The notes beneath the pieces were generated by a model. That model saw nothing but the letters and a program-made list of their open reading frames with translations, had not been told where the DNA came from and did no database searches. Positions 1 to 64,000 of a stretch of DNA of 64,000 nucleotides are shown here, piece by piece. How positions within the stretch are numbered: position 1 is the stretch's first letter; every line of letters starts with the position of its first letter. This DNA is from Escherichia coli phage vB_EcoM_Shy. The DNA lies in the sequence record MT833282.1; one strand, written 5' to 3'. The translations under genes and the position numbers were made by a program.

Positions 1-2292
1 ATGACACCCGAAATGTTCAGCCTTTTAAGTTCTGGTGTATATACCTTTAAAGAAAGGGCAGTTATTCGTGAACTGTCATGTAACGCAGTAGATGCTCAGA
101 AAGAAGCTGGAAAAGAGAACATCCCGTTCCATGTGCATTTACCTACTCGTTTTGAGCCTTACTTTGAAGTTCGTGATTTTGGAACTGGATTGACTCATGA
201 TAAAGTTATGAGTTTGTATCTAAACTATGGGGCTTCTACGAAGAATGACTCTAATGACTACATTGGTGCAATGGGTATCGGTTCAAAATCTCCATTTGCA
301 ATTGCTCAGTCATTCACAGTATCTAGCTATGTTGATGGTGTTGTTAATAAGTACTCTGTTTACCTTGAGAATGGTATCCCTCAAGTAACTAAGCTGACCA
401 CCAACCCAACAAAAGAGCCTAATGGTTTAGCTGTACGTGTAGCAGTTGCTGACCATCGTATTTCAAAGTTCTTTGAAGAAGCTGGTCATGTATACTCATA
501 CTTTGCTGTAAAACCAGAAAGTAACATCGAGTATGACGATGTATTAGCAGATATGAATGTCATTGCCCGTGAAGAAGGTGTCTATGATGCCATGATTCAT
601 AAGCAAAGCTGGCGTTCTAGTGGTAACAGGACAGAGTTTAATGTGGTGATGGGTAATATCGCCTATCCAGTTAACATGGAAGCATTACTTGGAGATGATT
701 TCTTCAAAATCTTGCCAGAATTTTTCCGTAGGAGCGTAGACCTTGTAAACATCTACATGCCTATTGGTTCAGTTGCTATTGCAGCTTCTCGTGAAGCATT
801 GCAGATGAATGACACGACAAAAAATGTTATCATCGAGGCTACTAAAAAGATAACTGAAGCAATTACAAAGGATGTTATCAAGAAAGTTAATAGTCAACCT
901 ACACTCATGGATGCTGCACAGGCTTATGCTGAGTTACGCTTGAACTCACGAGAGATGTTTAATGCTGTGTGTCCAAAGCTAGAGTGGGGAGGCGTTAAGC
1001 TTGATTCTCTGGAAGAAGAATTACTAAACATTCGTCGTGGAATTATCTACGCAGAAGACGGCTCAGTTATTTATGAACGTGATGGTAAAGGTAATATTAA
1101 GGTTGATAGGAACGGAAACAACATCCCTAAAGTAGATTATCTTTATAATCCAGTTGCTTATGTTAAGTTCAACTCTTTAGAAAGTAAGATTCGTGCAACA
1201 GCACTTTCCTACACTCAAGAGGCAAGTATGTTCAATATCTTTGGCGCAATGCGCAAAAGCCAAATTGAACAGTTTTTGTTTGTTATCAATGACCGTCGCA
1301 ATAAAAATGGTACTGAGAAGACTGTAGGACGCAACCAAATCTTGCGTGGTGCATGTCGAGACTATGCCAGTGAGTCAAGTCTGTTTCACAGATATAATGG
1401 TATTGTCTTTGTATTCTCTAATGAGAAAGAGCTAGACGACTTAATCAATCTGCACAAACTTGATAAAAGCTTGTTAAAGATTGTGAAGATGTCTGATAAG
1501 GAACATCATTATCAGCGTAAAGAAGCTGTAAGAGGTGTTGTAAAACTTTGGAAAGCTGTTCCAGCAGAAGGTGTAGCTTCATACAAAGAGGTGTCAGAAG
1601 ACTTAGATACGATTGAAGAGCCTCAGCTTTATATTAAGGCAGTAGGCGACACAGTTGATGGCGAATGTTTTTGCTCATCTCCAGAAGATGTAGCTAAGTC
1701 AGTTGCCAATGTCATTGAAAAGACAGTCTATGTTTTCCGAAAAGCAAATTGGAAAAAGATACCAGAAGACTGGATTGAAGTAGATGAGAAGCTCTTGAAC
1801 GATAGCTTAACTGATGTTCACTGGATTAATCATAACAGGTATATGACACGTATCTATATGAATGGTGTCCTCGACCTTACAAGCAGTTGGATTATTGCCA
1901 GAAACTTTACGTTCAATAACAGGAAGATTTCTCGTGGCTATTGCTATTCACGAGACACAAACAAAACTATCTTCTTAGAAGGCAATGAAGATGCTGTTGA
2001 GGCAATGTTTGGTAAAATCCAATACGTTGCTGCACCGTTTGCATACACTTACACTATTAGTCGGTTGCAAACTTTGAAAGAGTGCCTTGACAATGATACA
2101 AAGCTGTACAAGAAAATTAAGAAAGCTGGTGACCGTATGGTCATTAAGGTGACAAACTATCTTTCAAAAAGAAAACAAGAAAACTTCTTGCTTTCTCATT
2201 TAGATTGGAATAAAGTGTCACCCATCGAAGTGAGTAAGTTCTTAGGCTTTGATGTGAAGTGTGTTCCAGAAGGGACTACAATTTACGATTAA
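1..2292 (+). CDS. rIIA: rIIA-like protein (5' end truncated by window edge)
   Basis: 763-aa ORF open from position 1; N-terminal GHKL/HATPase-like motifs (ELSCNAVDA, RDFGTG, SNDYIGAMGIGSKSPF) match the T4 rIIA pattern as I recall it; followed by an rIIB-like gene. Confidence 0.88.
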   Translation: MTPEMFSLLSSGVYTFKERAVIRELSCNAVDAQKEAGKENIPFHVHLPTRFEPYFEVRDFGTGLTHDKVMSLYLNYGASTKNDSNDYIGAMGIGSKSPFAIAQSFTVSSYVDGVVNKYSVYLENGIPQVTKLTTNPTKEPNGLAVRVAVADHRISKFFEEAGHVYSYFAVKPESNIEYDDVLADMNVIAREEGVYDAMIHKQSWRSSGNRTEFNVVMGNIAYPVNMEALLGDDFFKILPEFFRRSVDLVNIYMPIGSVAIAASREALQMNDTTKNVIIEATKKITEAITKDVIKKVNSQPTLMDAAQAYAELRLNSREMFNAVCPKLEWGGVKLDSLEEELLNIRRGIIYAEDGSVIYERDGKGNIKVDRNGNNIPKVDYLYNPVAYVKFNSLESKIRATALSYTQEASMFNIFGAMRKSQIEQFLFVINDRRNKNGTEKTVGRNQILRGACRDYASESSLFHRYNGIVFVFSNEKELDDLINLHKLDKSLLKIVKMSDKEHHYQRKEAVRGVVKLWKAVPAEGVASYKEVSEDLDTIEEPQLYIKAVGDTVDGECFCSSPEDVAKSVANVIEKTVYVFRKANWKKIPEDWIEVDEKLLNDSLTDVHWINHNRYMTRIYMNGVLDLTSSWIIARNFTFNNRKISRGYCYSRDTNKTIFLEGNEDAVEAMFGKIQYVAAPFAYTYTISRLQTLKECLDNDTKLYKKIKKAGDRMVIKVTNYLSKRKQENFLLSHLDWNKVSPIEVSKFLGFDVKCVPEGTTIYD

Positions 2293-2297
2293 AGTGT

Positions 2298-2327
2298 TTG
2301 ACAAGGGGCTTCAAAGCCCCTTAGAAT
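2298..2327 (+). promoter_or_regulatory. sigma70-like promoter (TTGACA-18-TAGAAT) with hairpin GGGGCT/AGCCCC in spacer
   Basis: TTGACA at 2298-2303 and TAGAAT at 2322-2327, about 45 nt upstream of the rIIB start. Confidence 0.5.
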
Positions 2328-2371
2328 AGCCTTACAAAATGATTTATTAACTAACAAGAGAGAGTAATAAG

Positions 2372-3481
2372 ATGACTACTAAAACTAAAGCACAGATTGA
2401 CGCAGAAATTTACAAACTGGTTAAAGAAGGTAAGCTAACTAAAACAGCTATTGCACAGAAGTTCAATACTTCAACCCGTTCAGTTGGTCGTGCTGTAGAG
2501 CGTCATGAAGCAACCTTAAAAGGTAAGAAAAAGGTAGCTTCGACACCAGCTAAGAAGACTTTGAAGCAAGTTGCTAAGACCTTTAAAAAGAAAGCTGACA
2601 AACCAGTTGAAAAGGTCGTTAAAGAGTCTGTACAGAAAGCTCCAGTAAATAAACTGCATGAAGCTATGCAGAAAGATGACAAGATTGAGTACATGATTAC
2701 TGGTGACTCTGTAATTATGACTTACGGTTCAGAATCTGAAATTGTTGAATCTACTCATCCGAACTATCAAGAGATTGTAGTTCATGTTGTGAAAGGTGAG
2801 TTTAAGAAAGCCTTTGAACTGATGAACATTCGTAAGTCTATCGAAAACTTCACTCAGGGTGCTATCACAATCAAAGGTGACAAGTTATTCTACGGTGCTG
2901 TTGAGATGCGTTCTACTCTGGTTGACCGTATCCTTCACATGATGAAGACTGGTGATAAAGGTTTTGAACGACTTGTAATGTTCTTCGAAAAACTGATGGA
3001 AAACCCATCTAAAGATTCTGTAGAACAGCTTTGGGGATTTGTATCTCACCTTGATGTTGAAATTGATGAAGAAGGCTACATCATTGGTTGGAAGAAAGTT
3101 TCTACTCGTGAAGGCAAGCTGGTTGACTCCCACACCTACAAAGTGCCTAATGATTTGGGTAACATTGTAGAAATGCCACGTTGGATGGTTGATAATAACC
3201 GTAACGTAACTTGCTCTCAAGGTCTTCATGTTGGTGCTTGGGATTATGTTCGTTGCTTCTCAGGTGATACAATCCTGAAGGTTCGTGTCCATCCACGAGA
3301 TGTTGTATCTGTTCCGACTGATTACAACGATATGAAGATGCGTTCATCCCGTTATGAAGTTGCAGCAATCGTCGATAATCAACGTAAAGTTCTGAAAGCA
3401 TGGGATGGTAAGACTGAAGCTTTGCATGTCATCGTTGGTACTGCTGGGGAACTCATCTCTCAACGTAAACGTGAAATCTAA
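2372..3481 (+). CDS. rIIB: rIIB-like protein
   Basis: 369-aa ORF directly after rIIA; C-terminal motifs (RSTLVDRIL, ENPSKDSV, TCSQGLHV, VRVHPRDVVSVPTDYNDMKMR) resemble T4 rIIB. Confidence 0.88.
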   Translation: MTTKTKAQIDAEIYKLVKEGKLTKTAIAQKFNTSTRSVGRAVERHEATLKGKKKVASTPAKKTLKQVAKTFKKKADKPVEKVVKESVQKAPVNKLHEAMQKDDKIEYMITGDSVIMTYGSESEIVESTHPNYQEIVVHVVKGEFKKAFELMNIRKSIENFTQGAITIKGDKLFYGAVEMRSTLVDRILHMMKTGDKGFERLVMFFEKLMENPSKDSVEQLWGFVSHLDVEIDEEGYIIGWKKVSTREGKLVDSHTYKVPNDLGNIVEMPRWMVDNNRNVTCSQGLHVGAWDYVRCFSGDTILKVRVHPRDVVSVPTDYNDMKMRSSRYEVAAIVDNQRKVLKAWDGKTEALHVIVGTAGELISQRKREI

Positions 3482-3496
3482 TAAGTAATTTCTTAA

Positions 3497-3521
3497 AAGG
3501 CTGCTTCGGCGGCCTTTTTTA
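3497..3521 (+). terminator. rho-independent terminator
   Basis: hairpin AGGCTGC-TTCG-GCGGCCT followed by TTTTTT, immediately after the rIIB stop. Confidence 0.7.
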
Positions 3522-3522
3522 T

Positions 3523-3550
3523 TTGTATTTTGTGCAGAGTGCTGTATAAT
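3523..3550 (+). promoter_or_regulatory. sigma70-like promoter (TTGTAT-16-TATAAT)
   Basis: perfect -10 TATAAT at 3545-3550 about 30 nt upstream of the 3582 start; TTGTGCAG motif in the spacer. Confidence 0.55.
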
Positions 3551-3581
3551 TGTGGTCACGATAAACTAAACAGGAGAACCA

Positions 3582-4130
3582 ATGAAGAAGTTGATTCTAG
3601 GTTTGTGCTTAATGTTTACAGCACACTTATCTTATGCAGTTGACTGCCCAGAGCTATCAATTAGCCAAAAAGTAAACATGTTAAAAGCTTACCAGTATGG
3701 TGAGAATAATATGGGTAAAGGCTGGGGTATCACTCTAGCTGCTATAGCCTTACAAGAGTCAGAGTTAGGTCTGAAGGTAGAGAATAAAAAGACCCATGAC
3801 TATGGTATTTTCCAGAATCACTTGAAGACTGTTGTAAAGCGTAACAAAATCAGTCCTAATGTGGCTAAAAAGAAACTCTTAAAAGATTTTGACTATGCTG
3901 CAAAGGAAACACACAAAGAGCTTGAGTTTTGGACGAAGGTACATGGTCAACCAAAGTCAAAGAAGACTTTACAAAAAGTTTTAGCATCATATAATGCTGG
4001 GTATTCGTACAGAATCCCTAAAGCTAAGAAATACTCTCAAGATGTCTATAACAATATGAAAGTCATCGCTCAATGTGAATTTGCAACAAACATTTCTAAG
4101 GTAAATCATGAAAAAATTAAGAAAGTCTGA
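3582..4130 (+). CDS. secreted lytic transglycosylase (SLT/GH23-like domain)
   Basis: N-terminal signal peptide MKKLILGLCLMFTAHLSYA; ordered SLT motifs E-S (ALQESELG), GIFQ (GLMQ-like) and YNAG (SYNAGYSY); AGGAG SD. Confidence 0.65.
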   Translation: MKKLILGLCLMFTAHLSYAVDCPELSISQKVNMLKAYQYGENNMGKGWGITLAAIALQESELGLKVENKKTHDYGIFQNHLKTVVKRNKISPNVAKKKLLKDFDYAAKETHKELEFWTKVHGQPKSKKTLQKVLASYNAGYSYRIPKAKKYSQDVYNNMKVIAQCEFATNISKVNHEKIKKV

Positions 4131-4803
4131 TGAAGTACTGTGCCATGCTTACGACTTGCATCCTCATGAGTTAGGTCTTGATTCCTGTGTATGGACTCCA
4201 GAACAGTGCAGAGATTTTGAAGATACTGCAAGAGAAGTTGTATGTTCACTTGAAGAGTTCCACACATCAGAACCAATTGTGAACGTTGTGGACAAAGAGA
4301 CTGGACAATCTATAGGTGTAAGACGTGACAGTTTAGTCATAGTCAATAAAGACCTTGTAGAAAAAGGTAACCTCATCTTAGCAGATATTGATGGTGTTCT
4401 TACAAATTTTAATCACGAAGATTGCTCAACGGAACTGATTGATGGGTCATTTTCACAGTACACTAATTTGCTTGACTCTGTAAGTGCAAAACCAACGTAT
4501 GTTTTCAATATTATTGATGCAATCTCTAATCATGCTGCCATTGGACTCTTGACAGCGAGAGGTGAATCTCAGAGAATACCTACTGAGATGTTTTTAAGGC
4601 ATTACATAGAGCATGATTACATGCTTTTTATGCGTGGTTTTGGAACTAACTCTATAAATGCAGAAAGTTTGAAAGTGAGGATGATTCAGTCTTGCATTCT
4701 TCCTTACTTTAATATAGTATGTTTTATAGAAGATACAGAGAAGAATGTTCAGAAGGTAAACAGAATCCTTCCGCACATTAAAACTATGTTAGTAAAACAT
4801 TGA
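4108..4803 (+). CDS. HAD-superfamily phosphatase-like protein
   Basis: 231-aa ORF with HAD motif I DxDGV (LILADIDGVLTNF); start overlaps upstream gene by 23 nt. Confidence 0.5.
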   Translation: MKKLRKSDEVLCHAYDLHPHELGLDSCVWTPEQCRDFEDTAREVVCSLEEFHTSEPIVNVVDKETGQSIGVRRDSLVIVNKDLVEKGNLILADIDGVLTNFNHEDCSTELIDGSFSQYTNLLDSVSAKPTYVFNIIDAISNHAAIGLLTARGESQRIPTEMFLRHYIEHDYMLFMRGFGTNSINAESLKVRMIQSCILPYFNIVCFIEDTEKNVQKVNRILPHIKTMLVKH

Positions 4804-4813
4804 GAGAAAACTT

Positions 4814-5278
4814 ATGAACAATATCATTACGGTAGCACTGGACGTTACGGCAAACAAATCTGAAGTAGTTCGTAACATTATCAAAAGCAACTTTGAGGGT
4901 AAAATCTTCCGTGCTGTCAATGTAAAAGCAGACGGTAACATCCGAGAGTATCGTGCTCTTCTGAATGTTAAGAAACACGTCAAAGGTGCTGGTTCAACGA
5001 CTGCACACAAAGAAAACCTGATGACTATCTATGATATGGGTATGGCTTCAGAGTTAGGTGCTGAAGGTATCGTTAAAGAAGGTGCTCCGTATCGCTCTTT
5101 CAATCTGGAAACTGCTCTTATGCTTTCCTTTACAAGTGGTTCTAAAACAACTACTTATCTCTTTACTGATGCTGCAACGGTATCTGCTATCAAGGATAGC
5201 ACCGTCAAAGCTGGGGTAGCTGCTGCTGCAAAAGCTTCTTCGATGGCTGCAAATGTCCTTGCTAAAGTCCTCGGTTAA
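4814..5278 (+). CDS. hypothetical protein
   Basis: 154-aa ORF, Ala/Ser-rich C-terminus, followed by a terminator. Confidence 0.5.
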   Translation: MNNIITVALDVTANKSEVVRNIIKSNFEGKIFRAVNVKADGNIREYRALLNVKKHVKGAGSTTAHKENLMTIYDMGMASELGAEGIVKEGAPYRSFNLETALMLSFTSGSKTTTYLFTDAATVSAIKDSTVKAGVAAAAKASSMAANVLAKVLG

Positions 5279-5290
5279 GGTTAAGATACA

Positions 5291-5316
5291 GGCTCCTTCG
5301 GGAGCCTTTTTCATTT
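5291..5316 (+). terminator. rho-independent terminator
   Basis: GGCTCC-TTCG-GGAGCC hairpin followed by TTTTT. Confidence 0.7.
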
Positions 5317-5330
5317 CAGGAGATTGTTAA

Positions 5331-5678
5331 ATGACATTTAAAGAGTTCTGCCAAGCTACTTTCATAATTGTTTTCTTAGTTGGAGCAGGTGTCTGGGGAG
5401 GATACTCTTACAGAGACTACCAAGTTGCTGAAGCTGAGCTAAATAATGAGAGACTAATAAGTGTTGCCAAAGATGCTTATCAGGAAGGTTTAGCCACACT
5501 CAGCACCAATTACAAAAATGATTTGAAAGATGTGCTTGCTAAGAATAAGCACACAAAAGAGGTAATAACATATGAAAAGACTAAGCCAGAGTTTTATAAT
5601 GTTTGTGTTACTGATAATTATGTCAGGGTGTTCAACGAACAAAGTGAACAGTACATTCAAAAACTCCCAAGTAAGTGA
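5331..5678 (+). CDS. i-spanin (Rz-like) candidate
   Basis: 115-aa ORF with single N-terminal TM helix (FIIVFLVGAGVWGG) and charged helical periplasmic domain; AGGAG SD; overlapped by a lipoprotein ORF in another frame. Confidence 0.6.
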   Translation: MTFKEFCQATFIIVFLVGAGVWGGYSYRDYQVAEAELNNERLISVAKDAYQEGLATLSTNYKNDLKDVLAKNKHTKEVITYEKTKPEFYNVCVTDNYVRVFNEQSEQYIQKLPSK

Positions 5679-5841
5679 GAGTGACAAGTACACTCAAGAA
5701 GAGTCAAGATTCACTGTCAAAGGTAATACTGGCAGTGATGTGGCAGCAGCCCTTGAGTTTTATCGTGATGGTTTTTACCAGTGCACAATCAAAGCTAATA
5801 ACCTTATTGACATGATTTTATTAGGGAACAAACAGCAATGA
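5572..5841 (+). CDS. o-spanin (Rz1-like outer-membrane lipoprotein) candidate
   Basis: 89-aa ORF starting inside the i-spanin gene in a different frame; signal peptide with lipobox (IIMSGC). Confidence 0.6.
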   Translation: MKRLSQSFIMFVLLIIMSGCSTNKVNSTFKNSQVSESDKYTQEESRFTVKGNTGSDVAAALEFYRDGFYQCTIKANNLIDMILLGNKQQ

Positions 5842-6107
5842 CAGAGAACGAAGACACTTTCTATGTAGAAGGGTACTTACTGCTACCACGACCAAAAGAA
5901 ACTTATATGCGGGTTGATTTTTCACCAACCATTATGGATAACGTGATGTGCCATATCTTTATGCAAGGTGTCACAGCACAGCTTAAGCATGTTGGTAAAG
6001 AGTGCAAAATAAAGGTTGACACTCATCCAGAAATCAAAGAGAATCACTACACATGGTTCTTACCAGACTCTAAAGAAATCTTAGCAGTTCTTAAAACGAG
6101 GAAGTGA
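5838..6107 (+). CDS. hypothetical protein
   Basis: 89-aa ORF, start overlaps previous stop (ATGA). Confidence 0.45.
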   Translation: MTENEDTFYVEGYLLLPRPKETYMRVDFSPTIMDNVMCHIFMQGVTAQLKHVGKECKIKVDTHPEIKENHYTWFLPDSKEILAVLKTRK

Positions 6108-6436
6108 CTATGCAGATTAATGGAAGAGACTTTGTAGCCGTTTACTACGAGAAAGATAAAGAAGTTGGTGTAGCACAAGTATCTTATGGTAATGGTAAGT
6201 GGTTGTATGGGACAATCGCAGTAGTCGGAACAAGAAGTGATACAAAAACTTTTAAAGACTGTGTTGACCTTCTTGAAGAATCCATCCATAATCATTGGTG
6301 TCTGATATGGATGACTGACAACGAAGTGATAGAACGCTTCAAAAAGATTGGTATCAACATTGATAGCATTGAGCATGTTGACTTGTATGAGCTAACTGAG
6401 AAGGTAAACTATGAAAGTAATACTAGCCAGAGATAA
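6104..6436 (+). CDS. hypothetical protein
   Basis: 110-aa ORF translationally coupled to the upstream gene. Confidence 0.45.
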   Translation: MTMQINGRDFVAVYYEKDKEVGVAQVSYGNGKWLYGTIAVVGTRSDTKTFKDCVDLLEESIHNHWCLIWMTDNEVIERFKKIGINIDSIEHVDLYELTEKVNYESNTSQR

Positions 6437-6638
6437 AAAGACACGGAAACTTATCAGGTCAGCGGTGTTCATTGGACGAAACGAGGTCATCCCATTTACA
6501 GCAAATGATGTGATAGCTTACAGGAAGAACTTAGTATTCACTGACTGTTTACGCGGCTTCATCTCTGAACCATTAGAAGATTTCAAAAGTCGCTGTGGCG
6601 AAGGCATCATCATTCAAGAGGCAATTATTCATGGCTGA
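6411..6638 (+). CDS. hypothetical protein
   Basis: 75-aa ORF in a compact co-directional gene string. Confidence 0.4.
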   Translation: MKVILARDKKTRKLIRSAVFIGRNEVIPFTANDVIAYRKNLVFTDCLRGFISEPLEDFKSRCGEGIIIQEAIIHG

Positions 6639-6831
6639 TTTCTGCAAAGATTGTGCTATCGAAATGTTTGGACGTGATACAGGTGACTTAAAAGGTCTTA
6701 TCACTGAAGATGACTTTAAAGCTGGATATGCAATGCCAGTAATCTGTGAAGGTTGTGGATGTATCTGGGTAGACCACGAAGGACAACGTGTAAAACCTTC
6801 AGAAGATAAAGAATCTTGGGAGAGATGCTAA
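6631..6831 (+). CDS. small zinc-ribbon protein (CxxC...CxxC)
   Basis: ATG at 6631 preceded by AAGAGG SD (the track's upstream start at 6595 is GTG); motifs CKDC and CEGCGC. Confidence 0.45.
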   Translation: MADFCKDCAIEMFGRDTGDLKGLITEDDFKAGYAMPVICEGCGCIWVDHEGQRVKPSEDKESWERC

Positions 6832-7617
6832 ATGGGTATTGTAAAAATTATCAATGGGGATATCTTCTCAGCATTTGATAAAGGTAAGTTTGATATCATT
6901 GGTCACGGTTGCAACTGTATGAACTTAATGGGTGCAGGTATCGCTGACAAGATTTCTAAACTTTACCCAAAAGCATATGAGACTGATACAGAAGTTTATC
7001 TGTATGCAGGAGGTATAGGTCACAAACCCTGTGAAAATTTACTAGGCAATTTCTCTGTAGCACGTTTAGAACAAGGCCGTATAGCTAACCTTTACACTCA
7101 GCTTAAGACTGGTAAAGATGCCCGATATAGTGCTTTAGAGTCATCTTTGAAACAGCTTAACAGATACTGTGAAGTCAATCAGTTGAAGAAAGTTGGGTTA
7201 CCTATGATTGGTGCAGGTATCGGTGGACTAGACCCTCAAGCCGTCACGGTTATCATTAATCAGGTGATGAAGAGTGTAGATGTGTATCTGTATGTCTACG
7301 AAGGAGAGATGTACCACAAGTTACGCTCAGGTTGGAAGAACTACTGTGAACCAGAATACTTTGCAGGTGTAGTAGTGTTCACTGATGATGCAGTTACCCT
7401 CTTCAGACGAAGAAAAGGTAAGATACATCAAAGTAACCCTCCGGTTGAAAAGATGTCTCTAAGTAACGCTCTAGTTACCCACCTGTCGAAGAGCAATCAC
7501 AGAATTGCAGTAACATTTGGCAGTGATGCAGATACATATATCTATGCAAGAACTGATGAGGATGTTGAGGAAATTTTCTCTTCACCGGAAGTAACCTTCT
7601 TAGACGCAAAGAACTAA
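6832..7617 (+). CDS. macro-domain (ADP-ribose-binding/processing) protein
   Basis: 261-aa ORF; N-terminal DIIGHGCNCMNLMGAGIA and downstream GLPMIGAGIGGLDP resemble the two glycine-rich macro-domain motifs. Confidence 0.6.
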   Translation: MGIVKIINGDIFSAFDKGKFDIIGHGCNCMNLMGAGIADKISKLYPKAYETDTEVYLYAGGIGHKPCENLLGNFSVARLEQGRIANLYTQLKTGKDARYSALESSLKQLNRYCEVNQLKKVGLPMIGAGIGGLDPQAVTVIINQVMKSVDVYLYVYEGEMYHKLRSGWKNYCEPEYFAGVVVFTDDAVTLFRRRKGKIHQSNPPVEKMSLSNALVTHLSKSNHRIAVTFGSDADTYIYARTDEDVEEIFSSPEVTFLDAKN

Positions 7618-7682
7618 GAAACTCTGTAGAATATTCACAATAGGTTAAGCCTTTCTTATCTGGTAAATTTTTCAGGTAAGGA

Positions 7683-7890
7683 GGGCTTTTTCATTTCAGG
7701 ATTGTGCAGGTAGAGTTCTGGACAGAAATCTGTAGAGATAATTTTGAACTCCAAAGAGAAAATTCATTTTCAAACTGTGCAGGTAATCTCCAAAGAGCTT
7801 TTTCATTTTCAAAACGTGCAGACCCCGCTCAGGTCGGGCAAGAAAAATCATTTTAGAATTGTGCAGGTAGGTGGGTGCAGGTGGGGATGT
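7683..7890 (+). repeat. array of 4-5 direct repeats TTTCATTTTCA-N-TGTGCAGGTA
   Basis: copies near 7683-7712, 7761-7785, 7801-7823, 7848-7871 and 7872-7886; related TTGTGCAG at 3530 and CTTTTTCATTTCAGGA at 5306. Confidence 0.6.
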
Positions 7891-8045
7891 CGCCATTTCT
7901 CACAAGGCTACCACATCTGGAAATAAAAGTCAACAGAAAAATTTGTAGCGGATTGAAAAATAATTCTTGATTGTAGTTCTGTTTTGTGGTAGTCGCGTGC
8001 GCCCGTTTCATTACAGTTTTTGCAAAAATATTTTTAAAATTCCTA

Positions 8046-8074
8046 TTGACTCTTTGAATATGGTTATCTAATAT
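8046..8074 (+). promoter_or_regulatory. sigma70-like promoter (TTGACT-17-TAATAT)
   Basis: near-consensus hexamers with 17-nt spacer about 50 nt upstream of the 8125 ORF. Confidence 0.55.
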
Positions 8075-8124
8075 TTGCATCAGACGGGCAATCAAGCCCA
8101 CTTCCTAAACTGGAGAATCAAAAA

Positions 8125-8331
8125 ATGCTTTACAGTCGTGAATTGATGGTTACAACTAACGTTAACACAAAGGTAAAACGTTTTTATATGCAAGTGTGCG
8201 GCGCATGGCGTAGAATATCAGAAGCTGATTATTGCAACTATGTAGAAACGGCAATCAATTCTAATTGCTACCTTACGAAGAATACAAAGCGACATATAAA
8301 ACAGACAGCGGTTTACTATTACGATATATAA
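8125..8331 (+). CDS. hypothetical early protein
   Basis: 68-aa ORF, first of a string of small rightward ORFs. Confidence 0.4.
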   Translation: MLYSRELMVTTNVNTKVKRFYMQVCGAWRRISEADYCNYVETAINSNCYLTKNTKRHIKQTAVYYYDI

Positions 8332-8421
8332 AAAGTACTTTACAGGGGGCTTAAAAGCTGATATCTTAAGCCCCAGATAAAGAGCTTTACTTAATTAACC
8401 CTTAAACTAGGAGATTCAAAA
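8332..8421 (+). promoter_or_regulatory. type-A intergenic cassette (9-bp hairpin GGGGCTTAA/TTAAGCCCC at 8346-8374 plus conserved leader CCTTAAACTAGGAGATTCAAAA-ATG)
   Basis: near-identical unit recurs at 8803, 9185, 9788, 11050 and 11849; possible promoter CAGACA-17-TATATA overlaps the upstream stop. Confidence 0.55.
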
Positions 8422-8802
8422 ATGGCTTATCGTGCACCTAAATTCATCAACAAAGACAACTTTCGCAACGCACTGGAGAAGTCACTTGATGAAAATTTTA
8501 AAGGTAACATTATCGTTGTTCACGCATTCAATTTTAAGTATGATGTAAACGGGAATAGAATCAACCATTACACAGCAACCATGTTAGATGGTACGCTATC
8601 AAGTGAAAAAGCTGTACTGAATGCACTTGCAGGACGTGGTAAAAACCTGATAAGATGCGATAAGAGACGTTATCAGGGTGGCGCATATGGTTATGATGAT
8701 GCTGTTTATCATCTTGAAAATATGGGCTATTCAGTGGAAAAAGCTGGAGTGTCTCAAATAATCGGCAGTGACGGCTATGTGACAATTTTCAAAATTAACT
8801 AA
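8422..8802 (+). CDS. hypothetical early protein
   Basis: 126-aa ORF with cassette SD upstream. Confidence 0.5.
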   Translation: MAYRAPKFINKDNFRNALEKSLDENFKGNIIVVHAFNFKYDVNGNRINHYTATMLDGTLSSEKAVLNALAGRGKNLIRCDKRRYQGGAYGYDDAVYHLENMGYSVEKAGVSQIIGSDGYVTIFKIN

Positions 8803-8893
8803 TAAAGTACTTTACAGGGGGCTTATAGTTCGATAAAGTAAGCCCCAGATAAAGAGCTTTACTTAATTAACCCTTAAACTAGGAGATTCAAAA
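8803..8893 (+). promoter_or_regulatory. type-A intergenic cassette (hairpin 8817-8845)
   Basis: GGGGCTTA-13 nt-TAAGCCCC hairpin and conserved SD leader; candidate -35/-10 (TGACAA-17-TAAAGT) overlaps the upstream stop. Confidence 0.5.
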
Positions 8894-9184
8894 ATGGCTA
8901 TTATTAAAAACGTTGTAATTCCTGCAAAAACTCGTGATGACGCTCGCATCATGGCGAAAAAGTTAGGCGGGAAAGTGGTTGACAACGGAAAACAAACTGC
9001 TGTAAGGTGGAACGTGAAGGCGGATAAACAAATGAATTTAAAAAATTCACCAATAAACCTTTTTACATGTGTAAACACTATCGGGAAAACGAATGTATAC
9101 ACTAAAAAGGCATATATCAGACGCATCGCCATGACGTCACCTATTCGCACAATGAGAAGTCATGCAAAGCTGAGAATTAAGTAA
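8894..9184 (+). CDS. hypothetical early protein
   Basis: 96-aa basic ORF with cassette SD. Confidence 0.5.
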   Translation: MAIIKNVVIPAKTRDDARIMAKKLGGKVVDNGKQTAVRWNVKADKQMNLKNSPINLFTCVNTIGKTNVYTKKAYIRRIAMTSPIRTMRSHAKLRIK

Positions 9185-9274
9185 TAGAGTACTTTACAGG
9201 GGGCTTAAAAGCTGATATCTTAAGCCCCAGATAAAGAGCTTTACCACTCAATCCTTAAACTAGGAGATTCAAAA
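9185..9274 (+). promoter_or_regulatory. type-A intergenic cassette (hairpin 9199-9228)
   Basis: same hairpin and leader as 8332-8421. Confidence 0.5.
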
Positions 9275-9787
9275 ATGAAAACTGTAGACGCTACCTTTGA
9301 AGTTGTAAAAGAAAAATTTTCCATCATTTACGAAGCTGTCAATTGCTACGAAGCAAGCCATAATCTTGATAATTGGAAGTTTACAGATGACCATCAAGGC
9401 GGTGTGACTATTAAAAACCCCAACTGTCAGCGTAATGGATTTAAATATGCAATTCCTTTACATTACAGCCTTAAACAGCTTTCAATTGACTATGCAAAAC
9501 AAGGCCGGGAAAATCCATCGAAAGAGGCTTACATCAGCTTACAGAAAGAACTAGAAAGAGATTTAGAGGCTTCAGAATATAACATCGCCGCGAAAGTTGT
9601 AGATGCAAACGGTAGCACGGTTTTAGAGAGTTTTTATATTGGTTATGCTTTCGATTGGTGCTACAGTGACGGCGATGATTTAGATGACAGACTAAAAGAG
9701 GAAGTGAACAACGCAGACGCAGAATCTGAAGTATTAGAACGCTTGGAAGCATTAAAAGATTCAGTGATGAATATCTTTAAGAACTAA
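9275..9787 (+). CDS. hypothetical early protein
   Basis: 170-aa acidic ORF with cassette SD. Confidence 0.5.
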   Translation: MKTVDATFEVVKEKFSIIYEAVNCYEASHNLDNWKFTDDHQGGVTIKNPNCQRNGFKYAIPLHYSLKQLSIDYAKQGRENPSKEAYISLQKELERDLEASEYNIAAKVVDANGSTVLESFYIGYAFDWCYSDGDDLDDRLKEEVNNADAESEVLERLEALKDSVMNIFKN

Positions 9788-9878
9788 ATAGACCTCTTTA
9801 CACGGGGCTAACAAGCGGATATGATAGCCCCAGATAAAGAGATTTATCAAATTAACCCTTAAACTAGGAGATTCAAAA
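9788..9878 (+). promoter_or_regulatory. type-A intergenic cassette (hairpin GGGGCTA/TAGCCCC 9804-9831)
   Basis: stem conserved while loop sequence differs from the other copies. Confidence 0.5.
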
Positions 9879-10175
9879 ATGAAATTATCAAATAAAGTTA
9901 GGGAAAACCTTAGCAAATTACTCAACAAAATTGATTTTATAGAGACATCAAGGAATAGTCATGATGTTATGGAATGGTTACACGGCAAAATAAAAGGCCG
10001 TCGTGTAGTGATTTGCTTATGGAATAGTTGCAGGGAGTATAAAAAGCCTGTATTGCAAATTAATGTTTATGATGATACTTTTAAAAGTCCTGTAAAGTCT
10101 AAAAGCGATTTATTAGAATCCTATGAGATAACTGTAAATGGCAAAGTATCACGTAAAGAGGAAACACCATGTTAA
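9879..10175 (+). CDS. hypothetical early protein
   Basis: 98-aa ORF with cassette SD. Confidence 0.5.
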   Translation: MKLSNKVRENLSKLLNKIDFIETSRNSHDVMEWLHGKIKGRRVVICLWNSCREYKKPVLQINVYDDTFKSPVKSKSDLLESYEITVNGKVSRKEETPC

Positions 10176-10501
10176 TGACTGGTATCACTGCAATCATTGC
10201 CATTTTCGCGCTATATAAGGCATATAAAGCCTATAATCTAGCAAATAAGGCAATCACACAGCAAGTTAGCAATAACCTTGTAGAGAGCTTTCTAGGGCGT
10301 TTAAGTGATGAGCAAATAAAGCGGCTAGAGATGAGCTTCAGATATAAAGCGAAAACCTATCAGATAAGTGACATCTTCAAAGATGATTTCCAGTTAGTTG
10401 ATGATTATAATTCTCTGATAAATGCTTTAAACATCAGTGACTTGAAAGACTATCACGCTGTAATTGTTCAAGAATTGAGCAAACGAAAACAAAGTGTTTG
10501 A
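10169..10501 (+). CDS. hypothetical protein with N-terminal hydrophobic segment
   Basis: 110-aa ORF overlapping the previous gene by 7 nt; N-terminus LMTGITAIIAIFALY looks membrane-associated. Confidence 0.45.
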   Translation: MLMTGITAIIAIFALYKAYKAYNLANKAITQQVSNNLVESFLGRLSDEQIKRLEMSFRYKAKTYQISDIFKDDFQLVDDYNSLINALNISDLKDYHAVIVQELSKRKQSV

Positions 10502-10592
10502 CACTGATTTTTAGATAGGTTAAATTACACATCAACGGGGAGGGGATGACCTTCCCCACTAAATAAAGTCCTTAAACTAGGAGATTCTAAAA
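10498..10592 (+). promoter_or_regulatory. type-B intergenic cassette: promoter TTGACA-17-TAAATT (10498-10526), 5'-UTR hairpin (10537-10557), conserved SD leader
   Basis: -35 overlaps the upstream stop codon; hairpin GGGGAGG/CTTCCCC; same architecture at 11551, 12799, 13362, 13960 and 14290. Confidence 0.6.
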
Positions 10593-10751
10593 ATGTTTTG
10601 TGCAGGTGATAAAGTTGTCTGGAATGATATAGATGACGGTTTATGTACGAAAGTTGTTGTTATCTTAGAAATTGATTATATCACTGGTGTTGCAACTGTA
10701 GCAGATAATGATATAATCTTTGATGTCTTAATTAGTGAACTGTCAAAATAA
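10593..10751 (+). CDS. small hypothetical protein (52 aa)
   Basis: ATG 9 nt after AGGAG of the conserved leader; below the ORF-track size cut-off; translated by eye. Confidence 0.4.
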   Translation: MFCAGDKVVWNDIDDGLCTKVVVILEIDYITGVATVADNDIIFDVLISELSK

Positions 10752-10777
10752 AGTCCTTAAACTAGGAGATTCAAAAA

Positions 10778-11049
10778 TGTACACTACTAACAACGGTCGC
10801 ACCTTAAACGTAACCCTACGCCACTATGTGAACGGTGTAATGCACTTCGAGGATTTACAAGCTGAACAGCACATTTTGGATTGGCAACTTGCAGGATTCC
10901 AAAAAACTGCTACCGGATACGGGAAAAAGATTCCAACTAGCTGGAAAGTATACTACGAAGGCCGTTTGCGTAGAATTTATCAAGATGTATGCGGCAATAG
11001 TGCATCAAGTTACATCATAGTAAAAGGCAAAAAGCTGCATTTAGCATAA
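10778..11049 (+). CDS. hypothetical early protein
   Basis: start re-assigned to the ATG after the conserved leader (AGGAGATTCAAAA-ATG); the track ORF 10735-11049 begins upstream inside the leader. Confidence 0.5.
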
Positions 11050-11134
11050 AGTACTTTACAAGGGGCTTATAGTTCGATAAAGTAAGCCCCAGATAAAGAG
11101 CTTTATCACTCAATCCTAAATTGGAGATTCTAAA
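11050..11134 (+). promoter_or_regulatory. type-A intergenic cassette (hairpin 11062-11090)
   Basis: GGGGCTTA-TAGTTCGATAAAG-TAAGCCCC plus leader variant AATTGGAGATTCTAAA-ATG. Confidence 0.5.
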
Positions 11135-11539
11135 ATGGCTATTAATAACCGTGAGTTATCAATCTTAAAAGCACGTTTGACCGTTAATCGGATTAATGTT
11201 ATTACATCATCAGCACCGGATGAGACATTGCACAACATTATCGGGAAGATTCAAAGTGTTATCTTAGACGTTGAAAACGTAAAAAACTCACTGGCTGACG
11301 TTGCAGCAGGTATCACGCTAGACGGTGCACAATATGAAATGGCTGACATGTTAGGCAAATCTAAGGTAATGAATAAAGAGTTAGACTTGAAAATGTTTAG
11401 ATTTGCTGTTAAAGTGTGGCTATCTGTCGAGTATGACGCAAATTTTGCAATCGCTGACTTTTTCGCAACATGGTTGCAACGTAATTTAACAAATCATGAT
11501 TTCCGTGATGTCTGTGATGCAATTTATGCGGAACTCTAA
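11135..11539 (+). CDS. hypothetical early protein
   Basis: 134-aa ORF with cassette leader. Confidence 0.5.
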   Translation: MAINNRELSILKARLTVNRINVITSSAPDETLHNIIGKIQSVILDVENVKNSLADVAAGITLDGAQYEMADMLGKSKVMNKELDLKMFRFAVKVWLSVEYDANFAIADFFATWLQRNLTNHDFRDVCDAIYAEL

Positions 11540-11550
11540 AAAAAAAACTG

Positions 11551-11644
11551 TTGACACTGATTTTTAGATATATTAAATTACGCATTAACGGGGAGGGAAT
11601 GAACTTCCCCACTAAGTAAAGTCCTTAAACTAGGAGATTCTAAA
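11551..11644 (+). promoter_or_regulatory. type-B intergenic cassette: promoter TTGACA-17-TAAATT (11551-11579), hairpin 11590-11610
   Basis: near-identical to the 10498 copy. Confidence 0.6.
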
Positions 11645-11848
11645 ATGGCTATTATTAACGGCTTAACCATTGAAACAACACACATCAAAGACATTAAAGT
11701 TGGTGATGTAGTCCTTTCCCACGGCGTAGAGAAAACTGTTACTGCAAAGGATATTAAAGAGGATTCTTTCATGGGTAGGACTCTCTTCGGTGATTCTTAT
11801 TGCTTGGGTTATCTTGCAGTTTTAAAAGTTGTCAAAAATAACCGTTAA
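11645..11848 (+). CDS. hypothetical early protein
   Basis: 67-aa ORF with cassette leader. Confidence 0.45.
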   Translation: MAIINGLTIETTHIKDIKVGDVVLSHGVEKTVTAKDIKEDSFMGRTLFGDSYCLGYLAVLKVVKNNR

Positions 11849-11940
11849 AGTACTTTACAAGGGGCTTATAGTTCGATAAAGTAAGCCCCAGATAAAGAGC
11901 TTTACCACTCAATCAAGTCCTTAAACTAGGAGATTCAAAA
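11849..11940 (+). promoter_or_regulatory. type-A intergenic cassette (hairpin 11861-11889)
   Basis: same hairpin and leader as the 11050 copy. Confidence 0.5.
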
Positions 11941-12504
11941 ATGAAATGCTATCACGGCACTACTCTGAAAAACTTTGTAAACCTGCTGAATGGTGGCGAC
12001 AAGCCTGAAGGAATCTGGAACTGCTCCTACATGGATGATTGTTTCTACGTTTACCCAATGAACAAGGTTATCAAAACGGAATGTCTGGAAGATGAGGAAG
12101 ATTCTTATATCCGTGAACGCTGCATTCAAAGCGCCTTAGAGTCTGGACTTATTACGGCAGCTTTCCAAATGGAAACGCAGGAAGTGATTGTTATCGAAAT
12201 GGATATCCCAGAGGAAGAACTTGAGGACGATTATTCTTGTGACAACATGAGCGAAATTGCCAGCTTTACCGGATACTTTGATAAGAATTGGATTATCGGT
12301 ATACACTCGACGAAATTTAGTGCGATGTATGCGCCTTTCTTTGTACCGGATACAACTAACCGTAATTTAGGATATATTGACGATGATTTGTTAAGTATGG
12401 CGAAAATTGTACAGAATAACGGTGATAGTTCCGTGTTTTGTGACCTACTTGATAAAATCACGGCAAACATCACAGAACGCAATTTAAAAGACTTTTTAGG
12501 TTAA
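11941..12504 (+). CDS. hypothetical early protein
   Basis: 187-aa acidic ORF with cassette leader. Confidence 0.5.
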   Translation: MKCYHGTTLKNFVNLLNGGDKPEGIWNCSYMDDCFYVYPMNKVIKTECLEDEEDSYIRERCIQSALESGLITAAFQMETQEVIVIEMDIPEEELEDDYSCDNMSEIASFTGYFDKNWIIGIHSTKFSAMYAPFFVPDTTNRNLGYIDDDLLSMAKIVQNNGDSSVFCDLLDKITANITERNLKDFLG

Positions 12505-12567
12505 TCAGTACAAAGACACCAACTTCCAACTTAAGGCCCGTACAGGGCCATTTAGAGGGCTTCAATC

Positions 12568-12801
12568 ATGCTTACAACCATTTACCTCATCCTTTCCATT
12601 TGTAATGGTCATTCATGCGATTTTAAAGGGCTTGAGGAGTTTACAGGGAGTAAAGAAAATGTTATTCATGCCTGTCAGATAGCAAGGCAAGACTATCCCG
12701 CCAGTGATGATATACAATGTTACTTTAAGACAGAAGATAATGACGGCGTTTATTTTGATAGCGTAGACGGTCAATATGAAATTATCATTGAAAAAGACTA
12801 G
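12568..12801 (+). CDS. hypothetical small protein with hydrophobic N-terminus
   Basis: 77-aa ORF; N-terminus MLTTIYLILSICNG resembles a signal or anchor. Confidence 0.4.
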   Translation: MLTTIYLILSICNGHSCDFKGLEEFTGSKENVIHACQIARQDYPASDDIQCYFKTEDNDGVYFDSVDGQYEIIIEKD

Positions 12802-12890
12802 ACAAGCCTGATAAAAGTCTGTAAATTGTCAATCAACGGGAGGTAATAACCCCCCCACTAAGTAAAGTCCTTAAACTAGGAGATTCAAAA
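12799..12890 (+). promoter_or_regulatory. type-B intergenic cassette: promoter TAGACA-17-TAAATT (12799-12827) plus leader
   Basis: -10 TAAATT overlaps the upstream stop codon; weaker GGGAGG/CCCCC hairpin. Confidence 0.5.
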
Positions 12891-13232
12891 ATGGCTTATG
12901 TAACCGTAATTACCGATAAAGCTGGCTCATCTTGGTCAACTCAAGTCAGTGATAAGATGTCACCTATGCAGTGCCTAAAATACTTTGAGCAATGGAACAA
13001 AGGCGAGGATGTCAGCCCCTTTCAAGTAATGCAGATTATCCATACAGATAACGAAGGGAATAAAACTGTTTTGAATAGTGAGTACTACGCAACCCGATTT
13101 GAAACGAGATGTAAAGCAATGAAGCTTTTGCGTGAGTCTGGTTATTCTCATATTGCCTCACTAATCTGGAATGACCTGCTAAAAAATCAGCGTATCAGCT
13201 ATGTAAAACCTGAAAAAATATTCATCAGTTAA
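12891..13232 (+). CDS. hypothetical early protein
   Basis: 113-aa ORF with cassette leader. Confidence 0.5.
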   Translation: MAYVTVITDKAGSSWSTQVSDKMSPMQCLKYFEQWNKGEDVSPFQVMQIIHTDNEGNKTVLNSEYYATRFETRCKAMKLLRESGYSHIASLIWNDLLKNQRISYVKPEKIFIS

Positions 13233-13264
13233 TCAATAACTTACAAAAAACTTTTTAAAAAGCA

Positions 13265-13293
13265 TTGACAATACCCCTTGACATTGGTAAATT
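13265..13293 (+). promoter_or_regulatory. orphan promoter TTGACA-17-TAAATT with no ORF immediately downstream
   Basis: consensus -35 twice (13265, 13278) and TAAATT at 13288; next start codon is 160 nt away behind a second promoter. Confidence 0.45.
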
Positions 13294-13361
13294 TGTTCGA
13301 GGGGGTTTATCTAAAAGGGATTAACTTAAAAGATTCTTTATAGATAAGCTTAAAAAATTGC

Positions 13362-13454
13362 TTGCAATCAGATATCAAAACAAGTAAATTACTAATCAAC
13401 GGGAGGTAATAACCTCCCCACTAAGTAAAGTCCTTAAACTAGGAGATTCAAAAA
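13362..13454 (+). promoter_or_regulatory. type-B intergenic cassette: promoter TTGCAA-17-TAAATT (13362-13390), hairpin GGGAGG-TAATAA-CCTCCC (13401-13418)
   Basis: hairpin stem differs from other copies by compensatory changes. Confidence 0.55.
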
Positions 13455-13985
13455 ATGAACAAGTTCAAAGCTATAAACTTCATTCGTTCAAATAGTGTTA
13501 TGTCAAAGCCTGTTAAAGACACCTATGAATTTCGTTGCAATGGGGTGCATTTTGCAACCATCACCAAATCAGAAAACGGAGCTTATTACATCCATCGCCG
13601 TAATGTTGCAACCGTTGTTGTCTCTCATTTTATGCAAGCTGTCGCGGAACTTCTCCCGATGTTTTTAGGGCTTTACTTGGATGAGTGTAAAAACGTTCAC
13701 AATCACGTTAAAAACCTTTTAAACAGCTATAAAATGGCTTATGAACGTTCTATCAAGTCATTGAACAAGTTTTACAACGCACCTGAAAACACTGTGTCAA
13801 TAGCCTATGGTGTAAGCGGTGAAATGGTAAACTTATCCAATGTGGAAGAAATCAAGCTGCATGATTTACGCCCTAACGGTTACGCTAAAACCATCGGTGA
13901 AGGTTTAACTTTCAATATCAAGAACTTAGAAAAAACTTTAAAAGATATTGAAAAAGATATTGACGAGACAATCAAAAGTCTGTAA
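13455..13985 (+). CDS. hypothetical early protein
   Basis: 176-aa ORF with cassette leader. Confidence 0.5.
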   Translation: MNKFKAINFIRSNSVMSKPVKDTYEFRCNGVHFATITKSENGAYYIHRRNVATVVVSHFMQAVAELLPMFLGLYLDECKNVHNHVKNLLNSYKMAYERSIKSLNKFYNAPENTVSIAYGVSGEMVNLSNVEEIKLHDLRPNGYAKTIGEGLTFNIKNLEKTLKDIEKDIDETIKSL

Positions 13986-14051
13986 ATTGTCAATCAACGG
14001 GGAGGGAATGACCTTCCCCACTAAGTAAAGTCCTAAACTGGAGTTATCAAG
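13960..14051 (+). promoter_or_regulatory. type-B intergenic cassette: promoter TTGACG-17-TAAATT (13960-13988), hairpin 13999-14019
   Basis: -10 overlaps the stop codon of the upstream gene. Confidence 0.55.
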
Positions 14052-14315
14052 ATGGAAAACGTCGAACTGACCACACTTTTACAAATTGCAACCGACAAAG
14101 AGGATGTAGCATTATTCCACCGTATCGAAAGTGATTTGTTCAATGGTGAAATCATTAAAGAATCTTACGAAGTGGTCGGATTCAAAGATGGTAAATCATT
14201 TGGATTCTTTGACCTCGACAAAGGCAACGCTATTACAAAGTATGATGTTTTATCTTGTGAGATTCTGACAAAATACAACGAAAAAAGACTTGCAACATAC
14301 GCCAACATGCAGTAA
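14052..14315 (+). CDS. hypothetical early protein
   Basis: 87-aa ORF with SD GGAG. Confidence 0.45.
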   Translation: MENVELTTLLQIATDKEDVALFHRIESDLFNGEIIKESYEVVGFKDGKSFGFFDLDKGNAITKYDVLSCEILTKYNEKRLATYANMQ

Positions 14316-14380
14316 ATTACTAATCAACGGGAGGGATGACCTCCCTACTAAATAAAGTCCTTAAACTAGGAGATTCTAAA
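14290..14380 (+). promoter_or_regulatory. type-B intergenic cassette: promoter TTGCAA-17-TAAATT (14290-14318), hairpin GGGAGG/CCTCCC (14329-14346)
   Basis: same architecture as the other type-B copies. Confidence 0.55.
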
Positions 14381-14629
14381 ATGGCAACTATCCGCGCAAT
14401 TGTAAATTCTTATGGCTGCTACACTCTGGACGTTAAATTTGATATAGGTGGGACCGATGAGTGTTTCGAACTGGTGAAAACAGTCATTAAACAAGTTATC
14501 CCAGACTATAACCCTACTGATGACTTCTGGAAAGATGCAGTAAAAGAGGCGTTGAACGATGAATATCATTACCATTATTGGGGTGATTTGATTGTCTCCC
14601 TGTACTACAATAAACAAGGTTGCAACTAA
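14381..14629 (+). CDS. hypothetical early protein
   Basis: start re-assigned to the ATG after the conserved leader; the track ORF 14336-14629 starts inside the leader. Confidence 0.5.
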   Translation: MATIRAIVNSYGCYTLDVKFDIGGTDECFELVKTVIKQVIPDYNPTDDFWKDAVKEALNDEYHYHYWGDLIVSLYYNKQGCN

Positions 14630-14667
14630 TCGGCGCAACGGGGCTAAATAGCCCCAGATACCTTTAC

Positions 14668-14715
14668 AGCCCCTTTATATTGATTCGATAGAATCTATCT
14701 CATAGGGGCTTTTTT
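14668..14715 (+). terminator. rho-independent terminator closing the rightward early block
   Basis: long hairpin AGCCCCT...AGGGGCT enclosing palindrome GATAGAATCTATC, followed by TTTTTT. Confidence 0.6.
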
Positions 14716-16304
14716 ACGTCTTATCGAATACCTGTACAACCCTTTCCCTTTCCTTTCCAGAATCTATCCCACTGATTCGATAGTGATTCAGGTAATGAAT
14801 TACCTTCATAGAATCTATCTCATACCTTAAAAGCAATAACTCTATAGCTTACTCTATAGCCCCTTATCAAATCAACTTAAATATAAGCCCATAACCCGAA
14901 AGGGAAGGGCAACCATTTAAACGCTCTATAAAGCCCTATAACAGCCTTATCAACCTAACTTAAGGGATTGCATTACCTCACCCTTAAAATCCCTTTATAA
15001 AGCTTCCCAGAGCCTTAAAAGAATCTTATAAGGGTGTAAGCTTTATTATCTCGTTAGCTATCTTGTGAATGGTTAAACAACCCCTTGATAGTAACTGAAA
15101 AGTATGTTATAGGGGCTATAAAGTTACTTTGAAGTAGTTTAAAAGTTACTTAAAAGTTACGTAAATGCTAGCCCCCTTAACATTTTCTTAACAATTTCTT
15201 AACAAACCCTACATAGTTATGCTCTTAAGGCACTTGTTAGCAACTTGTTAGCCCCTTGTTAAATCTCTGTTAAAACCACGTAAAAGCCTTGTAAGAGTCT
15301 TTGGCATAGCCTTGAAAGCTTCTGTAAAGCCCTATAAATAGCTTTCTGTATAGTTGGGGTGTAATTACTAGAAAGAGACTAAAAAGAGCTTATAAGGAGC
15401 TATAAAGGGCTTTTAAGAGGGCTATTTAAAGAGTCACTAAGAGGGAAAGGGAACGATAAGAAAAGAGATAGTGACCATGTTAATAGCTTGTTAAAAAGAT
15501 TAAACACTTGTTAGGAACTTGTTAATTATCTTAACAAAATAACTCTTTAAAATTAACTTGTTAGCTCTTGTTAGTCATCTGTTAAGACTCTGTAAAGACT
15601 ATGCAGCAACTGTTAAGAAACTGTTAAGTTCTTGTTAGTTCTGTTAAGAATCTGTTAAGACCTCTGAAGAGATGTTAAGAAGATGTAGTAACTGTTAAGA
15701 GATTGTTAAGGATATTTTAAAATTCTGCAAAGGGGATGTTACAGGGATGTTAAGGGCTACCAAGCAGATATACATCTTCTACAGATATTTTTGAGTTCCT
15801 TCAAAGACCCTAAAAAATGACTTGATAGTCCTATTTTATAAAAATTTTAAAATTCTGAATAATTACCTATACAGTCTTTTAAAAATACAGGCATAAACAG
15901 GCTTATAAGATACCTTGTTAGTACCGTGTTAGACCTTGTGAGATAAGGTCTGTAAAGATATTCCTGTTAAGTTTGTTAAAACAGTCTATATAGAGGCTTA
16001 GTAATACCTAGTGAACACCTATAGAGGGTAACATAGCTGACATAGAGATTAAGGGGTGTATAGGAGCTTCTAAGAGGCTATAGAGAGATGGTTAAGGTGA
16101 TTGTATAGGTTGTTAAGAATGCTTGTTAGAAGAGTGTTTAGAAGGGCTATACAGAGGGGCTATTAAGACCACTAGATAGATACTAAGATACTATATAGTA
16201 CTATATAACTATATAGAGAGTAAGCTTAAGAAGGTTGTTAAGAAGGTTAGATATTTTATTCACATATGATGGTGACCCAGAGGTTGGGACAACCGATAAA
16301 ATTT
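14716..16304. repeat. 1.6-kb ORF-free repeat-dense region between convergent transcription units
   Basis: no ORF of 60 aa or more in any frame per the supplied track; several families of short repeats (CTATAAAG, AAAGTTAC, CTATATA, TTAAGAGGG, GGGCTA..TAGCCC palindromes). Confidence 0.7.
15186..15755. repeat. dense array of more than 20 short direct repeats with core TGTTA(A/G) (CTTGTTAG / CTGTTAAGA)
   Basis: e.g. ACTTGTTAGCAACTTGTTAGCCCCTTGTTAAATCTCTGTTAAAA and AACTGTTAAGAAACTGTTAAGTTCTTGTTAGTTCTGTTAAGAATCTGTTAAGA; spacing about 8-12 bp. Confidence 0.7.
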
Positions 16305-16335
16305 TATAAAAATTAAAAAGCCCCCAATTAAGGAG
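16305..16335 (-). terminator. putative terminator for the leftward block
   Basis: minus-strand hairpin CCTCC-TTAATT-GGGGG followed by CTTTTT, just downstream of the minus-strand gene ending at 16350. Confidence 0.4.
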
Positions 16336-16349
16336 GCTCTTAAGATATT

Positions 16350-16943
16350 TTAAATCAGTGTTTCCAGAACTGTCTTCAGTGATGACTTGGTTGTCTGATA
16401 AAAATGAGTGAATCCATTGTTGTTATCGAATACCTGCATCATGATATCATCTCCCTTGATTGGGTACACTCGGATATCATAGTGAAAACCATTAAAGACA
16501 CAAGAACCATTACAGAATGCACTAAAGTCATTCACTGAGATGTACTCTTCATGCCCTGTGATTTTTATACAGACACCTTTACTCGGTCTCTTAGGGTTGA
16601 TATCTTCCATCACAGACATATTCTGTCCACCAAGAGACACCATAGTGACCACTTTACGGTTCTTCTGTCTGAAGTACATCTTAACTTTCTGCAAAGTGTC
16701 TTCATAGAACGGATAAGACTTCTCTACAAAGATTCCTTCAAGTGGCTCTTTACCATTTTCAACTTCTCTGTTATGCCGTACTGCAAAGATAATTTGTTCA
16801 AACCAGTCAAGATTTTCTTCGGATAGTGCTTCTCGAATATCATTCCAGTCAAGGACTAGGTAGTTGCCTTCAACTTCTTTTAAGTTATCTTTTTCCATAT
16901 CTATCACACCATTATCGTAAAACTTGGTAATCTGGTACTGCAA
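16350..16943 (-). CDS. hypothetical protein
   Basis: 197-aa ORF; no confident motif. Confidence 0.5.
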   Translation of the reverse strand: MQYQITKFYDNGVIDMEKDNLKEVEGNYLVLDWNDIREALSEENLDWFEQIIFAVRHNREVENGKEPLEGIFVEKSYPFYEDTLQKVKMYFRQKNRKVVTMVSLGGQNMSVMEDINPKRPSKGVCIKITGHEEYISVNDFSAFCNGSCVFNGFHYDIRVYPIKGDDIMMQVFDNNNGFTHFYQTTKSSLKTVLETLI

Positions 16944-17376
16944 ACTTGTTGTTGTTGTTCTTAATGAGGTCTTCTTCTGTTACTAAAAATGTAAGACCAC
17001 ACAAGTGTGTATATCTGCTATCATACTCAAATATTTTAAGTAAGTATTTACCATCGTGATAAACAGATTCTACTACACCTTTTGCAACAATCTTTCCAGT
17101 CTTGAAATCTTTAAGAGGGTATACATTACCAACTTTAGGAACTGTTTTCATCTCAGGTTCTTTTAGCTTCTCACCAGCTTCTACATCACCTAGTAAGTGA
17201 GAACTATCAAAAGCTACATGTTGCATATAAGCTTCTGAGCATTCCCAGATAAAGCAACTTACAAGAACCTTAGCAGCATGTCTTGAACAATTCAGCTTAT
17301 CACAAATCTCTTTGTACATTTCATCTTTAGTTGAGTTGTCAAGCATTGCTTTTTGGACTACTTCTTTAATTTTCAT
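16912..17376 (-). CDS. hypothetical protein
   Basis: 154-aa ORF in the leftward gene string. Confidence 0.5.
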   Translation of the reverse strand: MKIKEVVQKAMLDNSTKDEMYKEICDKLNCSRHAAKVLVSCFIWECSEAYMQHVAFDSSHLLGDVEAGEKLKEPEMKTVPKVGNVYPLKDFKTGKIVAKGVVESVYHDGKYLLKIFEYDSRYTHLCGLTFLVTEEDLIKNNNNKFAVPDYQVLR

Positions 17377-17794
17377 AAGCTCTCCGAATAACCATATTAA
17401 GCATCTCTAAAGTCAGCTTTCCAGATTCTAAATGTGGCACAATAAGTTTTAAAGCTTTTTCAACATCATGCACAACATCTATTATACCTTCTGCATAGGC
17501 TTCTACAAGGATATCTTTTACATTTTGTGATTTACCTTTTTGTGGTATCACTAGACGCATATCAAACTCATTTGCTTGGGGATGGTTCTTACCTTGCCAA
17601 TAACCATCTTTGTTAAAGCTGATGTAGTCACCGTGGTAAAAGTGTACACCATTAGCTTTAAACTTCTCCAGCACAAGGCATTGAATTGGGTATTCAGTAT
17701 TCCACTCCCTGACTCCTATAACCTTCACTGTTGCGATGTACTCCTGTGTTTTTGCATCTATGATGTCAAGTTCTTGACCAACTATGATTTGCAT
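17366..17794 (-). CDS. hypothetical protein
   Basis: 142-aa ORF. Confidence 0.5.
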   Translation of the reverse strand: MQIIVGQELDIIDAKTQEYIATVKVIGVREWNTEYPIQCLVLEKFKANGVHFYHGDYISFNKDGYWQGKNHPQANEFDMRLVIPQKGKSQNVKDILVEAYAEGIIDVVHDVEKALKLIVPHLESGKLTLEMLNMVIRRAYEN

Positions 17795-17848
17795 ATTCGC
17801 TACCTTCTAAGTTTCTACAAAGGGGCTATCAAGTAACCCCTCAAGTTA

Positions 17849-18073
17849 CTACTCAGGCTTTTCAGTCTTCTTATCGGATTTCTTACTAGTCTTCTTCTCA
17901 GCTTTCTGCTCAGGTTCCTTCTCAGAAGTTGCCTTGATAACCATGTCAAGAAGCTCTGATAGGTCACTCTTCAGCAGAGTAACAGGCTGCTCATTGTAGA
18001 AGTTTTTGTCAAGATAAACTTTGAACTCTTCTATAGATGGAAATCCAAAAATTGGTACAGGTGTCTTAATCAT
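17849..18073 (-). CDS. hypothetical small protein with Lys/Glu-rich C-terminal tail
   Basis: 74-aa ORF. Confidence 0.4.
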   Translation of the reverse strand: MIKTPVPIFGFPSIEEFKVYLDKNFYNEQPVTLLKSDLSELLDMVIKATSEKEPEQKAEKKTSKKSDKKTEKPE

Positions 18074-18149
18074 TACTTAGTTTCTCCATAGGCATCTTTT
18101 AAGATTGCCTTGTTAATCATTTCAGCGATTGCAAAACGAACACATACAG

Positions 18150-18683
18150 CTATAATTGTAGGTTGCATTCTTTACTTACCTCTTCAAGTTTAACCTCAGA
18201 GTCCTTAAGTCGTTTCTTATGAACTCTGAATCTCATTAGTGCGATGATGATACCAACTAAAGGAACAGCATACAAGTACCAAACATCATATACCTTTGTA
18301 GTAATCTGTGTAATGGTCAAATCTTGAGCTATGGAACTGATTGCTGATACTGCCAGTAATGTTGCTAAGAAAAATGCCAGTACCATTACTGTACTTAAAC
18401 AACCTCTGGCATGGTGTTCATGCTTAATACACTTATTCTTTTCGTCAACGACCCTGTTGTAGTCATTTGTAAAGTCTCTGTAGAAAGCTTTCAAGTATTC
18501 TTTATTGTAGCCTTCAAAGCAACCTGTACCGTACCAATAATCACCACCAAAATGTGCTATGATACCAGTATCTCCGTTTGGTTTAGTTACTCTCAAAGAA
18601 GTATGATGACGAGTATCTTGATAGTCTATTTTGTATCTTTCTTCGTAAATCATTTTCCAATCCCTCTCAATCGTTTGTTCCAC
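18150..18683 (-). CDS. membrane protein (two predicted TM helices in C-terminal half)
   Basis: 177-aa ORF; hydrophobic segments VMVLAFFLATLLAVSAISSIA and LYAVPLVGIIIALM. Confidence 0.5.
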   Translation of the reverse strand: MEQTIERDWKMIYEERYKIDYQDTRHHTSLRVTKPNGDTGIIAHFGGDYWYGTGCFEGYNKEYLKAFYRDFTNDYNRVVDEKNKCIKHEHHARGCLSTVMVLAFFLATLLAVSAISSIAQDLTITQITTKVYDVWYLYAVPLVGIIIALMRFRVHKKRLKDSEVKLEEVSKECNLQL

Positions 18684-18868
18684 TCAAGGTCAACAAGTCT
18701 TTGTAGGACTTTCCCTCTAGGTGTTACACCTTTTAAATCTGCATCGTAGCAATGGTAAAAGTCACCTTCAGCATGTTTACCGCAACATTTTCTGATGTTC
18801 TGACTTCTACGATACTGCTCTAATAGGGATAGTCTGTAGTAATCTTCAACTGTAGTTAACTTTTTCAT
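18650..18868 (-). CDS. hypothetical small protein
   Basis: 72-aa ORF overlapping neighbours at both ends. Confidence 0.35.
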   Translation of the reverse strand: MKKLTTVEDYYRLSLLEQYRRSQNIRKCCGKHAEGDFYHCYDADLKGVTPRGKVLQRLVDLEWNKRLRGIGK

Positions 18869-19410
18869 TCTTTCACCATAGCATTTCTGAACTGACGTTG
18901 AGTTTCTCTTGTAATTTCATCTGGAGTAAACCCTGCTTTCAGCATATCCCTGAAAAGAACTTCTAAGTGATTCTTTTCAATAATGTAAATTGCATTCTGC
19001 ACAGATGTTTTAAGTTCCTTCAGGTCACTGCTAATTTCTTCGCACTTGTTGACAATATCTGTATCAACTTTCTTAAAGACTGGCATGGTATATCTACGAC
19101 CACCATTAGCAGCATCCATGAAAAATTTAAAAGATTCCTCAGAGTCCTTTAAAGCAATCCCGATAAAGTTCTTGTAAGCACCTGTGAAAGCTAAAGACTC
19201 AATCTCAGCAGTTGAGTATACAGTTCCTGCACACAGTCTTGCGGAGGTACTAAATGTGTGGTTTGGTGTTATGTCAAAGTCTAAGTTCTTCAGTGGTCGA
19301 AAATAAACTGTGCCAGTATGTGAGACATGTGTTACAACAGCCTCCACACTCTTTGAAGGGTTCTGTTTAACATACAAAATAATTTTATCGTGTTCTTTCA
19401 CTTTAGGCAT
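18865..19410 (-). CDS. hypothetical protein
   Basis: 181-aa ORF. Confidence 0.5.
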   Translation of the reverse strand: MPKVKEHDKIILYVKQNPSKSVEAVVTHVSHTGTVYFRPLKNLDFDITPNHTFSTSARLCAGTVYSTAEIESLAFTGAYKNFIGIALKDSEESFKFFMDAANGGRRYTMPVFKKVDTDIVNKCEEISSDLKELKTSVQNAIYIIEKNHLEVLFRDMLKAGFTPDEITRETQRQFRNAMVKE

Positions 19411-19482
19411 ATCTATTCTCCAGAAACTAAAAAGGGAACTACCTCTCGATAGCTCCCATCATAGTTAATATTGTATATTCGG

Positions 19483-20064
19483 TCAAGAGTATTTTTTAGG
19501 CAGTAATGCGCTACGCTTGTTACTCTCTTCACTCAATAGTGCGATAAATTCATCACCTTTCCCTTTCCACGGACTGAATGTAGGGATGTGCTCTCTGATA
19601 GCCTCAATCACTGTTTTCAGGGCATTGTTCTTTAACCACCAATCAGACACTGCCGAAGCTACGATGTAGTAAGCACCATCATCTGTGAAGATTGGCTCAG
19701 AGATACATGGTGAAATCATAGTGGTAATGATAGAGCCATTATTCATGTAGTATGTTCTTTTTTCAACCTTGTCAAGCAGTTTATGAAGGTCTGCAAAGAG
19801 ACTTACCACCTCTTTATGGTCAATATCTTTTTCAAGATTTGCCCTGTATTTCAATAGTGCAGCATCAACCTCTTTATCATTGAATTTGAAGTATTGGACT
19901 TCTTCATTCACACATACACTGATATTGTTGGTGTTTATCGTCAATTTGCACAGTTTGACTGGAGAGTTGATGTTGGTCTGGAAAAGTGCTACACAGCCTT
20001 CTACATTTCCGAAATGTTTTACTAGTGTAACTTCTGGTTGAATGTGCTCATGCTCTTCTGACAT
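19483..20064 (-). CDS. hypothetical protein
   Basis: 193-aa ORF. Confidence 0.5.
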   Translation of the reverse strand: MSEEHEHIQPEVTLVKHFGNVEGCVALFQTNINSPVKLCKLTINTNNISVCVNEEVQYFKFNDKEVDAALLKYRANLEKDIDHKEVVSLFADLHKLLDKVEKRTYYMNNGSIITTMISPCISEPIFTDDGAYYIVASAVSDWWLKNNALKTVIEAIREHIPTFSPWKGKGDEFIALLSEESNKRSALLPKKYS

Positions 20065-20408
20065 TACAGTTTCCTCATTAAATACTTTTTAAGTTGTGTG
20101 TTAGGTTTCTCAAAAACTTCTATAGAAGATATCTTGACAGATTCACCACGCATACCTGTGTGTTTGAATATGTAGTACTCCAACATACCTATGTATTTTG
20201 CTGGTAAGTCATACTTGACGTACACCGTTACAGAATCTTCAAATTCAACAACCTTTGTACCATCTTTGTAGTTAAACTCTTTAGGATGGTTGTAATTGTC
20301 GATGTCGTACATTAAAAAGAGTCTTTTACGCTGCATATCTAGCTTATTTGTCAAAGACTCTTTGATATCTGAAAAGTTTTTATAGACTATGACATGGAGC
20401 TTACTCAT
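20064..20408 (-). CDS. hypothetical protein
   Basis: 114-aa ORF, coupled to neighbours. Confidence 0.45.
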   Translation of the reverse strand: MSKLHVIVYKNFSDIKESLTNKLDMQRKRLFLMYDIDNYNHPKEFNYKDGTKVVEFEDSVTVYVKYDLPAKYIGMLEYYIFKHTGMRGESVKISSIEVFEKPNTQLKKYLMRKL

Positions 20409-20694
20409 CGTTAAACTCTCTGACGAAGAAATAGTTGACTTTGTTATTACCTACCATAAGGTCAAAGCAGGTATTCTCAAAAGGCTTGTTGTAGGCATCA
20501 TATGAAGTGTACGTATCAGCTACTTGTTTAGTGTTAAGCTTTTTACTTGATGGATTTAAGAGGCCACCATACAGTTTCTTGATAGCCTCTTCTACAACAG
20601 ACCAGATGATTTCGTCAGTAATTTCTTCGTACAGGTCAAGTTCACGCTCTAGTGAGAAGTCACAAATAGGGAAAATAACCTGTACTTTACTCAT
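20401..20694 (-). CDS. hypothetical protein
   Basis: 97-aa ORF. Confidence 0.45.
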   Translation of the reverse strand: MSKVQVIFPICDFSLERELDLYEEITDEIIWSVVEEAIKKLYGGLLNPSSKKLNTKQVADTYTSYDAYNKPFENTCFDLMVGNNKVNYFFVREFNDE

Positions 20695-21089
20695 TAACGA
20701 ATAACCTGTGTGACTTGAATTGCTTCAGTTACGGACAAATCACCTACTTTCTCTTCTTTGATAAAAGTGAAGGTGAGTTCAACAGGTTCTTCCTCTTCTT
20801 GCTCAACTGGAATGCCGTTAAGCTCATCAAAGATTGATTGAGTTGTCCAGTCTTCTCCACCATCTGGGTAGTGGATTGCGTAAAGTGGAAACTCTAAATT
20901 ATACCAAGCAAAAACAGGGCAACCATCTGCATCATCTCGACATCTGTGGAGATATGTGTTTGTGCCTTCAAAATGCAAATGGAGATTACCATTCTTCTCA
21001 AAGAGAATAGCATCTTGCAGGTCTAGTTCCTCATTTTCGCTGTAACGGCTGACATCAACTTTAACGTGAATATGACTGTTATTATTCAT
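20694..21089 (-). CDS. hypothetical protein
   Basis: 131-aa acidic ORF. Confidence 0.45.
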   Translation of the reverse strand: MNNNSHIHVKVDVSRYSENEELDLQDAILFEKNGNLHLHFEGTNTYLHRCRDDADGCPVFAWYNLEFPLYAIHYPDGGEDWTTQSIFDELNGIPVEQEEEEPVELTFTFIKEEKVGDLSVTEAIQVTQVIR

Positions 21090-21480
21090 AAAAACCTCTC
21101 TCTGCTTGTTCGATTTTTGCTCTTAAAATTTCACAATGTTGAAAATGGTAGTTAGCTTCTTGTTCATGTGTTGCTAACTGCCTTTCAAGAACAGTTTTAT
21201 AATAACCTGCAAGTTGCTCTTTTGTCAACGGGTGTTCTGAAATAATATCAAGTCCACTTTCGCCAAGAGGGTTGAATTGTCCATACTCATTGACATTGTA
21301 AGTCTCAAACTTGAACAGGCCATTGTTCACAGACTCAATAGGCGACAGTTCAACAAGCTCTACAGTAAACCGTGTATACACCTTGTCGCCTCTTGAAACC
21401 ACATTATTTCCGACAATGCGTACAAGCGAACCATTACGTGTGTACTTAAAAGTCCCAAAGTCACTAGCCCAAAGCTTCAT
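21082..21480 (-). CDS. hypothetical protein
   Basis: 132-aa ORF. Confidence 0.45.
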   Translation of the reverse strand: MKLWASDFGTFKYTRNGSLVRIVGNNVVSRGDKVYTRFTVELVELSPIESVNNGLFKFETYNVNEYGQFNPLGESGLDIISEHPLTKEQLAGYYKTVLERQLATHEQEANYHFQHCEILRAKIEQAERGFYE

Positions 21481-21531
21481 ATTTTTCTCCTTATAAAATA
21501 AAAAAGGCTCCCGAAGGAGCCTATGAAGATA

Positions 21532-21996
21532 TTACTTTGGGTATACACTGTCAAGATAAATGTCAGCTTCCATTCTACGTCTGTTTTTCAGACCATTTGA
21601 AGTGACCTTCTTACCTTTGACTGTAACCTTGTTCCACCACTGCATAGCTTCTGCACAACCTACCTTGTTACCAGCATTGTGGCGCTTGATAAATGTAGAA
21701 TCCTGCATAGCTGTGATACCGATGTTGTATGTTTCACTTACAAGTGCATCGAACTCATTCTGAGAAGTTGGAGCCTTGATAGCTTTATTCACTGCTGCAA
21801 CAAACTTCTCAACATCTGCGAGAAGATACTGTTCAGCTTGTTCAGCCGTGATTTTCATACCCATCTTAACAGGTTTTCCGTCAATACGGATTGTACCATA
21901 CCCAATTGTTGGGATTCCGGCAGAGTCTTCGTAAGCCTCTAACTTCAGACCTTCAAAGAACTTAATAGCTTCTAAACCTTTTCTTGAGAGTTGCAT
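21532..21996 (-). CDS. endolysin, T4-lysozyme-like (GH24 muramidase)
   Basis: 154-aa ORF; N-terminal EGLKLEAYEDSAGIPTIGYG resembles the T4 lysozyme catalytic region (E..., D, T); NAGN/ETYNIG downstream. Confidence 0.85.
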   Translation of the reverse strand: MQLSRKGLEAIKFFEGLKLEAYEDSAGIPTIGYGTIRIDGKPVKMGMKITAEQAEQYLLADVEKFVAAVNKAIKAPTSQNEFDALVSETYNIGITAMQDSTFIKRHNAGNKVGCAEAMQWWNKVTVKGKKVTSNGLKNRRRMEADIYLDSVYPK

Positions 21997-23381
21997 TATG
22001 CCTCCCCTGCTGGGTTAACTGTAACTGTTGCCGCATTAGATGTTACAGAGCCACCTGCACCAGTCACTACACAAGTGTAGCTTCCTGCATCAGCAGCAGT
22101 TGCACCTTCTTTGGTGTAAGTTGCAGTCGTTGCGTCTGGGATAACTTCCTCACCTTTCTTCCACTGGTAACCTGTTGCACCAGTTGCCACAACATTCAGC
22201 GTTAAGGTCTCACCTTCAGTGATTTCTTGATTGACTGGTTGTTGAGTGATGACTGGAAGAGCATTAACGGTAACAGTTGCAGCATTAGATGTTACTGTTG
22301 TACCACCTGCACCAGTAACTACACAGGTATATGAACCAGCATCGGCAGGGTCTGCTTTAGCTTTCGTGTAAGTTGCACCAGTTGCGCTAGGGATGTTCAC
22401 GTTGTCTTTCTTCCATTGATAACCTGTTGCACCTGTGGCCTCAATACTCAGCGTCAAACTGCCACCTTCATTGACTACTTGGTTAGTTGGCTGCTTGGTA
22501 ATAACTGGCAAAGCATTTACCGTGACAGTTGCAGGGTTAGAAGTAACAGAACCTCCAGCACCAGTTACAACGCAAGTGTAAGAACCTGCATCTGCTGGAA
22601 GCGCACCAGATTTGCTATAGTTAGCATTTGTAGCTGATGGGATGTCAGAGCCATCTTTCTTCCATTGGTAGCCTGTTGCACCTGTTGCAGTAACTGATAA
22701 TTCAATGTTTCCACCTTCATTAATGGTCTGGCTAGAAGGTTGCTGTGTAATCACAGGTAGTGCGTTAACAGTAACCGTTGCCGCATCTGAGGTAACACTT
22801 GTCCCCGCCTCTCCAGATACAACACAAGTGTATGAGCCAGCGTCAGAAGGAACTACAGATTGTTTTGTATAAGTTTCAGATGTGGCACTGGAGATATCCT
22901 CACCATCCTTCTTCCATTGATAACCAGTGGCATTAGTTGCGAGAACGCTTAGGGTAAGTGTTCCACCCTCATTGACTGTTTGGTTTGTCGGTTGCTGAGT
23001 AATTACTGGTGGCTTAATAGCATCCTTCAGCTTAGCATTCAACATTGAAAATGGCTTAACTCTTGCCAACCATTCACAATACACCGTGTCAACGTCTTTA
23101 CCATTGATAATTGCATATTGTAAATCCATGAAGAAGTCAGAAGTTCTCATTTGAGCACCGACGCTGTAAAGCAAATCATCACTAAAAGGAACTTTGTAGT
23201 CTGGTTTGTAGTCAAACTTCTTAACTTCTGCGATATCAGCTTCAGGCCAATATGAGCTATAGGTGAGTGGTAAAATAGCTTCTTGATATGTTCTAAAATC
23301 ATATCTCTTACCAGCCTTTACATTTGCGATGAAGCCCTTCACAAATTCTTTGAAGTCTGGGTAAGTCTTTGCTTTAATCAT
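21996..23381 (-). CDS. Ig-like-domain repeat protein (four tandem Ig-like modules), possibly virion decoration or adhesin
   Basis: 461-aa ORF; about 200-aa N-domain then four repeats of about 90 aa (ALPVITQQP...ATGATGYQWKKDG...DAGSYTCVVTGAGG...ATVTVN), also visible as about 270-bp DNA repeats. Confidence 0.6.
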   Translation of the reverse strand: MIKAKTYPDFKEFVKGFIANVKAGKRYDFRTYQEAILPLTYSSYWPEADIAEVKKFDYKPDYKVPFSDDLLYSVGAQMRTSDFFMDLQYAIINGKDVDTVYCEWLARVKPFSMLNAKLKDAIKPPVITQQPTNQTVNEGGTLTLSVLATNATGYQWKKDGEDISSATSETYTKQSVVPSDAGSYTCVVSGEAGTSVTSDAATVTVNALPVITQQPSSQTINEGGNIELSVTATGATGYQWKKDGSDIPSATNANYSKSGALPADAGSYTCVVTGAGGSVTSNPATVTVNALPVITKQPTNQVVNEGGSLTLSIEATGATGYQWKKDNVNIPSATGATYTKAKADPADAGSYTCVVTGAGGTTVTSNAATVTVNALPVITQQPVNQEITEGETLTLNVVATGATGYQWKKGEEVIPDATTATYTKEGATAADAGSYTCVVTGAGGSVTSNAATVTVNPAGEA

Positions 23382-23749
23382 TTCTTTTTAGCCTCTAAAC
23401 GTGCGTTTAATCTAAAATAGCCTTTATGTTGTGGAGACACATCACCAACAACGATACCTTCAACTTTATAACCTTTACCGATTACATACTGGATATCCAT
23501 AAGAAATGTACCAAGTCCTACAATGTGGAACATTGGATATAATAACTTATCTGAATCTGGGAGATTAATATCTGGGTTGTAGGTAGGTTGTTTACTAGTA
23601 GGTGTAATATCTTCTTCAGGCCATTTACTTAGTCTCCATGTCAAAGGTGTTGGGATAACATCATTAAGATTGTACCTCCCACCATTCTCCACGGAATGGA
23701 TATAGGATTGTAGGAAGCAATAAAAGTCTTTTGCACTCTTAGCTTTCAT
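23378..23749 (-). CDS. paralogue of the N-terminal domain of the Ig-repeat protein
   Basis: 123-aa ORF aligning to the first about 120 aa of the 461-aa neighbour (MKAK..DF..F......V..G.RY...WPE.DI..Y.PD..P.SD.LLY...F.MD.QY.I..G). Confidence 0.5.
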   Translation of the reverse strand: MKAKSAKDFYCFLQSYIHSVENGGRYNLNDVIPTPLTWRLSKWPEEDITPTSKQPTYNPDINLPDSDKLLYPMFHIVGLGTFLMDIQYVIGKGYKVEGIVVGDVSPQHKGYFRLNARLEAKKK

Positions 23750-23796
23750 TAAATATCCTTATAAATAGATAAAGGGGCATTAGCCCCTGTTTATAC

Positions 23797-24387
23797 TTAA
23801 GCTTTGGTCTTAAGTAGGTTCTTAAGTTTTTTGAGATTCATGCTCTCGTCAAACTTAAAACCAAATCCATTGACATAATCAATGAACTCGGATTTCTTAC
23901 TAAGTGATAGCGCGTAACTCATATCAAAGTTATTACTTGTTTCTGCGTCTGGACTAGAGTTCACATCAAATGAAATTTCTGTAGGCTCTTGCTTGCTACT
24001 TCTCATATTATCAATTAATAGGCATGTATAGTTCGCTGGATAGAAGTTTGCACTACCATCAACATACCCATACTTATTGTTGTGAATAAGGTTTGAAAAT
24101 ACCTTAAGAAATGTTTCTGAGTCGTGGCATACAAGTTTGAATTGGCTGCATTCTCCAAGAGCCACTAAAGAATAAGGGCTTTCACTATCAATGTCGTAGT
24201 TTGGATTTGATGTTGTAACCGTCACACGCATCAAGTTATTAGCAATAGTCTTCTGCTTGAAAGAATTTGGGACATAGTGAAGACCTCTATCACACTGATT
24301 AACTAACTCTTTAAGTAGGTCGTTTGCATATGGTGAATTAATTGATACAGAGCCATCACTATTATAGTTAAAACTTACTGTTAACAT
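23797..24387 (-). CDS. hypothetical protein
   Basis: 196-aa ORF. Confidence 0.5.
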   Translation of the reverse strand: MLTVSFNYNSDGSVSINSPYANDLLKELVNQCDRGLHYVPNSFKQKTIANNLMRVTVTTSNPNYDIDSESPYSLVALGECSQFKLVCHDSETFLKVFSNLIHNNKYGYVDGSANFYPANYTCLLIDNMRSSKQEPTEISFDVNSSPDAETSNNFDMSYALSLSKKSEFIDYVNGFGFKFDESMNLKKLKNLLKTKA

Positions 24388-24614
24388 TTTTCAGTTCTCC
24401 TGCGATTTATGATTTTGCTGCAATAGAGAAACGAAGTAAACTCACTGGAAGAAACCATTAAGTGTTGTTCACTAGATTGAGCCATTGCCCTGAAATACAT
24501 TCCAGTCAAAGCATCGTAGTGACTATTCTTTCCAATTGAGGTTATATAGCCATGACTCTTTGCAGTTTTATATAAATCTATAATATCTGCGATTTCTAAT
24601 TGGGAACTACACAT
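24381..24614 (-). CDS. hypothetical small protein
   Basis: 77-aa ORF. Confidence 0.35.
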   Translation of the reverse strand: MCSSQLEIADIIDLYKTAKSHGYITSIGKNSHYDALTGMYFRAMAQSSEQHLMVSSSEFTSFLYCSKIINRRRTEKC

Positions 24615-25006
24615 AGATAATCCTCTTGTCTTCTGTAATTTTGAAAGAACAGGTACAGACCAATTTCAGAGGATGAATAGTAGAGTAACTCTACCCTTTT
24701 TGATTCCTTACAGTGATTGGTATTTTTACCTTTCTTCGGGTTGTTTGATTTTCTCATTAAGTCTCCTTTGTAGAACAAGGCAGACCTACAGCTTTAAGTA
24801 AGATGGTACAGTAATCCATACAACAAGTCAAGAACTATTGCAAGTTAAAAAAGTTGTTGACAAAGTACTTGACAAGGTGTAGGCTTATAAATACTTAGAA
24901 GATAACTTAAAAGGTTCCTCTAAAAAGGCTATTTAAACAGATATCTTTCTGGATATCTATCTTTTATCTTAAAAGCCTTTTAAGAGGTCTTATAAGAGGC
25001 ATACCA

Positions 25007-25378
25007 ATGAAAAACAGAACAAACAAAGGCCAGTTTAAAAAAGGCCAGTCTGGAAACCCATCTGGAAGACCAAAAGGCTCTCGTAACAAAAGCTCACTTG
25101 TAAAAGCTCAACTGACCATTGATAATTCTGCTGAGTTTGCTGCAAAGTTGTTTGAAGCGATTGTTACAAGGGACGCTGCTAAGCTTGCAGAGTTCGGGTT
25201 AAACACAGATGACGTAACCATCAAGAGCATGATTGAGGTCGGTAAAACCATCTTTACTCACTCAGCAGGTGAGATGAAAGCACTTGCAGCAGACACTAAG
25301 AAGACTCCTGATAATGGTGGTCAGTCACAGACAGATAACAAACCAACGTTCTCTGCTGTAGCGACTCTCAAAAAATAA
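25007..25378 (+). CDS. hypothetical protein with N-terminal basic GQSGNPSGRPKG motif
   Basis: 123-aa ORF with AAGAGG SD; this motif is common in small phage proteins near packaging genes; function unknown. Confidence 0.5.
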   Translation: MKNRTNKGQFKKGQSGNPSGRPKGSRNKSSLVKAQLTIDNSAEFAAKLFEAIVTRDAAKLAEFGLNTDDVTIKSMIEVGKTIFTHSAGEMKALAADTKKTPDNGGQSQTDNKPTFSAVATLKK

Positions 25379-25459
25379 TTTTAAAAGGTGTTGACAGACT
25401 CTACAAAGTTGCTCTAAAGTCTGTCACATCAAACAACAAATGAGAGAAGAGAGTAAAAT

Positions 25460-26875
25460 ATGAGCGAATTATTTAAACATGCGCACCTTCATGCAGGTCG
25501 AACTGAAAATGGTGCTGTAAACCATACTTCATCAATGTCTGCTTTGGTAGACTTCTACAAAGCCGCTGGCTCAAGCCGTAGCAATGTAGAAATCTTACCA
25601 GACCTGTTCTACAAAGCTTTGCGTGAGGATGTTGATGTTGCAGTTCGTATTTTACTGCATATGCGAGATGTACGAGAAGGTATGGGTGAGCGTAAAGCTT
25701 TCCGAACTGTTTTACTTCAAGCAATTGAAGATAAAGTTTTAGAACCTACACAGGTTCTTCGCATTATGGATAAGATTGCAGAACTCGGTCGTTTTGATGA
25801 CTTCAAAATCTTCGTAGGTACTCGTTTTGAGACAGATGCCTTCAAACATTTAGAAGCAGCATTACTAGACCCTGCAACAGCAGGTTTAGCGGCTAAGTGG
25901 TTACCACGAGTAAAACCACGCCACAAACAGTTTGTAAAACGTTTCTGTAAGTTTGCAAACTTAAGTGAGAAGGAGTATCGCACACTGTTATCTGCACTGT
26001 CTGATACGGTTGAGCAAAAAATCTCTGCTAATGAGTTTGGTAAGATTGACTACAGTAAGGTTCCTTCGCTAGCTGCTGCACGTTACCAAAAACTCTTTAA
26101 CCGTAAAGATGGGGAACGTTACAAAGCTTACATCGAGTCACTCTCAAAAGGTGAGGCTAAGATTAACGCTGGTGCTGTTTACCCATATGATGTGATTAAA
26201 TCTATCAAGTATGGTAATGCAGACGTTGCTAATGAGCAGTGGAAAGCACTACCAAACTGGATGGCAGAAGGTGAAAACATCTTGTGTATGACTGATGTTT
26301 CAAGTTCAATGTCTTGGGTGAATCTTGGTTCAATCACTGCCCTTGATATTGGTGTATCACTTGCCTTGTATGTAGCAGAACGTAATACTGGTTGCTTTAA
26401 AGATGAGTTAATGGTCTATTCAACAAGCCCTCATTTCATTGAACTGAGTGGTGATTTACGAAACCGTCATCGTCAGGTAATGCGTCATGTTGAATATGGT
26501 TCAACTAACTTACAAGCAGCTTTTGACCGTATTCTTGAGGTAGGCAAGAGAAACAACTTGACTCAGAAAGATATGCCAAGTAAGCTTATTATCTTCTCTG
26601 ATATGGAGTTTAATCAGGTTGATGGTGCAAATGGTCGTACAAACTTTGAAGCAATTCAGAGTAAGTACAAAAAAGCTGGATACGAAATGCCACAACTAGT
26701 ATTCTGGTACTTAGCAAACCGTAATGGTACTTGCGAAGTATCTGTTAAGGATAATGGTGTAGCAATGGTATCAGGGTTCTCTCCAGCCACTTTAAAAGCT
26801 CTGCTTGGTGGTGAGAAGTTTGACCCAATCAGCGTAATGCTCAAAGCAGTAATGATTGACCGTTACATCTGGTAA
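25460..26875 (+). CDS. vWA-domain protein, TROVE/Ro60-like
   Basis: 471-aa ORF; helical N-region then vWA domain with MIDAS-like DxSxS (ILCMTDVSSSM), GST, IIFSDMEF and C-terminal SGFSPATL, resembling my recollection of the Ro60 vWA region; sits immediately upstream of the tRNA array. Confidence 0.55.
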   Translation: MSELFKHAHLHAGRTENGAVNHTSSMSALVDFYKAAGSSRSNVEILPDLFYKALREDVDVAVRILLHMRDVREGMGERKAFRTVLLQAIEDKVLEPTQVLRIMDKIAELGRFDDFKIFVGTRFETDAFKHLEAALLDPATAGLAAKWLPRVKPRHKQFVKRFCKFANLSEKEYRTLLSALSDTVEQKISANEFGKIDYSKVPSLAAARYQKLFNRKDGERYKAYIESLSKGEAKINAGAVYPYDVIKSIKYGNADVANEQWKALPNWMAEGENILCMTDVSSSMSWVNLGSITALDIGVSLALYVAERNTGCFKDELMVYSTSPHFIELSGDLRNRHRQVMRHVEYGSTNLQAAFDRILEVGKRNNLTQKDMPSKLIIFSDMEFNQVDGANGRTNFEAIQSKYKKAGYEMPQLVFWYLANRNGTCEVSVKDNGVAMVSGFSPATLKALLGGEKFDPISVMLKAVMIDRYIW

Positions 26876-26894
26876 AAAGTTTCAAAAAGGGTAT

Positions 26895-26922
26895 TGACAA
26901 TGTGTTTGATACCCTTTAATAT
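26895..26922 (+). promoter_or_regulatory. promoter TTGACA-16-TAATAT embedded in 8-bp inverted repeat AAGGGTAT/ATACCCTT
   Basis: promoter hexamers upstream of the tRNA array; palindrome arms flank the -35 and spacer (operator-like). Confidence 0.5.
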
Positions 26923-26984
26923 GTTCTACATAGAAACGAAATGAGAGCTTTTCTAAGATACTGAAAAATATTTTAAAAAAGTTC

Positions 26985-27014
26985 TTGACAACCACTAAAA
27001 AATAATGTTAAAGT
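26985..27014 (+). promoter_or_regulatory. promoter TTGACA-18-TAAAGT with inverted repeat AACCACT/AGTGGTT
   Basis: second promoter about 30 nt upstream of the first tRNA. Confidence 0.45.
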
Positions 27015-27040
27015 GGTTACATAGAGTTTGAAAAGTTTAT

Positions 27041-27117
27041 CTCTGTTTAGCTCAGCTTGGTAGAGCGTTCCGTTTGGGGCGGTAAGGTCGGAGGTTCAAG
27101 TCCTCCAACAGAGACCA
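27041..27117 (+). tRNA. tRNA-Pro (anticodon UGG)
   Basis: hand-folded cloverleaf: acceptor CTCTGTT/AACAGAG, D-arm GCTC..GAGC, anticodon loop TTTGGGG, T-arm GGAGG-TTCAAGT-CCTCC, CCA encoded. Confidence 0.7.
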
Positions 27118-27124
27118 AATTAAT

Positions 27125-27202
27125 GTTCCAGTAGACAAAATGGTAAAGTCACCACTCTTTCAAAGTGGATATTTGAGGGTTCAAATCCCTTCTGGAACGC
27201 CA
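27125..27202 (+). tRNA. tRNA-Glu (anticodon UUC)
   Basis: acceptor GTTCCAG/CTGGAAC, anticodon stem-loop CCACT-CTTTCAA-AGTGG, T-loop TTCAAAT. Confidence 0.7.
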
Positions 27203-27209
27203 GTTTTGA

Positions 27210-27282
27210 CAGAAGACCAATTACAGCAAGTTTAATCTTATTCATCTGACACGAAATCGGACAAAGAAGAGATTTGGTCTGG
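27210..27282 (+). ncRNA. structured spacer element A (CAGAAGACC...TwCAGCAA...GGTCTGG family)
   Basis: conserved 5' CAGAAGACCAATTACAGCAA and 3' TTGGTCTGG forming a 7-bp helix (AGACCAA/TTGGTCT); occupies the whole tRNA-Glu/tRNA-Met spacer. Confidence 0.45.
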
Positions 27283-27293
27283 TCATTAAGAAT

Positions 27294-27370
27294 TGCGGGT
27301 ATAGAGAAAGGGCGTCTCACATGTCTCATTAGCATGGTATCGGCAGGTTCGACTCCTGCACCCGCCTCCA
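27294..27370 (+). tRNA. tRNA-Met-like (anticodon CAU)
   Basis: anticodon stem-loop CATGT-CTCATTA-GCATG, T-arm GCAGG-TTCGACT-CCTGC, acceptor with mismatched first pair; Met versus Ile(CAU) not decidable by eye. Confidence 0.55.
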
Positions 27371-27376
27371 ATTTTG

Positions 27377-27436
27377 CAGAAGACCGTATTCAGCAACAAA
27401 CTACTTTTTGCGGATAAAAGAAAAAACACGGTCTGG
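27377..27436 (+). ncRNA. structured spacer element B (same family)
   Basis: CAGAAGACCGTATTCAGCAA ... ACGGTCTGG; helix AGACCGT/ACGGTCT shows compensatory changes relative to element A. Confidence 0.45.
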
Positions 27437-27447
27437 CAATGTATTAA

Positions 27448-27524
27448 GGTTAGGAAGCACATAAGGTATGTGCGGTCGCCTGTTAAGCGAATGGCACAGG
27501 GTTCGAATCCCTGACTAACCGCCA
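27448..27524 (+). tRNA. tRNA-Asn (anticodon GUU)
   Basis: D-arm GCAC..GTGC, anticodon loop CTGTTAA, T-arm CAGGG-TTCGAAT-CCCTG, CCA encoded. Confidence 0.7.
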
Positions 27525-27595
27525 AATTTAGGAGAGAAGCGATTGCTCACCGATTTGTAAGGTGCAAGTCCTTAGCCTGAATAGAATAATAAAAT

Positions 27596-27683
27596 GTGTC
27601 GTTATCCCGTAGATGGTAGCGGTGGGGACTGTAAATCCCTTGTCATTGAGACTCGGTAGGTTCGACTCCTACACGGCACACCA
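27596..27683 (+). tRNA. tRNA-Tyr (anticodon GUA), long variable arm
   Basis: acceptor GTGTCGT/ACGGCAC, anticodon loop CTGTAAA, 88 nt with extended variable arm, T-loop TTCGACT. Confidence 0.65.
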
Positions 27684-27689
27684 AATAAA

Positions 27690-27767
27690 GGTTATGTAGT
27701 TTAATCTGGTTAAAATACTCCCCTGTCACGGGAGATGATGAGGGTTCAAATCCCTTCGTAACCGCCA
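27690..27767 (+). tRNA. tRNA-Asp (anticodon GUC)
   Basis: acceptor GGTTATG/CGTAACC, anticodon stem-loop CTCCC-CTGTCAC-GGGAG, T-loop TTCAAAT. Confidence 0.7.
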
Positions 27768-27853
27768 AATTATAATAAGTATTTCAAAATGATGTTTGAG
27801 AGGGCTATTTAGCCCCTCCCTTAAAGAGTTCTTACGAGTATTCTTTAAAGGAG

Positions 27854-27926
27854 CAGAAGACCAAATTCAGCAAGAACGTATGAAATTTCAAGCCAATTTA
27901 ATTTTGAAAATTTAAACTTGGTCTGG
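27854..27926 (+). ncRNA. structured spacer element C (same family)
   Basis: CAGAAGACCAAATTCAGCAA ... CTTGGTCTGG, 7-bp helix AGACCAA/TTGGTCT. Confidence 0.45.
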
Positions 27927-27939
27927 CTCAACAAATTTA

Positions 27940-28071
27940 CAGAAGACCGTTTACAGCAAAACTTAAACAATCTATTTCTCCGGTAAAGAAAAGGCGAAGG
28001 TTCGATTCCTTCACTCGGCAGATGTCGAGTTGGTGTAATGGTAGCACTTAAGATGATAAACAATGGTCTGG
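27940..28071 (+). ncRNA. structured element D with circularly permuted tRNA-like domain (Y-RNA-like candidate)
   Basis: 5' CAGAAGACCGTTTACAGCAA and 3' CAATGGTCTGG helix enclose T-arm (GAAGG-TTCGATT-CCTTC, 27996-28012), closed acceptor-like hairpin (ACTCGGC-AGAT-GTCGAGT, 28013-28030) and D-arm (GTGT-AATGGTA-GCAC, 28033-28047); order is T-arm, acceptor, D-arm. Confidence 0.5.
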
Positions 28072-28072
28072 T

Positions 28073-28209
28073 AATTATCTTTGTAGATAAGTTATTAAGC
28101 TTCCCTGTGAGTATGCGACCACAAAGGTGAAAGGGTAGATTCTAGATTTAACCCGAAAAGACACATCGCTACAGACCTTAAGCAAGTCTGGGTAGCTTAT
28201 CTACAAAGA
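28073..28209 (+). ncRNA. long hairpin element E (18-bp perfect inverted repeat enclosing about 100 nt)
   Basis: ATTATCTTTGTAGATAAG (28073-28090) is the exact reverse complement of CTTATCTACAAAGATAAT (28192-28209); interior contains CAGACC..GTCTGG hairpin. Confidence 0.45.
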
Positions 28210-28218
28210 TAATTTAAT

Positions 28219-28294
28219 GGAAGTGTAGCAGAATGGTGATGCGGCAGACTTTTAATCTGACAGGCGATGGGTTCGAATCCCTCCACTTCTACCA
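28219..28294 (+). tRNA. tRNA-Lys (anticodon UUU)
   Basis: acceptor GGAAGTG/CACTTCT, anticodon loop CTTTTAA, T-loop TTCGAAT with weak T-stem; CCA encoded. Confidence 0.6.
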
Positions 28295-28298
28295 ATAT

Positions 28299-28375
28299 GG
28301 TTCAGTCGCAGATAAGGTAATGCAGGGGTTTCATAAGCCCTATGAATGTGGGTTCGATTCCCATCTGAACCTCCA
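28299..28375 (+). tRNA. tRNA with anticodon CAU (Met or Ile-lysidine type)
   Basis: acceptor GGTTCAG/CTGAACC, anticodon loop TTCATAA, T-arm GTGGG-TTCGATT-CCCAT. Confidence 0.6.
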
Positions 28376-28376
28376 A

Positions 28377-28452
28377 GCTGGTATAGTTAAGAAGGTTATA
28401 ACACTCCCCTGATAAGGGAATATCGGTGGTTCGATTCCACCTACCAGTACCA
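28377..28452 (+). tRNA. tRNA-Ile (anticodon GAU)
   Basis: anticodon loop CTGATAA, T-arm GGTGG-TTCGATT-CCACC, acceptor GCTGGTA/TACCAGT. Confidence 0.65.
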
Positions 28453-28476
28453 ATCTCAATAAAGTTGTTGACATTA

Positions 28477-28505
28477 AGATGTGACCACTTTATAGTAACT
28501 AAAAT
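28477..28505 (+). promoter_or_regulatory. sigma70-like promoter TTGACA-17-TATAGT inside the tRNA array
   Basis: consensus -35 and good -10; downstream 280 nt has no tRNA and no credible ORF. Confidence 0.5.
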
Positions 28506-28787
28506 ACTTCATAATATGTATAATTCAAACACCAATACATGAGCGTTAGACGTAACACAATGTGGGGAAATTTGTTGTACATATTCTGAATAGTTTTCGT
28601 TGCGTAGCGTCTATTTTGCAAATTTAAAATAAATGCAAACGACAATGTTTTCTGGCAGTAGCTTGATAGGCTAAACACCAGTGAGGTCTTCCAATCCCTC
28701 ATCAAAGAATTTGGCGTACTCGCCCACGGTATGATTAATAAGGTGGGCATCTTTAAGGGCTTTCTAAGAGAGCCTTTAAAGATTAAT

Positions 28788-28864
28788 GCACCCTTAGTTC
28801 AATTGGATAGAGCAACGGTCTTCTAAATCGTTAGTTACAGGTTCGAATCCTGTAGGGTGTGCCA
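28788..28864 (+). tRNA. tRNA-Arg (anticodon UCU)
   Basis: anticodon stem-loop ACGGT-CTTCTAA-ATCGT, T-arm ACAGG-TTCGAAT-CCTGT, acceptor GCACCCT/AGGGTGT. Confidence 0.65.
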
Positions 28865-29006
28865 AATAGTTAGCAGATTGCTTAGACGACCTTATCGGGT
28901 CTCCGTGTAAGGAGGTGGTCTGTATCTCATGTTTTCCAGAACATGTAAATAATCTGAGAAGGGGCTTTACAGTGTTGCGAAAATACGGTAAGCTTCGAAT
29001 TATAGT

Positions 29007-29089
29007 GTGGGACGATGTTAAGACTCTAAGGCATGAGCAACGGCCTCCAAAACCGTTTCAAAGGGGTTCAACTCCTCCGTCCCATGCCA
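29007..29089 (+). tRNA. atypical tRNA-like gene, possibly tRNA-Trp (anticodon CCA)
   Basis: acceptor GTGGGAC/GTCCCAT and T-arm AGGGG-TTCAACT-CCTCC fold well; anticodon loop CTCCAAA; D region is enlarged (83 nt total) so the call is tentative. Confidence 0.4.
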
Positions 29090-29102
29090 AAGTCTTATTA
29101 GG

Positions 29103-29190
29103 GGTAGGTAGCGGCTAATGGTAGCCAAACTGTCTTGAAAACAGTTGCCACTGTAGAGATACGGTGAGGGTTCGACTCCTTTACTTACCG
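29103..29190 (+). tRNA. tRNA-Ser (anticodon UGA), long variable arm
   Basis: anticodon stem-loop ACTGT-CTTGAAA-ACAGT, long variable arm, T-loop TTCGACT, acceptor GGTAGGT/ACTTACC. Confidence 0.65.
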
Positions 29191-29348
29191 CCTAATAAGA
29201 TTTTACACCGTCCATGCTTGCTCGCATTTTCGGTTTATCCCTCGTGTATTGTCGTACACACTGATAAAGCACCTAGTAGGTGTCACGGAGAAGAGATAAT
29301 ATCAAGCTCTCCAAAGGTTCTAGTCACCGGATTAAACAAGACTATGCA

Positions 29349-29370
29349 AAGACCTATTTAGGTCTTTTTA
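29349..29370 (+). terminator. rho-independent terminator-like hairpin within the tRNA array
   Basis: AAGACC-TATTTA-GGTCTT followed by TTTTT. Confidence 0.45.
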
Positions 29371-29448
29371 GAGGGCTTCTAAGGTTATTACAGCTTGTTG
29401 TGGAACCTTGTTGCTTAGGTTCTTAGAAGTTCTCTAAAAAGATTTAAT

Positions 29449-29526
29449 GGGAGATTGACGGTAATTGGTAAACCTACCATCCTTAGAAGTTGGTGTTTGA
29501 GGGTTCGAATCCCTTGTCTCCTACCA
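29449..29526 (+). tRNA. tRNA with Leu-type anticodon UAG, short variable arm (tentative Leu)
   Basis: acceptor GGGAGAT/GTCTCCT (two G-U pairs), anticodon loop CTTAGAA, T-arm GAGGG-TTCGAAT-CCCTT, A73, CCA encoded. Confidence 0.5.
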
Positions 29527-29533
29527 AATTAAT

Positions 29534-29609
29534 GCAGGTGTAGCAAAATGGTTATGCGGCTGACTCTTAATCAGTAAGACGATGGGTTCGAATCCCTCCA
29601 CCTGTACCA
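29534..29609 (+). tRNA. tRNA-Lys (anticodon CUU)
   Basis: paralogue of the 28219 tRNA; anticodon stem-loop CTGA-CTCTTAA-TCAG; same unusual T-stem. Confidence 0.6.
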
Positions 29610-29615
29610 AGCATT

Positions 29616-29692
29616 GGGGTCATAGTTTATATGGTTAAAATTCGAGTTTTGCAAACTTGGGAACTGAGTTCAATTCTCAGTGACTCCACCAA
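29616..29692 (+). tRNA. tRNA-Ala (anticodon UGC)
   Basis: acceptor GGGGTCA/TGACTCC with G3-U70, anticodon loop TTTGCAA, T-arm CTGAG-TTCAATT-CTCAG. Confidence 0.7.
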
Positions 29693-29698
29693 TTAGCG

Positions 29699-29773
29699 CA
29701 TCCATAGTTTAAACGGGAAAATTACAGTCTTCCAAACTGAGGTTGAGGGTTCGATTCCCTCTGGATGCTCCAA
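29699..29773 (+). tRNA. tRNA-Gly (anticodon UCC)
   Basis: acceptor GCATCCA/TGGATGC, anticodon loop CTTCCAA, T-arm GAGGG-TTCGATT-CCCTC. Confidence 0.7.
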
Positions 29774-29780
29774 ATTAATG

Positions 29781-29856
29781 CTCCTATCGTATAATTGGCT
29801 ATTACAGTTGCCTTGTAAGCAACTTATCAGGGTTCGAATCCTTGTGGGAGCACCAA
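29781..29856 (+). tRNA. tRNA-Thr (anticodon UGU)
   Basis: anticodon stem-loop GTTGC-CTTGTAA-GCAAC, T-loop TTCGAAT, acceptor GCTCCTA/TGGGAGC. Confidence 0.7.
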
Positions 29857-29951
29857 TTCAGAGGTCAAGTGAAAGACCGCTTTGAGTCAACTGAAGACCG
29901 TAACAAATTCCACGGAGTTGAGTTAGCGGCACAACTTCAGACCTCTTTCAT

Positions 29952-30026
29952 ACTCGCTTAGTTTATATGGTAAAACATCACCCTTACAAGATGAAGAAAA
30001 AGGTTCAAGTCCTTTAGTGAGTACCA
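29952..30026 (+). tRNA. tRNA-Val (anticodon UAC)
   Basis: anticodon loop CTTACAA, T-arm AAAGG-TTCAAGT-CCTTT, acceptor ACTCGCT/AGTGAGT. Confidence 0.6.
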
Positions 30027-30027
30027 T

Positions 30028-30105
30028 GTTCCAGTATCCCAATTGGCAGAGGATGCAAGCTCAAACCTTGTACTAGTGACGGTTCGAATCCGTCTTGGAA
30101 CACCA
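30028..30105 (+). tRNA. tRNA with Leu-type anticodon CAA, short variable arm (tentative Leu)
   Basis: acceptor GTTCCAG/TTGGAAC, anticodon stem-loop GCAAG-CTCAAAC-CTTGT, T-arm GACGG-TTCGAAT-CCGTC, A73. Confidence 0.5.
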
Positions 30106-30110
30106 ATTTT

Positions 30111-30186
30111 GCAGGATTAGTTCAAATGGATAGAGCAACAGTTTACGAAGCTGTTAATAGGGGTTCGAATCCCTTATCCTGCGCCA
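30111..30186 (+). tRNA. tRNA-Arg (anticodon ACG)
   Basis: acceptor GCAGGAT/ATCCTGC, anticodon stem-loop ACAGT-TTACGAA-GCTGT, T-loop TTCGAAT. Confidence 0.7.
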
Positions 30187-30205
30187 ATTTAAAGAGGCTA
30201 TTTAG

Positions 30206-30763
30206 ATGAGATATTTGAAGTATGCTTCATGGATTTTCTTAGCTTTGTTAGAGCCATTTGCAGCAATCTTAGCAGTTATCTTAGCACCTTTCGTAGTTCC
30301 ATTTTACAGTGAGAAGAAAGGACACTTACCTTTCGGATTTAGATGGATGGAGACATATGACAACCCTATTGATGGTGATGAAGGTCATATCGAACGATGG
30401 GCTAAGATTAGAAAGATTGGTAAGCTAGGTGTCTATATGCAGAGAGTCGGATGGCTCTGGAGAAACAAAGCTTATAACTTCTCCTACCATGTGTTAGGAA
30501 GAGATGTAAAAGATGTTACTAAGTGGAAAGGTAATATCAACGTAAGTTCTAACCCTAAAGATAATCAGACAGGTTATCTCCTAATGTGGAACAGTAATGC
30601 TTGGGGATTATTCGCTTTTATCCCATCAATTAAAGTCTTTGGTAAACAATTCTACTGGAGAATTTATGTTGGGTGGAAACTTAAAAGTGTTGTCCCAGAA
30701 GAAAGAGCATTCTCAAGGGAAAGAGTTATGTTGGCATTCTTTATTCATCCACTGAGAAAGTAA
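30206..30763 (+). CDS. membrane protein embedded in the tRNA array
   Basis: 185-aa ORF with AAAGAGG SD; N-terminal TM helix (WIFLALLEPFAAILAVILAPFVV), aromatic-rich. Confidence 0.5.
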   Translation: MRYLKYASWIFLALLEPFAAILAVILAPFVVPFYSEKKGHLPFGFRWMETYDNPIDGDEGHIERWAKIRKIGKLGVYMQRVGWLWRNKAYNFSYHVLGRDVKDVTKWKGNINVSSNPKDNQTGYLLMWNSNAWGLFAFIPSIKVFGKQFYWRIYVGWKLKSVVPEERAFSRERVMLAFFIHPLRK

Positions 30764-30771
30764 AGATTTAA

Positions 30772-30847
30772 AGGGGATTAGTTTACAAGGTTAAAACCTC
30801 GGTCTTTGAAATCGAAGAAGTTGGTTCAATTCCAACATCCCCCGCCA
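30772..30847 (+). tRNA. tRNA-Gln (anticodon UUG)
   Basis: anticodon stem-loop TCGGT-CTTTGAA-ATCGA, T-arm GTTGG-TTCAATT-CCAAC. Confidence 0.6.
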
Positions 30848-30849
30848 AT

Positions 30850-30926
30850 GCTCCATTACTCCAATTGGCAGAGGCCAGACTTAAAATCTGTGTTATGTAT
30901 CGGTTCGAATCCGATATGGAGTACCA
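30850..30926 (+). tRNA. tRNA with Leu-type anticodon UAA, short variable arm (tentative Leu)
   Basis: anticodon loop CTTAAAA, T-arm ATCGG-TTCGAAT-CCGAT, acceptor GCTCCAT/ATGGAGT, A73. Confidence 0.5.
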
Positions 30927-30931
30927 AATTT

Positions 30932-31007
30932 AGCGGTATAGCATAACTGGCAATGCAGCAGTCTCTGAAGCTGTCTTATTAAGGTTCAAATCCTTATGCC
31001 GCTGCCA
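30932..31007 (+). tRNA. tRNA-Gln (anticodon CUG)
   Basis: anticodon stem-loop GCAGT-CTCTGAA-GCTGT, T-loop TTCAAAT, acceptor AGCGGTA/TGCCGCT. Confidence 0.55.
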
Positions 31008-31038
31008 CTTCTAAGGATTCTTACGAGAGTCCTTAAAT

Positions 31039-31114
31039 GTGGCCTTATCATAAACGGTAATGACCCATGCTGTGAACATGGTCTATACGGGTTCAAATCC
31101 CGTAGGTCACCCCA
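31039..31114 (+). tRNA. tRNA-His (anticodon GUG)
   Basis: anticodon stem-loop CCATG-CTGTGAA-CATGG, T-arm ACGGG-TTCAAAT-CCCGT, acceptor GTGGCCT/AGGTCAC. Confidence 0.7.
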
Positions 31115-31119
31115 ATTTA

Positions 31120-31194
31120 TAGTCCAAGTAGCTTATATGGTTAAAGCGCGTGTCTGAAAAACATGAGAAGAGGGTTCAAATCCCACTGGACTAC
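31120..31194 (+). tRNA. tRNA-Phe (anticodon GAA)
   Basis: acceptor TAGTCCA/TGGACTA, anticodon loop CTGAAAA, T-loop TTCAAAT. Confidence 0.6.
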
Positions 31195-31212
31195 CAATTT
31201 CAAAGGTGCTTA

Positions 31213-31947
31213 ATGAAAGAGATGACAGAACAAGGTAAGGAGATTTTTAGTCTCTTAAAAACCGGTAGAGGGTTTTCTAATCCCCTTATTACTGGTGCAG
31301 CAGTTCTCGGTGGAACCGTAGCTGCCTCTACATCACTTGTAAGCTCTATTAGCTCTGTAACAGACCCTACAATAAAGGATAAACTTGTTGCTGCTGGACT
31401 TACAACAGTTCTGCTTAACAGCTTTACAACGAGTCTGACAAGCACTACATCGACTACTAAAACGCTGACAGATTATGGTCAAAAGTCTATTGATGAGTTT
31501 TCATCACGTATGCAGGTAGCAAAAGGATATTCCAATGTTATGGGTGCAGCAGGAGAACAAGTCGGTTGTACGCCATTTAGTGGTATTATGGGCGTTGCTA
31601 CAGAGTATGGTCAAAAAGCTATTGATACGATTAACAGTGCATTAGACGGTGTTAATGATGTATTAAGTGACTTACAAGACGCTATTGACAAAGGTCTTGA
31701 TACTATTTCTGATTTAGCTAACCAAGCTGTTAGTAAGATTAATGAAGGTATCTCGAAGATTACAGCTTATGCAGATGAAGTTGTGCAGATGATTGAAGAA
31801 GAAGCTGCCCTTATTGCAGAGTACCTTAAAACGAATATCAATGGGTTCTTAGCAGGTATCTTACCAGACTGGTTTGATGATGCTTGTAAAACTGGTGTAA
31901 TTGATACTATTGCAACACCAGAAATGAAGAACGCATTACAGAAATAA
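31213..31947 (+). CDS. hypothetical Ser/Thr-rich protein
   Basis: start re-assigned to ATG 31213 (the track start at 31150 lies inside tRNA-Phe); low-complexity S/T-rich centre; stop 1 nt before tRNA-Ser. Confidence 0.5.
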   Translation: MKEMTEQGKEIFSLLKTGRGFSNPLITGAAVLGGTVAASTSLVSSISSVTDPTIKDKLVAAGLTTVLLNSFTTSLTSTTSTTKTLTDYGQKSIDEFSSRMQVAKGYSNVMGAAGEQVGCTPFSGIMGVATEYGQKAIDTINSALDGVNDVLSDLQDAIDKGLDTISDLANQAVSKINEGISKITAYADEVVQMIEEEAALIAEYLKTNINGFLAGILPDWFDDACKTGVIDTIATPEMKNALQK

Positions 31948-31948
31948 T

Positions 31949-32041
31949 GGAAGATTAACCCTAAAAGGTAAGGGAGCAGTTTGCTAAACTGCCAGTAGCT
32001 GAGAAATCGGTGTACCAGTTCAAGTCTGGTATCTTCCTCCA
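31949..32041 (+). tRNA. tRNA-Ser (anticodon GCU), long variable arm
   Basis: acceptor GGAAGAT/ATCTTCC, anticodon stem-loop GCAGT-TTGCTAA-ACTGC, long variable arm, T-arm ACCAG-TTCAAGT-CTGGT. Confidence 0.75.
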
Positions 32042-32045
32042 ATTT

Positions 32046-32121
32046 GAATCCGTGACAGAAATGGCTATGTACCTGTCTGCAAAACAGGTTTATAAGGGTT
32101 CGAGTCCCTTCGGATTCTCCA
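32046..32121 (+). tRNA. tRNA-Cys (anticodon GCA)
   Basis: acceptor GAATCCG/CGGATTC, anticodon stem-loop CCTGT-CTGCAAA-ACAGG, T-arm AAGGG-TTCGAGT-CCCTT. Confidence 0.75.
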
Positions 32122-32158
32122 AGTTATTTTACTCTCTCTCAATTAAAATAATAATAAT

Positions 32159-32218
32159 GCCCTGCTATAAGTATTCTTCCTTTCGCTACCGAAGAGTATT
32201 TTTAGACAGGGCTTTTTT
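32159..32218 (+). terminator. rho-independent terminator after the tRNA array
   Basis: GC-rich stem GCCCTG...CAGGGC with nested hairpin, followed by TTTTTT. Confidence 0.65.
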
Positions 32219-32283
32219 ACAGAGTTATACTTTATAAGAAGACTTATACAGTATGTCTCTGACGTACATTGTGGTTTCTCCTT

Positions 32284-32307
32284 GACGGTCTCTGTACCGT
32301 CTTTTTT
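32284..32307 (+). terminator. second tandem terminator
   Basis: GACGG-TCTCTGTA-CCGTC followed by TTTTTT. Confidence 0.6.
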
Positions 32308-32343
32308 AAGGAGAAACATGGTTAATTATTTGGAGAAAACATA

Positions 32344-32544
32344 ATGAGCGAGACCGTTTATAAAGAACTTTATGAAGCTAATAAGAAGCTAGAATTTATG
32401 CAGAATACTATCATGGCAATTGCAGATAGATTGTCTGTAGCAACAGGTATTGATATCAAAGAAGCCTCTATGGATGCACTTCTTGATGCTGTTGATGCAA
32501 AGTTCGAAGTTAAGAAAGAAGAGACTGCTACAGACTCTGAATAA
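32344..32544 (+). CDS. small acidic protein upstream of large terminase (possible small terminase subunit)
   Basis: 66-aa ORF immediately before TerL; assignment by position only. Confidence 0.3.
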   Translation: MSETVYKELYEANKKLEFMQNTIMAIADRLSVATGIDIKEASMDALLDAVDAKFEVKKEETATDSE

Positions 32545-32565
32545 TTCTATTTGCGGAGGTGCTTA

Positions 32566-34167
32566 ATGGACTTAAATGCTGTTAAGCAGAAGCGAGTGGA
32601 AGATGTTAGGAAAGTCCTAGCTGGAGAGTTGGGGCTTTCTGATGAAGTAAAAGAAATTATCAAATCATTCGGTAAAGACCCCTCTAAATTCCTTCCAACT
32701 CAAATTCTGACTTTATTAAGATACACACCAGACCAAGTTAGACTTATCTTCAAATTGATGACTGATAAGAACTATGTAGCCCCTCAGCCGGGTTCTCAAG
32801 AGGTCTTTTTAAATACTAATGCTGACTTGGTTCTCTATGGTGGTGCTGCTGGTGCTGGTAAAACTGCTGCATTGTTAATGGACTCTTTAAGATTTATTGA
32901 AGACCCTAACTATAACGCTGTATATTTCCGTAGAAATACAACACAGTTACAAGGTGGTTTATGGCCTGCTGCAAAGAAACTATTTGGTAAGTTTGGTGGG
33001 GTTCCTCACGAGCAGAAGATGACTATCACATTCCCTTCTGGGGCAACTATCAAGTTCACCTACCTAGAACTTGAAAAGCACGCTGAAGGTCATCAGGGTA
33101 TTGAATACTCAGCTATCTACTTTGATGAAGGTACACACTTCTCTGCTTCACAGATTTCATACCTACAGACCCGTCTACGTTCTGGTGCTGAAGGTGACTC
33201 ATACATGAAGATTTCTATGAACCCAGATAGAGACCACTTCATTTATGATTGGGTAGAACCCTTCTTAGATGAAGAAGGTTACCCAGACCCTGAGAAGTGC
33301 GGTCGTATTCGTTGGTATGTTATGAATGATGGTGTGATGGTTTCTGATTGGGAAAGAGACAAGATTCTTGAAATGTTCCCTCTTGAGATTCCTCAGACAT
33401 ACACCTTCATCTCTGGTACGATTGATGATAACCCAATTCTTGACTTCTTAGAACCTAAATATCGTGGTAAGTTGGAAAACAACACACCTGTAAACGTTGC
33501 AAGACTTCGTTTCGGTAACTGGAAGGCTCGTGCAGAAGGTTCAAACTATTGGCAAAGACAATGGTGTGAGATTGTTGATTCACTCCCAGAAGATGTGTTT
33601 GATGTCAGAGCATGGGACTTAGCAGCAACTTTACCATCTGAGATTAACCCTAATCCAGACTGGACAGCGGGTGTTAAGATGGGTAAATCTAAAAAAGACG
33701 GTTGCTATTATATCATTGATGTAGTAAGATTTAGAGATAGACCCTCTGGAGTCGAAACACAAATTAATTTGACTGCTGAAAGTGACGGTAAGCGAACTGG
33801 TATTTTTATCCCTCAAGACCCAGGCGCTGCTGGTAAATCCTATGCAACATCCCTCATCAGGAAACTTGCCGAGAAAGGTTATCGCGCAAGAGCTAAACCA
33901 ACAAATAAAGATAAAGTTACCCGCTTTGCGGGATTTTCTGCTGCTTCTGAAGCTGGACTTGTAAAAGTCTTGAGAGGTAGCTGGAACGAAGCTTACTTCC
34001 AAGAACTTGAAGGTTTTTGTGGTGATGGCAAAACTAAAGATGACCAAGTGGATGCTACCAGTGATGCTTTCAACAGTCTTAATGAAGTTAAATTATTCAA
34101 GCCACCATCAATGGGTGCTCACACAGACTTAGTGAGAGGAAACCCATACGAGGGGCTTAGACGTTGA
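32566..34167 (+). CDS. terL: terminase large subunit
   Basis: Walker A VLYGGAAGAGKTAALL and Walker B-like IYFDEGTHF; start set to ATG 32566 after GGAGG SD (the track start 32551 is TTG). Confidence 0.9.
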   Translation: MDLNAVKQKRVEDVRKVLAGELGLSDEVKEIIKSFGKDPSKFLPTQILTLLRYTPDQVRLIFKLMTDKNYVAPQPGSQEVFLNTNADLVLYGGAAGAGKTAALLMDSLRFIEDPNYNAVYFRRNTTQLQGGLWPAAKKLFGKFGGVPHEQKMTITFPSGATIKFTYLELEKHAEGHQGIEYSAIYFDEGTHFSASQISYLQTRLRSGAEGDSYMKISMNPDRDHFIYDWVEPFLDEEGYPDPEKCGRIRWYVMNDGVMVSDWERDKILEMFPLEIPQTYTFISGTIDDNPILDFLEPKYRGKLENNTPVNVARLRFGNWKARAEGSNYWQRQWCEIVDSLPEDVFDVRAWDLAATLPSEINPNPDWTAGVKMGKSKKDGCYYIIDVVRFRDRPSGVETQINLTAESDGKRTGIFIPQDPGAAGKSYATSLIRKLAEKGYRARAKPTNKDKVTRFAGFSAASEAGLVKVLRGSWNEAYFQELEGFCGDGKTKDDQVDATSDAFNSLNEVKLFKPPSMGAHTDLVRGNPYEGLRR

Positions 34168-34183
34168 TAGCTAGGTGAGAAGA

Positions 34184-35650
34184 ATGGCAGAAATTACAGA
34201 AACACAAGAAAGCTTACCACCATTTAGAATGGGTGAAGTAGGCTCTTTGGGTCTGAAGGTTAAGAATGGTAGAATCTATGAAGAACCTCGTCAGGCACTA
34301 AGGTTCCCTGAAAGTATTAAAACTTTCCAATTAATGATGCGTGACCCTGCTGTAGCAGCATCTGTAAATATTATTAAGATGTTTGTCAGAAAAGTCAACT
34401 GGAGATTCGTACCTCCAAAGGGAAAAGAGCAAGACCCTAAAATGCTTGAAAGAGCAGACTTCTTTAATTCTTTAATGGATGACATGGAGCATGATTGGGC
34501 AGATTTTATTAACTCTGTAATGTCATTCTGCACTTATGGGTTCTGTGTTAACGAAAAGGTTTATAAGAAACGTCAGGGTAAAAAAGGAAAGTATCAGTCA
34601 AAATTTGATGATGGTCTAATTGGGTGGGCTAAATTACCAATCAGAAATCAATCAACGCTTGATAAGTGGTATTTTGACGAAGACTTTAGAAAAGTTACTG
34701 GTGTTAGACAAAATCTAAGAAATGTTTCACATATTGCTGGAGCAATTAATCTTGGGGAAAGACCACTAACAAGAAAACTTCCACGAGCTAAATTCATGCT
34801 GTTTAAGTATGATGATGAGTATGGTAACCCAGAAGGTCGTTCACCATTACTTAATGCTTATGTACCGTGGAAGTATAAAGTACAGATTGAAGAGTATGAA
34901 GCTGTTGGTGTTTCAAGAGACTTAGTAGGTATGCCAAAGATTGGTTTACCACCAGATTATCTGGATGAAAATGCAGAACCTGAAAAGAAAGCTTTCGTAC
35001 AATACTGCAAAACTGTTGTTAATGATATGATTGCTAACGACAGAGCAGGTTTAATCTGGCCTAGATATATCGACCCAGATACTAAAGAGGATATTTTTGA
35101 GTTCTCATTAGTTTCTAGACAGGGTGCTAAAGCGTATGACACAGGTTCTATCATTGACAGATATTCCAAGCAGATTATGATGGCATTTATGTCAGATGTT
35201 CTTGCTATGGGCCAATCAAAATATGGTTCATTCTCTCTTGCAGATTCTAAGACAAGCTTATTAGCAATGTCAGTAGATATTCTGCTGAAGCAAATTAAGA
35301 ACGTAATTAACCGTGACTTAGTTGCACAGACTTATGCTCTTAATATGTGGGATGATGAAGAACATGTACAAATCACATATGATGATATCGAAACTCCAGA
35401 CCTTGAAGCAATTGGTTCTTATATTCAGAAGACTGTTGCAGTAGGTGCTTTGGAAGTTGACAAAGAGCTATCTAATAAACTTAGAGAGCATATTGGTCTT
35501 CCTCCTGCTGATGAGTCTCAGCCAGTATCTGAAAAGCTTTCTCCAAATAGCCAAAGCCGTTCAGGAGATGGTTATAAGACCGCTGGAGAAGGTACTGCAA
35601 AGACACCTTCAGCGAAAGACCCAAGCACAGCAAATAAGGCAAATAAATAA
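34184..35650 (+). CDS. portal protein (probable)
   Basis: about 490-aa ORF immediately after TerL in the canonical order; start set to ATG 34184 (track start is GTG). Confidence 0.6.
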   Translation: MAEITETQESLPPFRMGEVGSLGLKVKNGRIYEEPRQALRFPESIKTFQLMMRDPAVAASVNIIKMFVRKVNWRFVPPKGKEQDPKMLERADFFNSLMDDMEHDWADFINSVMSFCTYGFCVNEKVYKKRQGKKGKYQSKFDDGLIGWAKLPIRNQSTLDKWYFDEDFRKVTGVRQNLRNVSHIAGAINLGERPLTRKLPRAKFMLFKYDDEYGNPEGRSPLLNAYVPWKYKVQIEEYEAVGVSRDLVGMPKIGLPPDYLDENAEPEKKAFVQYCKTVVNDMIANDRAGLIWPRYIDPDTKEDIFEFSLVSRQGAKAYDTGSIIDRYSKQIMMAFMSDVLAMGQSKYGSFSLADSKTSLLAMSVDILLKQIKNVINRDLVAQTYALNMWDDEEHVQITYDDIETPDLEAIGSYIQKTVAVGALEVDKELSNKLREHIGLPPADESQPVSEKLSPNSQSRSGDGYKTAGEGTAKTPSAKDPSTANKANK

Positions 35651-36150
35651 TGGCTGAAGTTATCTCTATTTCAAATGCTACACGAGTGCATTCGTATAGA
35701 GGTGTCCTTATCATTACTGATAAGCTATCTGTAGAGGCTGGCTCAAGGGTCAGTCTTTCAGGTTATGTTAGTGATGGTGGAATCTCTGACGTTTTCACTA
35801 TTTGTAGGTTACTTGATGCACCAATGAGTGGAAAACCGTTTATTTCAGGAAATTGTAGTGAAATTGTTAAAATTCCATTTGACAGTTCATGCCTTTTGGG
35901 TGTAAAGTTATATAACTGCGAGAATAAACGTATCAATGTTAATAGCATTGAAGCCGCTTTCATTACCCTCGACACTGCATTTCAATCTCCAATGACAGTT
36001 AATAAAGAAACAAACAGACTTGAATACATTTTTTCACAAAATGATTACAAAGTACTTGTCAAAGGTAAAGTATATGATATGATTGTAAATGTGGTAGATG
36101 AATCTGGTAACCATTCAACAGTCCTTAAACAAAAAGTAAGGTTTAATTAA
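35650..36150 (+). CDS. hypothetical protein
   Basis: 166-aa ORF coupled to the portal gene. Confidence 0.45.
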   Translation: MAEVISISNATRVHSYRGVLIITDKLSVEAGSRVSLSGYVSDGGISDVFTICRLLDAPMSGKPFISGNCSEIVKIPFDSSCLLGVKLYNCENKRINVNSIEAAFITLDTAFQSPMTVNKETNRLEYIFSQNDYKVLVKGKVYDMIVNVVDESGNHSTVLKQKVRFN

Positions 36151-36482
36151 TGGGAACATTAACTATTGATGGTAAGAATAAAATCCTCGCCACGCTAACC
36201 CCAACGACTATTATTTTACACAATGTAGACCCAACGGCAGACCCTACAGCAAATAAGGTTACTCAGCCAGTGGCTATTTATTTTTCTGAACCGGATAATG
36301 GCTTAATTGCCTCAGAAGACACAGTTAATATTACTGTTCCAGCTTCTGCAACGGTCTCACACTATAGCTTGTGGGATGCTAACGATAAATGCGTGGCAAC
36401 TGGTGCTCTTAGCAAACCTCAATTCTTTGCTGAAGAAGGTATCTATGTTATCTCTTCAGTCTCTGTAGATTTAAACAAATAG
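36150..36482 (+). CDS. hypothetical protein
   Basis: 110-aa ORF. Confidence 0.45.
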   Translation: MGTLTIDGKNKILATLTPTTIILHNVDPTADPTANKVTQPVAIYFSEPDNGLIASEDTVNITVPASATVSHYSLWDANDKCVATGALSKPQFFAEEGIYVISSVSVDLNK

Positions 36483-36493
36483 GGTGAGTAAAA

Positions 36494-37840
36494 ATGAGTT
36501 CGAATATCTTCAGACTTGCTGATAGATTATTCAACCAACCTTTACTAGCCACTGAATCATTAGCTCACTCAGCAGCAACTTATGTGAATAACAGATTGCT
36601 GGGTGATGTCCAAGCAGCAGTAAACTTTGATAACCCAAAAGGTGATGCAAGAAGTCTTTTAAAAGTAAAAGATGACATTGCTATTATCCCTATTATGGGT
36701 GGTTTAACTCATCGTATGACATTCATTGATGCAATGTGTACAGGTGGTCTAAGCTCTTATGAAGGTTTACGTAGAGGCTTTGACGAAGCTTTAGCAGATG
36801 AGTCAATCAAGACTATTGTTCTGCATATTGATTCTGGTGGTGGTGAAGCTTCAGGTTGCTTTGAATTAGCACGTCACATTATGGCTTCAAGAGGCCAAAA
36901 GAAAATTATTGCTTATGTAGATGAGTTCGCTTGTTCCGCTGCATATGCCCTTGCATCTTCTGCTGAAGAAATTATTGCATCACCAGATGCAGATGTTGGT
37001 TCTATTGGTGTAATCATGGTTCATCAGGAATTAACTAAGGCATTTGAAAAGAATGGCGTAACAATTAACGTCATCAAAGCTGGTGAGTTTAAAGGTATGG
37101 GTTCGCCATTCCAAGCACTTTCAGAAGAAAGCAAAGAAAGACTTCAAAAGAGAATTAATGATACCTACGCAACCTTTACAGGTTTTGTAGCTGAATCTCG
37201 TAATCTCTCTGAAGAAGCTGTAAAGAATACTGAGGCGAATGTTTATTCTGCTCAGGAAGCTCTTGAACTTGGTTTAATTAATTCAATCATGTCTCAAGAT
37301 GATTTCTTAAATTACTTACAAGGTTCTGAAGAGGCTCCTGTAAGTTTAAACGTTAACAATTCAGGTGAAGAAATGACTGAACAAGAAAAGCAAGAACTAG
37401 AAGCTTTGCGTCTTCAGGTTGCTCAAATGAAAGCTAAAGAACAGGAAGCTGCTTTGTCAGATTTGACTAATAAGATTTCTGCTTCTGCTGAAGCTTTTGG
37501 ATTTGATGCAAAAGAAGCTGCAACGACTATTTTAGGTGCTGGTCTTGATAACCCTCTGAGCGTTCTGTTTATGAATGCTATGGAAGGTGCTAACCAGAAA
37601 CTTAATGAAACTATCGCGTCCCATGCTTCTGCAATGGAAGAAAAAGAATCAGAAATTACCAAGCTGAAAGAAACTGCTGGTGCTGTTCTTGAACATTCCA
37701 ACGCTATGGAAGAAGTGGGTAATGACGGCGAAGCTGATTTAGTTGAAGAAGAAAAAGAACCAGCTAAGAATGCTTCCGAAGACACCGCTGAACAACGCAA
37801 ACTGGCTCTCCAGAATGCTCTAAAATCTCTTATCAAATAA
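36494..37840 (+). CDS. prohead protease (S49/ClpP-like) with C-terminal coiled-coil scaffold-like domain
   Basis: S49 peptidase-like core (IVLHIDSGGGEASG, FACSAAYALASSAEEI, GSIGVIM) followed by about 170 aa of E/K/A-rich helical sequence. Confidence 0.8.
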   Translation: MSSNIFRLADRLFNQPLLATESLAHSAATYVNNRLLGDVQAAVNFDNPKGDARSLLKVKDDIAIIPIMGGLTHRMTFIDAMCTGGLSSYEGLRRGFDEALADESIKTIVLHIDSGGGEASGCFELARHIMASRGQKKIIAYVDEFACSAAYALASSAEEIIASPDADVGSIGVIMVHQELTKAFEKNGVTINVIKAGEFKGMGSPFQALSEESKERLQKRINDTYATFTGFVAESRNLSEEAVKNTEANVYSAQEALELGLINSIMSQDDFLNYLQGSEEAPVSLNVNNSGEEMTEQEKQELEALRLQVAQMKAKEQEAALSDLTNKISASAEAFGFDAKEAATTILGAGLDNPLSVLFMNAMEGANQKLNETIASHASAMEEKESEITKLKETAGAVLEHSNAMEEVGNDGEADLVEEEKEPAKNASEDTAEQRKLALQNALKSLIK

Positions 37841-37851
37841 GGAACACAATA

Positions 37852-38229
37852 ATGGCATATCAAGGTTTTACTAAGTTAGGTAAAAGAGAACCTCTGAATG
37901 ATATCATTCTTTGGGAACAGGTTACCCCAACAGGCCACTCTCGTAAAGAGTACACCCCACAGGCATCTACAGAATATCGTGTAGGTGATGTTCTGAAGGC
38001 AGACGGTACTAAAGTTACAGCAGGGCAAGAAGCTCAGGCTGATTCGGTATGTATCGTTAACTTCTATGCAGACCTGCAACTGTCTTACCACGGTCAGTTG
38101 AAAGTTGTTGGTATTTACCGCGACGCAGAACTAAAAGACCTGCTTACTCTTGAGTCAGGTGTTGATGCTGCCGCAGTCAAGACAGCTCTGGCTGCTAAAG
38201 GTATCGATTTCGTACCAACTGGCCTGTAA
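37852..38229 (+). CDS. head decoration-like protein (lambda gpD position)
   Basis: 125-aa ORF between protease and major capsid gene; assignment by position and size. Confidence 0.4.
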   Translation: MAYQGFTKLGKREPLNDIILWEQVTPTGHSRKEYTPQASTEYRVGDVLKADGTKVTAGQEAQADSVCIVNFYADLQLSYHGQLKVVGIYRDAELKDLLTLESGVDAAAVKTALAAKGIDFVPTGL

Positions 38230-38262
38230 TAACAATAATAAGACATTCTGGAGAATTTTACA

Positions 38263-39369
38263 ATGTTGACTAATTCTGAAAAAAGCAGATTTTTCCTTGC
38301 TGACCTGACTGGTGAAGTCCAGTCTATCCCAAATACTTATGGGTATATTTCCAACTTAGGTCTGTTCCGTTCAGCACCAATCACCCAAACTACTTTCCTT
38401 ATGGATTTGACTGATTGGGATGTTAGCTTGCTTGATGCGGTAGACCGTGATAGCCGTAAAGCAGAGACTAGCGCACCTGAGCGTGTTCGTCAAATCAGCT
38501 TCCCAATGATGTACTTCAAAGAAGTTGAAAGCATTACTCCTGATGAAATTCAGGGTGTACGTCAGCCAGGCACTGCAAACGAACTGACTACTGAAGCTGT
38601 AGTACGTGCTAAGAAGCTGATGAAGATTCGTACCAAGTTCGATATTACTCGTGAGTTCCTGTTTATGCAAGCTCTGAAGGGTAAAGTTGTTGATGCTCGT
38701 GGTACTCTGTATGCTGACCTGTACAAGCAGTTCGACGTTGAGAAGAAGACTGTTTACTTCGACCTTGACAACCCTAATGCTGACATCGACGCTTCTATTG
38801 AAGAACTGCGTATGCACATGGAAGACGAAGCTAAGACTGGCACTGTAATCAACGGTGAAGAAATTCACGTAGTTGTTGACCGTGTATTCTTCAGCAAGCT
38901 GACTAAACACCCTAAGATTCGTGATGCCTATCTTGCACAGCAGACCCCACTGGCTTGGCAACAGATTACTGGTTCTCTGAGAACTGGTGGTACTGACGGC
39001 GTTCAGGCTCACATGAACACTTTCTACTACGGTGGTGTTAAGTTTGTCCAGTACAACGGTAAGTTCAAAGACAAGCGTGGTAAGGTTCATACTCTGGTGA
39101 GCATTGATGGTGCTGGTGCAGAGGTTGGTGTAGGACACGCTTTCCCTAACGTTTCTATGCTGGGTGAAGCAAACAACATCTTCGAAGTGGCTTATGGCCC
39201 ATGCCCTAAGATGGGTTACGCAAATACACTTGGTCAGGAACTGTATGTATTCGAATACGAAAAAGACCGTGATGAAGGTATTGACTTCGAAGCTCACTCT
39301 TACATGCTGCCATACTGTACTCGTCCTCAGTTGCTGGTAGACGTTCGTTCTGACGCTAAAGACGAATAA
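38263..39369 (+). CDS. major capsid protein
   Basis: 368-aa ORF in the lambda C-D-E-like order after protease and decoration gene. Confidence 0.7.
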   Translation: MLTNSEKSRFFLADLTGEVQSIPNTYGYISNLGLFRSAPITQTTFLMDLTDWDVSLLDAVDRDSRKAETSAPERVRQISFPMMYFKEVESITPDEIQGVRQPGTANELTTEAVVRAKKLMKIRTKFDITREFLFMQALKGKVVDARGTLYADLYKQFDVEKKTVYFDLDNPNADIDASIEELRMHMEDEAKTGTVINGEEIHVVVDRVFFSKLTKHPKIRDAYLAQQTPLAWQQITGSLRTGGTDGVQAHMNTFYYGGVKFVQYNGKFKDKRGKVHTLVSIDGAGAEVGVGHAFPNVSMLGEANNIFEVAYGPCPKMGYANTLGQELYVFEYEKDRDEGIDFEAHSYMLPYCTRPQLLVDVRSDAKDE

Positions 39370-39390
39370 TATTCTTAAGGAGGGTTATGA

Positions 39391-39840
39391 ATGTGTTATA
39401 CAGGCGACCCAGCCAATAACCCTCTTGATAGAGTAAGAATCCTCTGCACAGACACCAATAATGATGAAATTCTTATTGAACAGTCTGTGCTAGAGTGGTT
39501 CTATCTAGAATCTGGAAAGGATGAAAAGAAAGCAGCCATCAAAGCTCTTAAATATTTACTCTTTCAAGTAGCCAAGATGGGAGATGAGAAGGTTGGTGGT
39601 GTTTATTTACGTAACTCTTCCAGATTCAAATCTCTGAAAGCTGTTTATGATGACCTTGTTAAAAGCTCTGTTTCAGGACTACCCTATGCAGGTGGTATTA
39701 ACCAGTGCGATATTGATATGCGTCGTCAGAATCCTTGCTCTGTCAAGAAATACACAGAATATGGTGATGCTGCCAGATACGAAGGCAGAGATTACTGCAA
39801 CCGTGTTAATGGCGTATTTATTATCGAGCGAGATGAATAA
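39391..39840 (+). CDS. head-tail connector or head completion protein (putative)
   Basis: 149-aa ORF after the major capsid gene; by position. Confidence 0.35.
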   Translation: MCYTGDPANNPLDRVRILCTDTNNDEILIEQSVLEWFYLESGKDEKKAAIKALKYLLFQVAKMGDEKVGGVYLRNSSRFKSLKAVYDDLVKSSVSGLPYAGGINQCDIDMRRQNPCSVKKYTEYGDAARYEGRDYCNRVNGVFIIERDE

Positions 39841-40322
39841 TGGTTAAAAGGGTTATTCACCCCGCTAGAGCAAAATTAGTCGGGGCTATGAAGAACTTGC
39901 AAACGGCTAATGCTCAAGTTGGGTATTTTCAAGAACAAGGTCAACATAGCTCTGGTTTTTCTTATCCTGCTTTAATGTATTTGCAAGAAGTTATTGGGGT
40001 TCCCTCAGCTTCTGGTAAAGTATATCGTAGGTTGTTTGAAATCACTATGATGCTAAACAGACAGACCTTGTTAGAGCAGACTAAGAAGAATCTATATAAG
40101 CAACTTAGCAGTCTCAACACAGACCCTTCAAATACCTTAGAAGCATTTGCAAAGAATGCTCAAAAGGCAATTAAAAGAGGTTTTGGTAATTCTGCTATCC
40201 TCCCTCCTAACGCACCTTCCACAGTCAAGAAAAAAGGCTTTAATGCACCTCTTGTTGAGACAGGTGACTTAAGGGATAACCTTGCTTATAAAATTTCTAC
40301 TAAGAAGGGTATTAAAAAATGA
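39840..40322 (+). CDS. head-tail joining protein (putative)
   Basis: 160-aa ORF, coupled. Confidence 0.35.
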   Translation: MVKRVIHPARAKLVGAMKNLQTANAQVGYFQEQGQHSSGFSYPALMYLQEVIGVPSASGKVYRRLFEITMMLNRQTLLEQTKKNLYKQLSSLNTDPSNTLEAFAKNAQKAIKRGFGNSAILPPNAPSTVKKKGFNAPLVETGDLRDNLAYKISTKKGIKK

Positions 40323-40720
40323 GACTCTTAAACAGACACAGCTTTGTAGTAAAGCGCAAAGCCTCTGAAGATGGTTATTACAATGATGATGGTGATTGGG
40401 TAGCTTCACAAGATATTGTAGAGGTTAACTGTAAAGGTAATATCCAGCCATATATCAAAGGTTCTGTAAAGAATGGTACACAGATTGCTTTACCGGAAGG
40501 TATCAGACTTACCGATACAAGAATCCTGTATACTACATATAAACTTAGAACTTCAGATGATGTAGAGTGGAATGAGTCTGACATTGTTATGATTGATGGT
40601 CATGAGTATGAAGTATTTATGACTATGGATTGGTCACAGCAATTAGCCCATACGTCCCATTATGAATATATCATTATTAGAAGGGATAAAATGAATGCAG
40701 TTAGAAACAGCAGAACTTGA
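40319..40720 (+). CDS. tail completion or neck protein (putative)
   Basis: 133-aa ORF, coupled. Confidence 0.35.
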   Translation: MRLLNRHSFVVKRKASEDGYYNDDGDWVASQDIVEVNCKGNIQPYIKGSVKNGTQIALPEGIRLTDTRILYTTYKLRTSDDVEWNESDIVMIDGHEYEVFMTMDWSQQLAHTSHYEYIIIRRDKMNAVRNSRT

Positions 40721-41294
40721 AAAAGGTCTAGTTAGAACCTTAGTGGATGTTATTGGTCACAGACTAGCTCGTGATAAAAATAATAGACCAAATGTAATTA
40801 GAGCTTACCCTTCTGATAACTCAAATGACAAAGGTTTAAAACCTGACCAGCCATTTATTACCGTATATTGTCAAGACGCTGCAACACCTTATGGTTGGGT
40901 TCTTGATAAGTTTGTTGAGGATGATGTAGTTTGCTACAGAATTGCTTTTCAGATTCCAGTATTAATTACGGTAAATGGTAAAGGTGCTCACAGTATTATG
41001 CTTGAGCTTAAACAACGATTAGAGATGAGTTCAGTCAGAGATTTAATTCTTGAAGAGACAGGAGCTACAGTTTTAGACACTGGAGCTATCCCAAATGACT
41101 ACACTTATCTTAATACAGATTTCGAAAATTCTGCACCTCTTGTTGTAACTCTTGTAAAAAATTCAGTCCTGAAAGATGAACGTGGAAGTATTATTGAGCG
41201 TGTCATTGTTGATGGTGAATTAGTTTACGAAGAAGGACAAGAGCCACCAGAATATACTATCCATCTAGATGTAGACTCCAAAGGGGTAAAATAA
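40695..41294 (+). CDS. neck or tail terminator protein (putative)
   Basis: 199-aa ORF, coupled. Confidence 0.35.
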   Translation: MQLETAELEKGLVRTLVDVIGHRLARDKNNRPNVIRAYPSDNSNDKGLKPDQPFITVYCQDAATPYGWVLDKFVEDDVVCYRIAFQIPVLITVNGKGAHSIMLELKQRLEMSSVRDLILEETGATVLDTGAIPNDYTYLNTDFENSAPLVVTLVKNSVLKDERGSIIERVIVDGELVYEEGQEPPEYTIHLDVDSKGVK

Positions 41295-42647
41295 ATGTGG
41301 AATCCAATTGTTAATGTAGATATTACATTGAACACCGCAGGAACTACAAGAGAAGGTTTTGGGCTGCCACTATTTTTAGCTTCAACAGATAACTTTGAAG
41401 AAAGAGTCCGTGGTTACACTTCCTTAACTGAAGTTGCTGAAGATTTCGATGAAAATTCTGCTGCATATAAGGCTGCTAAACAACTTTGGAGTCAGACTCC
41501 TAAAGTAACTCAGCTTTATATTGGTAGACGTGCTATGCAGTACACTGTATCAATTCCTGATGAGGTTACTGAGAGCACCGACTATTCTTTAACTGTAGCT
41601 GTGAGCGGTGGAGTTTCTCAGCCATTCCAGTACACTTCACAGTCAGAAGATACTGCTGAGAAGGTGCTACAGCAGCTTAAAACTCAGATTGAAGCAGAAC
41701 CTTCTGTAAAAGACCTTGTTACTGTCAATGTAACTGGTGCTGGCGGTTCAGCAACAATGGTAATCACCAAAGCTGGTGTCAACGACTTCGTGAAGGTTAC
41801 TACTACAGCACAAACAGTGTCAATTGCAAGCACAACTGCTGACACAGCATCGACTGCTCTGGCAGCTATTGAAGCGTATTCAACTGACTGGTATTTCATT
41901 GCAGCAGAAGACAGAACTCAACAGTTTGTCTTAGCAATGGCTTCTGAGATTCAAGCTCGTAAGAAGATTTTCTTTACAGCTAACTCTGATGTAGCAGCAC
42001 TGCAAGGTACAGAATTAGCCAGTGCAAATGACGTTCCAGCACAACTTGCTAAGAATAAGTACACTCGTACAGTTTGCTTGTGGCATCACACAGCAGCAGA
42101 AGACTACCCAGAAATGGCTTATATTGCTTATGGTGCTCCGTATGATGCAGGTTCAATTGCTTGGGGTAACGCACAGCTAACTGGTGTAGCTGCTTCTCTA
42201 CAGCCATCTAATCAGAGACCTCTGACAAGTATTCAGAAGTCAGCTTTAGATGCACGTCACTGTAACTTTATTGACCTTGATGGTGGTGTTCCAGTGGTTC
42301 GTAGAGGGATTACTTCTGGTGGGGAATGGATTGATATCATCCGTGGTGTTGACTGGTTAGAATCAGACCTGAAAACTTCTCTGAGAGACTTGCTAATTAA
42401 CCAGAAGGGTGGTAAGATTACTTATGATGATACTGGTATTACCCGTATTCGTCAAGTCATTGAAACCTCTCTGCAAAGAGCAGTCAACAGAAACTTCCTG
42501 TCATCTTACACAGTTAATGTTCCTAAAGCCTCTCAAGTTGCTTTGGCAGACAAGAAAGCTCGTATCCTGAAAGATGTTACCTTCGCAGGTATCTTAGCAG
42601 GGGCTATCTTGGATGTTGACTTGAAAGGTACAGTGGCTTACGAATAA
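41295..42647 (+). CDS. tail sheath (or major tail) protein
   Basis: 450-aa ORF first in the tail module, followed by a 148-aa tube-sized ORF, two small ORFs and the tape measure. Confidence 0.55.
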   Translation: MWNPIVNVDITLNTAGTTREGFGLPLFLASTDNFEERVRGYTSLTEVAEDFDENSAAYKAAKQLWSQTPKVTQLYIGRRAMQYTVSIPDEVTESTDYSLTVAVSGGVSQPFQYTSQSEDTAEKVLQQLKTQIEAEPSVKDLVTVNVTGAGGSATMVITKAGVNDFVKVTTTAQTVSIASTTADTASTALAAIEAYSTDWYFIAAEDRTQQFVLAMASEIQARKKIFFTANSDVAALQGTELASANDVPAQLAKNKYTRTVCLWHHTAAEDYPEMAYIAYGAPYDAGSIAWGNAQLTGVAASLQPSNQRPLTSIQKSALDARHCNFIDLDGGVPVVRRGITSGGEWIDIIRGVDWLESDLKTSLRDLLINQKGGKITYDDTGITRIRQVIETSLQRAVNRNFLSSYTVNVPKASQVALADKKARILKDVTFAGILAGAILDVDLKGTVAYE

Positions 42648-42662
42648 TAGAGGTAAATTGGA

Positions 42663-43109
42663 ATGGCTATGTATCAGCAATATTCCCCTAAAGACGTTGT
42701 GTGTAGCTGGAATGGTATTGCCATTGAAGGCTTTGCCCCAGATTCATTCTTACGTCTACAGAGAACATCACCACTTGTGACACCAGTTGTAGGTGCAGGT
42801 GGTCAGGTTGCTCTGACAAGAAATGCAGACAAGACAGGTACTATTGAGATTGAGCTAATGCAGACTTCTCTCTCTAATCAGATGCTTTCTGCAATTCAAG
42901 CTAAACAAGACAATATGGAACTTGAAGAAGATATCTCTTCTAACTTCGTAATCTACGACCCATCAGGCTCTGTTCTGGCAACTGGTATTAATGCTTGGTT
43001 GCAGGAATTACCACAGATTGAACTTGGTCGTGACCAGAACTCTAAAACTTGGATTTTTGGTTGTGAGAAGCTAGACTATACTTCTACAATTCCAGCGTCA
43101 AGTGTTTAA
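42663..43109 (+). CDS. tail tube protein (putative)
   Basis: 148-aa ORF after the sheath candidate, followed by a terminator. Confidence 0.5.
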   Translation: MAMYQQYSPKDVVCSWNGIAIEGFAPDSFLRLQRTSPLVTPVVGAGGQVALTRNADKTGTIEIELMQTSLSNQMLSAIQAKQDNMELEEDISSNFVIYDPSGSVLATGINAWLQELPQIELGRDQNSKTWIFGCEKLDYTSTIPASSV

Positions 43110-43119
43110 TAAATCCTAT

Positions 43120-43152
43120 AAGGGGGAGACTTTAAAAGGTCTTCCCCTTTTT
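43120..43152 (+). terminator. rho-independent terminator after the tube gene
   Basis: GGGGGAGAC...GTCTTCCCC hairpin followed by TTTTTT. Confidence 0.6.
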
Positions 43153-43181
43153 TGTTTCTTTTAAAGTATTAAGGAATCACA

Positions 43182-43580
43182 ATGAAAACAGAATCTAGAG
43201 TAATTAATGGTAAGAAAGTAAATATCGTTCTGCTTGGGGCAAGAGATGGTATTAAGATGTCTATGAAGTTGGGTAAAATTGTTGTTCCAACCTTTGCACA
43301 GATGCTGTCAAGCCTGACTGATAAAGATAAGAAAGAAGCTCCAATGGTTCCATTTAAAGAACTTGTTGAAGCTTGTTTTGACAGAATTGAAGAAATTAAC
43401 CTTGAAGAAATGGCTACCATGTTATTTCAAGGGGCAACTGTTGATGACTTCCCACTTAATATTGATACATACTTCCAAGCAAACTACGGTGAATTTATTG
43501 ATTACTTAGCATTTGCGCTGGAGGCAAACTTCGGAAGTTTTTTCGAAGCAAGCATTTTCAAAAGCCTAACTTCTCAGTAA
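43182..43580 (+). CDS. tail assembly chaperone (putative)
   Basis: 132-aa acidic ORF immediately upstream of the tape measure. Confidence 0.45.
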   Translation: MKTESRVINGKKVNIVLLGARDGIKMSMKLGKIVVPTFAQMLSSLTDKDKKEAPMVPFKELVEACFDRIEEINLEEMATMLFQGATVDDFPLNIDTYFQANYGEFIDYLAFALEANFGSFFEASIFKSLTSQ

Positions 43581-43582
43581 AC

Positions 43583-43821
43583 ATGGGTAATACTCTACAG
43601 ACACCACTGACTGATGCTGCTGTAGAGGCAACCTATGAAGAAGCAGACGAGATGAAATTTGTGCTTGCTATTTATGGTATGGAAGGGTGTAAAGAAACAC
43701 TTGACCAACTCTTTGCTATGACATTCTCTGATTTATTATCATTGAGACAATTTCTTGAGATTCAGAGGTCGTATAAAGAGGAAATTGCTTACAACGAACT
43801 TAGAAGAGCAGGAAAAATGTA

Positions 43822-43822
<1 letters not shown>
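43583..43822 (+). CDS. tail assembly chaperone partner (putative)
   Basis: 79-aa ORF between chaperone and tape measure. Confidence 0.4.
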
Positions 43823-49206
<5,384 letters not shown>

Positions 49207-49207
<1 letters not shown>

Positions 49208-50676
49208 TGGCAGGATTAACTACAACAGGATTACAAACTCTAAGATATCAGGAGATTTTTGATAATATCAAATCAAGACTTCTTAGAGACATTTCACCAA
49301 ACCTTGACGTTTCTGAAGATAGTCAATTAGGTCTCTTCCTAGCTTCAATTGCAAGGTCTTTAGCAGATACTCATGAGATTCTATCAGAAGTCTATGACGG
49401 TGGAACAATTGACAAGGCCGAAGGCTTTAACCTTGATGATATTACCGCTTTAAACGCTGTATATAGGTATGTTGCACAGGCAACAAGAGGTCAGGTGGAG
49501 TTTACTGGAACCACTGGTGCTACTATTCCTTCAACAACAAGATTAAGAAGTACTGCCGGAAACATCTTTTACCCAGTTAACAACATTACACTTACCCCAT
49601 CATATTGTGTTGAAGCTGTCCTTGAAGTTAACTCTTTACGAACTGATGCAGATTATGTTATTATTATTGATAACGTCATTTTCTCATATAAACCAACCTC
49701 ATCAGACACAATCACCACACTTCTAACAAAATTAGCAGAAGCTATTAATGGTGGTATTGTAGCAAAGGCAGAAGTCATTAATGATGGAGCATCATTGAGA
49801 GTCTATAAAGATGAGGGTGATATCATTGCCAGAACAAACCCTATGGTTGTCACTGCGACAACATTTCTGACCTTTACAAAAATTACAACTATTTCAGATG
49901 TAGTAGCTGAAGAGGTGGGTGCTACCCCTGCTTTGGCTGGTACACTTATTGAGATTGAGACAACTGTTGATGGTCTTGACAGTATTTATAACAGGTATGA
50001 CTTAACAACTGGTAGAAATGAAGAAACTGACACAGAACTTAGACAGAGATATTTAGAATCCTTAGCAGTTACTGGTGTAGGAACTTTGGATGCAATTGTA
50101 GCTGCTGTTAAAAGAGTTCAAGGTGTCTCAGATGCTTCAGGTGTTGAAAATGATACTGAAGAGACAAACTCAGAAGGTCTTCCACCAAAATCTTTTAAGA
50201 TTGTTGTAGTTGGTGGTCAAAATGATAATGTCGCTCAGGCAATCTGGGATACAAAGCCTGCTGGTATTAGGGCTTATGGCTCAATTTTTGGTACAGCCCA
50301 TGATTTAGGTGGTTTGGCACATAATATTTATTTCAGCAGACCAACACCAAAATACGCATTTGTTAAGGTGTCTTACTCACTATATGATGAAGAAAGCTTG
50401 ACAATCCCTGAAGAGGATATCAGAGACAGCATTGTACAAGGTATTAATGCCTACGGAAGAACTCTTAAGGTTGGTAATGACGTTATCCCTAACAGAATCT
50501 ATGGACATATCTATGACGTAATTAAAGGTATTGAGATTAATGAAGTCAAGGTGGCATTATCAAACAGTCAATCAGTTCCACCTAGTGACGGACAATATAC
50601 TACAGCAAGAATTACTGTTGACGGTGACCAATATACTGTTTGGGAAAGCAGCCAGTATACCATCACTAAGGAGTAA
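49207..50676 (+). CDS. baseplate J-like protein (putative)
   Basis: 489-aa ORF in the baseplate string. Confidence 0.4.
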
Positions 50677-50678
50677 TA

Positions 50679-51533
50679 ATGTTTGAAAAGATTGATAGTG
50701 TTTATTACAAAACACTTGATGAACGAACTGTAACACAGTTTAAAGATAAGTTTATCTACACAAGTATCTTGAAAGCAATCACCGATGAGTTACAAACATT
50801 AGAGGATGTTTGCTGGCAGATGCACACAGAGAGAAATATTAGGACGTCAGTAGGCCAACAACTTGATAATATTGGCTCACTGATTAAAGTTCCTAGACCT
50901 TTAGGTGCTGATGATGAAACATATAGAGCTATGCTTTATATCCAAATCTTCCTAAGACGCTCTGACACTACTCCAACATTCTTGCAAAAAGCAATTATGA
51001 CACTGTATGGTGCAACTTTCTCTCAGATTTTTGAGCATATTACTCCTAAGACTGGTGGTATCGTTATCCGTATCAACACTAGGAAAAGCGTTCTAGATGC
51101 TGCATATACACTGTCAAAGATTTCTGCAACAACTACTGGCTCCGCTGTTATCTTAAGAGATGTTACTTTAAAGGGAACTGCTTGGACACCTGTAGAGGTT
51201 GCTGATTCATCACTTGCTATTGTTGATGATAAAGAGAACTGGTTTGTAACTGATGCTAACAGAGGTCTTGTCACAAATAACACTGGTGGCTCTCTGGAGT
51301 CCAACCTAGTAGGGAGCCTTGCAGATGCTGGTGTTATTGATGGTTACTTTAAGGTTGACAGAACAGCAAACTCACAGAGCGATGATTATATGACTGTAGA
51401 TAGGTCTAATAATAGCGGCTATTTCATCGTTGGTAAAGAAGCTATTGCAGGTGGTGCATACGGAATCATGGCTGAGGTTGCACAAATTGTCAAAGGCAGA
51501 AAAGATAAATCACAACAAGAAGGAAATTCTTAA
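50679..51533 (+). CDS. baseplate or tail-fibre-attachment protein (putative)
   Basis: 284-aa ORF before the tail fibre genes. Confidence 0.35.
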
Positions 51534-51835
51534 TGGCAGTTTTAAATTGGTCTACAAATGAAGTGGATACTGATGGTAATCAGTTAAAAGTTTTACCACC
51601 ACCGGAAATTCAAGAGACAGGTCTTTTAAAGGGTGAGCCTATGGGTAGACAGTGGTTCAACTATATTATCAACTACCTGCTGAATAAAGTAAACGGCACT
51701 GTCGGTGAAGTTCGCTCATATGCAACTGAGCAACCAGATTTAGTGGCTAATGGCTGGAATCTGATTAAGTCTGAGACAGGGACTGCATCAACAAGTACAA
51801 GAAACCTTTACACATATGAATATGTAGGAGCTTAA
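51533..51835 (+). CDS. hypothetical tail protein
   Basis: 100-aa ORF, coupled. Confidence 0.35.
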
Positions 51836-51837
51836 TA

Positions 51838-53013
51838 ATGGCAGTAGGTGAAATTCAAATTAGTGCCTTGCCACAAGCGGCCTTACCAATTGATTTGAGT
51901 GATATCTTCCACCTTAAGCAAGGTGTTGAGGATAAAAGATGTACGCTTGAACAGTTGTTAGCACCTCACGCATCTTTGAGGAATAACCCTCATGGTGTAA
52001 CTAAATCGCAAGTTGGCCTTGATAATGTTATTAACTCTCTTCAATTAGTTGCAGCTAATAACTTGTCAGATATTGTAAATGTTGCTGAGGCAAGAGCAAA
52101 TCTACAAATTATGTCGTCAGAGGAAGTGAATAACTTAATCCAGCAACATATCGACGACAAAAGTAACCCACACAATACAACGAAAGCACAGGTAGGGTTA
52201 AGTAATGTTCAGAACTGGACAACATCCAACCTGTACAATGAAGATGCTGATAAATATGCTACCGCGAGAGCAGTGAATAATCTATACAAAGCTATCCAAG
52301 CATCATATCCAGTGGGGACTATTCATCTGTCTGTTAACTCTGCTAACCCATCCACTTACTTGCTTTGTGGAGGTACTTGGGAGTTGGTTTCTAAAGGTAG
52401 GGCGCTTGTTGGTTATGATACAGAAGCTAGACCTGTTGGTTCAACGTTCGGTTCTCAGACTGTAGCATTAACAAATAATAATTTACCAGCACACACCCAC
52501 TCTATCTATTTAACAGGTGGTGGTCACACACACTCTGCAAGCGTATCTATCTCTAGTTTTGATTATGGTTCAAAAAGTACATCAACTTTTGATTACGGTA
52601 CAAAAACGACTAATAGTGCTGGTGCTCACACTCACACGTTTAGCGGCACGACAAGTAATGATGGTAACCATAACCATAGAGTACCACTGAGAGGTAATGA
52701 TAGAAGTGGGGGGGATGCTATTACTGCATCTGCTTATGCTGGGGTTAATAATAATACGTATACTGATTTAGCAGGTGCTCACACCCATAGCTTCTCAGGC
52801 ACAACTGCATCATCTGGTGCTCATAGCCATACTGTTGCAATTGGTGCTCATAGCCACACTGTTAATATTGGTTCACACAGTCATACGGGTACTGTTACTG
52901 TCTCTAACTCTGAACATACACACTCAGGAACATCTGGTTCTGTTGGTGGTGGTCAAGCTTTCAGTGTTGAGCAGCCATCTTTTGTCGTATATGTATGGCA
53001 GAGAACAGCTTAA
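51838..53013 (+). CDS. tail fibre protein with C-terminal HxH-repeat domain
   Basis: 391-aa ORF; C-terminal repeated GAHTH/GAHSH/GSHSH motifs and SFDYG(S/T)K(S/T)T repeats shared with the following larger fibre gene. Confidence 0.7.
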   Translation: MAVGEIQISALPQAALPIDLSDIFHLKQGVEDKRCTLEQLLAPHASLRNNPHGVTKSQVGLDNVINSLQLVAANNLSDIVNVAEARANLQIMSSEEVNNLIQQHIDDKSNPHNTTKAQVGLSNVQNWTTSNLYNEDADKYATARAVNNLYKAIQASYPVGTIHLSVNSANPSTYLLCGGTWELVSKGRALVGYDTEARPVGSTFGSQTVALTNNNLPAHTHSIYLTGGGHTHSASVSISSFDYGSKSTSTFDYGTKTTNSAGAHTHTFSGTTSNDGNHNHRVPLRGNDRSGGDAITASAYAGVNNNTYTDLAGAHTHSFSGTTASSGAHSHTVAIGAHSHTVNIGSHSHTGTVTVSNSEHTHSGTSGSVGGGQAFSVEQPSFVVYVWQRTA

Positions 53014-53021
53014 TTTCTTTA

Positions 53022-53045
53022 CAGGGGCTTTGTAGCCCCTTTTAA
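53022..53045 (+). terminator. weak terminator-like hairpin
   Basis: AGGGGCT-TTGT-AGCCCCT followed by a short T-run. Confidence 0.35.
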
Positions 53046-53059
53046 GAGGAAAATTTATA

Positions 53060-55429
53060 ATGGCAGATTACAAATTGAGTCAATTAAACTCAATCGACAC
53101 AATTCGTTCAGAAGACCTATTGCACATCAGAGTTAAGAAAAGACCTGAAATGTTGGGTGACGAAGACCGTAGAATGACCTATCAAGACTTCTTAGCTTCC
53201 TTCAAACTAGAAAGGTTTGTTCAGATTGCTGGGAGTACTATGGTTGGGGATTTAGGTATTGTCAAGTTACTTTACGGTGGCAAGGCTGTATTTGACCCAA
53301 CAGATTCTTCTGAGATTACTATTGGGGATATTTTAAAGACTTTTAAAATTAACTCAAATGGTCTTAAACTCACTATTGCAGATGCTTCAAGGTCGGCAAC
53401 TGTTTATCATACTTTGAATAAACCAAGCCCTAATGAACTTGGTATGAGAACTAATGAAGAGAATGATGCAAGATATGCAAGGCTTGCTGTCACAAATAAC
53501 TTCAGCATTAGGCAAGCAATCGTAACTGATGGTGAGCAGTTAACTCTTAAGAAGGCAACCAATGCAGGTGCTTCATATATTCAAGGTAGAGATGCTAATA
53601 ACCAGCAAACTTGGTATGTTGGACAGGGAAATGCAAACAGCACTAATGTTTATTTGTACAATCATGCTACTGGTGCAATGTTAACCCTTGATGCAACAGC
53701 AGCATTTAATAAGTCACTTAGAATCACTGGACAAGTTCAACCTTCAGATTTCTCTAACTTAGATGCTAGATACTTCACTCAGACAGTTGCTAATCAGAGA
53801 TTTGCACAGTTAGCTGGTAATAACACTTTTACAGGTGCTAATACATTTAGGACTATGAGTATTATCTCAAATGCTGCTGCTATCACACTACAATGTGCAT
53901 CAGCAAATGAATCCCTGTATCTACTTGCAAAAGATTATCAAGGTGGTAACTTATGGTATGTTGGTAAAGGTAGCTCAGGTGATGGTGTAACTATCTACAA
54001 CTATACCACTAACACCTCTTTGGTCTTAGATGCTGCTGGAGTATCAGCAAATAAAAATGTCAGAATCACTGGTCAAGTTCAACCTTCTGATTGGGCTAAT
54101 ATTGACTCTAGATACATTCCAGCAGGGACTTTGAGTAACCTTGCTAAACTGAGTGATGTGAATACTTTTAGGTCTGCGCAAGTTATTAAACAGAATGGTC
54201 CAGTGTTGCAGCTAAGGAATACTATTCAGGACAGGGAGCTATATATCTCTGCTCATAATGCTGATGATGTTAGAAAGTGGTACATCGGTAACGGGGATGC
54301 TAACCCAGCAAGGCTTATTATCCACAACGACAGAACTGCAACTACGATTTATATGCAAGACGATTTCTTGCTGAATAAAACAGTTAGAATCACTGGTCAA
54401 GTTCAACCTTCAGATTTCTCTAACTTAGATGCTAGATATTATACGCAATCTGTTGCGAACTCTAGGTACATGCTTGCTGTATCTACTGGTTCTGGTACAG
54501 AGGTTGGTGATGGAGATGGTATTGCTTGGAATGCTAGAACTGGTTTGTATAATGTTACAGGGAAATCTGGCGGTTCAACACAACTGGTTTATCAGATGTT
54601 TATCGGTGGTGGTTCAACACCAACTGCACAGTTGAAGTTTAGCTACGGGAATGGTGGTATTTCGTACAGGACAGCACGAGATGGGTATGGTTTTGAGAAG
54701 GCATGGGCTAAAATCTATACAGACCAAGATAAACCAACACCTTCAGATATTGGTGCATACACTAAAGCAGAAACTGACCAGAAGATTGCAGAAGCAATTA
54801 GTGACTCTACAGACCTGAATAAAATCTATCCAGTAGGTATTGTAACGTGGTTTAACAGTAATGTTAACCCTAATACAGCACTTCCTGGGTTAACTTGGAC
54901 GTACCTGAACAATGGTGTTGGCAGAACTATTAGAATTGCAGCAGCAAATGGTTCAGATGTTGCTACAACTGGTGGTTCAGACTCTGTAACGTTATCTGTT
55001 GGTAACTTACCTTCACACACGCATAGTTTCTCTGCTACCACTTCATCATTTGATTATGGTACTAAGACGACAAATACGACTGGCAACCATGCTCACAATA
55101 GAGGTAACATGGAAATTTCTGGTGTGGTTGGTTGGTTCAGAAGTGATAGCAGTGCATTCTACACTGCGAGCGGTGCGTTTCAGATGGGTAGTTCTCAGGC
55201 TTCACATGGCTTCACAGGCTCTAACTTCACTTACGGTGCTGCTGCTGATTTCCACGCGTCAAGAACTTGGACAGGTGTAACCAACACAACAGGTAACCAC
55301 AGCCACACTGTTGGTATTGGTGCTCACAGCCACACAGTTAGCGGTAACACTGGTGGTACAGGTTCTGGTTCAGCATTTAGTGTTACTAACCAGTTCTACA
55401 AGTTAATGGCTTGGGTAAGGACTGCTTAA
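53060..55429 (+). CDS. large tail fibre protein (three internal repeats, C-terminal HxH domain)
   Basis: 789-aa ORF; triplicated segment (R)ITGQVQPSD(F/W)(S/A)N(L/I)D(A/S)RY; C-terminal HTHSFSATTSSFDYGTKTTN...GNHSHTVGIGAHSHTV paralogous to the previous gene. Confidence 0.75.
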   Translation: MADYKLSQLNSIDTIRSEDLLHIRVKKRPEMLGDEDRRMTYQDFLASFKLERFVQIAGSTMVGDLGIVKLLYGGKAVFDPTDSSEITIGDILKTFKINSNGLKLTIADASRSATVYHTLNKPSPNELGMRTNEENDARYARLAVTNNFSIRQAIVTDGEQLTLKKATNAGASYIQGRDANNQQTWYVGQGNANSTNVYLYNHATGAMLTLDATAAFNKSLRITGQVQPSDFSNLDARYFTQTVANQRFAQLAGNNTFTGANTFRTMSIISNAAAITLQCASANESLYLLAKDYQGGNLWYVGKGSSGDGVTIYNYTTNTSLVLDAAGVSANKNVRITGQVQPSDWANIDSRYIPAGTLSNLAKLSDVNTFRSAQVIKQNGPVLQLRNTIQDRELYISAHNADDVRKWYIGNGDANPARLIIHNDRTATTIYMQDDFLLNKTVRITGQVQPSDFSNLDARYYTQSVANSRYMLAVSTGSGTEVGDGDGIAWNARTGLYNVTGKSGGSTQLVYQMFIGGGSTPTAQLKFSYGNGGISYRTARDGYGFEKAWAKIYTDQDKPTPSDIGAYTKAETDQKIAEAISDSTDLNKIYPVGIVTWFNSNVNPNTALPGLTWTYLNNGVGRTIRIAAANGSDVATTGGSDSVTLSVGNLPSHTHSFSATTSSFDYGTKTTNTTGNHAHNRGNMEISGVVGWFRSDSSAFYTASGAFQMGSSQASHGFTGSNFTYGAAADFHASRTWTGVTNTTGNHSHTVGIGAHSHTVSGNTGGTGSGSAFSVTNQFYKLMAWVRTA

Positions 55430-55508
55430 TCCCTTGTTGACTGATTGTTAAGATGGTGTTAATATTCTTTATGGGTATTCTCACCATCTTGGCTGATGAG
55501 GTGATTAA

Positions 55509-55706
55509 ATGCCTACAATCCTAGCAATTCTTCTAAAAAATCTAGGTAGCTTCTTCTGGAAACTCATTTTATCCCTTCTAAGTGAATACATGATTGAGAA
55601 AGTGTTCTTTAGGCTTGCAAGATACCTTGCGAGTAAAACAGACACACCTATTGATGATGAGTTCGTAGATAACTTAGAAAAAGCTTTTAAGGGGGAGAAT
55701 AAATGA
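55509..55706 (+). CDS. small membrane protein
   Basis: 65-aa ORF with N-terminal hydrophobic segment (ILAILLKNLGSFFWKLILSLL). Confidence 0.4.
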   Translation: MPTILAILLKNLGSFFWKLILSLLSEYMIEKVFFRLARYLASKTDTPIDDEFVDNLEKAFKGENK

Positions 55707-56074
55707 AGTGGCTAGAGGAAGCTTTTAAAAATAATATTGGTGCAATTGTAGTTGGTATTTTTAGTGTTATTGGGATGTATACCACCATGCAAGTTTCGGA
55801 TGGTAAACAAGAAGTGTCTATCACAACAAAGTTACAGCAGTTAGATAATTATTCCAAAAGTAATTATTCAGCTATTCGTGATTTACAGTCTGATATGAGG
55901 CTGCTTCAGCTAGGGATGGAGAACCAGAAAGTCCAGTTAGAGAATGTTAAGGGTGAGAACGCAAAACTTACCAAAACTCTTGATAAATTCTCTGATAGTG
56001 TGAACAATCTGGCTCAATCAGTATCAGCCCTCCAAGCTATTACTGAGAAGAACACAAAGAATACTGAAAAGTAA
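55703..56074 (+). CDS. membrane-anchored coiled-coil protein
   Basis: 123-aa ORF with N-terminal TM (IGAIVVGIFSVIGMY) and heptad-like C-terminus. Confidence 0.45.
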   Translation: MKWLEEAFKNNIGAIVVGIFSVIGMYTTMQVSDGKQEVSITTKLQQLDNYSKSNYSAIRDLQSDMRLLQLGMENQKVQLENVKGENAKLTKTLDKFSDSVNNLAQSVSALQAITEKNTKNTEK

Positions 56075-56081
56075 AGTTTAA

Positions 56082-56107
56082 GGCTCCTTTTTACGGGAGC
56101 CTTTTTT
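56082..56107 (+). terminator. rho-independent terminator between convergent operons
   Basis: GGCTCC-TTTTTACG-GGAGCC followed by TTTTTT. Confidence 0.7.
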
Positions 56108-56110
56108 GTT

Positions 56111-57010
56111 TTACTTACCGACTGATAATGGTGCTTCAATCTTTCCTGCATGTTGGTAGTTGTTAATACCACCAATAAAGTCACTTGCAGTGAGATGTTT
56201 TAAGTCACTTAAAGTGTTAAGTGGGATACCAATCTCAAAAGTAGGTGCATGAAACTCTTCATTATTCATCAGTTCATAAACCTGCTTCATATGATTCTGA
56301 TAAATCTGAGTATCTCCAAAGACACCTATCAAGTACCGTGGAGTGTATCCAGTCATCTTGCAAAGAACTTCCAGAATAAAACCGTAAGATGCAATATTAA
56401 ACGGAAGTCCTAAAAAGGTGTCTACTGAACGCTGATACCATTGTAAGTCAACTTCACCCTCGTTAGTAATATAAATCTGAAACAGAACATGACAAGGTGC
56501 TAGAGCCATTGAGTTTGCTGCAATATCTGCTGCATTCCAAGCATTAACAAGCATGTAACGGTCTGTGATATCACCCTTCATCTTTGTTACTAAGGTCTCT
56601 AACTGGTCTACAACACAACCATTATGACCTTCAAAGTTTCTCCACTGAACCCCGTAGATTCTCCCACCTGCATCTTCTAACCAATCTTGTTCAGAAGAAT
56701 AATTAGAGCTTAACCAGCGTTTAAAATCATCTGACCAGATAGTCCAGCGTTCTCCGTCATTTTCACCCCAAGTACGATAACGAAGTTCACCAAGCTTATT
56801 CTCGCCATTCAGGAACCATAAAGCCTCCCCAATAACTTGCCGTGTAAACACCTGTTTAGATGTTAAAAGCGGGAAACCAGTTCGCATATCAAAACGAAAC
56901 TGAGGTGGAGCAAATGCAGAGATAACATCTCCAGTTCGTGTAGTACGCAGTTCACCAACTGATAAAACATGGTTCAGGATATTTTTATAACTTGTATCTG
57001 CTTGTGACAT
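56111..57010 (-). CDS. td: thymidylate synthase
   Basis: 299-aa ORF with ThyA signatures (active-site region LAPCHVLFQIY, DTFLGLPFNIASYG). Confidence 0.93.
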   Translation of the reverse strand: MSQADTSYKNILNHVLSVGELRTTRTGDVISAFAPPQFRFDMRTGFPLLTSKQVFTRQVIGEALWFLNGENKLGELRYRTWGENDGERWTIWSDDFKRWLSSNYSSEQDWLEDAGGRIYGVQWRNFEGHNGCVVDQLETLVTKMKGDITDRYMLVNAWNAADIAANSMALAPCHVLFQIYITNEGEVDLQWYQRSVDTFLGLPFNIASYGFILEVLCKMTGYTPRYLIGVFGDTQIYQNHMKQVYELMNNEEFHAPTFEIGIPLNTLSDLKHLTASDFIGGINNYQHAGKIEAPLSVGK

Positions 57011-57011
57011 A

Positions 57012-57557
57012 TCAAAAGTGTCCTTTTACTTGTGGTGTATAGATATCAAAAGTTGCTTTCCCATCTGCTGATGGTCTTGACTGAATCTTAGCAAAAATTT
57101 TACGGTCATGCAACTTATCAAAGAAGTTCTCAAAAGGTAGGTACACAGTTGCCTTTTCAGTCACTTCATGGAAAACTGTATGAAACACTACATCAGCATA
57201 CGGTAAAGCACTGACAAGGATACCTGCACCACCAATTACGAAAACATCCTCTTCAATATTACTGTCAAGATACTTTAAAAATGCTCCAAAAGAGTCTTGA
57301 TGAGCTTTAGCAAACATAACATCATCTTTACTAAAGTCTATACCGTAATAAGGCACAGAGTTTGTTAAGATAAGGTTTTCACGTTCAGGTAAAGGATTAC
57401 TTCCCAGAGTCTTGAAAGTCTCGTTACCCATTATCACTAAGTTGTCTTTAGTGAGTCTCTTAAACTCTTGCATATCCTCTTTATGTCTAGGCCACGGCAT
57501 ACCAGTTGGAGTACCAAACTCCCCATTTTCACCACTTGCAAAGATTAATTTAATCAT
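57012..57557 (-). CDS. frd: dihydrofolate reductase
   Basis: 181-aa ORF; DHFR motifs (GMPWPRHKEDMQEF, VIMGNETFKTL, VIGGAGILVSALPYADVV); adjacent to td. Confidence 0.88.
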   Translation of the reverse strand: MIKLIFASGENGEFGTPTGMPWPRHKEDMQEFKRLTKDNLVIMGNETFKTLGSNPLPERENLILTNSVPYYGIDFSKDDVMFAKAHQDSFGAFLKYLDSNIEEDVFVIGGAGILVSALPYADVVFHTVFHEVTEKATVYLPFENFFDKLHDRKIFAKIQSRPSADGKATFDIYTPQVKGHF

Positions 57558-57814
57558 TTTGTAAACCCTCTCTTAATGAACCAGTTGATAACAGTCTTCA
57601 CAGCTTTATTGCTATGATAGATTAAGTGTGGTGTGGGCTGGTATGAACCATAAGCCCAGAAAGCAATGATTTCACTACACCCTGTACACCTTGTACTCTC
57701 TTCAGCAATATGACCGTTGACTATTTCACTCACCTCGCCCTGTAAGTCTGTACATCCACAATGTGGACAACGGATAGGTGTTCCATCAGACTCATAGCAG
57801 TGTTCAATTTTCAT
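57554..57814 (-). CDS. small zinc-ribbon protein
   Basis: 86-aa ORF with CPHCGC ... CTGC; start overlaps the frd end. Confidence 0.45.
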   Translation of the reverse strand: MKIEHCYESDGTPIRCPHCGCTDLQGEVSEIVNGHIAEESTRCTGCSEIIAFWAYGSYQPTPHLIYHSNKAVKTVINWFIKRGFTK

Positions 57815-58330
57815 TTATTTAACCTCAAAAACTGGCTCAAGAGCCAATATAAAGTCTACACAGTCATCTTCTTCATCCAGAATACCATCAAAGTTCTTAG
57901 GAACGAAGTCGAAGAGGCTCATAACAAAGCAGTCAGAAGTAACCCTAATAGTGCCTCCCATATTCTCTACAGTCAACACTGTACGACTTTCTTTTACCTC
58001 TCGCAGAAGATTACTCACAAAGTCATCTAAGAAGTACTTCATCAGTGACTTAAAACCTTTAGGATAATCTGTACCAGAGTATGTTTCAATCTGAGGTACA
58101 AGCTTAACATTTATACTAGTCTTTGCTAAGAACGTGCTAGAGAACATACTATCAGGTAACTTACAAACAGTCTTTCCAGTACCTTCATGTTCAATCTCAA
58201 CAAAACCAGCTTCGTCGCCACATGTAACTATTTTAAAAGATGCTTCATTCTCATACTGTGAAGCCATAAACTTTTTAAGCATTTCCTTAAGGAAATCTGC
58301 ATGAGCATCTTGTAAGTAGATATCAATCAT
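57815..58330 (-). CDS. hypothetical protein
   Basis: 171-aa ORF. Confidence 0.5.
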   Translation of the reverse strand: MIDIYLQDAHADFLKEMLKKFMASQYENEASFKIVTCGDEAGFVEIEHEGTGKTVCKLPDSMFSSTFLAKTSINVKLVPQIETYSGTDYPKGFKSLMKYFLDDFVSNLLREVKESRTVLTVENMGGTIRVTSDCFVMSLFDFVPKNFDGILDEEDDCVDFILALEPVFEVK

Positions 58331-58343
58331 AGTTAATCACCTA

Positions 58344-58703
58344 TTATGGGAACAGACACTTGATGTCATCATTTTTGAAAACGAAACTTGTGTAGTTGTG
58401 ACCATCAACATCCAGCCAAACCGCCTGAACATCGACACCATCAAGATTGTGGTAAAGCTCTTTGATGAAGTGGTCTTTCACAATCTGGCTGCTAGTGGTT
58501 TCCAGCTTAATGTTTGAGATTGCTGAACCTACAGCCATATAACCCATGACACGTTTCTTCTCAGTATGCTTAATCTTACCATCTTTGTAAGCCATAATGA
58601 GATTGGAGAGAATCTTTACACCATAATACTTTTCAAGGTGAGTAGGTGCACCATAAAAGCCTAATGCGAAGTTTTCAGAGTGGATAATGTTTTCACGTTT
58701 CAT
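58344..58703 (-). CDS. hypothetical protein
   Basis: 119-aa ORF. Confidence 0.5.
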   Translation of the reverse strand: MKRENIIHSENFALGFYGAPTHLEKYYGVKILSNLIMAYKDGKIKHTEKKRVMGYMAVGSAISNIKLETTSSQIVKDHFIKELYHNLDGVDVQAVWLDVDGHNYTSFVFKNDDIKCLFP

Positions 58704-58704
58704 A

Positions 58705-59034
58705 TTAATCTGCCAACCTTAAATTAAAATTAACACCAAATTTTTCACATACTTCCAACATAAACTCGAGAGAGACATTACCAGTGAGGTTGATTATGTT
58801 GGATACACGAGCCTGAGAGATACCACAAATTTTAGCAACTTGCTCTTGAGAAAGACCTCTGGATTTAATCTCTCTCTTAAAACGATGTGCAACGAAATCT
58901 CTCATTTCGTCTACATCCATTGGACAAATATAACTCTCCATTTCAGCTTCTCTGTCAGCCTCCCAATCATCTTGTGGAGCATAAGGGTCAAAAACCTCAT
59001 TCATCTTTCTTCTTCCGTTTACGTGAAGTGTCAA
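58705..59034 (-). CDS. HTH (XRE-like) DNA-binding protein
   Basis: C-terminal helix-turn-helix-like segment LSQEQVAKICGISQARVSNII. Confidence 0.55.
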   Translation of the reverse strand: MTLHVNGRRKMNEVFDPYAPQDDWEADREAEMESYICPMDVDEMRDFVAHRFKREIKSRGLSQEQVAKICGISQARVSNIINLTGNVSLEFMLEVCEKFGVNFNLRLAD

Positions 59035-59209
59035 TCAATGAATCTATGTTTGTAGCCCTAACCTTTTCACGTTCATCGTTAAGATAATCATCAAGAGCCT
59101 TCTCAATCTGTGAATCATCTTGACAGATAACTGTAAAGACTGTAAAGCCGTCTGTATCATCAATTATCTTACCATAACCGCTTCTGGGATGTAACTTTTT
59201 AAGAGCCAT
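58997..59209 (-). CDS. hypothetical small protein
   Basis: 70-aa ORF overlapping the HTH gene start region; one of the two starts may be misassigned. Confidence 0.35.
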   Translation of the reverse strand: MALKKLHPRSGYGKIIDDTDGFTVFTVICQDDSQIEKALDDYLNDEREKVRATNIDSLIDTSRKRKKKDE

Positions 59210-59210
59210 A

Positions 59211-59594
59211 TCAAATACCTGTGCAGCTTCTGTTTTCTAAGAAATACTCAACACCATACATAGCTTTTTGCATCAAATCTTCTTTAAACTGAATACGATG
59301 ATTAAGCATAGCCTGTACATCAATATCATCATGGTGCTTTTCTTTAATATTTGCAGATTGCAGGAAATACTCTCCAAGAACACGATACTGATAGTCAGTT
59401 ACCTTGTCAGTCATCTCTGTTAAAGACTCTTCAGAGATTGGTTTAAGTAACTCACCATTAGCCAAAGCAACACCTTTAACAATCTGACAAGTGTCTTCTG
59501 GAACACCTGATAAGTCCACATTTGGAAGTTCTGTTGCATTGACTGGTAAATTCATTGCCATAACCATTGCAGCAGCTAGTAAAATCTTTTTCAT
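59211..59594 (-). CDS. secreted or periplasmic protein
   Basis: 127-aa ORF with signal peptide MKKILLAAAMVMAMNLPVNA. Confidence 0.5.
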   Translation of the reverse strand: MKKILLAAAMVMAMNLPVNATELPNVDLSGVPEDTCQIVKGVALANGELLKPISEESLTEMTDKVTDYQYRVLGEYFLQSANIKEKHHDDIDVQAMLNHRIQFKEDLMQKAMYGVEYFLENRSCTGI

Positions 59595-59639
59595 AATGAC
59601 CTCAAAGTTATATTAAATTTTGTATTACATTGAGTATAA

Positions 59640-59686
59640 AAATAAGCTATAACACCTGACTTGTCAACAGATTTTATAGCTTATTT
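59640..59686 (-). promoter_or_regulatory. promoter (minus strand TTGACA) flanked by a perfect 12-bp inverted repeat AAATAAGCTATA/TATAGCTTATTT (operator-like)
   Basis: arms at 59640-59651 and 59675-59686; minus-strand TTGACA lies between them, upstream of the 59211-59594 gene. Confidence 0.5.
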
Positions 59687-59699
59687 GGCAGATTTTTTA

Positions 59700-60110
59700 T
59701 AAGGCTACTGCCATCCTTCCATACCAAACCCTACCGAACAGAACCATGCTTTGCCATACTGGACAACACCTGACCAGACATCACTTAAAAACCCTTTTCA
59801 AAGACTCTTAAGTGATGTAATCGAATTTTAATGTAGCTCCGATTAACTACCCATACCTTGCATTACTTCACCAAACCGTACATTACTTCACCAAACCATA
59901 CATTACCAGACCATGCCACACCTGTCCAAACTCAACCTCATTAAAAGACCCTCTTTAAAGACCTTTTAATAAGGTAAGTCTCATTTTAATGTAGCTGAGA
60001 CTAACTACCCATACCAGACCCTACCTTACCAAACCAGACCTCACCCTACCCCACCATACCGTATACTACCTCATTAAAAGACCCTGTTTAAAGACCTTTT
60101 AAAAAGGAGC
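59700..60110. repeat. G-poor (C/A/T-rich) intergenic module, copy 1
   Basis: tandem 21-bp units CATTACTTCACCAAACC(G/A)TA, ACC-rich tracts, two copies of the hairpin motif ending TAACTACCCATACC (59819-59857, 59978-60015) and TTAAAAGACCCT(C/G)TTTAAAGACCTTTTAA; related copy at 61250-61560. Confidence 0.65.
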
Positions 60111-60134
60111 CTCCGAAGAGGCTACCCAGTCAAC

Positions 60135-60575
60135 TTAGAAAGGTTTTCTGCGTTGCTTGTTAATGTTAGCTTTCATAGCAGCTAAATGGTTTTGCTGTTC
60201 AATCAGTCGTGAACGTTCTTGATGGCTAAGTGCCATAGTGTTCACATTCTCAATCGCTTGAGTAGCTTGCTTTAAAGCACGACCAATCTTACCAGACATT
60301 TTACGTTTTGCAATAGTTGCTTGATGCTTAGGTTCGACAACACGATAACCAACACCCATTGAAGCAACCAGATAAATCTTCTCTTCTTTAAGAAGCTTCT
60401 CAATAAACTTCTCAAGTCGGTTTAGACGTGTAAGTGCATAAGCCTTCATTTCATCTTCGTACTTAACAATGTCGCCTTGATAAGTTGGCTTCACAATACC
60501 TAAGAAGGTGTCCATCTCAGAATGTGATACAGTGTCACCGTAACTAAACTTTGCTGCTAATGCTTTTGTATTCAT
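60135..60575 (-). CDS. hypothetical protein
   Basis: 146-aa basic ORF between the two G-poor modules. Confidence 0.5.
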   Translation of the reverse strand: MNTKALAAKFSYGDTVSHSEMDTFLGIVKPTYQGDIVKYEDEMKAYALTRLNRLEKFIEKLLKEEKIYLVASMGVGYRVVEPKHQATIAKRKMSGKIGRALKQATQAIENVNTMALSHQERSRLIEQQNHLAAMKANINKQRRKPF

Positions 60576-60577
60576 AA

Positions 60578-61183
<606 letters not shown>

Positions 61184-61249
61184 TTAGTTGATTGTTAAGT
61201 TGTTTGTAAAGAACCCTCAACAGAAGACTCTTTAGAAACTTGGTAGATT

Positions 61250-61560
61250 TTTAACGTGGCTACTACCATCCACCCATACCGTGCCACACCACACCGGACT
61301 ATACCATGCCCAACCCTACTACACCAGACCTTATTAAAAAACCCTCTTAAAGACCTTTTAAAAAGGTAAGTCTCATTTTAATGTAGCTGAGACTAACTAC
61401 CCATACCTTACCGCACCGGACATTACCGGACCGCACATCACCGCACCAAACCAAACATCACATTACCTGACCTCACCGCGCCTTACCATACCTCACTTAA
61501 AAACCCTCTTAGAAGACCCTTAAGTGATGCTGGTGAGTACCCGTTGGTTTATGCTGCTCA
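61250..61560. repeat. G-poor (C/A/T-rich) intergenic module, copy 2
   Basis: shares AAAGACCTTTTAAAAAGGTAAGTCTCATTTTAATGTAGCTGAGACTAACTACCCATACC (hairpin 61370-61393) and ACC-rich CACCGCACC tracts with copy 1. Confidence 0.65.
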
Positions 61561-61594
61561 GTATACTCACCAAATTTTCTATGTCAACAACTTT

Positions 61595-62734
61595 TTATTC
61601 GTAGTCTCGAATAACTAACCCAACAGGGAACTGTAAAGAACCTTTACGAGTCATCTTCTGGAACTGAACCGTCAAAGGTTTCCCGATAAACTCTTCAGGA
61701 TGTTCAGCAAGATACTGTTTCTTCTCATGAGTAGTCTTCCATGAGACATCTACAAAGACGTTAGGAAGAGTCTCTACAACGAACTTGCCATGACCACGCT
61801 TATCAGTCTTTACACCAGTCACTTTAAACTCTTCAGTGTGCATCTTCTTGTGCTTAATCAAGAAGTATGAACGGTGACAACACTCATAGAAGGAGTCTTC
61901 AGAGATTGAACGGTACATTGCACCTTCAAACTTAGCTTCAACCCACTTATCATGAGCTTCATCAAACTCTTCCCAAGAATTTACACGACGAGACTTAACA
62001 GGGATAACTTTACAGCCATCTCTAAAGTCATTCAATGGTGAAGTCTCAATAATATCTCTACGCTCAGGCCACGTCTTAGTACTGTCACAGATATCATACC
62101 AGTAAAACTTGAGCAAGTGTCTGTCAGGATTGTCTTCATTTTTAATCATAGAGACAATATCTTCTAAGTCCCATCCATGAGCATAAATCTCACCATCAAA
62201 CTCATCAACATCTTTGTGGAGCCTTAACATTGCCATAATGTCAGGTATTAGCTCAGTAGGGATTTTATAAACAGTATTCTCACGAGAGTATGCTGTAAAT
62301 ACACTACCAATGCTTAAGTGCCTTGAAATCCTACAACGGACACCATCAAGTTTCGGTTGAGCATCAGCAGGAAATTTCAAATACTTTGCATGGCTAACCT
62401 TTGCAGCATCATGAGCAAGCTGTACACCTACCTTCTCAGTGTTCTGTGCAGACTCTTTTGTGTAAGCATAACCTTTACGGTCAACCTGCTTTTTATACTT
62501 AGCAGCAACTTCAAAGAGAGCTTGCTGTTCAGCATTACGCTCATTCTTTTTACCGATGTTTTTAGGTTCTGCTGTATACTCTTCAAACATCATCTTGCCA
62601 TTTTCTTTACCGTAGGTTGTAATAACTTTGTCACCTACAGCAACGCATGACCAGACGTTAAAAGAGCCGTCTTTATTTTGTTTGTACAGTATTGTCATTT
62701 TATTCCTCTGAGTGATACCAAGTATTGCAAGCAT
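61595..62734 (-). CDS. ATP-dependent DNA ligase (probable)
   Basis: 379-aa ORF with nucleotidyltransferase motif I KLDGVR (adenylation lysine). Confidence 0.7.
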   Translation of the reverse strand: MLAILGITQRNKMTILYKQNKDGSFNVWSCVAVGDKVITTYGKENGKMMFEEYTAEPKNIGKKNERNAEQQALFEVAAKYKKQVDRKGYAYTKESAQNTEKVGVQLAHDAAKVSHAKYLKFPADAQPKLDGVRCRISRHLSIGSVFTAYSRENTVYKIPTELIPDIMAMLRLHKDVDEFDGEIYAHGWDLEDIVSMIKNEDNPDRHLLKFYWYDICDSTKTWPERRDIIETSPLNDFRDGCKVIPVKSRRVNSWEEFDEAHDKWVEAKFEGAMYRSISEDSFYECCHRSYFLIKHKKMHTEEFKVTGVKTDKRGHGKFVVETLPNVFVDVSWKTTHEKKQYLAEHPEEFIGKPLTVQFQKMTRKGSLQFPVGLVIRDYE

Positions 62735-62891
62735 TACATGCGTAAAGCTCTAAGTCATTTTTATCTGGTTTATGAAAACAGTTTGCTCCGCAGTGGCAAC
62801 GAAACGGCTTTCCACCAACTGTCAGGATGAAGGATTGAACCTTTCCATCAGGAGTTCGTACAGCATTTTTATGCTTATCTTCTTTACTCAT
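62700..62891 (-). CDS. small zinc-finger protein
   Basis: 63-aa ORF with CHCGANCFH ... CNACNTWYH. Confidence 0.4.
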   Translation of the reverse strand: MSKEDKHKNAVRTPDGKVQSFILTVGGKPFRCHCGANCFHKPDKNDLELYACNACNTWYHSEE

Positions 62892-63047
62892 TTGTGCTCT
62901 TACCTTTGTCAGATTTCATATAGGACATGTTACTATTCCTTTTAATAAAATGTACAACGCATTTTGGTGTATCTTTTGCATCTTTGATGTGCAACCTTTC
63001 GAAGCTGTGTACTGTGAAGATTGCATCTGTCATTGTTTGCTTAGTTT

Positions 63048-63353
63048 TCATTTTCTCTTACCACCAATCTCTACGTCAATAACTTGAACATCACCAGCAA
63101 CATCAAACTTATGAATGACACTTTCCACAGTGTAAGTCCAACCATCAATATGAACCAATTCACCTTCTCGTGGGACGATTGGGTTACGTTGAGCTACGGT
63201 TGTAGTGGAGTGAACAACATCATAACAGTAGATATAGTTTACTAAGGCTTCCATCTTGAAAACCTCACTCAATAACAGTAGTGTGTGATTGGCCATTTTT
63301 GCCATAGCTATAAGATGTTGTTGTTTGAGAATTTGGACATCTGACAACAACAA
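63048..63353 (-). CDS. hypothetical protein
   Basis: 101-aa ORF. Confidence 0.4.
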   Translation of the reverse strand: MLLSDVQILKQQHLIAMAKMANHTLLLLSEVFKMEALVNYIYCYDVVHSTTTVAQRNPIVPREGELVHIDGWTYTVESVIHKFDVAGDVQVIDVEIGGKRK

Positions 63354-63525
63354 TATCTCTGCTTATGGCATCACCATGTAACTTATAGACTTTGCAATCT
63401 TGCATCTCTGGTGGGAGGCTATAAGAAGCGTTTTTGTCCTCGTAAGAGGGATTACAGCCAGATAGAAAGATAACACTAAGCACAATTACTGCTTTCCACA
63501 TAATACTTCTCCTATTACTGTTCAC
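63265..63525 (-). CDS. lipoprotein (putative)
   Basis: 86-aa ORF with signal peptide and lipobox (VIFLSGC); its 3' end overlaps the 63048-63353 ORF in another frame, so one start may be wrong. Confidence 0.45.
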   Translation of the reverse strand: MNSNRRSIMWKAVIVLSVIFLSGCNPSYEDKNASYSLPPEMQDCKVYKLHGDAISRDIVVVRCPNSQTTTSYSYGKNGQSHTTVIE

Positions 63526-63670
63526 GATGTTCTACTTCTCTGTACGTTCGTCGATAGTTTATAATAAGCTGTGCTAACTCGTTGCTTTTAACATCTGAAC
63601 GTAGAAGTTGCCAATCAAAACCTTTGCCGACTCTTCCATATAAACTAAAGAATTTTACTTTGCGTTTCAT
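63515..63670 (-). CDS. small hypothetical protein (51 aa)
   Basis: below the track cut-off; preceded on the minus strand by GAGTATTGGAGATACCAAA-ATG, the same leader as the next gene. Confidence 0.3.
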   Translation of the reverse strand: MKRKVKFFSLYGRVGKGFDWQLLRSDVKSNELAQLIINYRRTYREVEHREQ

Positions 63671-63687
63671 TTTGGTATCTCCAATAC

Positions 63688-63915
63688 TCAGATGTCAATG
63701 CTAATACGTTCACCTTTAAGGACTCCTGTACGGTCCCTTGCAATCTTACCGTCAACAATAAGAATATGCGCAGACCTTAAAGACTCACTATTAAAACCTT
63801 TTACGAACTTGCTGGGCATCACCACAATAAGCATCTCTTGAATCAGCTCTGGAGTATAGCAATTGTCGTGAAGTTGCTGAATAACGTCTGAAAGTGTCAT
63901 TTTTGATGTCTCCAA
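63688..63915 (-). CDS. hypothetical protein
   Basis: 75-aa ORF preceded on the minus strand by GAGTATTGGAGACATCAAAA-ATG. Confidence 0.45.
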   Translation of the reverse strand: METSKMTLSDVIQQLHDNCYTPELIQEMLIVVMPSKFVKGFNSESLRSAHILIVDGKIARDRTGVLKGERISIDI

Positions 63916-64000
63916 TACTCAATATCAATAAGTTCTTGTGCAATGCTTTTCAGATTACCTTTCAAGAAAACCTTCTCAGAACCTGAAAGAGATGAATTGT

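What the first reader, a model, noticed from the sequence alone, without database searches (positions are those of the whole stretch)
27985..28050. Circularly permuted tRNA-like domain (T-arm, closed acceptor hairpin, D-arm)
Sequence 27996-28012 is a canonical T-arm (GAAGG-TTCGATT-CCTTC), immediately followed by ACTCGGC-AGAT-GTCGAGT (a 7-bp acceptor-like stem closed by a tetraloop) and then a D-arm-like GTGT-AATGGTA-GCAC. This is the order expected if the anticodon stem of a tRNA were replaced by the enclosing long helix, as described for bacterial YrlA-type Y RNAs. It cannot be a conventional tRNA because there is no free 5' or 3' acceptor end.
Basis: partly seen in the sequence, partly recalled or inferred. 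Interest (0 to 1): 0.8.

Follow-up and report, generated by a model that had tools for sequence, protein, structure and literature searches.

The report
Phage Y-like RNA with tRNA-like core
A Felix O1-type phage hides, inside its tRNA gene cluster, a small RNA shaped like a rearranged tRNA that is very probably the partner of a Ro60-like RNA-binding protein encoded 1 kb upstream; that protein is 97% identical to one already shown, in a relative, to block a bacterial anti-phage defence.

Summary
At 27996-28047 a canonical T-arm is followed directly by a closed 7-bp acceptor-like hairpin and then a D-arm. ARAGORN calls no tRNA there, and only 1 of 25 T-arm-like motifs in the window has this arrangement.

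The full unit is 27937-28077: a closing helix with an AGA/G internal loop, an unpaired UACAGCAA motif, a 4-bp anticodon-stem equivalent, a long V arm, then the T, acceptor and D arms. The acceptor hairpin covaries across three Ounavirinae genera.

The window is a Felixounavirus. The ORF at 25460-26875 (Pfam DUF2828+DUF7788) has a Ro60 fold and is 97% identical to Bas63 gp130, a reported counter of the Ppl defence.

The same helix-plus-motif RNA, usually with the tRNA-like core, flanks distant homologs of this protein on the gene's strand in many phages. In mycobacteriophage Whirlwind it is also recognised weakly by Rfam YrlA. Three further helix-only copies lie between tRNAs in the window.

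Rfam YrlA does not score the window element, and the YrlA GNCGAA motif is absent.

Verdict: a YrlA-type Y RNA in architecture and context, belonging to a divergent, undescribed sub-family. RNA expression, protein binding and function are untested.

The parts
25460..26875 (+). Gene for a 471-aa Ro60-fold protein (DUF2828 helical domain + DUF7788 vWA-like domain with the DxSxS motif TDVSSSMS); ortholog of Bas63 gp130
   Evidence: ORF. Pfam DUF2828+DUF7788, not TROVE. PHROG 850 'RNA-binding protein'. AlphaFold2 model pLDDT 85.6, pTM 0.86. Top 12 Foldseek PDB hits are all full-length Ro60/TROVE structures, E 1.6e-8 to 3e-6, TM up to 0.66. 97% identical to Bas63 gp130.
27937..28077 (+). Complete Y-like RNA unit: closing helix + tRNA-like core (the finding, extended)
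   Evidence: MFE and centroid folds. Model R1 164.6 bits. Conserved in Felixounavirus, Mooglevirus and Suspvirus.
27937..27951 (+). 5' strand of the closing helix: UUAC (pairs with 28071-28074), AGA internal loop (27941-27943, opposite G28070), AGACCGUU (pairs with 28062-28069)
   Evidence: Invariant in Ounavirinae apart from one G-C/G-U change. Covaries across the wider family and between the four paralogous copies in the window.
27952..27959 (+). Unpaired UACAGCAA motif: candidate protein-recognition element
   Evidence: Four exact copies of AGACC-N3-T-N-CAGCAA in the window against 0.38 expected. CAGCA is nearly invariant in 30 family members. The motif is enriched 5-fold on the gene strand within 600 nt of the homologous gene in 65 distant loci.
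27962..27965 (+). CUUA, 3'-side strand of the anticodon-stem equivalent; pairs with UAAG 28049-28052
   Evidence: By analogy with L026, where an intact 5-bp ACUGA/UCAGU stem with a 5-nt variable loop occupies this place.
27966..27995 (+). V arm: hairpin UUUCU-CCGGUAA-AGAAA (27975-27991) that resembles an anticodon arm
   Evidence: Aligned as an anticodon arm by the Rfam tRNA model, but the loop sequence varies (CCGGUAA, CUGGUAA, CUUAUAA, CUAUAAA) and so does its length (CGGUAA in close relatives), so it is not a decoding loop.
27996..28012 (+). T-arm GAAGG-UUCGAUU-CCUUC
   Evidence: Invariant in Ounavirinae. The stem covaries across the family.
28013..28030 (+). Closed acceptor-like hairpin ACUCGGC-AGAU-GUCGAGU
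   Evidence: 100% paired, with 3 of 7 pairs changed on both sides, in an unfitted MAFFT alignment of 11 Ounavirinae variants. Loop length is 2-8 nt within Ounavirinae and longer elsewhere.
28033..28047 (+). D-arm GUGU-AAUGGUA-GCAC
   Evidence: Invariant stem in Ounavirinae. G18G19 conserved in most family members.
28049..28074 (+). 3' strand: UAAG (anticodon-stem equivalent), internal loop AUGAUAAAC, AAUGGUCU, G, GUAA
27207..27288 (+). Helix-only module 1 (same closing helix and ACAGCAA motif, no tRNA-like core); fills the tRNA-Glu/tRNA-Met spacer
   Evidence: R1 35.7 bits, E 3.7e-7; fold; motif.
27374..27442 (+). Helix-only module 2; fills the tRNA-Met/tRNA-Asn spacer
   Evidence: R1 36.9 bits, E 1.8e-7; fold; motif.
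27851..27929 (+). Helix-only module 3, directly upstream of the main unit
   Evidence: Direct repeat D6 and inverted repeat I8; fold; motif. Not reported separately by cmsearch.
28073..28216 (+). Downstream structured element (24-bp helix enclosing about 100 nt) with a mini-hairpin CAGAC-CUUAAGCAA-GUCUG at about 28173-28191; membership in the system is uncertain
   Evidence: z-score -5.29. 24-bp helix 97% paired with 4 compensatory pairs; mini-hairpin 100% paired. No Rfam match.

Best explanation
The segment is the tRNA-like module of a phage non-coding RNA built like a bacterial YrlA-type Y RNA. The RNA (27937-28077) is transcribed with the tRNA array. Its two ends form a helix with an AGA/G internal loop and an adjacent unpaired UACAGCAA motif. 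The inner part folds into a tRNA elbow (T-arm, D-arm, closed acceptor stem, V arm). The helix-plus-motif module is the probable docking site for the phage's own Ro60-like ring protein, encoded 1.06 kb upstream (ortholog of Bas63 gp130). Three further helix-only copies in the inter-tRNA spacers would be additional ligands. The tRNA-like module would then act as the effector end, presenting a tRNA shape to a host factor such as PNPase or a tRNA-processing or tRNA-modifying enzyme, as in Ro60-Y RNA-PNPase complexes. What is shown here: the sequence anatomy, conservation and covariation of the RNA, the Ro60 fold of the neighbouring protein, and the co-occurrence of RNA and gene across distant phages. 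What is inferred: that the RNA is made, that the protein binds it, which partner the tRNA-like end engages, and whether RNase P opens the acceptor hairpin.
For: Anatomy and folds. Conservation across three Ounavirinae genera, with compensatory changes in the acceptor hairpin, in an alignment not fitted to any structure. Family-wide covariation: 91% of cells paired against 38-48% when partners are slid, and 31 of 34 pairs changed on both sides. The neighbouring ORF has a Ro60 fold: the top 12 PDB hits are all Ro60/TROVE. Model R2 finds 53 matches at E<=0.1 in 65 loci carrying distant homologs (about 40-47% identity); all are on the gene's strand and many abut the gene. The CAGCA motif occurs 101 times on the gene strand and 19 on the opposite strand within 600 nt of the gene, and is present in 52 of 65 loci. 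Bridge to canonical YrlA: the RNA next to mycobacteriophage Whirlwind's homolog matches R2 full-length (63.9 bits) and its core matches Rfam YrlA (38.3 bits); R2 also hits the Bxz1 YrlA core. The YrlA architecture and the RNase P/CCA precedent are from PMC4201824. The authors who studied Bas63 gp130 independently suspected Y RNAs among the neighbouring tRNA genes.
Against: There is no expression, binding or modification data for this RNA. Rfam YrlA does not score it at E<=10. The GNCGAAN0-1G/CGAA motif used to recognise Ro60-binding sites is absent from the helix; the only CGAA lies in the T-stem and varies in relatives. The protein is not Pfam TROVE, and sequence profiles reach canonical Ro60 only at the MIDAS motif. 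gp130 alone rescues T7 on the Ppl strain, so its one known phenotype does not need these RNAs in cis. Phage SP116 has lost the acceptor hairpin, D-arm and 3' strand by deletion, so the intact RNA is dispensable for viability. The family-wide alignment was fitted to the model, which inflates the pairing counts. Only 19 of the 65 distant loci have a hit at E<0.01.
Confidence: 0.75

Rival explanations
1. It is a structured RNA of the tRNA operon that works independently of the Ro60-like protein. Examples would be a processing or punctuation element recognised by RNase P, RNase E or RNase Z that shapes maturation of the polycistronic tRNA precursor, or a tRNA decoy that soaks up host tRNA-targeting defence nucleases.
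For: It lies inside a 26-tRNA array on the same strand. The helix-only modules fill the inter-tRNA spacers to within 3-5 nt. The acceptor hairpin has good RNase P determinants when read from the sequence: a 7-bp stem, G+1:C72, U-1, A73. Several relatives encode N-CCA at the start of the hairpin loop. gp130 works without the RNAs in T7.
Against: It does not explain why the same helix and ACAGCAA motif follow the DUF2828 gene on its strand in phages where the RNA abuts the gene. It also does not explain why L026, which has no tRNA genes in 13 kb, carries four copies directly upstream of the gene.
Confidence: 0.15
2. It is a relic of two tandem tRNA genes (the 3' half of one and the 5' half of the next, a 'dimeric tRNA' false positive) with no function of its own.
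For: Chen et al. warn that dimeric tRNAs mimic YrlA in searches. The upstream half scores as a tRNA 3' half. N-CCA plus a short spacer in some hairpin loops looks like a tRNA-tRNA junction. A tRNA finder in intron mode produced a 131-nt 'tRNA-Thr' here in one record.
Against: ARAGORN finds no tRNA on either side. The acceptor hairpin keeps 100% pairing through compensatory changes, while the T and D arms are invariant across three genera. The closing helix and motif are conserved and repeated. The arrangement recurs next to distant homologs of the gene. An origin from tandem tRNAs is plausible, but decay is not.
Confidence: 0.05
3. It is a functional circularly permuted or split tRNA gene. The transcript would be cut in the acceptor loop and used, as a two-piece molecule held together by the closing helix, as a decoding tRNA-Thr(GGU).
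For: All cloverleaf parts are present in permuted order, with the hairpin 27975-27991 reading as an anticodon arm with GGU. The array has no tRNA-Thr(GGU). The M. smegmatis YrlA is cleaved by RNase P and receives CCA.
Against: The putative anticodon loop has C at position 33. It changes to UAU/AUA-type sequences and even to a 6-nt loop in close relatives. In distant members this hairpin is absent or is a short V region, and the closing helix itself occupies the anticodon-stem position. A long helix inserted at 26/27 is not compatible with a standard L-shape.
Confidence: 0.04

Closest known systems
YrlA-type bacterial/phage Y RNA (Rfam RF02553; Chen et al. 2014, PMC4201824)
   Same: The module order is the same: terminal helix, V region, T-arm, closed acceptor-like stem-loop, D-arm. 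tRNA tertiary nucleotides are retained. It is encoded near, and on the strand of, a Ro60-fold protein gene, and it is accompanied by smaller tRNA-less sibling RNAs (compare YrlB). The model built here cross-hits the YrlA cores of Bxz1 and Whirlwind.
   Different: It is not scored by RF02553 at E<=10. It lacks GNCGAAN0-1G and instead carries an AGA/G internal loop plus an unpaired ACAGCAA. The partner protein belongs to Pfam DUF2828/DUF7788 rather than TROVE/vWA_Ro60. It has a long hairpin V arm, and it is embedded in a 26-tRNA array with three extra helix-only copies.
Thermus phage phiLo Ro60 with Yrl1/Yrl2 (PMC12135203)
   Same: A phage-encoded Ro60-fold protein with two or more small RNAs encoded next to it. 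The phiLo protein is among the best structural matches (9kop, 9l5y). A counter-defence role has been proposed for it.
   Different: The phiLo Yrls were identified by a CGAA bulge and are not described as tRNA-like. Here there is no CGAA motif, and one RNA has a complete tRNA-like core.
Bas63 gp130, Ro60-like counter of the Ppl defence (bioRxiv 10.1101/2024.10.10.617714)
   Same: It is the same protein (97% identity) in the same genomic position. Those authors guessed that Y RNAs might hide among the neighbouring tRNA genes.
   Different: They named no RNA. The candidates found here are not annotated tRNAs: they lie in unannotated spacers and under two antisense 'hypothetical' CDSs, bas63_0137 and bas63_0138.
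Circularly permuted tRNA genes of the red alga Cyanidioschyzon merolae, and permuted two-piece tmRNA genes (from my own knowledge; not checked with these tools)
   Same: At the gene level, the 3' part (T-arm and 3' acceptor strand) precedes the 5' part (5' acceptor strand and D-arm), joined by a short linker.
   Different: Those genes yield a functional tRNA or tmRNA after processing. Here there is no conserved anticodon loop, no tag reading frame (ARAGORN finds no tmRNA), and no sign of a circularisation pathway.

Membership tests
YrlA-type Y RNA | tRNA-like module in the order V region, T-arm, closed acceptor-like stem-loop, D-arm, enclosed by a helix formed by the RNA's 5' and 3' parts | tested here: met
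   Sequence; folds; covariation; definition from PMC4201824.
YrlA-type Y RNA | Retention of tRNA tertiary-interaction nucleotides (U8, A14, G18G19, T-loop UUCRA, pyrimidine 48) | tested here: met
   Read from the sequence at 27995-28043. The T-loop and the GG of the D-loop are conserved in the family alignment. Position 15 is A opposite C48, so the Levitt pair is non-standard.
YrlA-type Y RNA | Encoded adjacent to a Ro60 ortholog | tested here: met
   A Ro60-fold ORF ends 1.06 kb upstream on the same strand. The association holds in distant phages. The protein is Ro60-like by fold only, not by Pfam TROVE.
YrlA-type Y RNA | GNCGAAN0-1G (CGAA) motif in the 5' strand of the Ro60-binding helix | tested here: not met
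   The 5' strand reads UUACAGAAGACCGUUUACAGCAAAA. The only CGAA is in GGCGAAGG, which forms the T-stem and changes to GGUGAAGG, GGAGAAGG or GAGAGAAGG in relatives.
YrlA-type Y RNA | Match to the curated covariance model RF02553 | tested here: not met
   No hit at E<=10 on 601-nt and 156-nt scans. Positive controls: Bxz1 32.5 bits and Whirlwind 38.3 bits, both below the gathering score of 69.
YrlA-type Y RNA | Bound by Ro60 in vivo; carries tRNA modifications (pseudouridine 55, dihydrouridine) | not testable with these tools
   Needs immunoprecipitation/EMSA and modification mapping.
Ro60 / TROVE protein (for the neighbouring ORF) | HEAT-repeat ring followed by a vWA domain with a MIDAS motif | tested here: met
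   AF2 model pLDDT 85.6. Full-length Foldseek matches to 2i91, 1yvp, 2nvo, 9kop and 9l5y. DxSxS motif at residues 279-283, invariant in 29 homologs.
Ro60 / TROVE protein (for the neighbouring ORF) | Sequence-level membership (Pfam TROVE PF05731 / vWA_Ro60 PF25045) | tested here: not met
   Pfam gives DUF2828+DUF7788 only. The profile search against PDB sequences finds no Ro60. hhalign against Bxz1 gp220 aligns 40 columns at the MIDAS motif, probability 49%.
Functional circularly permuted tRNA gene | A conserved 7-nt anticodon loop with a fixed anticodon | tested here: not met
   The loop varies in sequence and in length among close relatives.
Tandem (dimeric) tRNA genes | Two complete tRNA genes flanking the junction | tested here: not met
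   ARAGORN and Rfam call no tRNA covering 27768-28218. There is no 5' half upstream and no 3' half downstream.
Permuted two-piece tmRNA | tRNA-like domain plus a tag-peptide reading frame | tested here: not met
   ARAGORN, whose output covers tmRNA genes, finds none. Rfam tmRNA gives nothing at this locus.

The most novel reading that the evidence does not exclude
The DUF2828/DUF7788 proteins found in at least 709 sequenced phages form a large, unrecognised branch of Ro60 with its own RNA code (AGA/G loop plus ACAGCAA). Their partner RNAs are tRNA mimics cut out of tRNA operons by the tRNA-processing machinery. In members with a 7-bp acceptor stem, such as this one, RNase P would open the hairpin to give a two-piece, CCA-ending tRNA mimic that serves as the effector or decoy in counter-defence.
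Probability: 0.2. Interest if true: 0.8.

Novelty: new variant of a known kind. Interest (0 to 1): 0.62.

Why it matters
Ro60-Y RNA particles are a conserved but poorly understood RNA-surveillance system. Their phage versions have only just begun to be studied, and one (Bas63 gp130) has a measurable anti-defence phenotype in E. coli. Pinpointing the likely RNA partners in a tractable coliphage, with a distinct recognition motif and several natural variants (helix-only copies, copies lacking the acceptor stem, a natural deletion), makes the RNA side of that system directly testable. It also suggests that the widespread 'DUF2828' phage proteins are Ro60-type RNPs linked to tRNA clusters. Finally, it flags misannotations: antisense 'hypothetical proteins' and a 131-nt 'tRNA-Thr' drawn over this RNA in public records.

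Tried and rejected
1. Rfam at gathering threshold and at E<=10: no YrlA, Y RNA, tmRNA or other family at the element.
2. Single-sequence and profile searches of the protein against PDB sequences: no Ro60. hhalign against a canonical phage Ro60 aligned only the MIDAS motif. The fold search was needed.
3. The REP6 annotation of a 131-nt tRNA-Thr(GGT): rejected, because its proposed 5' acceptor strand (GCCAATT, by my own mapping) pairs poorly, whereas the true complement lies downstream.
4. Reading the hairpin 27975-27991 as an anticodon arm of a permuted tRNA-Thr: rejected because of loop variability and the architecture of distant members.
5. The GNCGAA motif: the apparent match GGCGAAGG is the T-stem and is not conserved.
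6. Protein-coding alternatives in the gap: only short TTG/GTG ORFs, which indels in relatives would frameshift.
7. My strict pattern scanner also flagged tandem tRNAs (L066), which were discarded using ARAGORN.
8. Promoter and terminator scans were no better than chance.
9. The supplements of Chen 2014 and of PhageMaP held nothing usable, and the Annual Review on bacterial Ro60 was not available.
10. N-CCA enrichment at the start of the hairpin loop is suggestive only: 2 of 8 strict cases, p about 0.006, plus looser cases seen by eye.

Full report
**1. Observation**

- T-arm GAAGG-TTCGATT-CCTTC at 27996-28012.
- Closed 7-bp hairpin ACTCGGC-AGAT-GTCGAGT at 28013-28030.
- T8 G9 at 28031-28032.
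- D-arm GTGT-AATGGTA-GCAC at 28033-28047.

The nucleotides that build a tRNA elbow are present: U8, A14, G18G19, A21 and the T-loop UUCGA. ARAGORN finds 26 tRNA genes at 27041-32121, all on the + strand, but none in the 450-nt gap 27768-28218 that holds the finding. Rfam at gathering thresholds reports only the tRNAs. Of 25 T-arm-like motifs on the + strand of the window, only this one is followed directly by a perfect closed 7-bp hairpin, even though the array has many head-to-tail tRNA junctions.

**2. Full extent of the element**

The Rfam tRNA model gives a sub-threshold match (22-23 bits) that aligns a hairpin UUUCU-CCGGUAA-AGAAA (27975-27991) plus AGGC as an anticodon arm and variable loop in front of the T-arm. 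Folding 27930-28080 alone gives a five-way junction with these parts:
- an outer helix, 27937-27940 with 28071-28074;
- an AGA/G internal loop;
- a helix AGACCGUU/AAUGGUCU, 27944-27951 with 28062-28069;
- an internal loop whose 5' side reads UACAGCAAAA;
- a 4-bp stem CUUA/UAAG, 27962-65 with 28049-52, that starts one nucleotide after the D-stem;
- the four hairpins.

In a distant homolog (L026) the position of CUUA/UAAG is taken by a clean 5-bp stem with a canonical 5-nt variable loop, and there is no extra hairpin. I therefore read CUUA/UAAG as the anticodon-stem equivalent and the 27975-27991 hairpin as a long V arm. That matches the YrlA layout of Chen et al. (PMC4201824).

**3. Identity of the genome and conservation**

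The window is a Felix O1-type phage. It is 96-98% identical to Escherichia phages JH2 and CL1 and to Salmonella phages. The whole 450-nt gap is conserved in Felixounavirus, Mooglevirus and Suspvirus.

In a MAFFT alignment of 11 distinct variants, not fitted to any structure, the acceptor-like hairpin is 100% paired and 3 of its 7 pairs are changed on both sides: ACUCGGC/GUCGAGU, ACACGU/GCGUGU and ACCCUUC/GAAGGGU. Its loop is 2, 4 or 8 nt. The T-arm, D-arm and closing helix are essentially invariant.

The V-hairpin loop varies in sequence and even in length (CCGGUAA or CGGUAA in close relatives), so it is not a decoding anticodon loop. Only short TTG/GTG ORFs overlap the gap, and the indels seen in relatives would frameshift them. 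These results exclude an assembly artefact, a decaying pseudogene and a coding region.

**4. The neighbouring protein**

The ORF at 25460-26875 (471 aa, + strand) ends 166 nt before the first tRNA and 1.06 kb before the element.
- Pfam assigns DUF2828 + DUF7788, not TROVE.
- PHROGs calls it 'RNA-binding protein'.
- Sequence searches against the PDB, alone or as a 29-sequence profile, find no Ro60.
- hhalign against the canonical Ro60 of mycobacteriophage Bxz1 (Pfam TROVE + vWA_Ro60) aligns only the MIDAS region.
- An AlphaFold2 model is confident (pLDDT 85.6, pTM 0.86). Its 12 best Foldseek matches in the PDB are all full-length Ro60/TROVE structures: Xenopus and human Ro60, D. radiodurans Rsr, and Thermus phage phiLo Ro60 (E 1.6e-8 to 3e-6, TM up to 0.66). 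Isolated vWA domains follow.
- The protein is 97% identical to Bas63 gp130.

A 2024 preprint reports that gp130 is structurally similar to Ro60, lies directly upstream of the tRNA genes, and counters the Ppl defence system. [quoted passage not shown] In mycobacteriophages, homologs of this same family are annotated 'Ro-like RNA binding protein'. The Ro60-like nature of the protein is therefore not new. The RNA is.

**5. Association of the RNA with the gene across phages**

I fetched 80 viral loci encoding relatives of the protein and built a covariance model from the Ounavirinae alignment (R1).
- R1 finds significant matches next to homologs that are only about 40-46% identical: L058, L080, L026 (four tandem copies), L060, L040, L054, L030, L062/63 and L027.
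- ARAGORN calls no tRNA at the pattern-scan candidates it was run on (L026, L030, L054, L058, L075). L026 has no tRNA at all in 13 kb.
- An iterated model (R2) gives 53 matches at E<=0.1 in the 65 non-Ounavirinae loci. All are on the gene's strand, and many lie within about 150 nt of the gene's start or stop. Nineteen loci have a match at E<0.01.
- In an alignment of 30 members, 91% of cells are paired against 38-48% when the partner columns are slid. Thirty-one of 34 pairs show changes on both sides. This alignment was fitted to the model, which favours the structure.
- The unpaired CAGCA of the UACAGCAA motif and the AGA/UCUG end of the helix are nearly invariant.
- A simple count is independent of the model. 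[ACT]CAGCA[AG] occurs 101 times on the gene strand and 19 times on the other strand within 600 nt of the gene (1.32 against 0.25 per kb; 0.36-0.52 per kb farther away). It is present in 52 of 65 loci.

**6. Relation to canonical YrlA**

Rfam contains YrlA (RF02553). It detects the T/acceptor/D core beside the canonical Ro60 gene of Bxz1 (32.5 bits, E 1.9e-4) and beside the DUF2828-type gene of mycobacteriophage Whirlwind (38.3 bits). It gives nothing for the window element at E<=10, even on a 156-nt scan.

My model R2 matches the Whirlwind RNA over its full length, including ACAGCAA (63.9 bits, E 2e-13). It matches the Bxz1 YrlA only over the tRNA-like core (model positions 26-106).

The YrlA helix motif GNCGAAN0-1G is absent. 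The only CGAA lies in the T-stem and is not conserved.

So the tRNA-like module is shared with YrlA, while the presumed protein-binding module is different. This fits the divergent protein.

**7. More copies in the window**

AGACC-N3-T-N-CAGCAA occurs four times, all on the + strand inside the tRNA array (27214, 27381, 27858, 27944), against 0.38 expected.
- R1 detects helix-only units at 27207-27288 and 27374-27442.
- A third lies at 27851-27929.
- All share an outer 4-bp helix that covaries between copies (UGAC/GUCA, UUGC/GCAA, GAGC/GCUC, UUAC/GUAA), the AGA/G loop and the AGACC/GGUCU helix.
- Two of them fill inter-tRNA spacers to within 3-5 nt of the flanking tRNAs.

This suggests, as an inference, that ordinary tRNA 5' and 3' processing releases them. 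It parallels YrlA/YrlB and phiLo Yrl1/Yrl2.

**8. Mechanism**

Most likely (about 0.75), the RNA is a Y-like partner of the phage Ro60-like protein. The helix with the AGA/G loop and ACAGCAA would be the docking site. The tRNA-like end would be the effector module that recruits a host factor.

By analogy with the Ro60-Y RNA-PNPase complexes of D. radiodurans, Salmonella and phage phiLo, PNPase is the first candidate. tRNA enzymes (RNase P, TruB, the CCA-adding enzyme) are alternatives.

The hairpin has good RNase P determinants: a 7-bp stem, G+1:C72, U-1 and A73. The only YrlA with a 7-bp stem (M. smegmatis) is cleaved by RNase P and receives CCA in vivo. Several relatives encode N-CCA at the start of the hairpin loop (Michonne, L026, L080, L054). 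Cleavage into a two-piece tRNA mimic is therefore possible, but untested.

Points against a simple obligatory RNP:
- gp130 alone rescues T7 on the Ppl strain.
- Phage SP116 carries a natural deletion, caused by recombination between the element's T-loop and that of tRNA-Lys. It removes the acceptor hairpin, the D-arm and the 3' strand.

**9. Rivals**

- An operon-processing element or decoy that is independent of the protein: 0.15.
- A functionless tandem-tRNA relic: 0.05.
- A decoding permuted tRNA-Thr: 0.04.

The reasons are given in the rival entries.

**10. Novelty**

- Known: the YrlA class; Y RNAs in some phages (mycobacteriophages, CcrColossus, Bacillus phage G, phiLo); the Ro60-like fold of gp130.
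- Not found in the searchable literature: any identification of these RNAs in Felix O1-type phages, the ACAGCAA/AGA-loop module, or the link between DUF2828 proteins and this RNA.

I rate it a new variant of a known kind, with interest 0.62.

Noticed in passing
window 27207-27288, 27374-27442, 27851-27929: Three helix-only paralogs of the element's closing helix (CAGAAGACC...YCAGCAA...GGUCUGG) lie in the tRNA array. Two fill inter-tRNA spacers almost exactly. They are likely sibling Y-like RNAs without a tRNA-like core.
   Followed up: yes
window 28073-28216: A 144-nt element directly downstream folds far better than shuffles (z -5.29). Its 24-bp closing helix is conserved and covaries. It contains a mini-hairpin CAGAC-CUUAAGCAA-GUCUG (AAACC-CUUUAGCAA-GGUUU in relatives) that echoes the AGCAA motif. 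No Rfam match. Some relatives lack or replace it.
   Followed up: partly
window 27796-27853: Two overlapping, nearly invariant hairpins (GAGAGGGCUAUUUAGCCCCUC and CUCCCUUAAAGAGUUCU-UACG-AGUAUUCUUUAAAGGAG) lie just after tRNA-Asp. They are conserved across three genera and their role is unknown.
   Followed up: no
L012 (Salmonella phage SP116) 8446-8640, equivalent to window 28005-28275: A natural deletion joins the element's T-loop to the T-loop of tRNA-Lys(UUU). It removes the acceptor hairpin, the D-arm, the 3' helix strand, the downstream element and most of tRNA-Lys. It shows that T-loop-to-T-loop recombination occurs and that the intact RNA is dispensable.
   Followed up: partly
L094 (Bas63, MZ501086) 37748-38022; L002 (REP6) 399-529: Public annotations cover the RNA with two antisense 'hypothetical protein' CDSs (bas63_0137, bas63_0138) and, in REP6, with a 131-nt 'tRNA-Thr GGT'. 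Both are probably misannotations.
   Followed up: partly
L091 (Listeria phage LP-083-2) 1429-1980 and 5815-7026: A ROOL RNA match (RF03087, 87.4 bits, E 1.3e-16, just under the gathering score) lies about 1 kb upstream of the DUF2828 Ro60-like gene, among tRNAs. An RtcB-like RNA ligase lies 1.3 kb downstream, which is reminiscent of bacterial rsr-yrlA-rtcB operons.
   Followed up: no
L026 4310-5888: Four tandem copies of the RNA lie directly upstream of the Ro60-like gene in a contig region with no tRNA genes. Two have 7-bp acceptor hairpins whose loops begin with N-CCA. The other two lack the acceptor hairpin, so the T-arm is joined almost directly to the D-arm.
   Followed up: partly
window 25007-25378: A small ORF (123 aa, Pfam DUF5681) lies immediately upstream of the Ro60-like gene on the same strand. 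It is conserved at the same position in HMD-P10 and Bas63. Function unknown.
   Followed up: no

What the first reader, a model, noticed from the sequence alone, without database searches (positions are those of the whole stretch)
28073..28209. 18-bp perfect inverted repeat enclosing about 100 nt within the tRNA array
ATTATCTTTGTAGATAAG (28073-28090) and its exact reverse complement (28192-28209) would form a long stem around a segment that itself contains a CAGACC...GTCTGG hairpin. A perfect 18-bp helix is unlikely by chance; it could be a stable structured RNA, an RNase III site or a DNA cruciform used for recombination or regulation.
Basis: seen in the sequence. Interest (0 to 1): 0.5.

Follow-up and report, generated by a model that had tools for sequence, protein, structure and literature searches.

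The report
Closing helix of a conserved phage RNA
The long inverted repeat is the closing stem of a roughly 142-nucleotide folded non-coding RNA that Felix O1-like phages keep just upstream of their tRNA-Lys gene, next to tRNA-mimicking Y-like RNAs and a Ro60-like protein gene, and that matches no family in the Rfam release searched.

Summary
The repeat is real. It is the only repeat of its kind in the 64-kb window.

The window is a Felix O1-like phage (Ounavirinae). The repeat is the closing helix (P1) of a ~142-nt RNA, called E5 here, transcribed with the tRNA array.

In 21 distinct sequences from three genera, P1 stays 98% paired. This happens through compensatory changes, G·U changes and one paired deletion.

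Five more distant phages have an ortholog ending 0-11 nt before tRNA-Lys(UUU). Each has a 20-24 bp P1 (30 bp with internal loops in one) whose sequence has drifted.

Inside are three hairpins. One hairpin (H3) has a covarying stem and a conserved 9-nt loop, which probably forms a pseudoknot with the segment just after P1. G·U pairs and a far stronger model score on the + strand point to RNA, not a DNA cruciform.

E5 has a paralog at 29358-29447. It sits beside a YrlA-like tRNA mimic and three short modules, 1.2 kb downstream of a protein with a Ro60 fold.

Best reading: a stable, Y-RNA-like accessory RNA released by tRNA processing. RNase III cleavage and Ro60 binding are plausible but untested. 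No Rfam family matches.

The parts
28073..28214 (+). E5: whole structured RNA element (P1 + H1 + H2 + H3), about 142 nt
   Evidence: MFE fold z = -5.6. Covariance model R1 scores 137 bits on the + strand. Conserved in 21 distinct sequences and in 5 more distant phages.
28073..28094 (+). P1 5' strand (the finding's left arm)
   Evidence: On alignment A4, 22 pairs are 98% paired, and 3 pairs change on both sides (UA/CG/UG, CG/UA, CG/GC). One base pair is deleted on both strands in type B.
28193..28214 (+). P1 3' strand (the finding's right arm); ends 4 nt before tRNA-Lys
   Evidence: In orthologs the 3' strand ends 0-11 nt before tRNA-Lys(UUU).
28095..28102 (+). J1: segment after the P1 5' strand, candidate pseudoknot partner of the H3 loop
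   Evidence: The best Watson-Crick complement of the H3 loop falls here in 7 of 8 lineages, with different sequences: GCUUA:UAAGC, GCUAA:UUAGC, UUGCUUA:UAAGCAA, UUGCUU:AAGCAA, UUACUA:UAGUAA.
28106..28123 (+). H1 hairpin: UGUG / CACA stem, loop AGUAUGCGAC
   Evidence: A GAGU(AU)GC-type loop is kept with different stems in 5 of 8 lineages: UGUG/CACA, UGGGG/CCCUG, CAU/AUG or UCGUC/GAUGA, CUAU/AUAG.
28133..28154 (+). H2 hairpin: GGGUAGAU / AUUU-A-ACCC, loop UCUAG
   Evidence: The loop region AUUCUAGAU is invariant in types A and B. In type B the stem is extended, with 3 covarying pairs. A-U to G·U changes occur within type A.
28172..28190 (+). H3 hairpin: CAGAC / GUCUG, 9-nt loop CUUAAGCAA (28177-28185), 2 nt from the P1 3' strand
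   Evidence: Present in all 8 lineages. The stem covaries (CAGAC, CAAACC, CAGUC, CUGUUC, AAAGUC, AGAGAC) while the loop is conserved as C(C)UWWRGYAA.
28219..28294 (+). tRNA-Lys(UUU). Its 5' maturation by RNase P would create the 3' end of E5 (inferred).
   Evidence: ARAGORN and Rfam. The adjacency of E5 and tRNA-Lys(UUU) is conserved in all lineages.
29358..29447 (+). E6: paralog of E5. It has a 26-nt-arm hairpin with a short interior, directly before tRNA-Leu(UAG).
   Evidence: repeat I1. Fold z = -6.9. R1 scores 26.7 bits, E about 8e-4. E5 and E6 share the stem base RUCUUUKUAGA/UCUAMAAAGAU followed by UUAAUGG. E6 is conserved in other genera.
27938..28072 (+). E4: YrlA-like tRNA mimic abutting E5. 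Layout: stem with purine bulge, UUUACAGCAA, anticodon-like hairpin, T arm, acceptor-like hairpin, D arm, 3' strand.
   Evidence: Fold. Partial Rfam tRNA match at 27963-28013. The acceptor-like hairpin covaries: ACUCGGCA/UGUCGAGU, ACACG/CGUGU, ACCCUUC/GAAGGGU.
27852..27927 (+). E3: short module RCAGAAGACC..UUCAGCAA..UGGUCUGGC
27376..27437 (+). E2: short module between tRNA-Met and tRNA-Asn
27209..27283 (+). E1: short module between tRNA-Glu and tRNA-Met
25460..26875 (+). Ro60-fold protein gene (DUF2828 + DUF7788; annotated as 'RNA-binding protein' in Felix O1 records)
   Evidence: Pfam. PHROG 850. AF2 model with pLDDT 88. The top 12 Foldseek PDB matches are all Ro60/TROVE.
26894..27014 (+). Two near-consensus sigma-70-type promoter-like sites (26894-26922, 26985-27014) that would drive the transcription unit containing E1-E5 and nine tRNAs
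   Evidence: The next promoter-like site is at 28468.

Best explanation
The inverted repeat is the closing helix (P1) of a conserved, roughly 142-nt structured non-coding RNA, called E5 here, that is part of the phage's first tRNA transcription unit.

Shown:
- The two arms pair in RNA of the + strand, and the pairing is under selection.
- The helix encloses three hairpins in a four-way junction. One of them (H3) has a covarying stem and a conserved 9-nt loop.
- The element always ends just before tRNA-Lys(UUU).
- It has a paralog (E6) before tRNA-Leu.
- It sits in a cluster with a YrlA-like tRNA mimic and three shorter 'stem-bulge-stem + UWCAGCAA' modules, 1.2 kb downstream of a gene whose product has the Ro60 fold.

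Inferred:
- The RNA is transcribed from the sigma-70-type promoters at about 26.9 kb together with nine tRNAs.
- Its 3' end is made when RNase P matures tRNA-Lys, 4 nt downstream of P1.
- Its 5' end is made by an endonuclease cut at or in P1. RNase III is the obvious candidate for a 22-bp helix; RNase E is the alternative.
- The long helix then seals both ends against exonucleases, so that a compact core persists. That core consists of H1-H3 plus a J1:H3-loop pseudoknot.
- By analogy with Y RNAs, which are encoded next to Ro60 genes and pair their ends in a long stem, E5 most likely works as an RNA partner or scaffold of the phage Ro60-like protein, or of a host factor it recruits. This would be part of an accessory RNA-metabolism or anti-defence module.
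For: P1 within close relatives:
- The repeat is unique in the window and far beyond chance.
- On 21 distinct sequences from Felixounavirus, Mooglevirus and Suspvirus, P1 is 98% paired.
- Three pairs change on both sides, there are 37 G·U cells, and one base pair is lost on both strands together.
- Partners slid by 1-3 columns give only 24-49% pairing.

P1 in distant relatives:
- Five more distant syntenic phages (Ro60-like protein 53-63% identical) have an ortholog ending 0-11 nt before tRNA-Lys(UUU).
- Each has 20-24 P1 pairs (30 with internal loops in one), while 5'-strand identity falls to 43-71%.
- Model R1, built only from close relatives, finds four of them (24-52 bits) and the paralog E6 (27 bits).

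Interior:
- The H3 stem covaries in 6 forms while its loop stays C(C)UWWRGYAA.
- The complement of the H3 loop sits in J1 in 7 of 8 lineages, with compensatory differences.
- H2 has 3 covarying pairs in type B.

Strand: R1 scores 137 bits on + against 43 on -.

Context:
- The neighbouring ORF has the Ro60 fold.
- 'Stem + ACAGCAA' modules, including YrlA-like ones, follow homologous genes in mycobacteriophage Rumpelstiltskin, Klebsiella phage FBKp34 and Cronobacter phage S13. Two of these have 21-22 bp closing stems.
- In L043 the E5 ortholog's P1 is itself a 'stem-bulge-stem + UUCAGCA' module.
- A phage Ro60 has been shown to bind phage-encoded Y-like RNAs (PMC12135203).
- The Bas63 homolog gp130 counters the Ppl defence system (PMC11482910).
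Against: - No expression, end-mapping or binding data exist for E5. All processing steps and the Ro60 link are inferred.
- The window's P1 has no bulge and no conserved Ro-binding motif (GGUCCGA, GNCGAAN0-1G or CGAA). The CCCGAAAAG in the window is not kept in Felix O1.
- No Rfam Y RNA or YrlA model matches.
- The E5 family was not found next to homologous genes outside the Ounavirinae-like group, so it is not a general partner of this protein family.
- The covariation comes from few independent lineages. The interior H1 is not recognisable in 3 of 8 lineages, and the pseudoknot is absent in L046.
- Two natural isolates lack E5, so it is dispensable.
Confidence: 0.6

Rival explanations
1. P1 is only a processing cassette. 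RNase III cuts the 22-bp helix to separate the upstream Y-like RNA (E4) from pre-tRNA-Lys, as it does with the stems flanking 16S and 23S rRNA. The excised interior has no function of its own.
For: Helix length is held at 20-24 bp in all lineages, which suits RNase III. The element always abuts a tRNA 5' end. The paralog E6 has a similar long stem with only a 38-nt interior, directly before tRNA-Leu. E4 and E5 are separated by a single nucleotide, so a single-strand-specific nuclease has little to cut.
Against: The interior is conserved in structure and in loop sequence: the H3 loop in 8 of 8 lineages, the H2 loop, and the J1:H3 complementarity. This is not expected of a spacer that is discarded. 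Most tRNAs of the array are matured without such stems.
Confidence: 0.2
2. E5 is a cis-acting or catalytic RNA, such as a self-cleaving ribozyme or a ligand- or protein-sensing switch, that controls maturation or yield of the adjacent tRNA-Lys(UUU).
For: The adjacency to tRNA-Lys(UUU) is strictly conserved. E5 is co-deleted with that tRNA in SP116 and FG1m. The fold is compact and probably pseudoknotted, with conserved loops.
Against: No match to any ribozyme or riboswitch family in Rfam 15. No conserved candidate cleavage site was identified. The paralog E6 lacks the core.
Confidence: 0.1
3. It acts at the DNA level, as a cruciform, a recombination hotspot or a palindromic protein-binding site.
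For: The repeat is a perfect 19-bp palindrome-like repeat in the window. The tRNA region is recombinogenic, with HNH endonuclease insertions and deletions between T-arm repeats.
Against: Relatives keep pairing with G·U (37 cells), which are mismatches in DNA and on the - strand. The model score is strongly asymmetric between strands. A 98-nt spacer disfavours cruciform extrusion. The observed deletions end in tRNA T arms, not in the repeat.
Confidence: 0.03
4. It is a miniature mobile element with terminal inverted repeats that inserted into the tRNA array.
For: The arms flank a short non-coding segment of about 100 nt. A related copy (E6) lies 1.3 kb away.
Against: There is no target-site duplication at the ends. 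It sits at the same orthologous position, before tRNA-Lys(UUU), in all lineages down to 53% protein identity. There are only two copies per genome. The arms evolve by compensatory change rather than by copy homogenisation.
Confidence: 0.03

Closest known systems
Bacterial and phage Y RNAs bound by Ro60 (Rsr): YrlA/YrlB of Salmonella, Yrn1 of Deinococcus, Yrl1/Yrl2 of Thermus phage phiLo (PMC4201824, PMC12135203)
   Same: E5 is encoded within a few kb of a Ro60-fold gene and on the same strand. It is about 100-150 nt. Its 5' and 3' ends pair in a long stem that closes a structured domain. It occurs in sets of several RNAs, one of which (E4) is a tRNA mimic with the YrlA layout.
   Different: The window's P1 is an uninterrupted helix without the bulge and the GGUCCGA, GNCGAAN0-1G or CGAA motif. 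E5 has no T or D arm. The Rfam Y_RNA and YrlA models do not match. The neighbouring modules carry a different conserved motif (UWCAGCAA). Binding to the protein is untested.
Phage T4 species 1 and species 2 RNAs (rnaC, rnaD): small stable RNAs inside the T4 tRNA cluster
   Same: They are 119-139 nt structured RNAs co-located with phage tRNA genes and annotated as small stable RNAs. By general knowledge they are cut out of the same precursors as the tRNAs and their function is unknown. They are strongly folded.
   Different: R1 finds no similarity in sequence or structure. rnaC is itself tRNA-like, with a T arm and paired ends. T4 has no gene for a Ro60-like protein in the region read.
RNase III processing stems (rRNA operon stems flanking 16S and 23S; phage T7 early-RNA sites); established knowledge
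   Same: A helix of about two turns, formed by sequences flanking a functional RNA within a polycistronic precursor.
   Different: Cleavage here is untested, and the enclosed RNA is small.
RNase P-defined 3' ends of non-coding RNAs upstream of a tRNA(-like) structure (MALAT1-mascRNA type); established knowledge
   Same: The 3' end of the upstream RNA would be produced by RNase P acting on the tRNA that follows within 0-11 nt.
   Different: Here the downstream element is a genuine tRNA in a bacterial virus. The 3' end would be protected by a terminal helix, not a triple helix.

Membership tests
Y RNA (Ro60-associated non-coding RNA) | Encoded close to, and on the same strand as, a Ro60 ortholog | tested here: met
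   E5 lies 1.2 kb downstream of ORF 25460-26875 on the + strand. That ORF's model matches only Ro60/TROVE structures over its full length.
Y RNA (Ro60-associated non-coding RNA) | The 5' and 3' ends pair into a long stem closing an internal structured region | tested here: met
   P1 is 22 bp in the window and 20-30 bp in orthologs.
Y RNA (Ro60-associated non-coding RNA) | Stem-bulge-stem carrying the conserved Ro60-binding motif (GGUCCGA, GNCGAAN0-1G or CGAA) | tested here: not met
   The window's P1 has no bulge, and no conserved CGAA-type motif appears in E5 alignments A2-A4. Only the L043 ortholog has a bulged stem (GCA-AA-GAAUCU).
Y RNA (Ro60-associated non-coding RNA) | Physical association with the Ro60 protein | not testable with these tools
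   Needs immunoprecipitation or a gel-shift assay.
Rfam YrlA (RF02553) and Y_RNA (RF00019) | Score against the curated covariance model | tested here: not met
   No match at E up to 10 on 27840-28225. YrlA does give a weak match (21 bits) on the mycobacteriophage module used as a control.
YrlA-type tRNA mimic | T-arm and D-arm hairpins with an acceptor-like hairpin between them | tested here: not met
   E5 has no T or D arm. The adjacent E4 does.
RNase III substrate | Double-stranded RNA helix of about 20 bp or more | tested here: met
   22 bp in the window, 20-24 bp or more in all lineages.
RNase III substrate | Cleavage by RNase III | not testable with these tools
   Needs an rnc mutant host or an in vitro assay.
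tRNA or tmRNA gene | Cloverleaf with T loop and D loop detected by ARAGORN or Rfam | tested here: not met
   No call over 28073-28214.
Intrinsic terminator | Short G+C-rich hairpin followed by a T run | tested here: not met
   No + strand terminator-like site near E5. The loop is 98 nt, and a tRNA without its own promoter follows.
Miniature inverted-repeat mobile element | Target-site duplication and many dispersed copies | tested here: not met
   No duplication at the ends. There is one copy plus one diverged paralog, at fixed orthologous positions.
Known ribozymes and riboswitches (Rfam 15) | Match to a curated model | tested here: not met
   Nothing relevant at E up to 10.

The most novel reading that the evidence does not exclude
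E5 is a previously undescribed, pseudoknotted class of phage RNA that works with the Ro60-like protein, whose Bas63 homolog counters the Ppl defence system. It could act as an RNA subunit or scaffold of an anti-defence ribonucleoprotein. Alternatively it could be a device coupled to tRNA-Lys(UUU), a tRNA that host anticodon nucleases are known to target. Either reading would add a new structural type beyond tRNA-mimic Y RNAs.
Probability: 0.25. Interest if true: 0.75.

Novelty: new variant of a known kind. Interest (0 to 1): 0.55.

Why it matters
Phage tRNA clusters are usually annotated as tRNAs plus 'spacers'. In this phage the spacers hold at least six conserved structured RNAs next to a Ro60-like gene. 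The homolog of that gene in phage Bas63 was reported to counter a bacterial defence system, and its authors could only guess that some neighbouring 'tRNAs' might be Y RNAs (PMC11482910).

Defining E5, its paralog and the YrlA-like neighbour gives concrete RNA candidates, with coordinates, structure and compensatory-mutation designs. These can be used to test what the phage Ro60-like protein binds and how it acts.

The work also yields an RNA family for covariance-model annotation in Felix O1-like phages, which are widely used for Salmonella typing and phage therapy.

Tried and rejected
- **Rfam.** Permissive scans of the tRNA region and of 27840-28225 found no family for E5. The only overlaps were a chance-level CssrB alignment (12 bits) and a partial tRNA match inside E4.
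- **Anticodon-arm mimic.** I considered H3 as a mimic of the tRNA-Lys anticodon arm, because the window's stems are similar (CAGA/UCUG). I rejected this: in L043 and L046 the H3 stem and the phage's own tRNA-Lys anticodon stem differ.
- **H1:H3 kissing loops.** Only 3 bp are possible and they are not conserved.
- **Shared protein-binding motif.** I first read the similarity between J1, the H3 loop and the UWCAGCAA motif of the short modules as one shared protein-binding motif. The J1:H3-loop complementarity explains at least part of it instead, since AGCU is self-complementary.
- **MAFFT across distant orthologs.** The alignment (A8) was too poor for column-wise pair counts, so P1, H1 and H3 were tabulated per sequence.
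- **Sequence search against solved structures.** It found nothing for the neighbouring protein. Fold comparison was needed.
- **Literature.** Searches for DUF2828, YrlA with phage, Felixounavirus transcriptomes and Ro60 with anti-defence found no description of these RNAs. The supplementary tables of PMC4201824 are not held.
- **Other readings.** Terminator, mobile-element and cruciform readings were rejected, as set out under rival explanations.

Full report
**1. The observation**

The window carries the repeat. The 18-mer ATTATCTTTGTAGATAAG is at 28074-28091 and its reverse complement at 28196-28213.

The perfect repeat is 19 bp (28073-28091 / 28196-28214). It extends to 22-nt arms, 28073-28094 / 28193-28214, with one non-Watson-Crick position and 98 nt between the arms. 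The inner hairpin is CAGAC (28172-28176) / GTCTG (28186-28190).

It is the only perfect inverted repeat of at least 14 bp with a loop of 200 nt or less in the 64 kb. None of 100 Markov shuffles gave one of 16 bp or more. As RNA, 28073-28215 folds at -45.2 kcal/mol against -25.7 +/- 3.5 for shuffles.

**2. Where it is**

The window is a Felix O1-like myovirus (Ounavirinae). In total 252 phage records match 27780-28300, and 239 of them cover at least 80% of it.

The repeat lies in a + strand array of 26 tRNA genes (27041-32121), between tRNA-Asp and tRNA-Lys(UUU), which starts at 28219. Near-consensus sigma-70-type promoter-like sites lie at 26894 and 26985, and the next is at 28468. No + strand terminator-like site is near the repeat. 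The repeat is therefore inside a transcription unit that also holds nine tRNAs.

**3. It is an RNA helix under selection**

I collected 21 distinct versions of the element, called E5 here, from 35 loci. They fall into two types:
- Type A: the window, Felix O1 and most Felixounavirus.
- Type B: some Felixounavirus, Mooglevirus and Suspvirus.

On their alignment (A4) the 22 pairs of the outer helix, P1, are 98% paired. Three pairs change on both sides (UA/CG/UG, CG/UA, CG/GC), three more toggle between A-U and G·U, and one base pair is deleted on both strands together in type B. When the 3' partners are slid by 1-3 columns, only 24-49% of cells pair. Across P1 and H3 there are 37 G·U cells. These would be A·C mismatches on the opposite strand or in DNA.

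**4. More distant relatives**

The protein encoded upstream led to syntenic phages. All share the order DUF5681 gene, Ro60-like gene, tRNA array, DUF7217 gene, terminase. Their Ro60-like proteins are 53-63% identical to the window's.

Each has an element ending 0-11 nt before its tRNA-Lys(UUU):

| Locus | Coordinates |
|---|---|
| L042 | 9280-9421 |
| L043 | 10248-10397 |
| L045 (Yersinia phage vB_YenM_P778) | 8494-8657 |
| L046 | 8019-8154 |
| L047 | 7771-7912 |

Their outer helices have 20-24 pairs (30 with internal loops in L043) and enclose 80-116 nt. Identity of the 5' strands between lineages falls to 43-75%.

A covariance model built only from types A and B (R1) finds the following:

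| Target | Score |
|---|---|
| L042 | 51.6 bits |
| L047 | 40.9 bits |
| L045 | 32.6 bits |
| L043 | 23.8 bits |
| Window, + strand | 137 bits |
| Window, - strand | 43 bits |

L046 was identified by eye only.

**5. The interior**

RNAalifold on type B gives a four-way junction of P1, H1, H2 and H3.

- **H3** (window 28172-28190) is present in all eight lineages, 1-2 nt before the P1 3' strand. Its stem covaries (CAGAC, CAAACC, CAGUC, CUGUUC, AAAGUC, AGAGAC). Its 9-nt loop is conserved as C(C)UWWRGYAA.
- **H2** (28133-28154) keeps the loop region AUUCUAGAU in types A and B. It has three covarying pairs in type B.
- **H1** (28106-28123) keeps a GAGU(AU)GC-type loop on different stems in five of eight lineages.
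- **Candidate pseudoknot.** The best Watson-Crick complement of the H3 loop lies in J1, the first nucleotides after the P1 5' strand, in seven of eight lineages. The sequences differ in a compensatory way: GCUUA:UAAGC or UUAAG:CUUAA (type A), GCUAA:UUAGC (type B, L045), UUGCUUA:UAAGCAA (L042), UUGCUU:AAGCAA (L043), UUACUA:UAGUAA (L047). Shuffle probabilities per lineage are 0.003-0.08. I treat this as a candidate pseudoknot, not as proven.

**6. Relatives inside the window**

- **E6 (29358-29447).** A second long hairpin with 26-nt arms and fold z = -6.9, directly before tRNA-Leu(UAG). It shares the stem base RUCUUUKUAGA / UCUAMAAAGAU and the following UUAAUGG with E5. R1 scores it at 26.7 bits (E about 8e-4). 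It is conserved in other genera. I read E6 as a paralog of E5.
- **E1-E4.** Four further modules share an exact 5' motif CAGAAGACC-N5-CAGCAA and a 3' motif YGGUCUGGY: E1 27209-27283, E2 27376-27437, E3 27852-27927, E4 27938-28072.
- **E4** abuts E5. It has this layout: stem, UUUACAGCAA, anticodon-like hairpin, T arm (GAAGGUUCGAUUCCUUC), acceptor-like hairpin, D arm, 3' strand. This is the arrangement described for YrlA-type Y RNAs (PMC4201824). Its acceptor-like hairpin covaries between genera. The Rfam YrlA model does not reach it.

**7. The neighbouring gene**

ORF 25460-26875 (471 aa) matches Pfam DUF2828 and DUF7788 and PHROG 850, 'RNA-binding protein'. A sequence search of solved structures found nothing.

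An AlphaFold2 model built from a 40-sequence alignment (pLDDT 88, pTM 0.88) has as its 12 best Foldseek matches in the PDB only Ro60/TROVE proteins. These are from Xenopus, human, Deinococcus Rsr and Thermus phage phiLo, with E values of 8e-8 to 2e-6 and TM-scores (normalised to the query) of 0.44-0.68. Isolated vWA domains follow.

The homolog in phage Bas63 (gp130) was reported to resemble Ro60 and to counter the Ppl defence system. Its authors speculated that some neighbouring 'tRNAs' could be Y RNAs (PMC11482910).

**8. The same association elsewhere**

Homologous genes occur in 709 phage records. Three examples carry similar RNAs downstream:
- **Mycobacteriophage Rumpelstiltskin** ('Ro-like RNA binding protein'): three 'stem + UA(A)CAGCAA' modules follow the gene. 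The middle one has T, acceptor-like and D arms and gives a weak Rfam YrlA match.
- **Klebsiella phage FBKp34**: several such modules, one closed by a 22-bp stem.
- **Cronobacter phage S13**: a YrlA-like RNA closed by a 21-bp stem, plus odd long 'tRNAs' carrying AUUCAGCA.

In L043 the E5 ortholog's own P1 is a bulged stem followed by UUCAGCA. This links E5 to the module family.

A phage Ro60 (phiLo) has been shown to bind two phage-encoded Y-like RNAs and to affect host PNPase (PMC12135203).

R1 finds no E5-type RNA in FBKp34, S13, T4, Vibrio phage V09, Aeromonas phage LAh_6 or Rumpelstiltskin. The E5 fold is therefore specific to the Ounavirinae-like group, as far as searched.

**9. How it most likely works**

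Shown:
- P1 is a selected RNA helix that closes a conserved, probably pseudoknotted core.
- The element is co-oriented with the tRNAs, within a unit bounded by promoter-like sites.
- It is always flush with tRNA-Lys(UUU).

Inferred:
- RNase P maturation of tRNA-Lys creates the 3' end of E5, 4 nt after P1 in the window and 0 nt in L042.
- An endonuclease makes the 5' end. RNase III acting on P1 is the natural candidate, because E4 and E5 are separated by a single nucleotide.
- The helix then shields both ends.
- The conserved loops are presented to a partner, most plausibly the Ro60-like protein or a host factor it recruits, by analogy with Y RNAs.

I put about 0.85 on 'closing helix of a stable structured RNA' and about 0.4 on 'Y-RNA-like partner of the Ro60-like protein'. 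The main rival, at about 0.2, is a pure RNase III processing cassette.

**10. Dispensability**

Two natural isolates lack E5. SP116 lost the 3' half of E4, E5 and tRNA-Lys(UUU). FG1m lost tRNA-Tyr through tRNA-Lys. In both the deletion ends lie in T-arm sequences. This fits an accessory role, like the tRNAs and gp130 in Bas63 (PMC11482910).

**11. Novelty**

Y RNAs next to Ro60 genes, including in phages, are known (PMC4201824, PMC12135203). Small stable RNAs inside phage tRNA clusters have been known since T4 (rnaC and rnaD).

I found no description of E5, E6 or the Felix O1 YrlA-like RNA in Rfam 15 or in the searched literature.

E5 fails one defining Y-RNA feature: the bulged stem with the Ro-binding motif. 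It also lacks the tRNA-like domain. I therefore file it as a new variant of a known kind, not as a member of YrlA or Y_RNA.

Noticed in passing
window 27938-28072: E4 is a circularly permuted tRNA-like RNA with the YrlA layout: stem with purine bulge, UUUACAGCAA, anticodon-like hairpin, T arm, acceptor-like hairpin, D arm. Its acceptor-like hairpin covaries between genera. ARAGORN does not call it, the Rfam YrlA model does not match it, and no feature is annotated at this position in the ten relatives' records read.
   Followed up: partly
window 27209-27283, 27376-27437, 27852-27927: Three short modules (E1-E3) share exact 5' CAGAAGACC-N5-CAGCAA and 3' YGGUCUGGY motifs and fill the inter-tRNA spacers. 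The same 'stem + ACAGCAA' signature follows Ro60-like genes in a mycobacteriophage (L041 2945-3210), Klebsiella phage FBKp34 (L011 5008-5350) and Cronobacter phage S13 (L013 5396-5802).
   Followed up: partly
window 29358-29447: E6 is a second long hairpin with 26-nt arms (85% complementary) and a 38-nt interior containing UUACAGCUU, directly before tRNA-Leu(UAG). It is a paralog of the finding. The preceding AAGACC-UAUUUA-GGUCUU could form an alternative hairpin that competes with its 5' arm.
   Followed up: partly
window 28599-28787 (ORF-like stretch 28635-28661): A weak Rfam tmRNA match (17 bits, E 7e-4, model positions 56-294), downstream of the promoter-like site at 28468. It contains GCAAACGACAATGTTTTCTGGCAGTAG, which reads ANDNVFWQ*. 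By general knowledge this resembles the start of the E. coli tmRNA tag (ANDENYALAA). ARAGORN calls no tmRNA.
   Followed up: no
window 29008-29091: An uncalled tRNA-like sequence with a perfect 7-bp acceptor pairing (TGGGACG/CGTCCCA), a T arm (GGGGTTCAACTCCTC) and a 3' TGCCA. ARAGORN is silent, and Rfam gives only a weak tRNA-Sec-model match (23 bits). It may be a degenerate tRNA or another mimic.
   Followed up: no
window 25460-26875: The DUF2828/DUF7788 protein has a full-length Ro60 (TROVE + vWA) fold by structure prediction, although sequence searches against solved structures find nothing. tblastn finds homologs in 709 phage records, from phages of many hosts.
   Followed up: yes
L014 3470-3482 (Vibrio phage V09): UUUUACAGCAA lies in the 5' untranslated region, about 20 nt before the start codon of that phage's Ro60-like gene. 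This hints at autoregulation through the same motif.
   Followed up: no
window, whole: TWCAGCAA occurs 22 times on both strands against 8.4 +/- 2.8 expected from shuffles. Only 4 of the 22 are in the E modules. The rest are scattered through coding regions and are unexplained.
   Followed up: no
L049 1601-1835 (SP116) and L050 1955-2032 (FG1m): Natural deletions in the tRNA array end in T-arm sequences, and one of them starts in the T arm of the tRNA mimic E4. The repeated GGTTCGAxTCC motifs therefore act as recombination substrates that remodel the array.
   Followed up: partly
window 29089-29102 / 29191-29204: A 14-nt inverted repeat (93% complementary) brackets tRNA-Ser(UGA). It could pair the leader and trailer of that tRNA.
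   Followed up: no
L013 5396-5638 (Cronobacter phage S13), L011 5503-5616 (Klebsiella phage FBKp34): Genes annotated as over-long tRNAs (113-121 nt: 'tRNA-Ser', 'tRNA-OTHER', 'tRNA-Asp') carry an insert with the (A)UUCAGCA or UUACAGCA motif in place of a normal anticodon arm. They lie just downstream of the Ro60-like gene and are probably Y-like RNAs rather than tRNAs.
   Followed up: no

Follow-up and report, generated by a model that had tools for sequence, protein, structure and literature searches.

The tmRNA-SmpB system is the main bacterial ribosome-rescue system, and several phages depend on it. Besides the standard, one-piece tmRNA (SsrA RNA, RF00023), a two-piece, circularly permuted tmRNA occurs in alpha-proteobacteria, cyanobacteria and others; both of its pieces derive from one gene of one organism and pair with each other via the acceptor stem and helix 2. 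Among phages, mycobacteriophage DS6A carries a tmRNA with the tRNA-like domain only and no tag frame, and a molecule similar to it inhibits host tmRNA upon expression in E. coli (PMC4131195, PMC11915505). Phage-encoded RNAs directed at host RNAs are represented by AgvB and AsxR, prophage-encoded anti-sRNAs or sponges whose targets are Hfq-dependent regulatory sRNAs (PMC5286369, PMC8065619). A literature search found no phage factor targeting the message region of tmRNA, and no description of an RNA such as the one reported here or of an antisense RNA against tmRNA.

We analyzed a window of 64,000 nucleotides from Escherichia coli phage vB_EcoM_Shy (MT833282.1), a Felix O1-like phage (Felixounavirus), focusing on two noncoding stretches within its tRNA array. 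The promoter, RNA and hairpin features described below all lie on the plus strand. On the basis of sequence and predicted structure, the 155-nt element at 28593-28748 is a member of a large phage RNA family derived from the mRNA-like part of tmRNA. In the family plan, a 5' arm comes first, then the resume-codon context with an ssrA-like tag frame of 10 codons whose stop sits in a hairpin loop, and finally two pseudoknots. The main reading, to which we assign a probability of roughly 0.5, is that this tmRNA-derived RNA docks onto the tmRNA of the host, covers the host tag template and may provide a tag of its own.

The element lies downstream of tRNA-Ile and a sigma-70-type promoter (TTGACA-17-TATAGT, 28468-28496, 11 of 12 consensus matches). 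An earlier note on this DNA had recognized the promoter and given its spacing correctly, but had placed it 9 nt away, at 28477-28505. In a promoter scan it is the top-scoring site within 26500-32500. As a class, sites resembling promoters are no more frequent in the region than expected (12 versus 13.6), and the credibility of this one comes from its conservation in relatives, including GEP101 and Moogle, and from its position directly upstream of a conserved element. It is predicted to drive one unit that spans part of the tRNA cluster and runs to the hairpin at 29348-29369, in the order leader hairpin, 155-nt element, tRNA-Arg, tRNA-like sequence, tRNA-Ser, 113-nt block and terminator hairpin. 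The leader hairpin (28508-28590), a long stem in the minimum-energy fold, is a variable insertion of about 90 nt missing from Moogle and many Felixounaviruses, whose BLAST matches therefore come in two pieces with about 73% query coverage. In relatives without the insertion, the -10 element ends 7 nt upstream of the conserved heptamer GTTTTCG. The minimum-energy fold also has a 12-bp hairpin (28750-28782) directly upstream of tRNA-Arg(UCU) at 28788-28864; relatives have a longer hairpin at this site.

The first stretch had been described as free of tRNA genes and credible reading frames, which holds: ARAGORN and Rfam place no tRNA in positions 28453-28787, and the sole longer ORF, of 83 amino acids on the minus strand (28499-28750), is implausible by eye. 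The proposed inverted repeat fared less well, as AGACG (28548-28552) and CGTCT (28608-28612) both exist but the former sits in the variable leader hairpin and the latter in the conserved 5' arm, and neither pairs with the other in the predicted fold. The suggestion that the stretches are small RNAs stands for the first one, a conserved RNA with covariation; the second fits it as well, with a structure that offers no testable variation.

The likeness to tmRNA is greatest around the tag. Standard tmRNA and the phage RNA family share an A-rich context in which AUA occupies -6 to -4, a GCA resume codon, a 10-codon tag with an AND or ANE start and a small hydrophobic end (the enterobacterial ANDENYALAA has the same length), and a stop codon in a hairpin loop followed by pseudoknots. 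In the window an A/U-rich linker ending in AUAAAU (28620-28634) directly precedes the resume codon; the linker of a relative aligns to the Rfam tmRNA consensus AAAAAUAAuU|GCaAACgA with high posterior probability. Among 53 distinct family sequences the context AUAAAU|GCA AAC GA is nearly invariant, the last six bases of the linker being near-fixed. An Rfam scan, which had been proposed earlier as a check, gave nothing above the gathering threshold except tRNAs, but it did return sub-threshold tmRNA hits. The window element scored 17.3 bits against a threshold of 47, and relatives scored 11-26 bits; these scores are sub-threshold but specific, lying on the tag and hairpin. The tmRNA_permuted model gave 17-26 bits against 47, and this score also stems from the tag region. 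Matches to miRNA, CRISPR and Plastid-ycf2 families at the E-value threshold were discarded as noise. In the reverse direction, a covariance model built from phage copies only found the ssrA message region as its best match in 19 of 19 enterobacterial ssrA loci, at 16-22 bits, so that the phage-derived model and host ssrA recognize each other reciprocally. The window copy scored 122.7 bits against the family covariance model. A BLAST search with E. coli ssrA against the elements returned nothing except T-arm matches to tRNAs, which argues against a recent acquisition of the family from host ssrA.

Predicted structure downstream of the tag is supported by covariation. The first stretch folds well beyond chance (z -5.0, 0 of 200 shuffles), and in the covariation set 92.1% of cells are paired, compared to 31-47% in slid controls, with compensatory changes in 19 of 23 pairs; the structure statistics of the family alignment were reached by 0 of 500 shuffles. 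Three units make up this structure. A stop-in-loop hairpin at 28652-28681, the equivalent of tmRNA helix 5, has an outer stem CTGG/CCAG paired in 96% of cells with compensatory changes in three of its four pairs, and the Rfam tmRNA model aligns the stop-codon hairpin in a relative. Pseudoknot A (28682-28714) combines the stem TGAGG/CCTCA with pairing of the loop CCAA to a downstream TTGG; these two helices (helices 2 and 3) are 96.9% and 88.4% paired, both sides have changed in eight of nine pairs, and relatives carry variants such as CAAGG/CCTTG, CCGA/TCGG and CCAG/CTGG. Pseudoknot B (28715-28748) consists of CGTACT/GGTATG and of GCCCAC paired with a downstream GTGGGC, with the loop ATTAATAA. 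Its first stem is 100% paired, with four of six pairs compensatory, and its second reaches 74% pairing in the MAFFT register, an alignment register shifted in several lineages. These RNA-level compensatory substitutions fall in stems that the 83-aa minus-strand ORF overlaps, and they speak against the idea that the stretch encodes a small protein.

The phage RNA is unlike standard tmRNA in having no acceptor stem, T-arm, CCA, helix 2 or pseudoknot 1, in having two rather than three downstream pseudoknots, and in having at its 5' end a sequence antisense to tmRNA instead of half of the tRNA-like domain. We searched for the missing parts in several ways. No tRNA-like domain (acceptor stem with G3-U70, T-arm, 3' CCA) was found, and ARAGORN called no tmRNA in the window or three relatives, nor in any of 126 unique elements, each extended by 600 nt downstream. 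With RNAalifold the 5' region gave no structure, and no pseudoknot 1 or other conserved fold was found upstream of the resume codon. Duplex energies of the 5' region against 400-900 nt downstream were at shuffle level except in Klebsiella phage P4b, where a segment complementary to the arm precedes a canonical T-arm and ACC, which could be a tRNA-like 3' end in cis. The layout of a two-piece tmRNA, with the acceptor piece upstream in the same precursor, was not encountered in the window, MK54, Sf11 or pYD38-A; in the last three the upstream neighbor of the element is a tail gene on the opposite strand.

These searches bear on the possibility that the element is a phage tmRNA complete in itself, with a tRNA-like domain that escapes recognition through divergence or through a split or permuted arrangement. 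Its tag frame, hairpin and pseudoknots are tmRNA-like, P4b would suit such an arrangement, and hairpin modules flank the lambdoid and N4-like copies, some of these modules with a T-arm-like GGTTCGAATCC and a CCA directly before GTTTTCG. However, Rfam scores are far under threshold, ARAGORN made no call, and conserved long-range pairing of the 5' region is found nowhere except P4b. In addition, promoter position in Moogle-type and T1-like phages predicts that transcription begins no more than about 5 nt from the arm, leaving no space for a 5' acceptor strand, and in the window just a simple hairpin lies between pseudoknot B and tRNA-Arg. We consider this explanation very improbable.

The 5' region instead matches the host. 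Read as its reverse complement, the conserved family arm corresponds to nt ~68-104 of enterobacterial tmRNA, a span that takes in the 3' part of pseudoknot 1 (PK1), the A-rich linker that sets the frame, the resume codon and the first five tag codons; the arm heptamer GTTTTCG complements CGAAAAC of tag codons 3-5. Local alignment of the arms with the reverse complement of E. coli ssrA was significant at p<0.05 for 56 of 58 distinct arms, with z up to 10.5. With the heptamer removed, 40 of the 58 remained significant and 57 mapped to ssrA nt 60-95. The start position in ssrA is identical in two displayed arm alignments, and the forward strand yielded only noise. The commoner GCGACUUUGCGG-type arms have duplex energies of -44 to -49 kcal/mol (z -4 to -7.5), and the arm fits host tmRNA better than the message region of its own RNA in 61 of 62 cases. 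Complementarity to ssrA was absent from the second-gap block, the middle gap, the leader hairpin and the 27768-28218 gap.

In the window the arm (GTTTTCGTTGCGTAGCGTCTATTTTGC, 28593-28619) resembles the reverse complement of ssrA in the register seen in the other family members (z ~4, p<=0.007-0.015). It is weaker than the GCGACUUUGCGG-type arms: its duplex of -25 kcal/mol is no better than shuffles (z -0.7), and without the heptamer its similarity falls to p<=0.07. Extended, conserved and above-chance complementarity, as expected of a trans-acting antisense RNA, is found in the family and more weakly in the window copy. Most of the IMG/VR sample was picked with a pattern containing GTTTTCG, so the invariance of the heptamer rests on 15 lineages found by BLAST. 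The arm target is near-identical across about 120 ssrA genes of Enterobacterales and Orbales, and this uniformity leaves covariation between arm and host in Enterobacterales with no signal to read. Wobble-preserving arm substitutions were not clearly enriched (23 versus 32 where chance gives 1:2; not significant), and a Yersinia-specific arm pattern had a sole match, arising by chance in a coding region.

The arm complementarity counts equally for a plain antisense inhibitor, in which the arm would shut down tagging, perhaps with RNase III cleavage of the duplex, and the inherited message-like part and pseudoknots would serve only as a stabilizing or protein-binding scaffold. What separates this explanation from a role for the tag is the pattern of selection on the tag frame. 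A 10-codon tag occurs in nearly all of 161 pattern matches, in 20 or more variants that follow AN[DE]x..[LMV][AVM]A. Entropy by codon position is 0.77/0.54/1.19, and synonymous to non-synonymous changes number 1771:1720 in the GCA frame, compared to 97:3945 and 991:3033 in the other frames. Coding-type selection acts on the family tag frame. An untranslated scaffold is unlikely to show a period-3 pattern with a strong synonymous excess in one frame only, a tag length fixed at 10 codons, a stop kept in nearly all members and a nearly invariant AUAAAU|GCA context, all of which argue against the plain inhibitor. Tolerance of a broken tag frame in the window copy and in phage MBP4696116 is in its favor. 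On balance we regard a plain inhibitor as unlikely.

The broken frame runs from the resume-like GCA at 28635 to the ancestral stop TGA at 28664-28666 (tag frame 28635-28666). Thirty other Ounavirinae copies encode ANDNVFLAVA*, whereas the window and MBP4696116 encode ANDNVFWQ*, ending at an in-frame TAG at 28659-28661. The break is due to a 1-nt deletion in a T run (28648-28651), which has four residues in the window and five in relatives; the longer run is present in 27 of 27 IMG/VR matches. A short tag frame with a hydrophobic or alanine end and its stop in the helix 5 equivalent is therefore a property of the family but not of the window copy. The copy could act via its arm but would add no degron. 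Lying in a homopolymer, the deletion could be recent or a sequencing error.

The deletion also invites the explanation that the element in this phage is a functionless, decaying remnant and that the gaps are tRNA-operon spacers and processing signals. The weaker arm type and the segment 3' of pseudoknot B, which is shorter than in GEP101 and Moogle, are compatible with decay, and hairpins adjoining tRNA genes are common in this array. Nevertheless, this copy has kept its promoter, arm, resume context, hairpin and two pseudoknots intact and scores 122.7 bits against the family model, the tag is intact in the 30 other Ounavirinae copies, and the one disabling change is of a kind that could be recent or artifactual. 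Decay of this copy is in our judgment quite unlikely.

The family is widespread among unrelated enterobacterial phages. Relatives were found in hundreds of phage records, among them Ounavirinae, Kuttervirus (Vi01-like), T1-like, N4-like, 9g-like and lambdoid phages and P1. Of 5426 complete E. coli genomes, 350 (~6%) also carry relatives; no RNA-gene annotation was seen among the relatives' records. The element usually adjoins phage tRNA genes. The P1 copy lies in the leader of the C1-controlled ban operon and the HK633 copy in a Q-dependent late leader, positions whose timing fits the main reading.

The second gap, downstream of tRNA-Ser, probably yields a separate, terminator-ended small RNA, as judged from sequence conservation. 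The hairpins reported there, GTGTA..TACAC and CACCT..AGGTG, are present and both appear in the minimum-energy fold. A hairpin at 29207-29234, folded from the window version, is variable, with at least three unrelated sequence versions at this site; the hairpin potential of the non-window versions was judged by eye. It is followed by a near-invariant 113-nt block (29235-29347), the candidate small RNA body, which shows almost no substitutions in 17 distinct Felixounavirus, Mooglevirus and Suspvirus sequences while its flanks vary. The block was found only in Ounavirinae, has no Rfam match and, by promoter scan, has no promoter of its own. The gap ends, as had been stated within 1 nt (29349-29370), in a terminator-like hairpin, AAAGACC-TATTTA-GGTCTTTTT, with a U run at 29348-29369. 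The strict terminator scan missed this hairpin; its stem is conserved, and its loop varies among relatives in sequence and by 1-2 nt in length, which shifts the frame of a 48-aa ORF at 29280-29426. As a whole, the second stretch does not fold more stably than its shuffles (z -1.5). The invariant block, the conserved terminator hairpin and the indels against the ORF make the small-RNA reading fit. Farther downstream, a long spacer hairpin precedes tRNA-Leu(UAG) (29370-29435; pairing judged by eye on a segment without a computed fold), and the Moogle-type variant has another sequence there with pairing kept, again by eye.

Both the 48-aa ORF and the 83-aa ORF of the first stretch do exist, and hypothetical proteins are annotated here in some GenBank records, the 48-aa ORF included. 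The 48-aa frame, however, crosses a terminator loop with 1-2-nt indels, and the invariant block shows no synonymous-type variation. Together with the compensatory stems of the first stretch, these observations led us to reject protein-coding readings of both stretches, which we consider extremely improbable.

In the proposed mechanism, the window element would be transcribed from its own predicted promoter within the tRNA operon, and its 3' end would probably be set by RNase P cleavage at tRNA-Arg. The 5' arm would pair with host tmRNA nt ~68-104, mask the host tag template and at minimum block host tagging. It would also tether the phage resume codon and tag frame close to SmpB and the tRNA-like domain of the host, resulting in a two-RNA tmRNA with a tag dictated by the phage. 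The full version, in which the phage RNA hijacks trans-translation as an inter-species two-RNA tmRNA and stalled ribosomes are rescued with a phage-dictated tag, is tentative and, in our view, somewhat doubtful. It assumes that ribosomes may load a message tethered only by base pairing, and since the phage tags resemble ordinary degrons, the advantage of swapping tags is hard to see.

Set against the described systems, the two-RNA model resembles two-piece tmRNA in joining a message RNA to a tRNA-like part by base pairing between molecules, but its partner would be a complete host tmRNA, paired at the message region. The DS6A RNA and this family are both phage-borne partial tmRNAs that represent opposite halves, the family keeping the tag frame without the tRNA-like domain. 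As modeled, the phage RNA is like AgvB and AsxR in pairing with a conserved host noncoding RNA and altering its activity; unlike this family, AgvB and AsxR have no template function.

If the tag swap is true, the tRNA and mRNA functions of tmRNA would be separable between host and virus. If the antisense part alone is true, the family would provide the first phage inhibitor of trans-translation that acts on the RNA itself. The family is abundant and yields directly testable predictions, namely that the RNA pairs with tmRNA nt 68-104 and that truncated proteins carry phage-specific tags. The location of the element beside tRNA genes also bears on why phages carry tRNA clusters, which may help to sustain translation under host attack.

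The first gap in the tRNA array (28453-28787) houses a conserved, structured, tmRNA-derived RNA gene of 155 nt (28593-28748) with a peptide-constrained tag frame; it lacks a tRNA-like domain, and its 5' arm (28593-28619) is complementary to the message region of host tmRNA. The phage is a Felix O1-like myovirus with 26 tRNA genes on the + strand (27041-32121, ARAGORN), and this gap and a second one (29193-29448) are two of the larger ones in the array. The region 28400-29450 was matched by 278 records, Ounavirinae nearly throughout, and shares 98.7% identity with Escherichia phage CL1. The promoter TTGACA-17-TATAGT proposed in the earlier note is present and outscores every other site in the region; its position is 28468-28496, which lies 9 nt upstream of that claimed. 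ARAGORN and Rfam confirmed the absence of a tRNA from the first gap, and the claim that it holds no credible ORF stands apart from one longer ORF of 83 aa on the minus strand, judged implausible. Both halves of the AGACG/CGTCT repeat exist, lying in two different features and unpaired in the predicted fold. The suggested conservation and covariation check returned a conserved family with pairing supported by compensatory changes.

Using the first gap as query, a sensitive BLAST search matched 598 phage records. Outside the Ounavirinae, 28626-28749 was matched in the lambdoid phage HK633, a 157-kb Kuttervirus, the N4-like phage Pollock and 46-kb siphoviruses of Klebsiella, Shigella and E. coli, in almost every case in unannotated DNA. 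The copy of Klebsiella phage MK54 as query retrieved 789 records, P1 among them. In HK633, the neighbours of the copy are the late promoter PR' and its qut site on one side and the holin gene on the other. The P1 copy (L004, the P1 locus, 1889-2445; tag ANDDLMMVAA) lies in the leader of the C1-controlled ban operon, directly 3' of an annotated dicF-like region and 5' of tRNA-Asn and tRNA-Thr; two different host-RNA-related elements adjoin there. Copies in MK54, pYD38-A and Sf11 have their own promoter upstream, with tRNA-Arg(UCU) and tRNA-Met downstream in the first two and tRNA-Ser and tRNA-Arg(UCU) in Sf11, and the Erwinia Kolesnikvirus copy sits within a tRNA array. In the Salmonella Kuttervirus sal1, the element lies within a 2.3-kb unannotated region (L002, 1675-3988), with a promoter and a large hairpin on its 5' side and several more T-arm-like motifs and long hairpins on its 3' side. 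At the element sites, GenBank records of phages are either blank or carry hypothetical proteins only, and the P1 record annotates the dicF-like region alone near the element. In 355 E. coli records, drawn from 350 of 5426 complete genomes and comprising chromosomes, P1-like plasmids and ~110-kb plasmids, RefSeq carried no RNA feature at the sites listed. A full-text literature search, with the P1 genome paper outside its coverage, found no description of such an RNA.

The anatomy of the element was derived from alignments of 15 BLAST-found lineages and of 39 representatives out of 152 copies, and the coordinates of all its parts were verified in the window. From 5' to 3', an invariant GTTTTCG opens a conserved 5' region, followed by AUAAAU, GCA AAC GA, a frame of exactly 10 codons with its stop codon within a hairpin loop, and two H-type pseudoknots (A, 28682-28714; B, 28715-28748), the first stem of either being predicted by RNAalifold. 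In the full structure with both pseudoknots, 92.1% of cells were paired, compared with 31-47% in controls with partners slid by 1-3 columns. Changes on both sides were found in 19 of 23 pairs, compensatory cells numbered 151 as against 45 ± 7 in shuffles, and none of 500 shuffles equalled any observed structure measure. A leader hairpin of ~90 nt (28508-28590) is absent from many relatives. Repeated hairpin modules AGGTAAGAGCAT...GTGCTCTTTCC flank the element in lambdoid, T1-like and N4-like phages (2340-2460 and 2615-2710 in the HK633 locus L001, 2615-2690 in L003, and IMG/VR loci L049, L052, L053 and L055). Some of them enclose a T-arm-like GGTTCGAATCC, and in lambdoid prophages the end of the upstream module, ...CUCUUUCCA, directly abuts GUUUUCG. 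These modules may be tRNA-like processing signals.

The Rfam scan suggested in the earlier note gave for the first gap a sub-threshold tmRNA match (28599-28787, 17.3 bits, E 1.6e-4). Comparably weak matches to the same part of the tmRNA model were obtained in relatives, in one of which the model aligned the resume context, tag and hairpin at high posterior probability. Conversely, a covariance model built solely from the phage alignment gave 122.7 bits on the window copy, the sole significant match in the window, and found the genuine ssrA message region as the best match in each of 19/19 enterobacterial ssrA loci (16-22 bits). When E. coli ssrA itself was compared with the elements by BLAST, no match was obtained, which rules out recent capture of host ssrA; together with the weak reciprocal model matches, this indicates that the relationship of the message modules is old or convergent.

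The commonest tags are ANDDLMMVAA (33 copies), ANDNVFLAVA (30), ANDDVVLMAA (23), ANEEMYLAVA (13) and ANDEQFLAVA (12), which equal enterobacterial ANDENYALAA in length and resemble it in general pattern. In a set of 53 distinct sequences, the three codon positions had entropies of 0.77, 0.54 and 1.19 across codons 3-10, and codon pairs with one differing base gave a synonymous:non-synonymous count of 1771:1720 in the GCA frame, compared with 97:3945 and 991:3033 in the other frames. These statistics are the signature of peptide-level selection. The tag frame has no start codon, and in tmRNA a start-less frame of this kind is read solely via trans-translation. In the window copy, a T5-to-T4 change breaks the frame to give ANDNVFWQ*, also found in Salmonella phage MBP4696116, whereas 30 other Ounavirinae copies encode ANDNVFLAVA* and the longer T run is present in each of the 27 IMG/VR matches obtained with a pattern tolerant of run length. 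The change is either a lineage-specific degron loss or a homopolymer sequencing error.

ARAGORN was run on the window, on relatives and on 126 unique elements, the last with 600 nt of flank downstream, and made no tmRNA call. The end of the -10 element lies 7 nt from GTTTTCG in Moogle-type Ounavirinae and 11-12 nt in T1-like phages, spacings too short to accommodate an acceptor strand on the 5' side. Between pseudoknot B and tRNA-Arg, the window has nothing but a 12-bp hairpin. No conserved long-range partner of the 5' region was found, with the sole exception of Klebsiella phage P4b (L013, ~913-1030). In this lineage alone, complementarity of the 5' arm extends to a segment further downstream, GCGTGATTGGTTCACGAGAGC (z -3.7); a canonical T-arm, GTAGGTTCGATTCCTAC, and CCTTGCC-ACC come next, and together they may represent the 3' end of a tRNA-like structure in cis. 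P4b (L013, 271-352) and HK633 (L001, ~2735-2775) also carry tRNA-like genes with normal acceptor, D-arm and T-arm and a 22-nt 'anticodon loop' inside a conserved motif CAGGAGAGCTTCG(A/G)AAGAACAAGGTGCCTG; these have neither an ARAGORN call nor an annotation.

The strong sequence conservation of the 5' region without internal structure suggests an external partner, and the region is the reverse complement of enterobacterial tmRNA. GTTTTCG complements CGAAAAC (tag codons 3-5), GCGACT complements AGUCGC spanning the resume codon, and TTTGCGG complements CCGCAAA within the 3' strand of pseudoknot 1 (PK1). For the commoner arm type, which carries GCGACUUUGCGG, the predicted duplex with E. coli tmRNA nt 41-105 reaches -44 to -49 kcal/mol (z -4 to -7.5). 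In local alignments to the ssrA reverse complement, 56 of 58 distinct arms were significant (z up to 10.5), and the two alignments inspected begin at one ssrA position; the forward strand gave noise only. Because most IMG/VR copies were picked by a pattern containing GTTTTCG, the test was repeated without this heptamer: 40/58 arms were still significant, and the best alignment fell on tmRNA nt 60-95 in 57/58. Of 62 arms compared, 61 matched host tmRNA more closely than they matched the message region of the phage itself. The linker inside the arm varies from 2 to 12 nt in lengths that are not multiples of three, so the opposite strand cannot be read as coding. The target is near-identical across ~120 Enterobacterales and Orbales ssrA genes, which accounts for the uniformity of the arm across unrelated phages and makes these hosts uninformative on arm-host co-variation. 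The window arm is of a second, more A/U-rich type, with potential pairing of ~22 nt that places GUUUUCGUUG opposite tmRNA nt 95-104 and GCG.CUAUUUU opposite nt 81-91; it is supported by alignment (z ~4, p<=0.007-0.015), with a duplex energy indistinguishable from shuffles. Other non-coding window segments tested showed no ssrA complementarity.

We infer that the arm would pair with host tmRNA where the linker and first codons are single-stranded, opening the second stem of PK1 and masking the frame-setting nucleotides, the resume codon and codons 1-5. The phage strand would exit the duplex beside the remaining PK1 hairpin and run 15-22 nt to its own AUAAAU|GCA, a docked layout resembling the native order of helix, ~11 nt linker and resume codon. 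The outcome would be a two-RNA tmRNA, in which the host tRNA-like domain and SmpB act with a phage template. This two-RNA arrangement, unproven and with a plain inhibitory antisense RNA as its main rival, is the only reading we found that accounts both for the lack of a tRNA-like domain and for selection acting on the tag.

In the second gap, between tRNA-Ser(UGA) and tRNA-Leu(UAG), the hairpins described earlier are present, and the terminator corresponds to a terminator-like hairpin with a U run at 29348-29369. Comparison of 17 distinct Ounavirinae sequences showed a hairpin-forming segment (29207-29234) in at least three unrelated sequence versions, a near-invariant 113-nt block (29235-29347), the 29348-29369 hairpin with conserved stem and a loop variable in sequence and length, and a long hairpin 5' of tRNA-Leu. 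A 48-aa ORF annotated in some records was rejected, being frameshifted by loop indels among relatives. The block is confined to Ounavirinae, has no Rfam match and forms a predicted fold no more stable than those of shuffles (z -1.5); it is a plausible 3'-terminal small RNA of the transcription unit starting at 28468. Elsewhere in the array, a 450-nt gap without genes (27768-28218) contains a partial tRNA match with T-arm and 3' acceptor strand (27963-28013; Rfam tRNA, 22 bits, model positions 7-64) that may be a decayed tRNA. The middle gap (28865-29102), where several Felixounaviruses have an HNH endonuclease gene annotated under the matching region, holds a tRNA-like sequence (29005-29088) with a 10-bp acceptor-type stem, T-arm GGGGTTCAACTCCTC, an aberrant D region and a Trp-like loop CCUCCAAAA with CCA; it has no ARAGORN call and scores 23 bits (E 0.12) with the Rfam tRNA-Sec model. 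A normal tRNA-Trp is present in the arrays of Erwinia relatives, and phage GEP101 has a degenerate tRNA-like sequence in place of tRNA-Arg(UCU), followed by an HNH gene (L016, 2246-2638).

Surveys of tmRNA from 2014 (PMC4131195) and 2025 (PMC11915505) demand a tRNA-like domain and CCA; the former lists phage ssrA in mycobacteriophages and Bacillus phage G only, and the DS6A form is the sole phage form named in the latter. We file the element as a tmRNA derivative outside tmRNA proper, since it lacks the defining tRNA-like domain. Expression would fall in lytic growth: virulent phages would use the element's own promoter, lambdoid phages the late operon and P1 the C1-repressed ban operon. The next gene is tRNA-Arg(UCU) or tRNA-Asn for ~30% of elements, a linkage that would fit a role in sustaining translation during infection.
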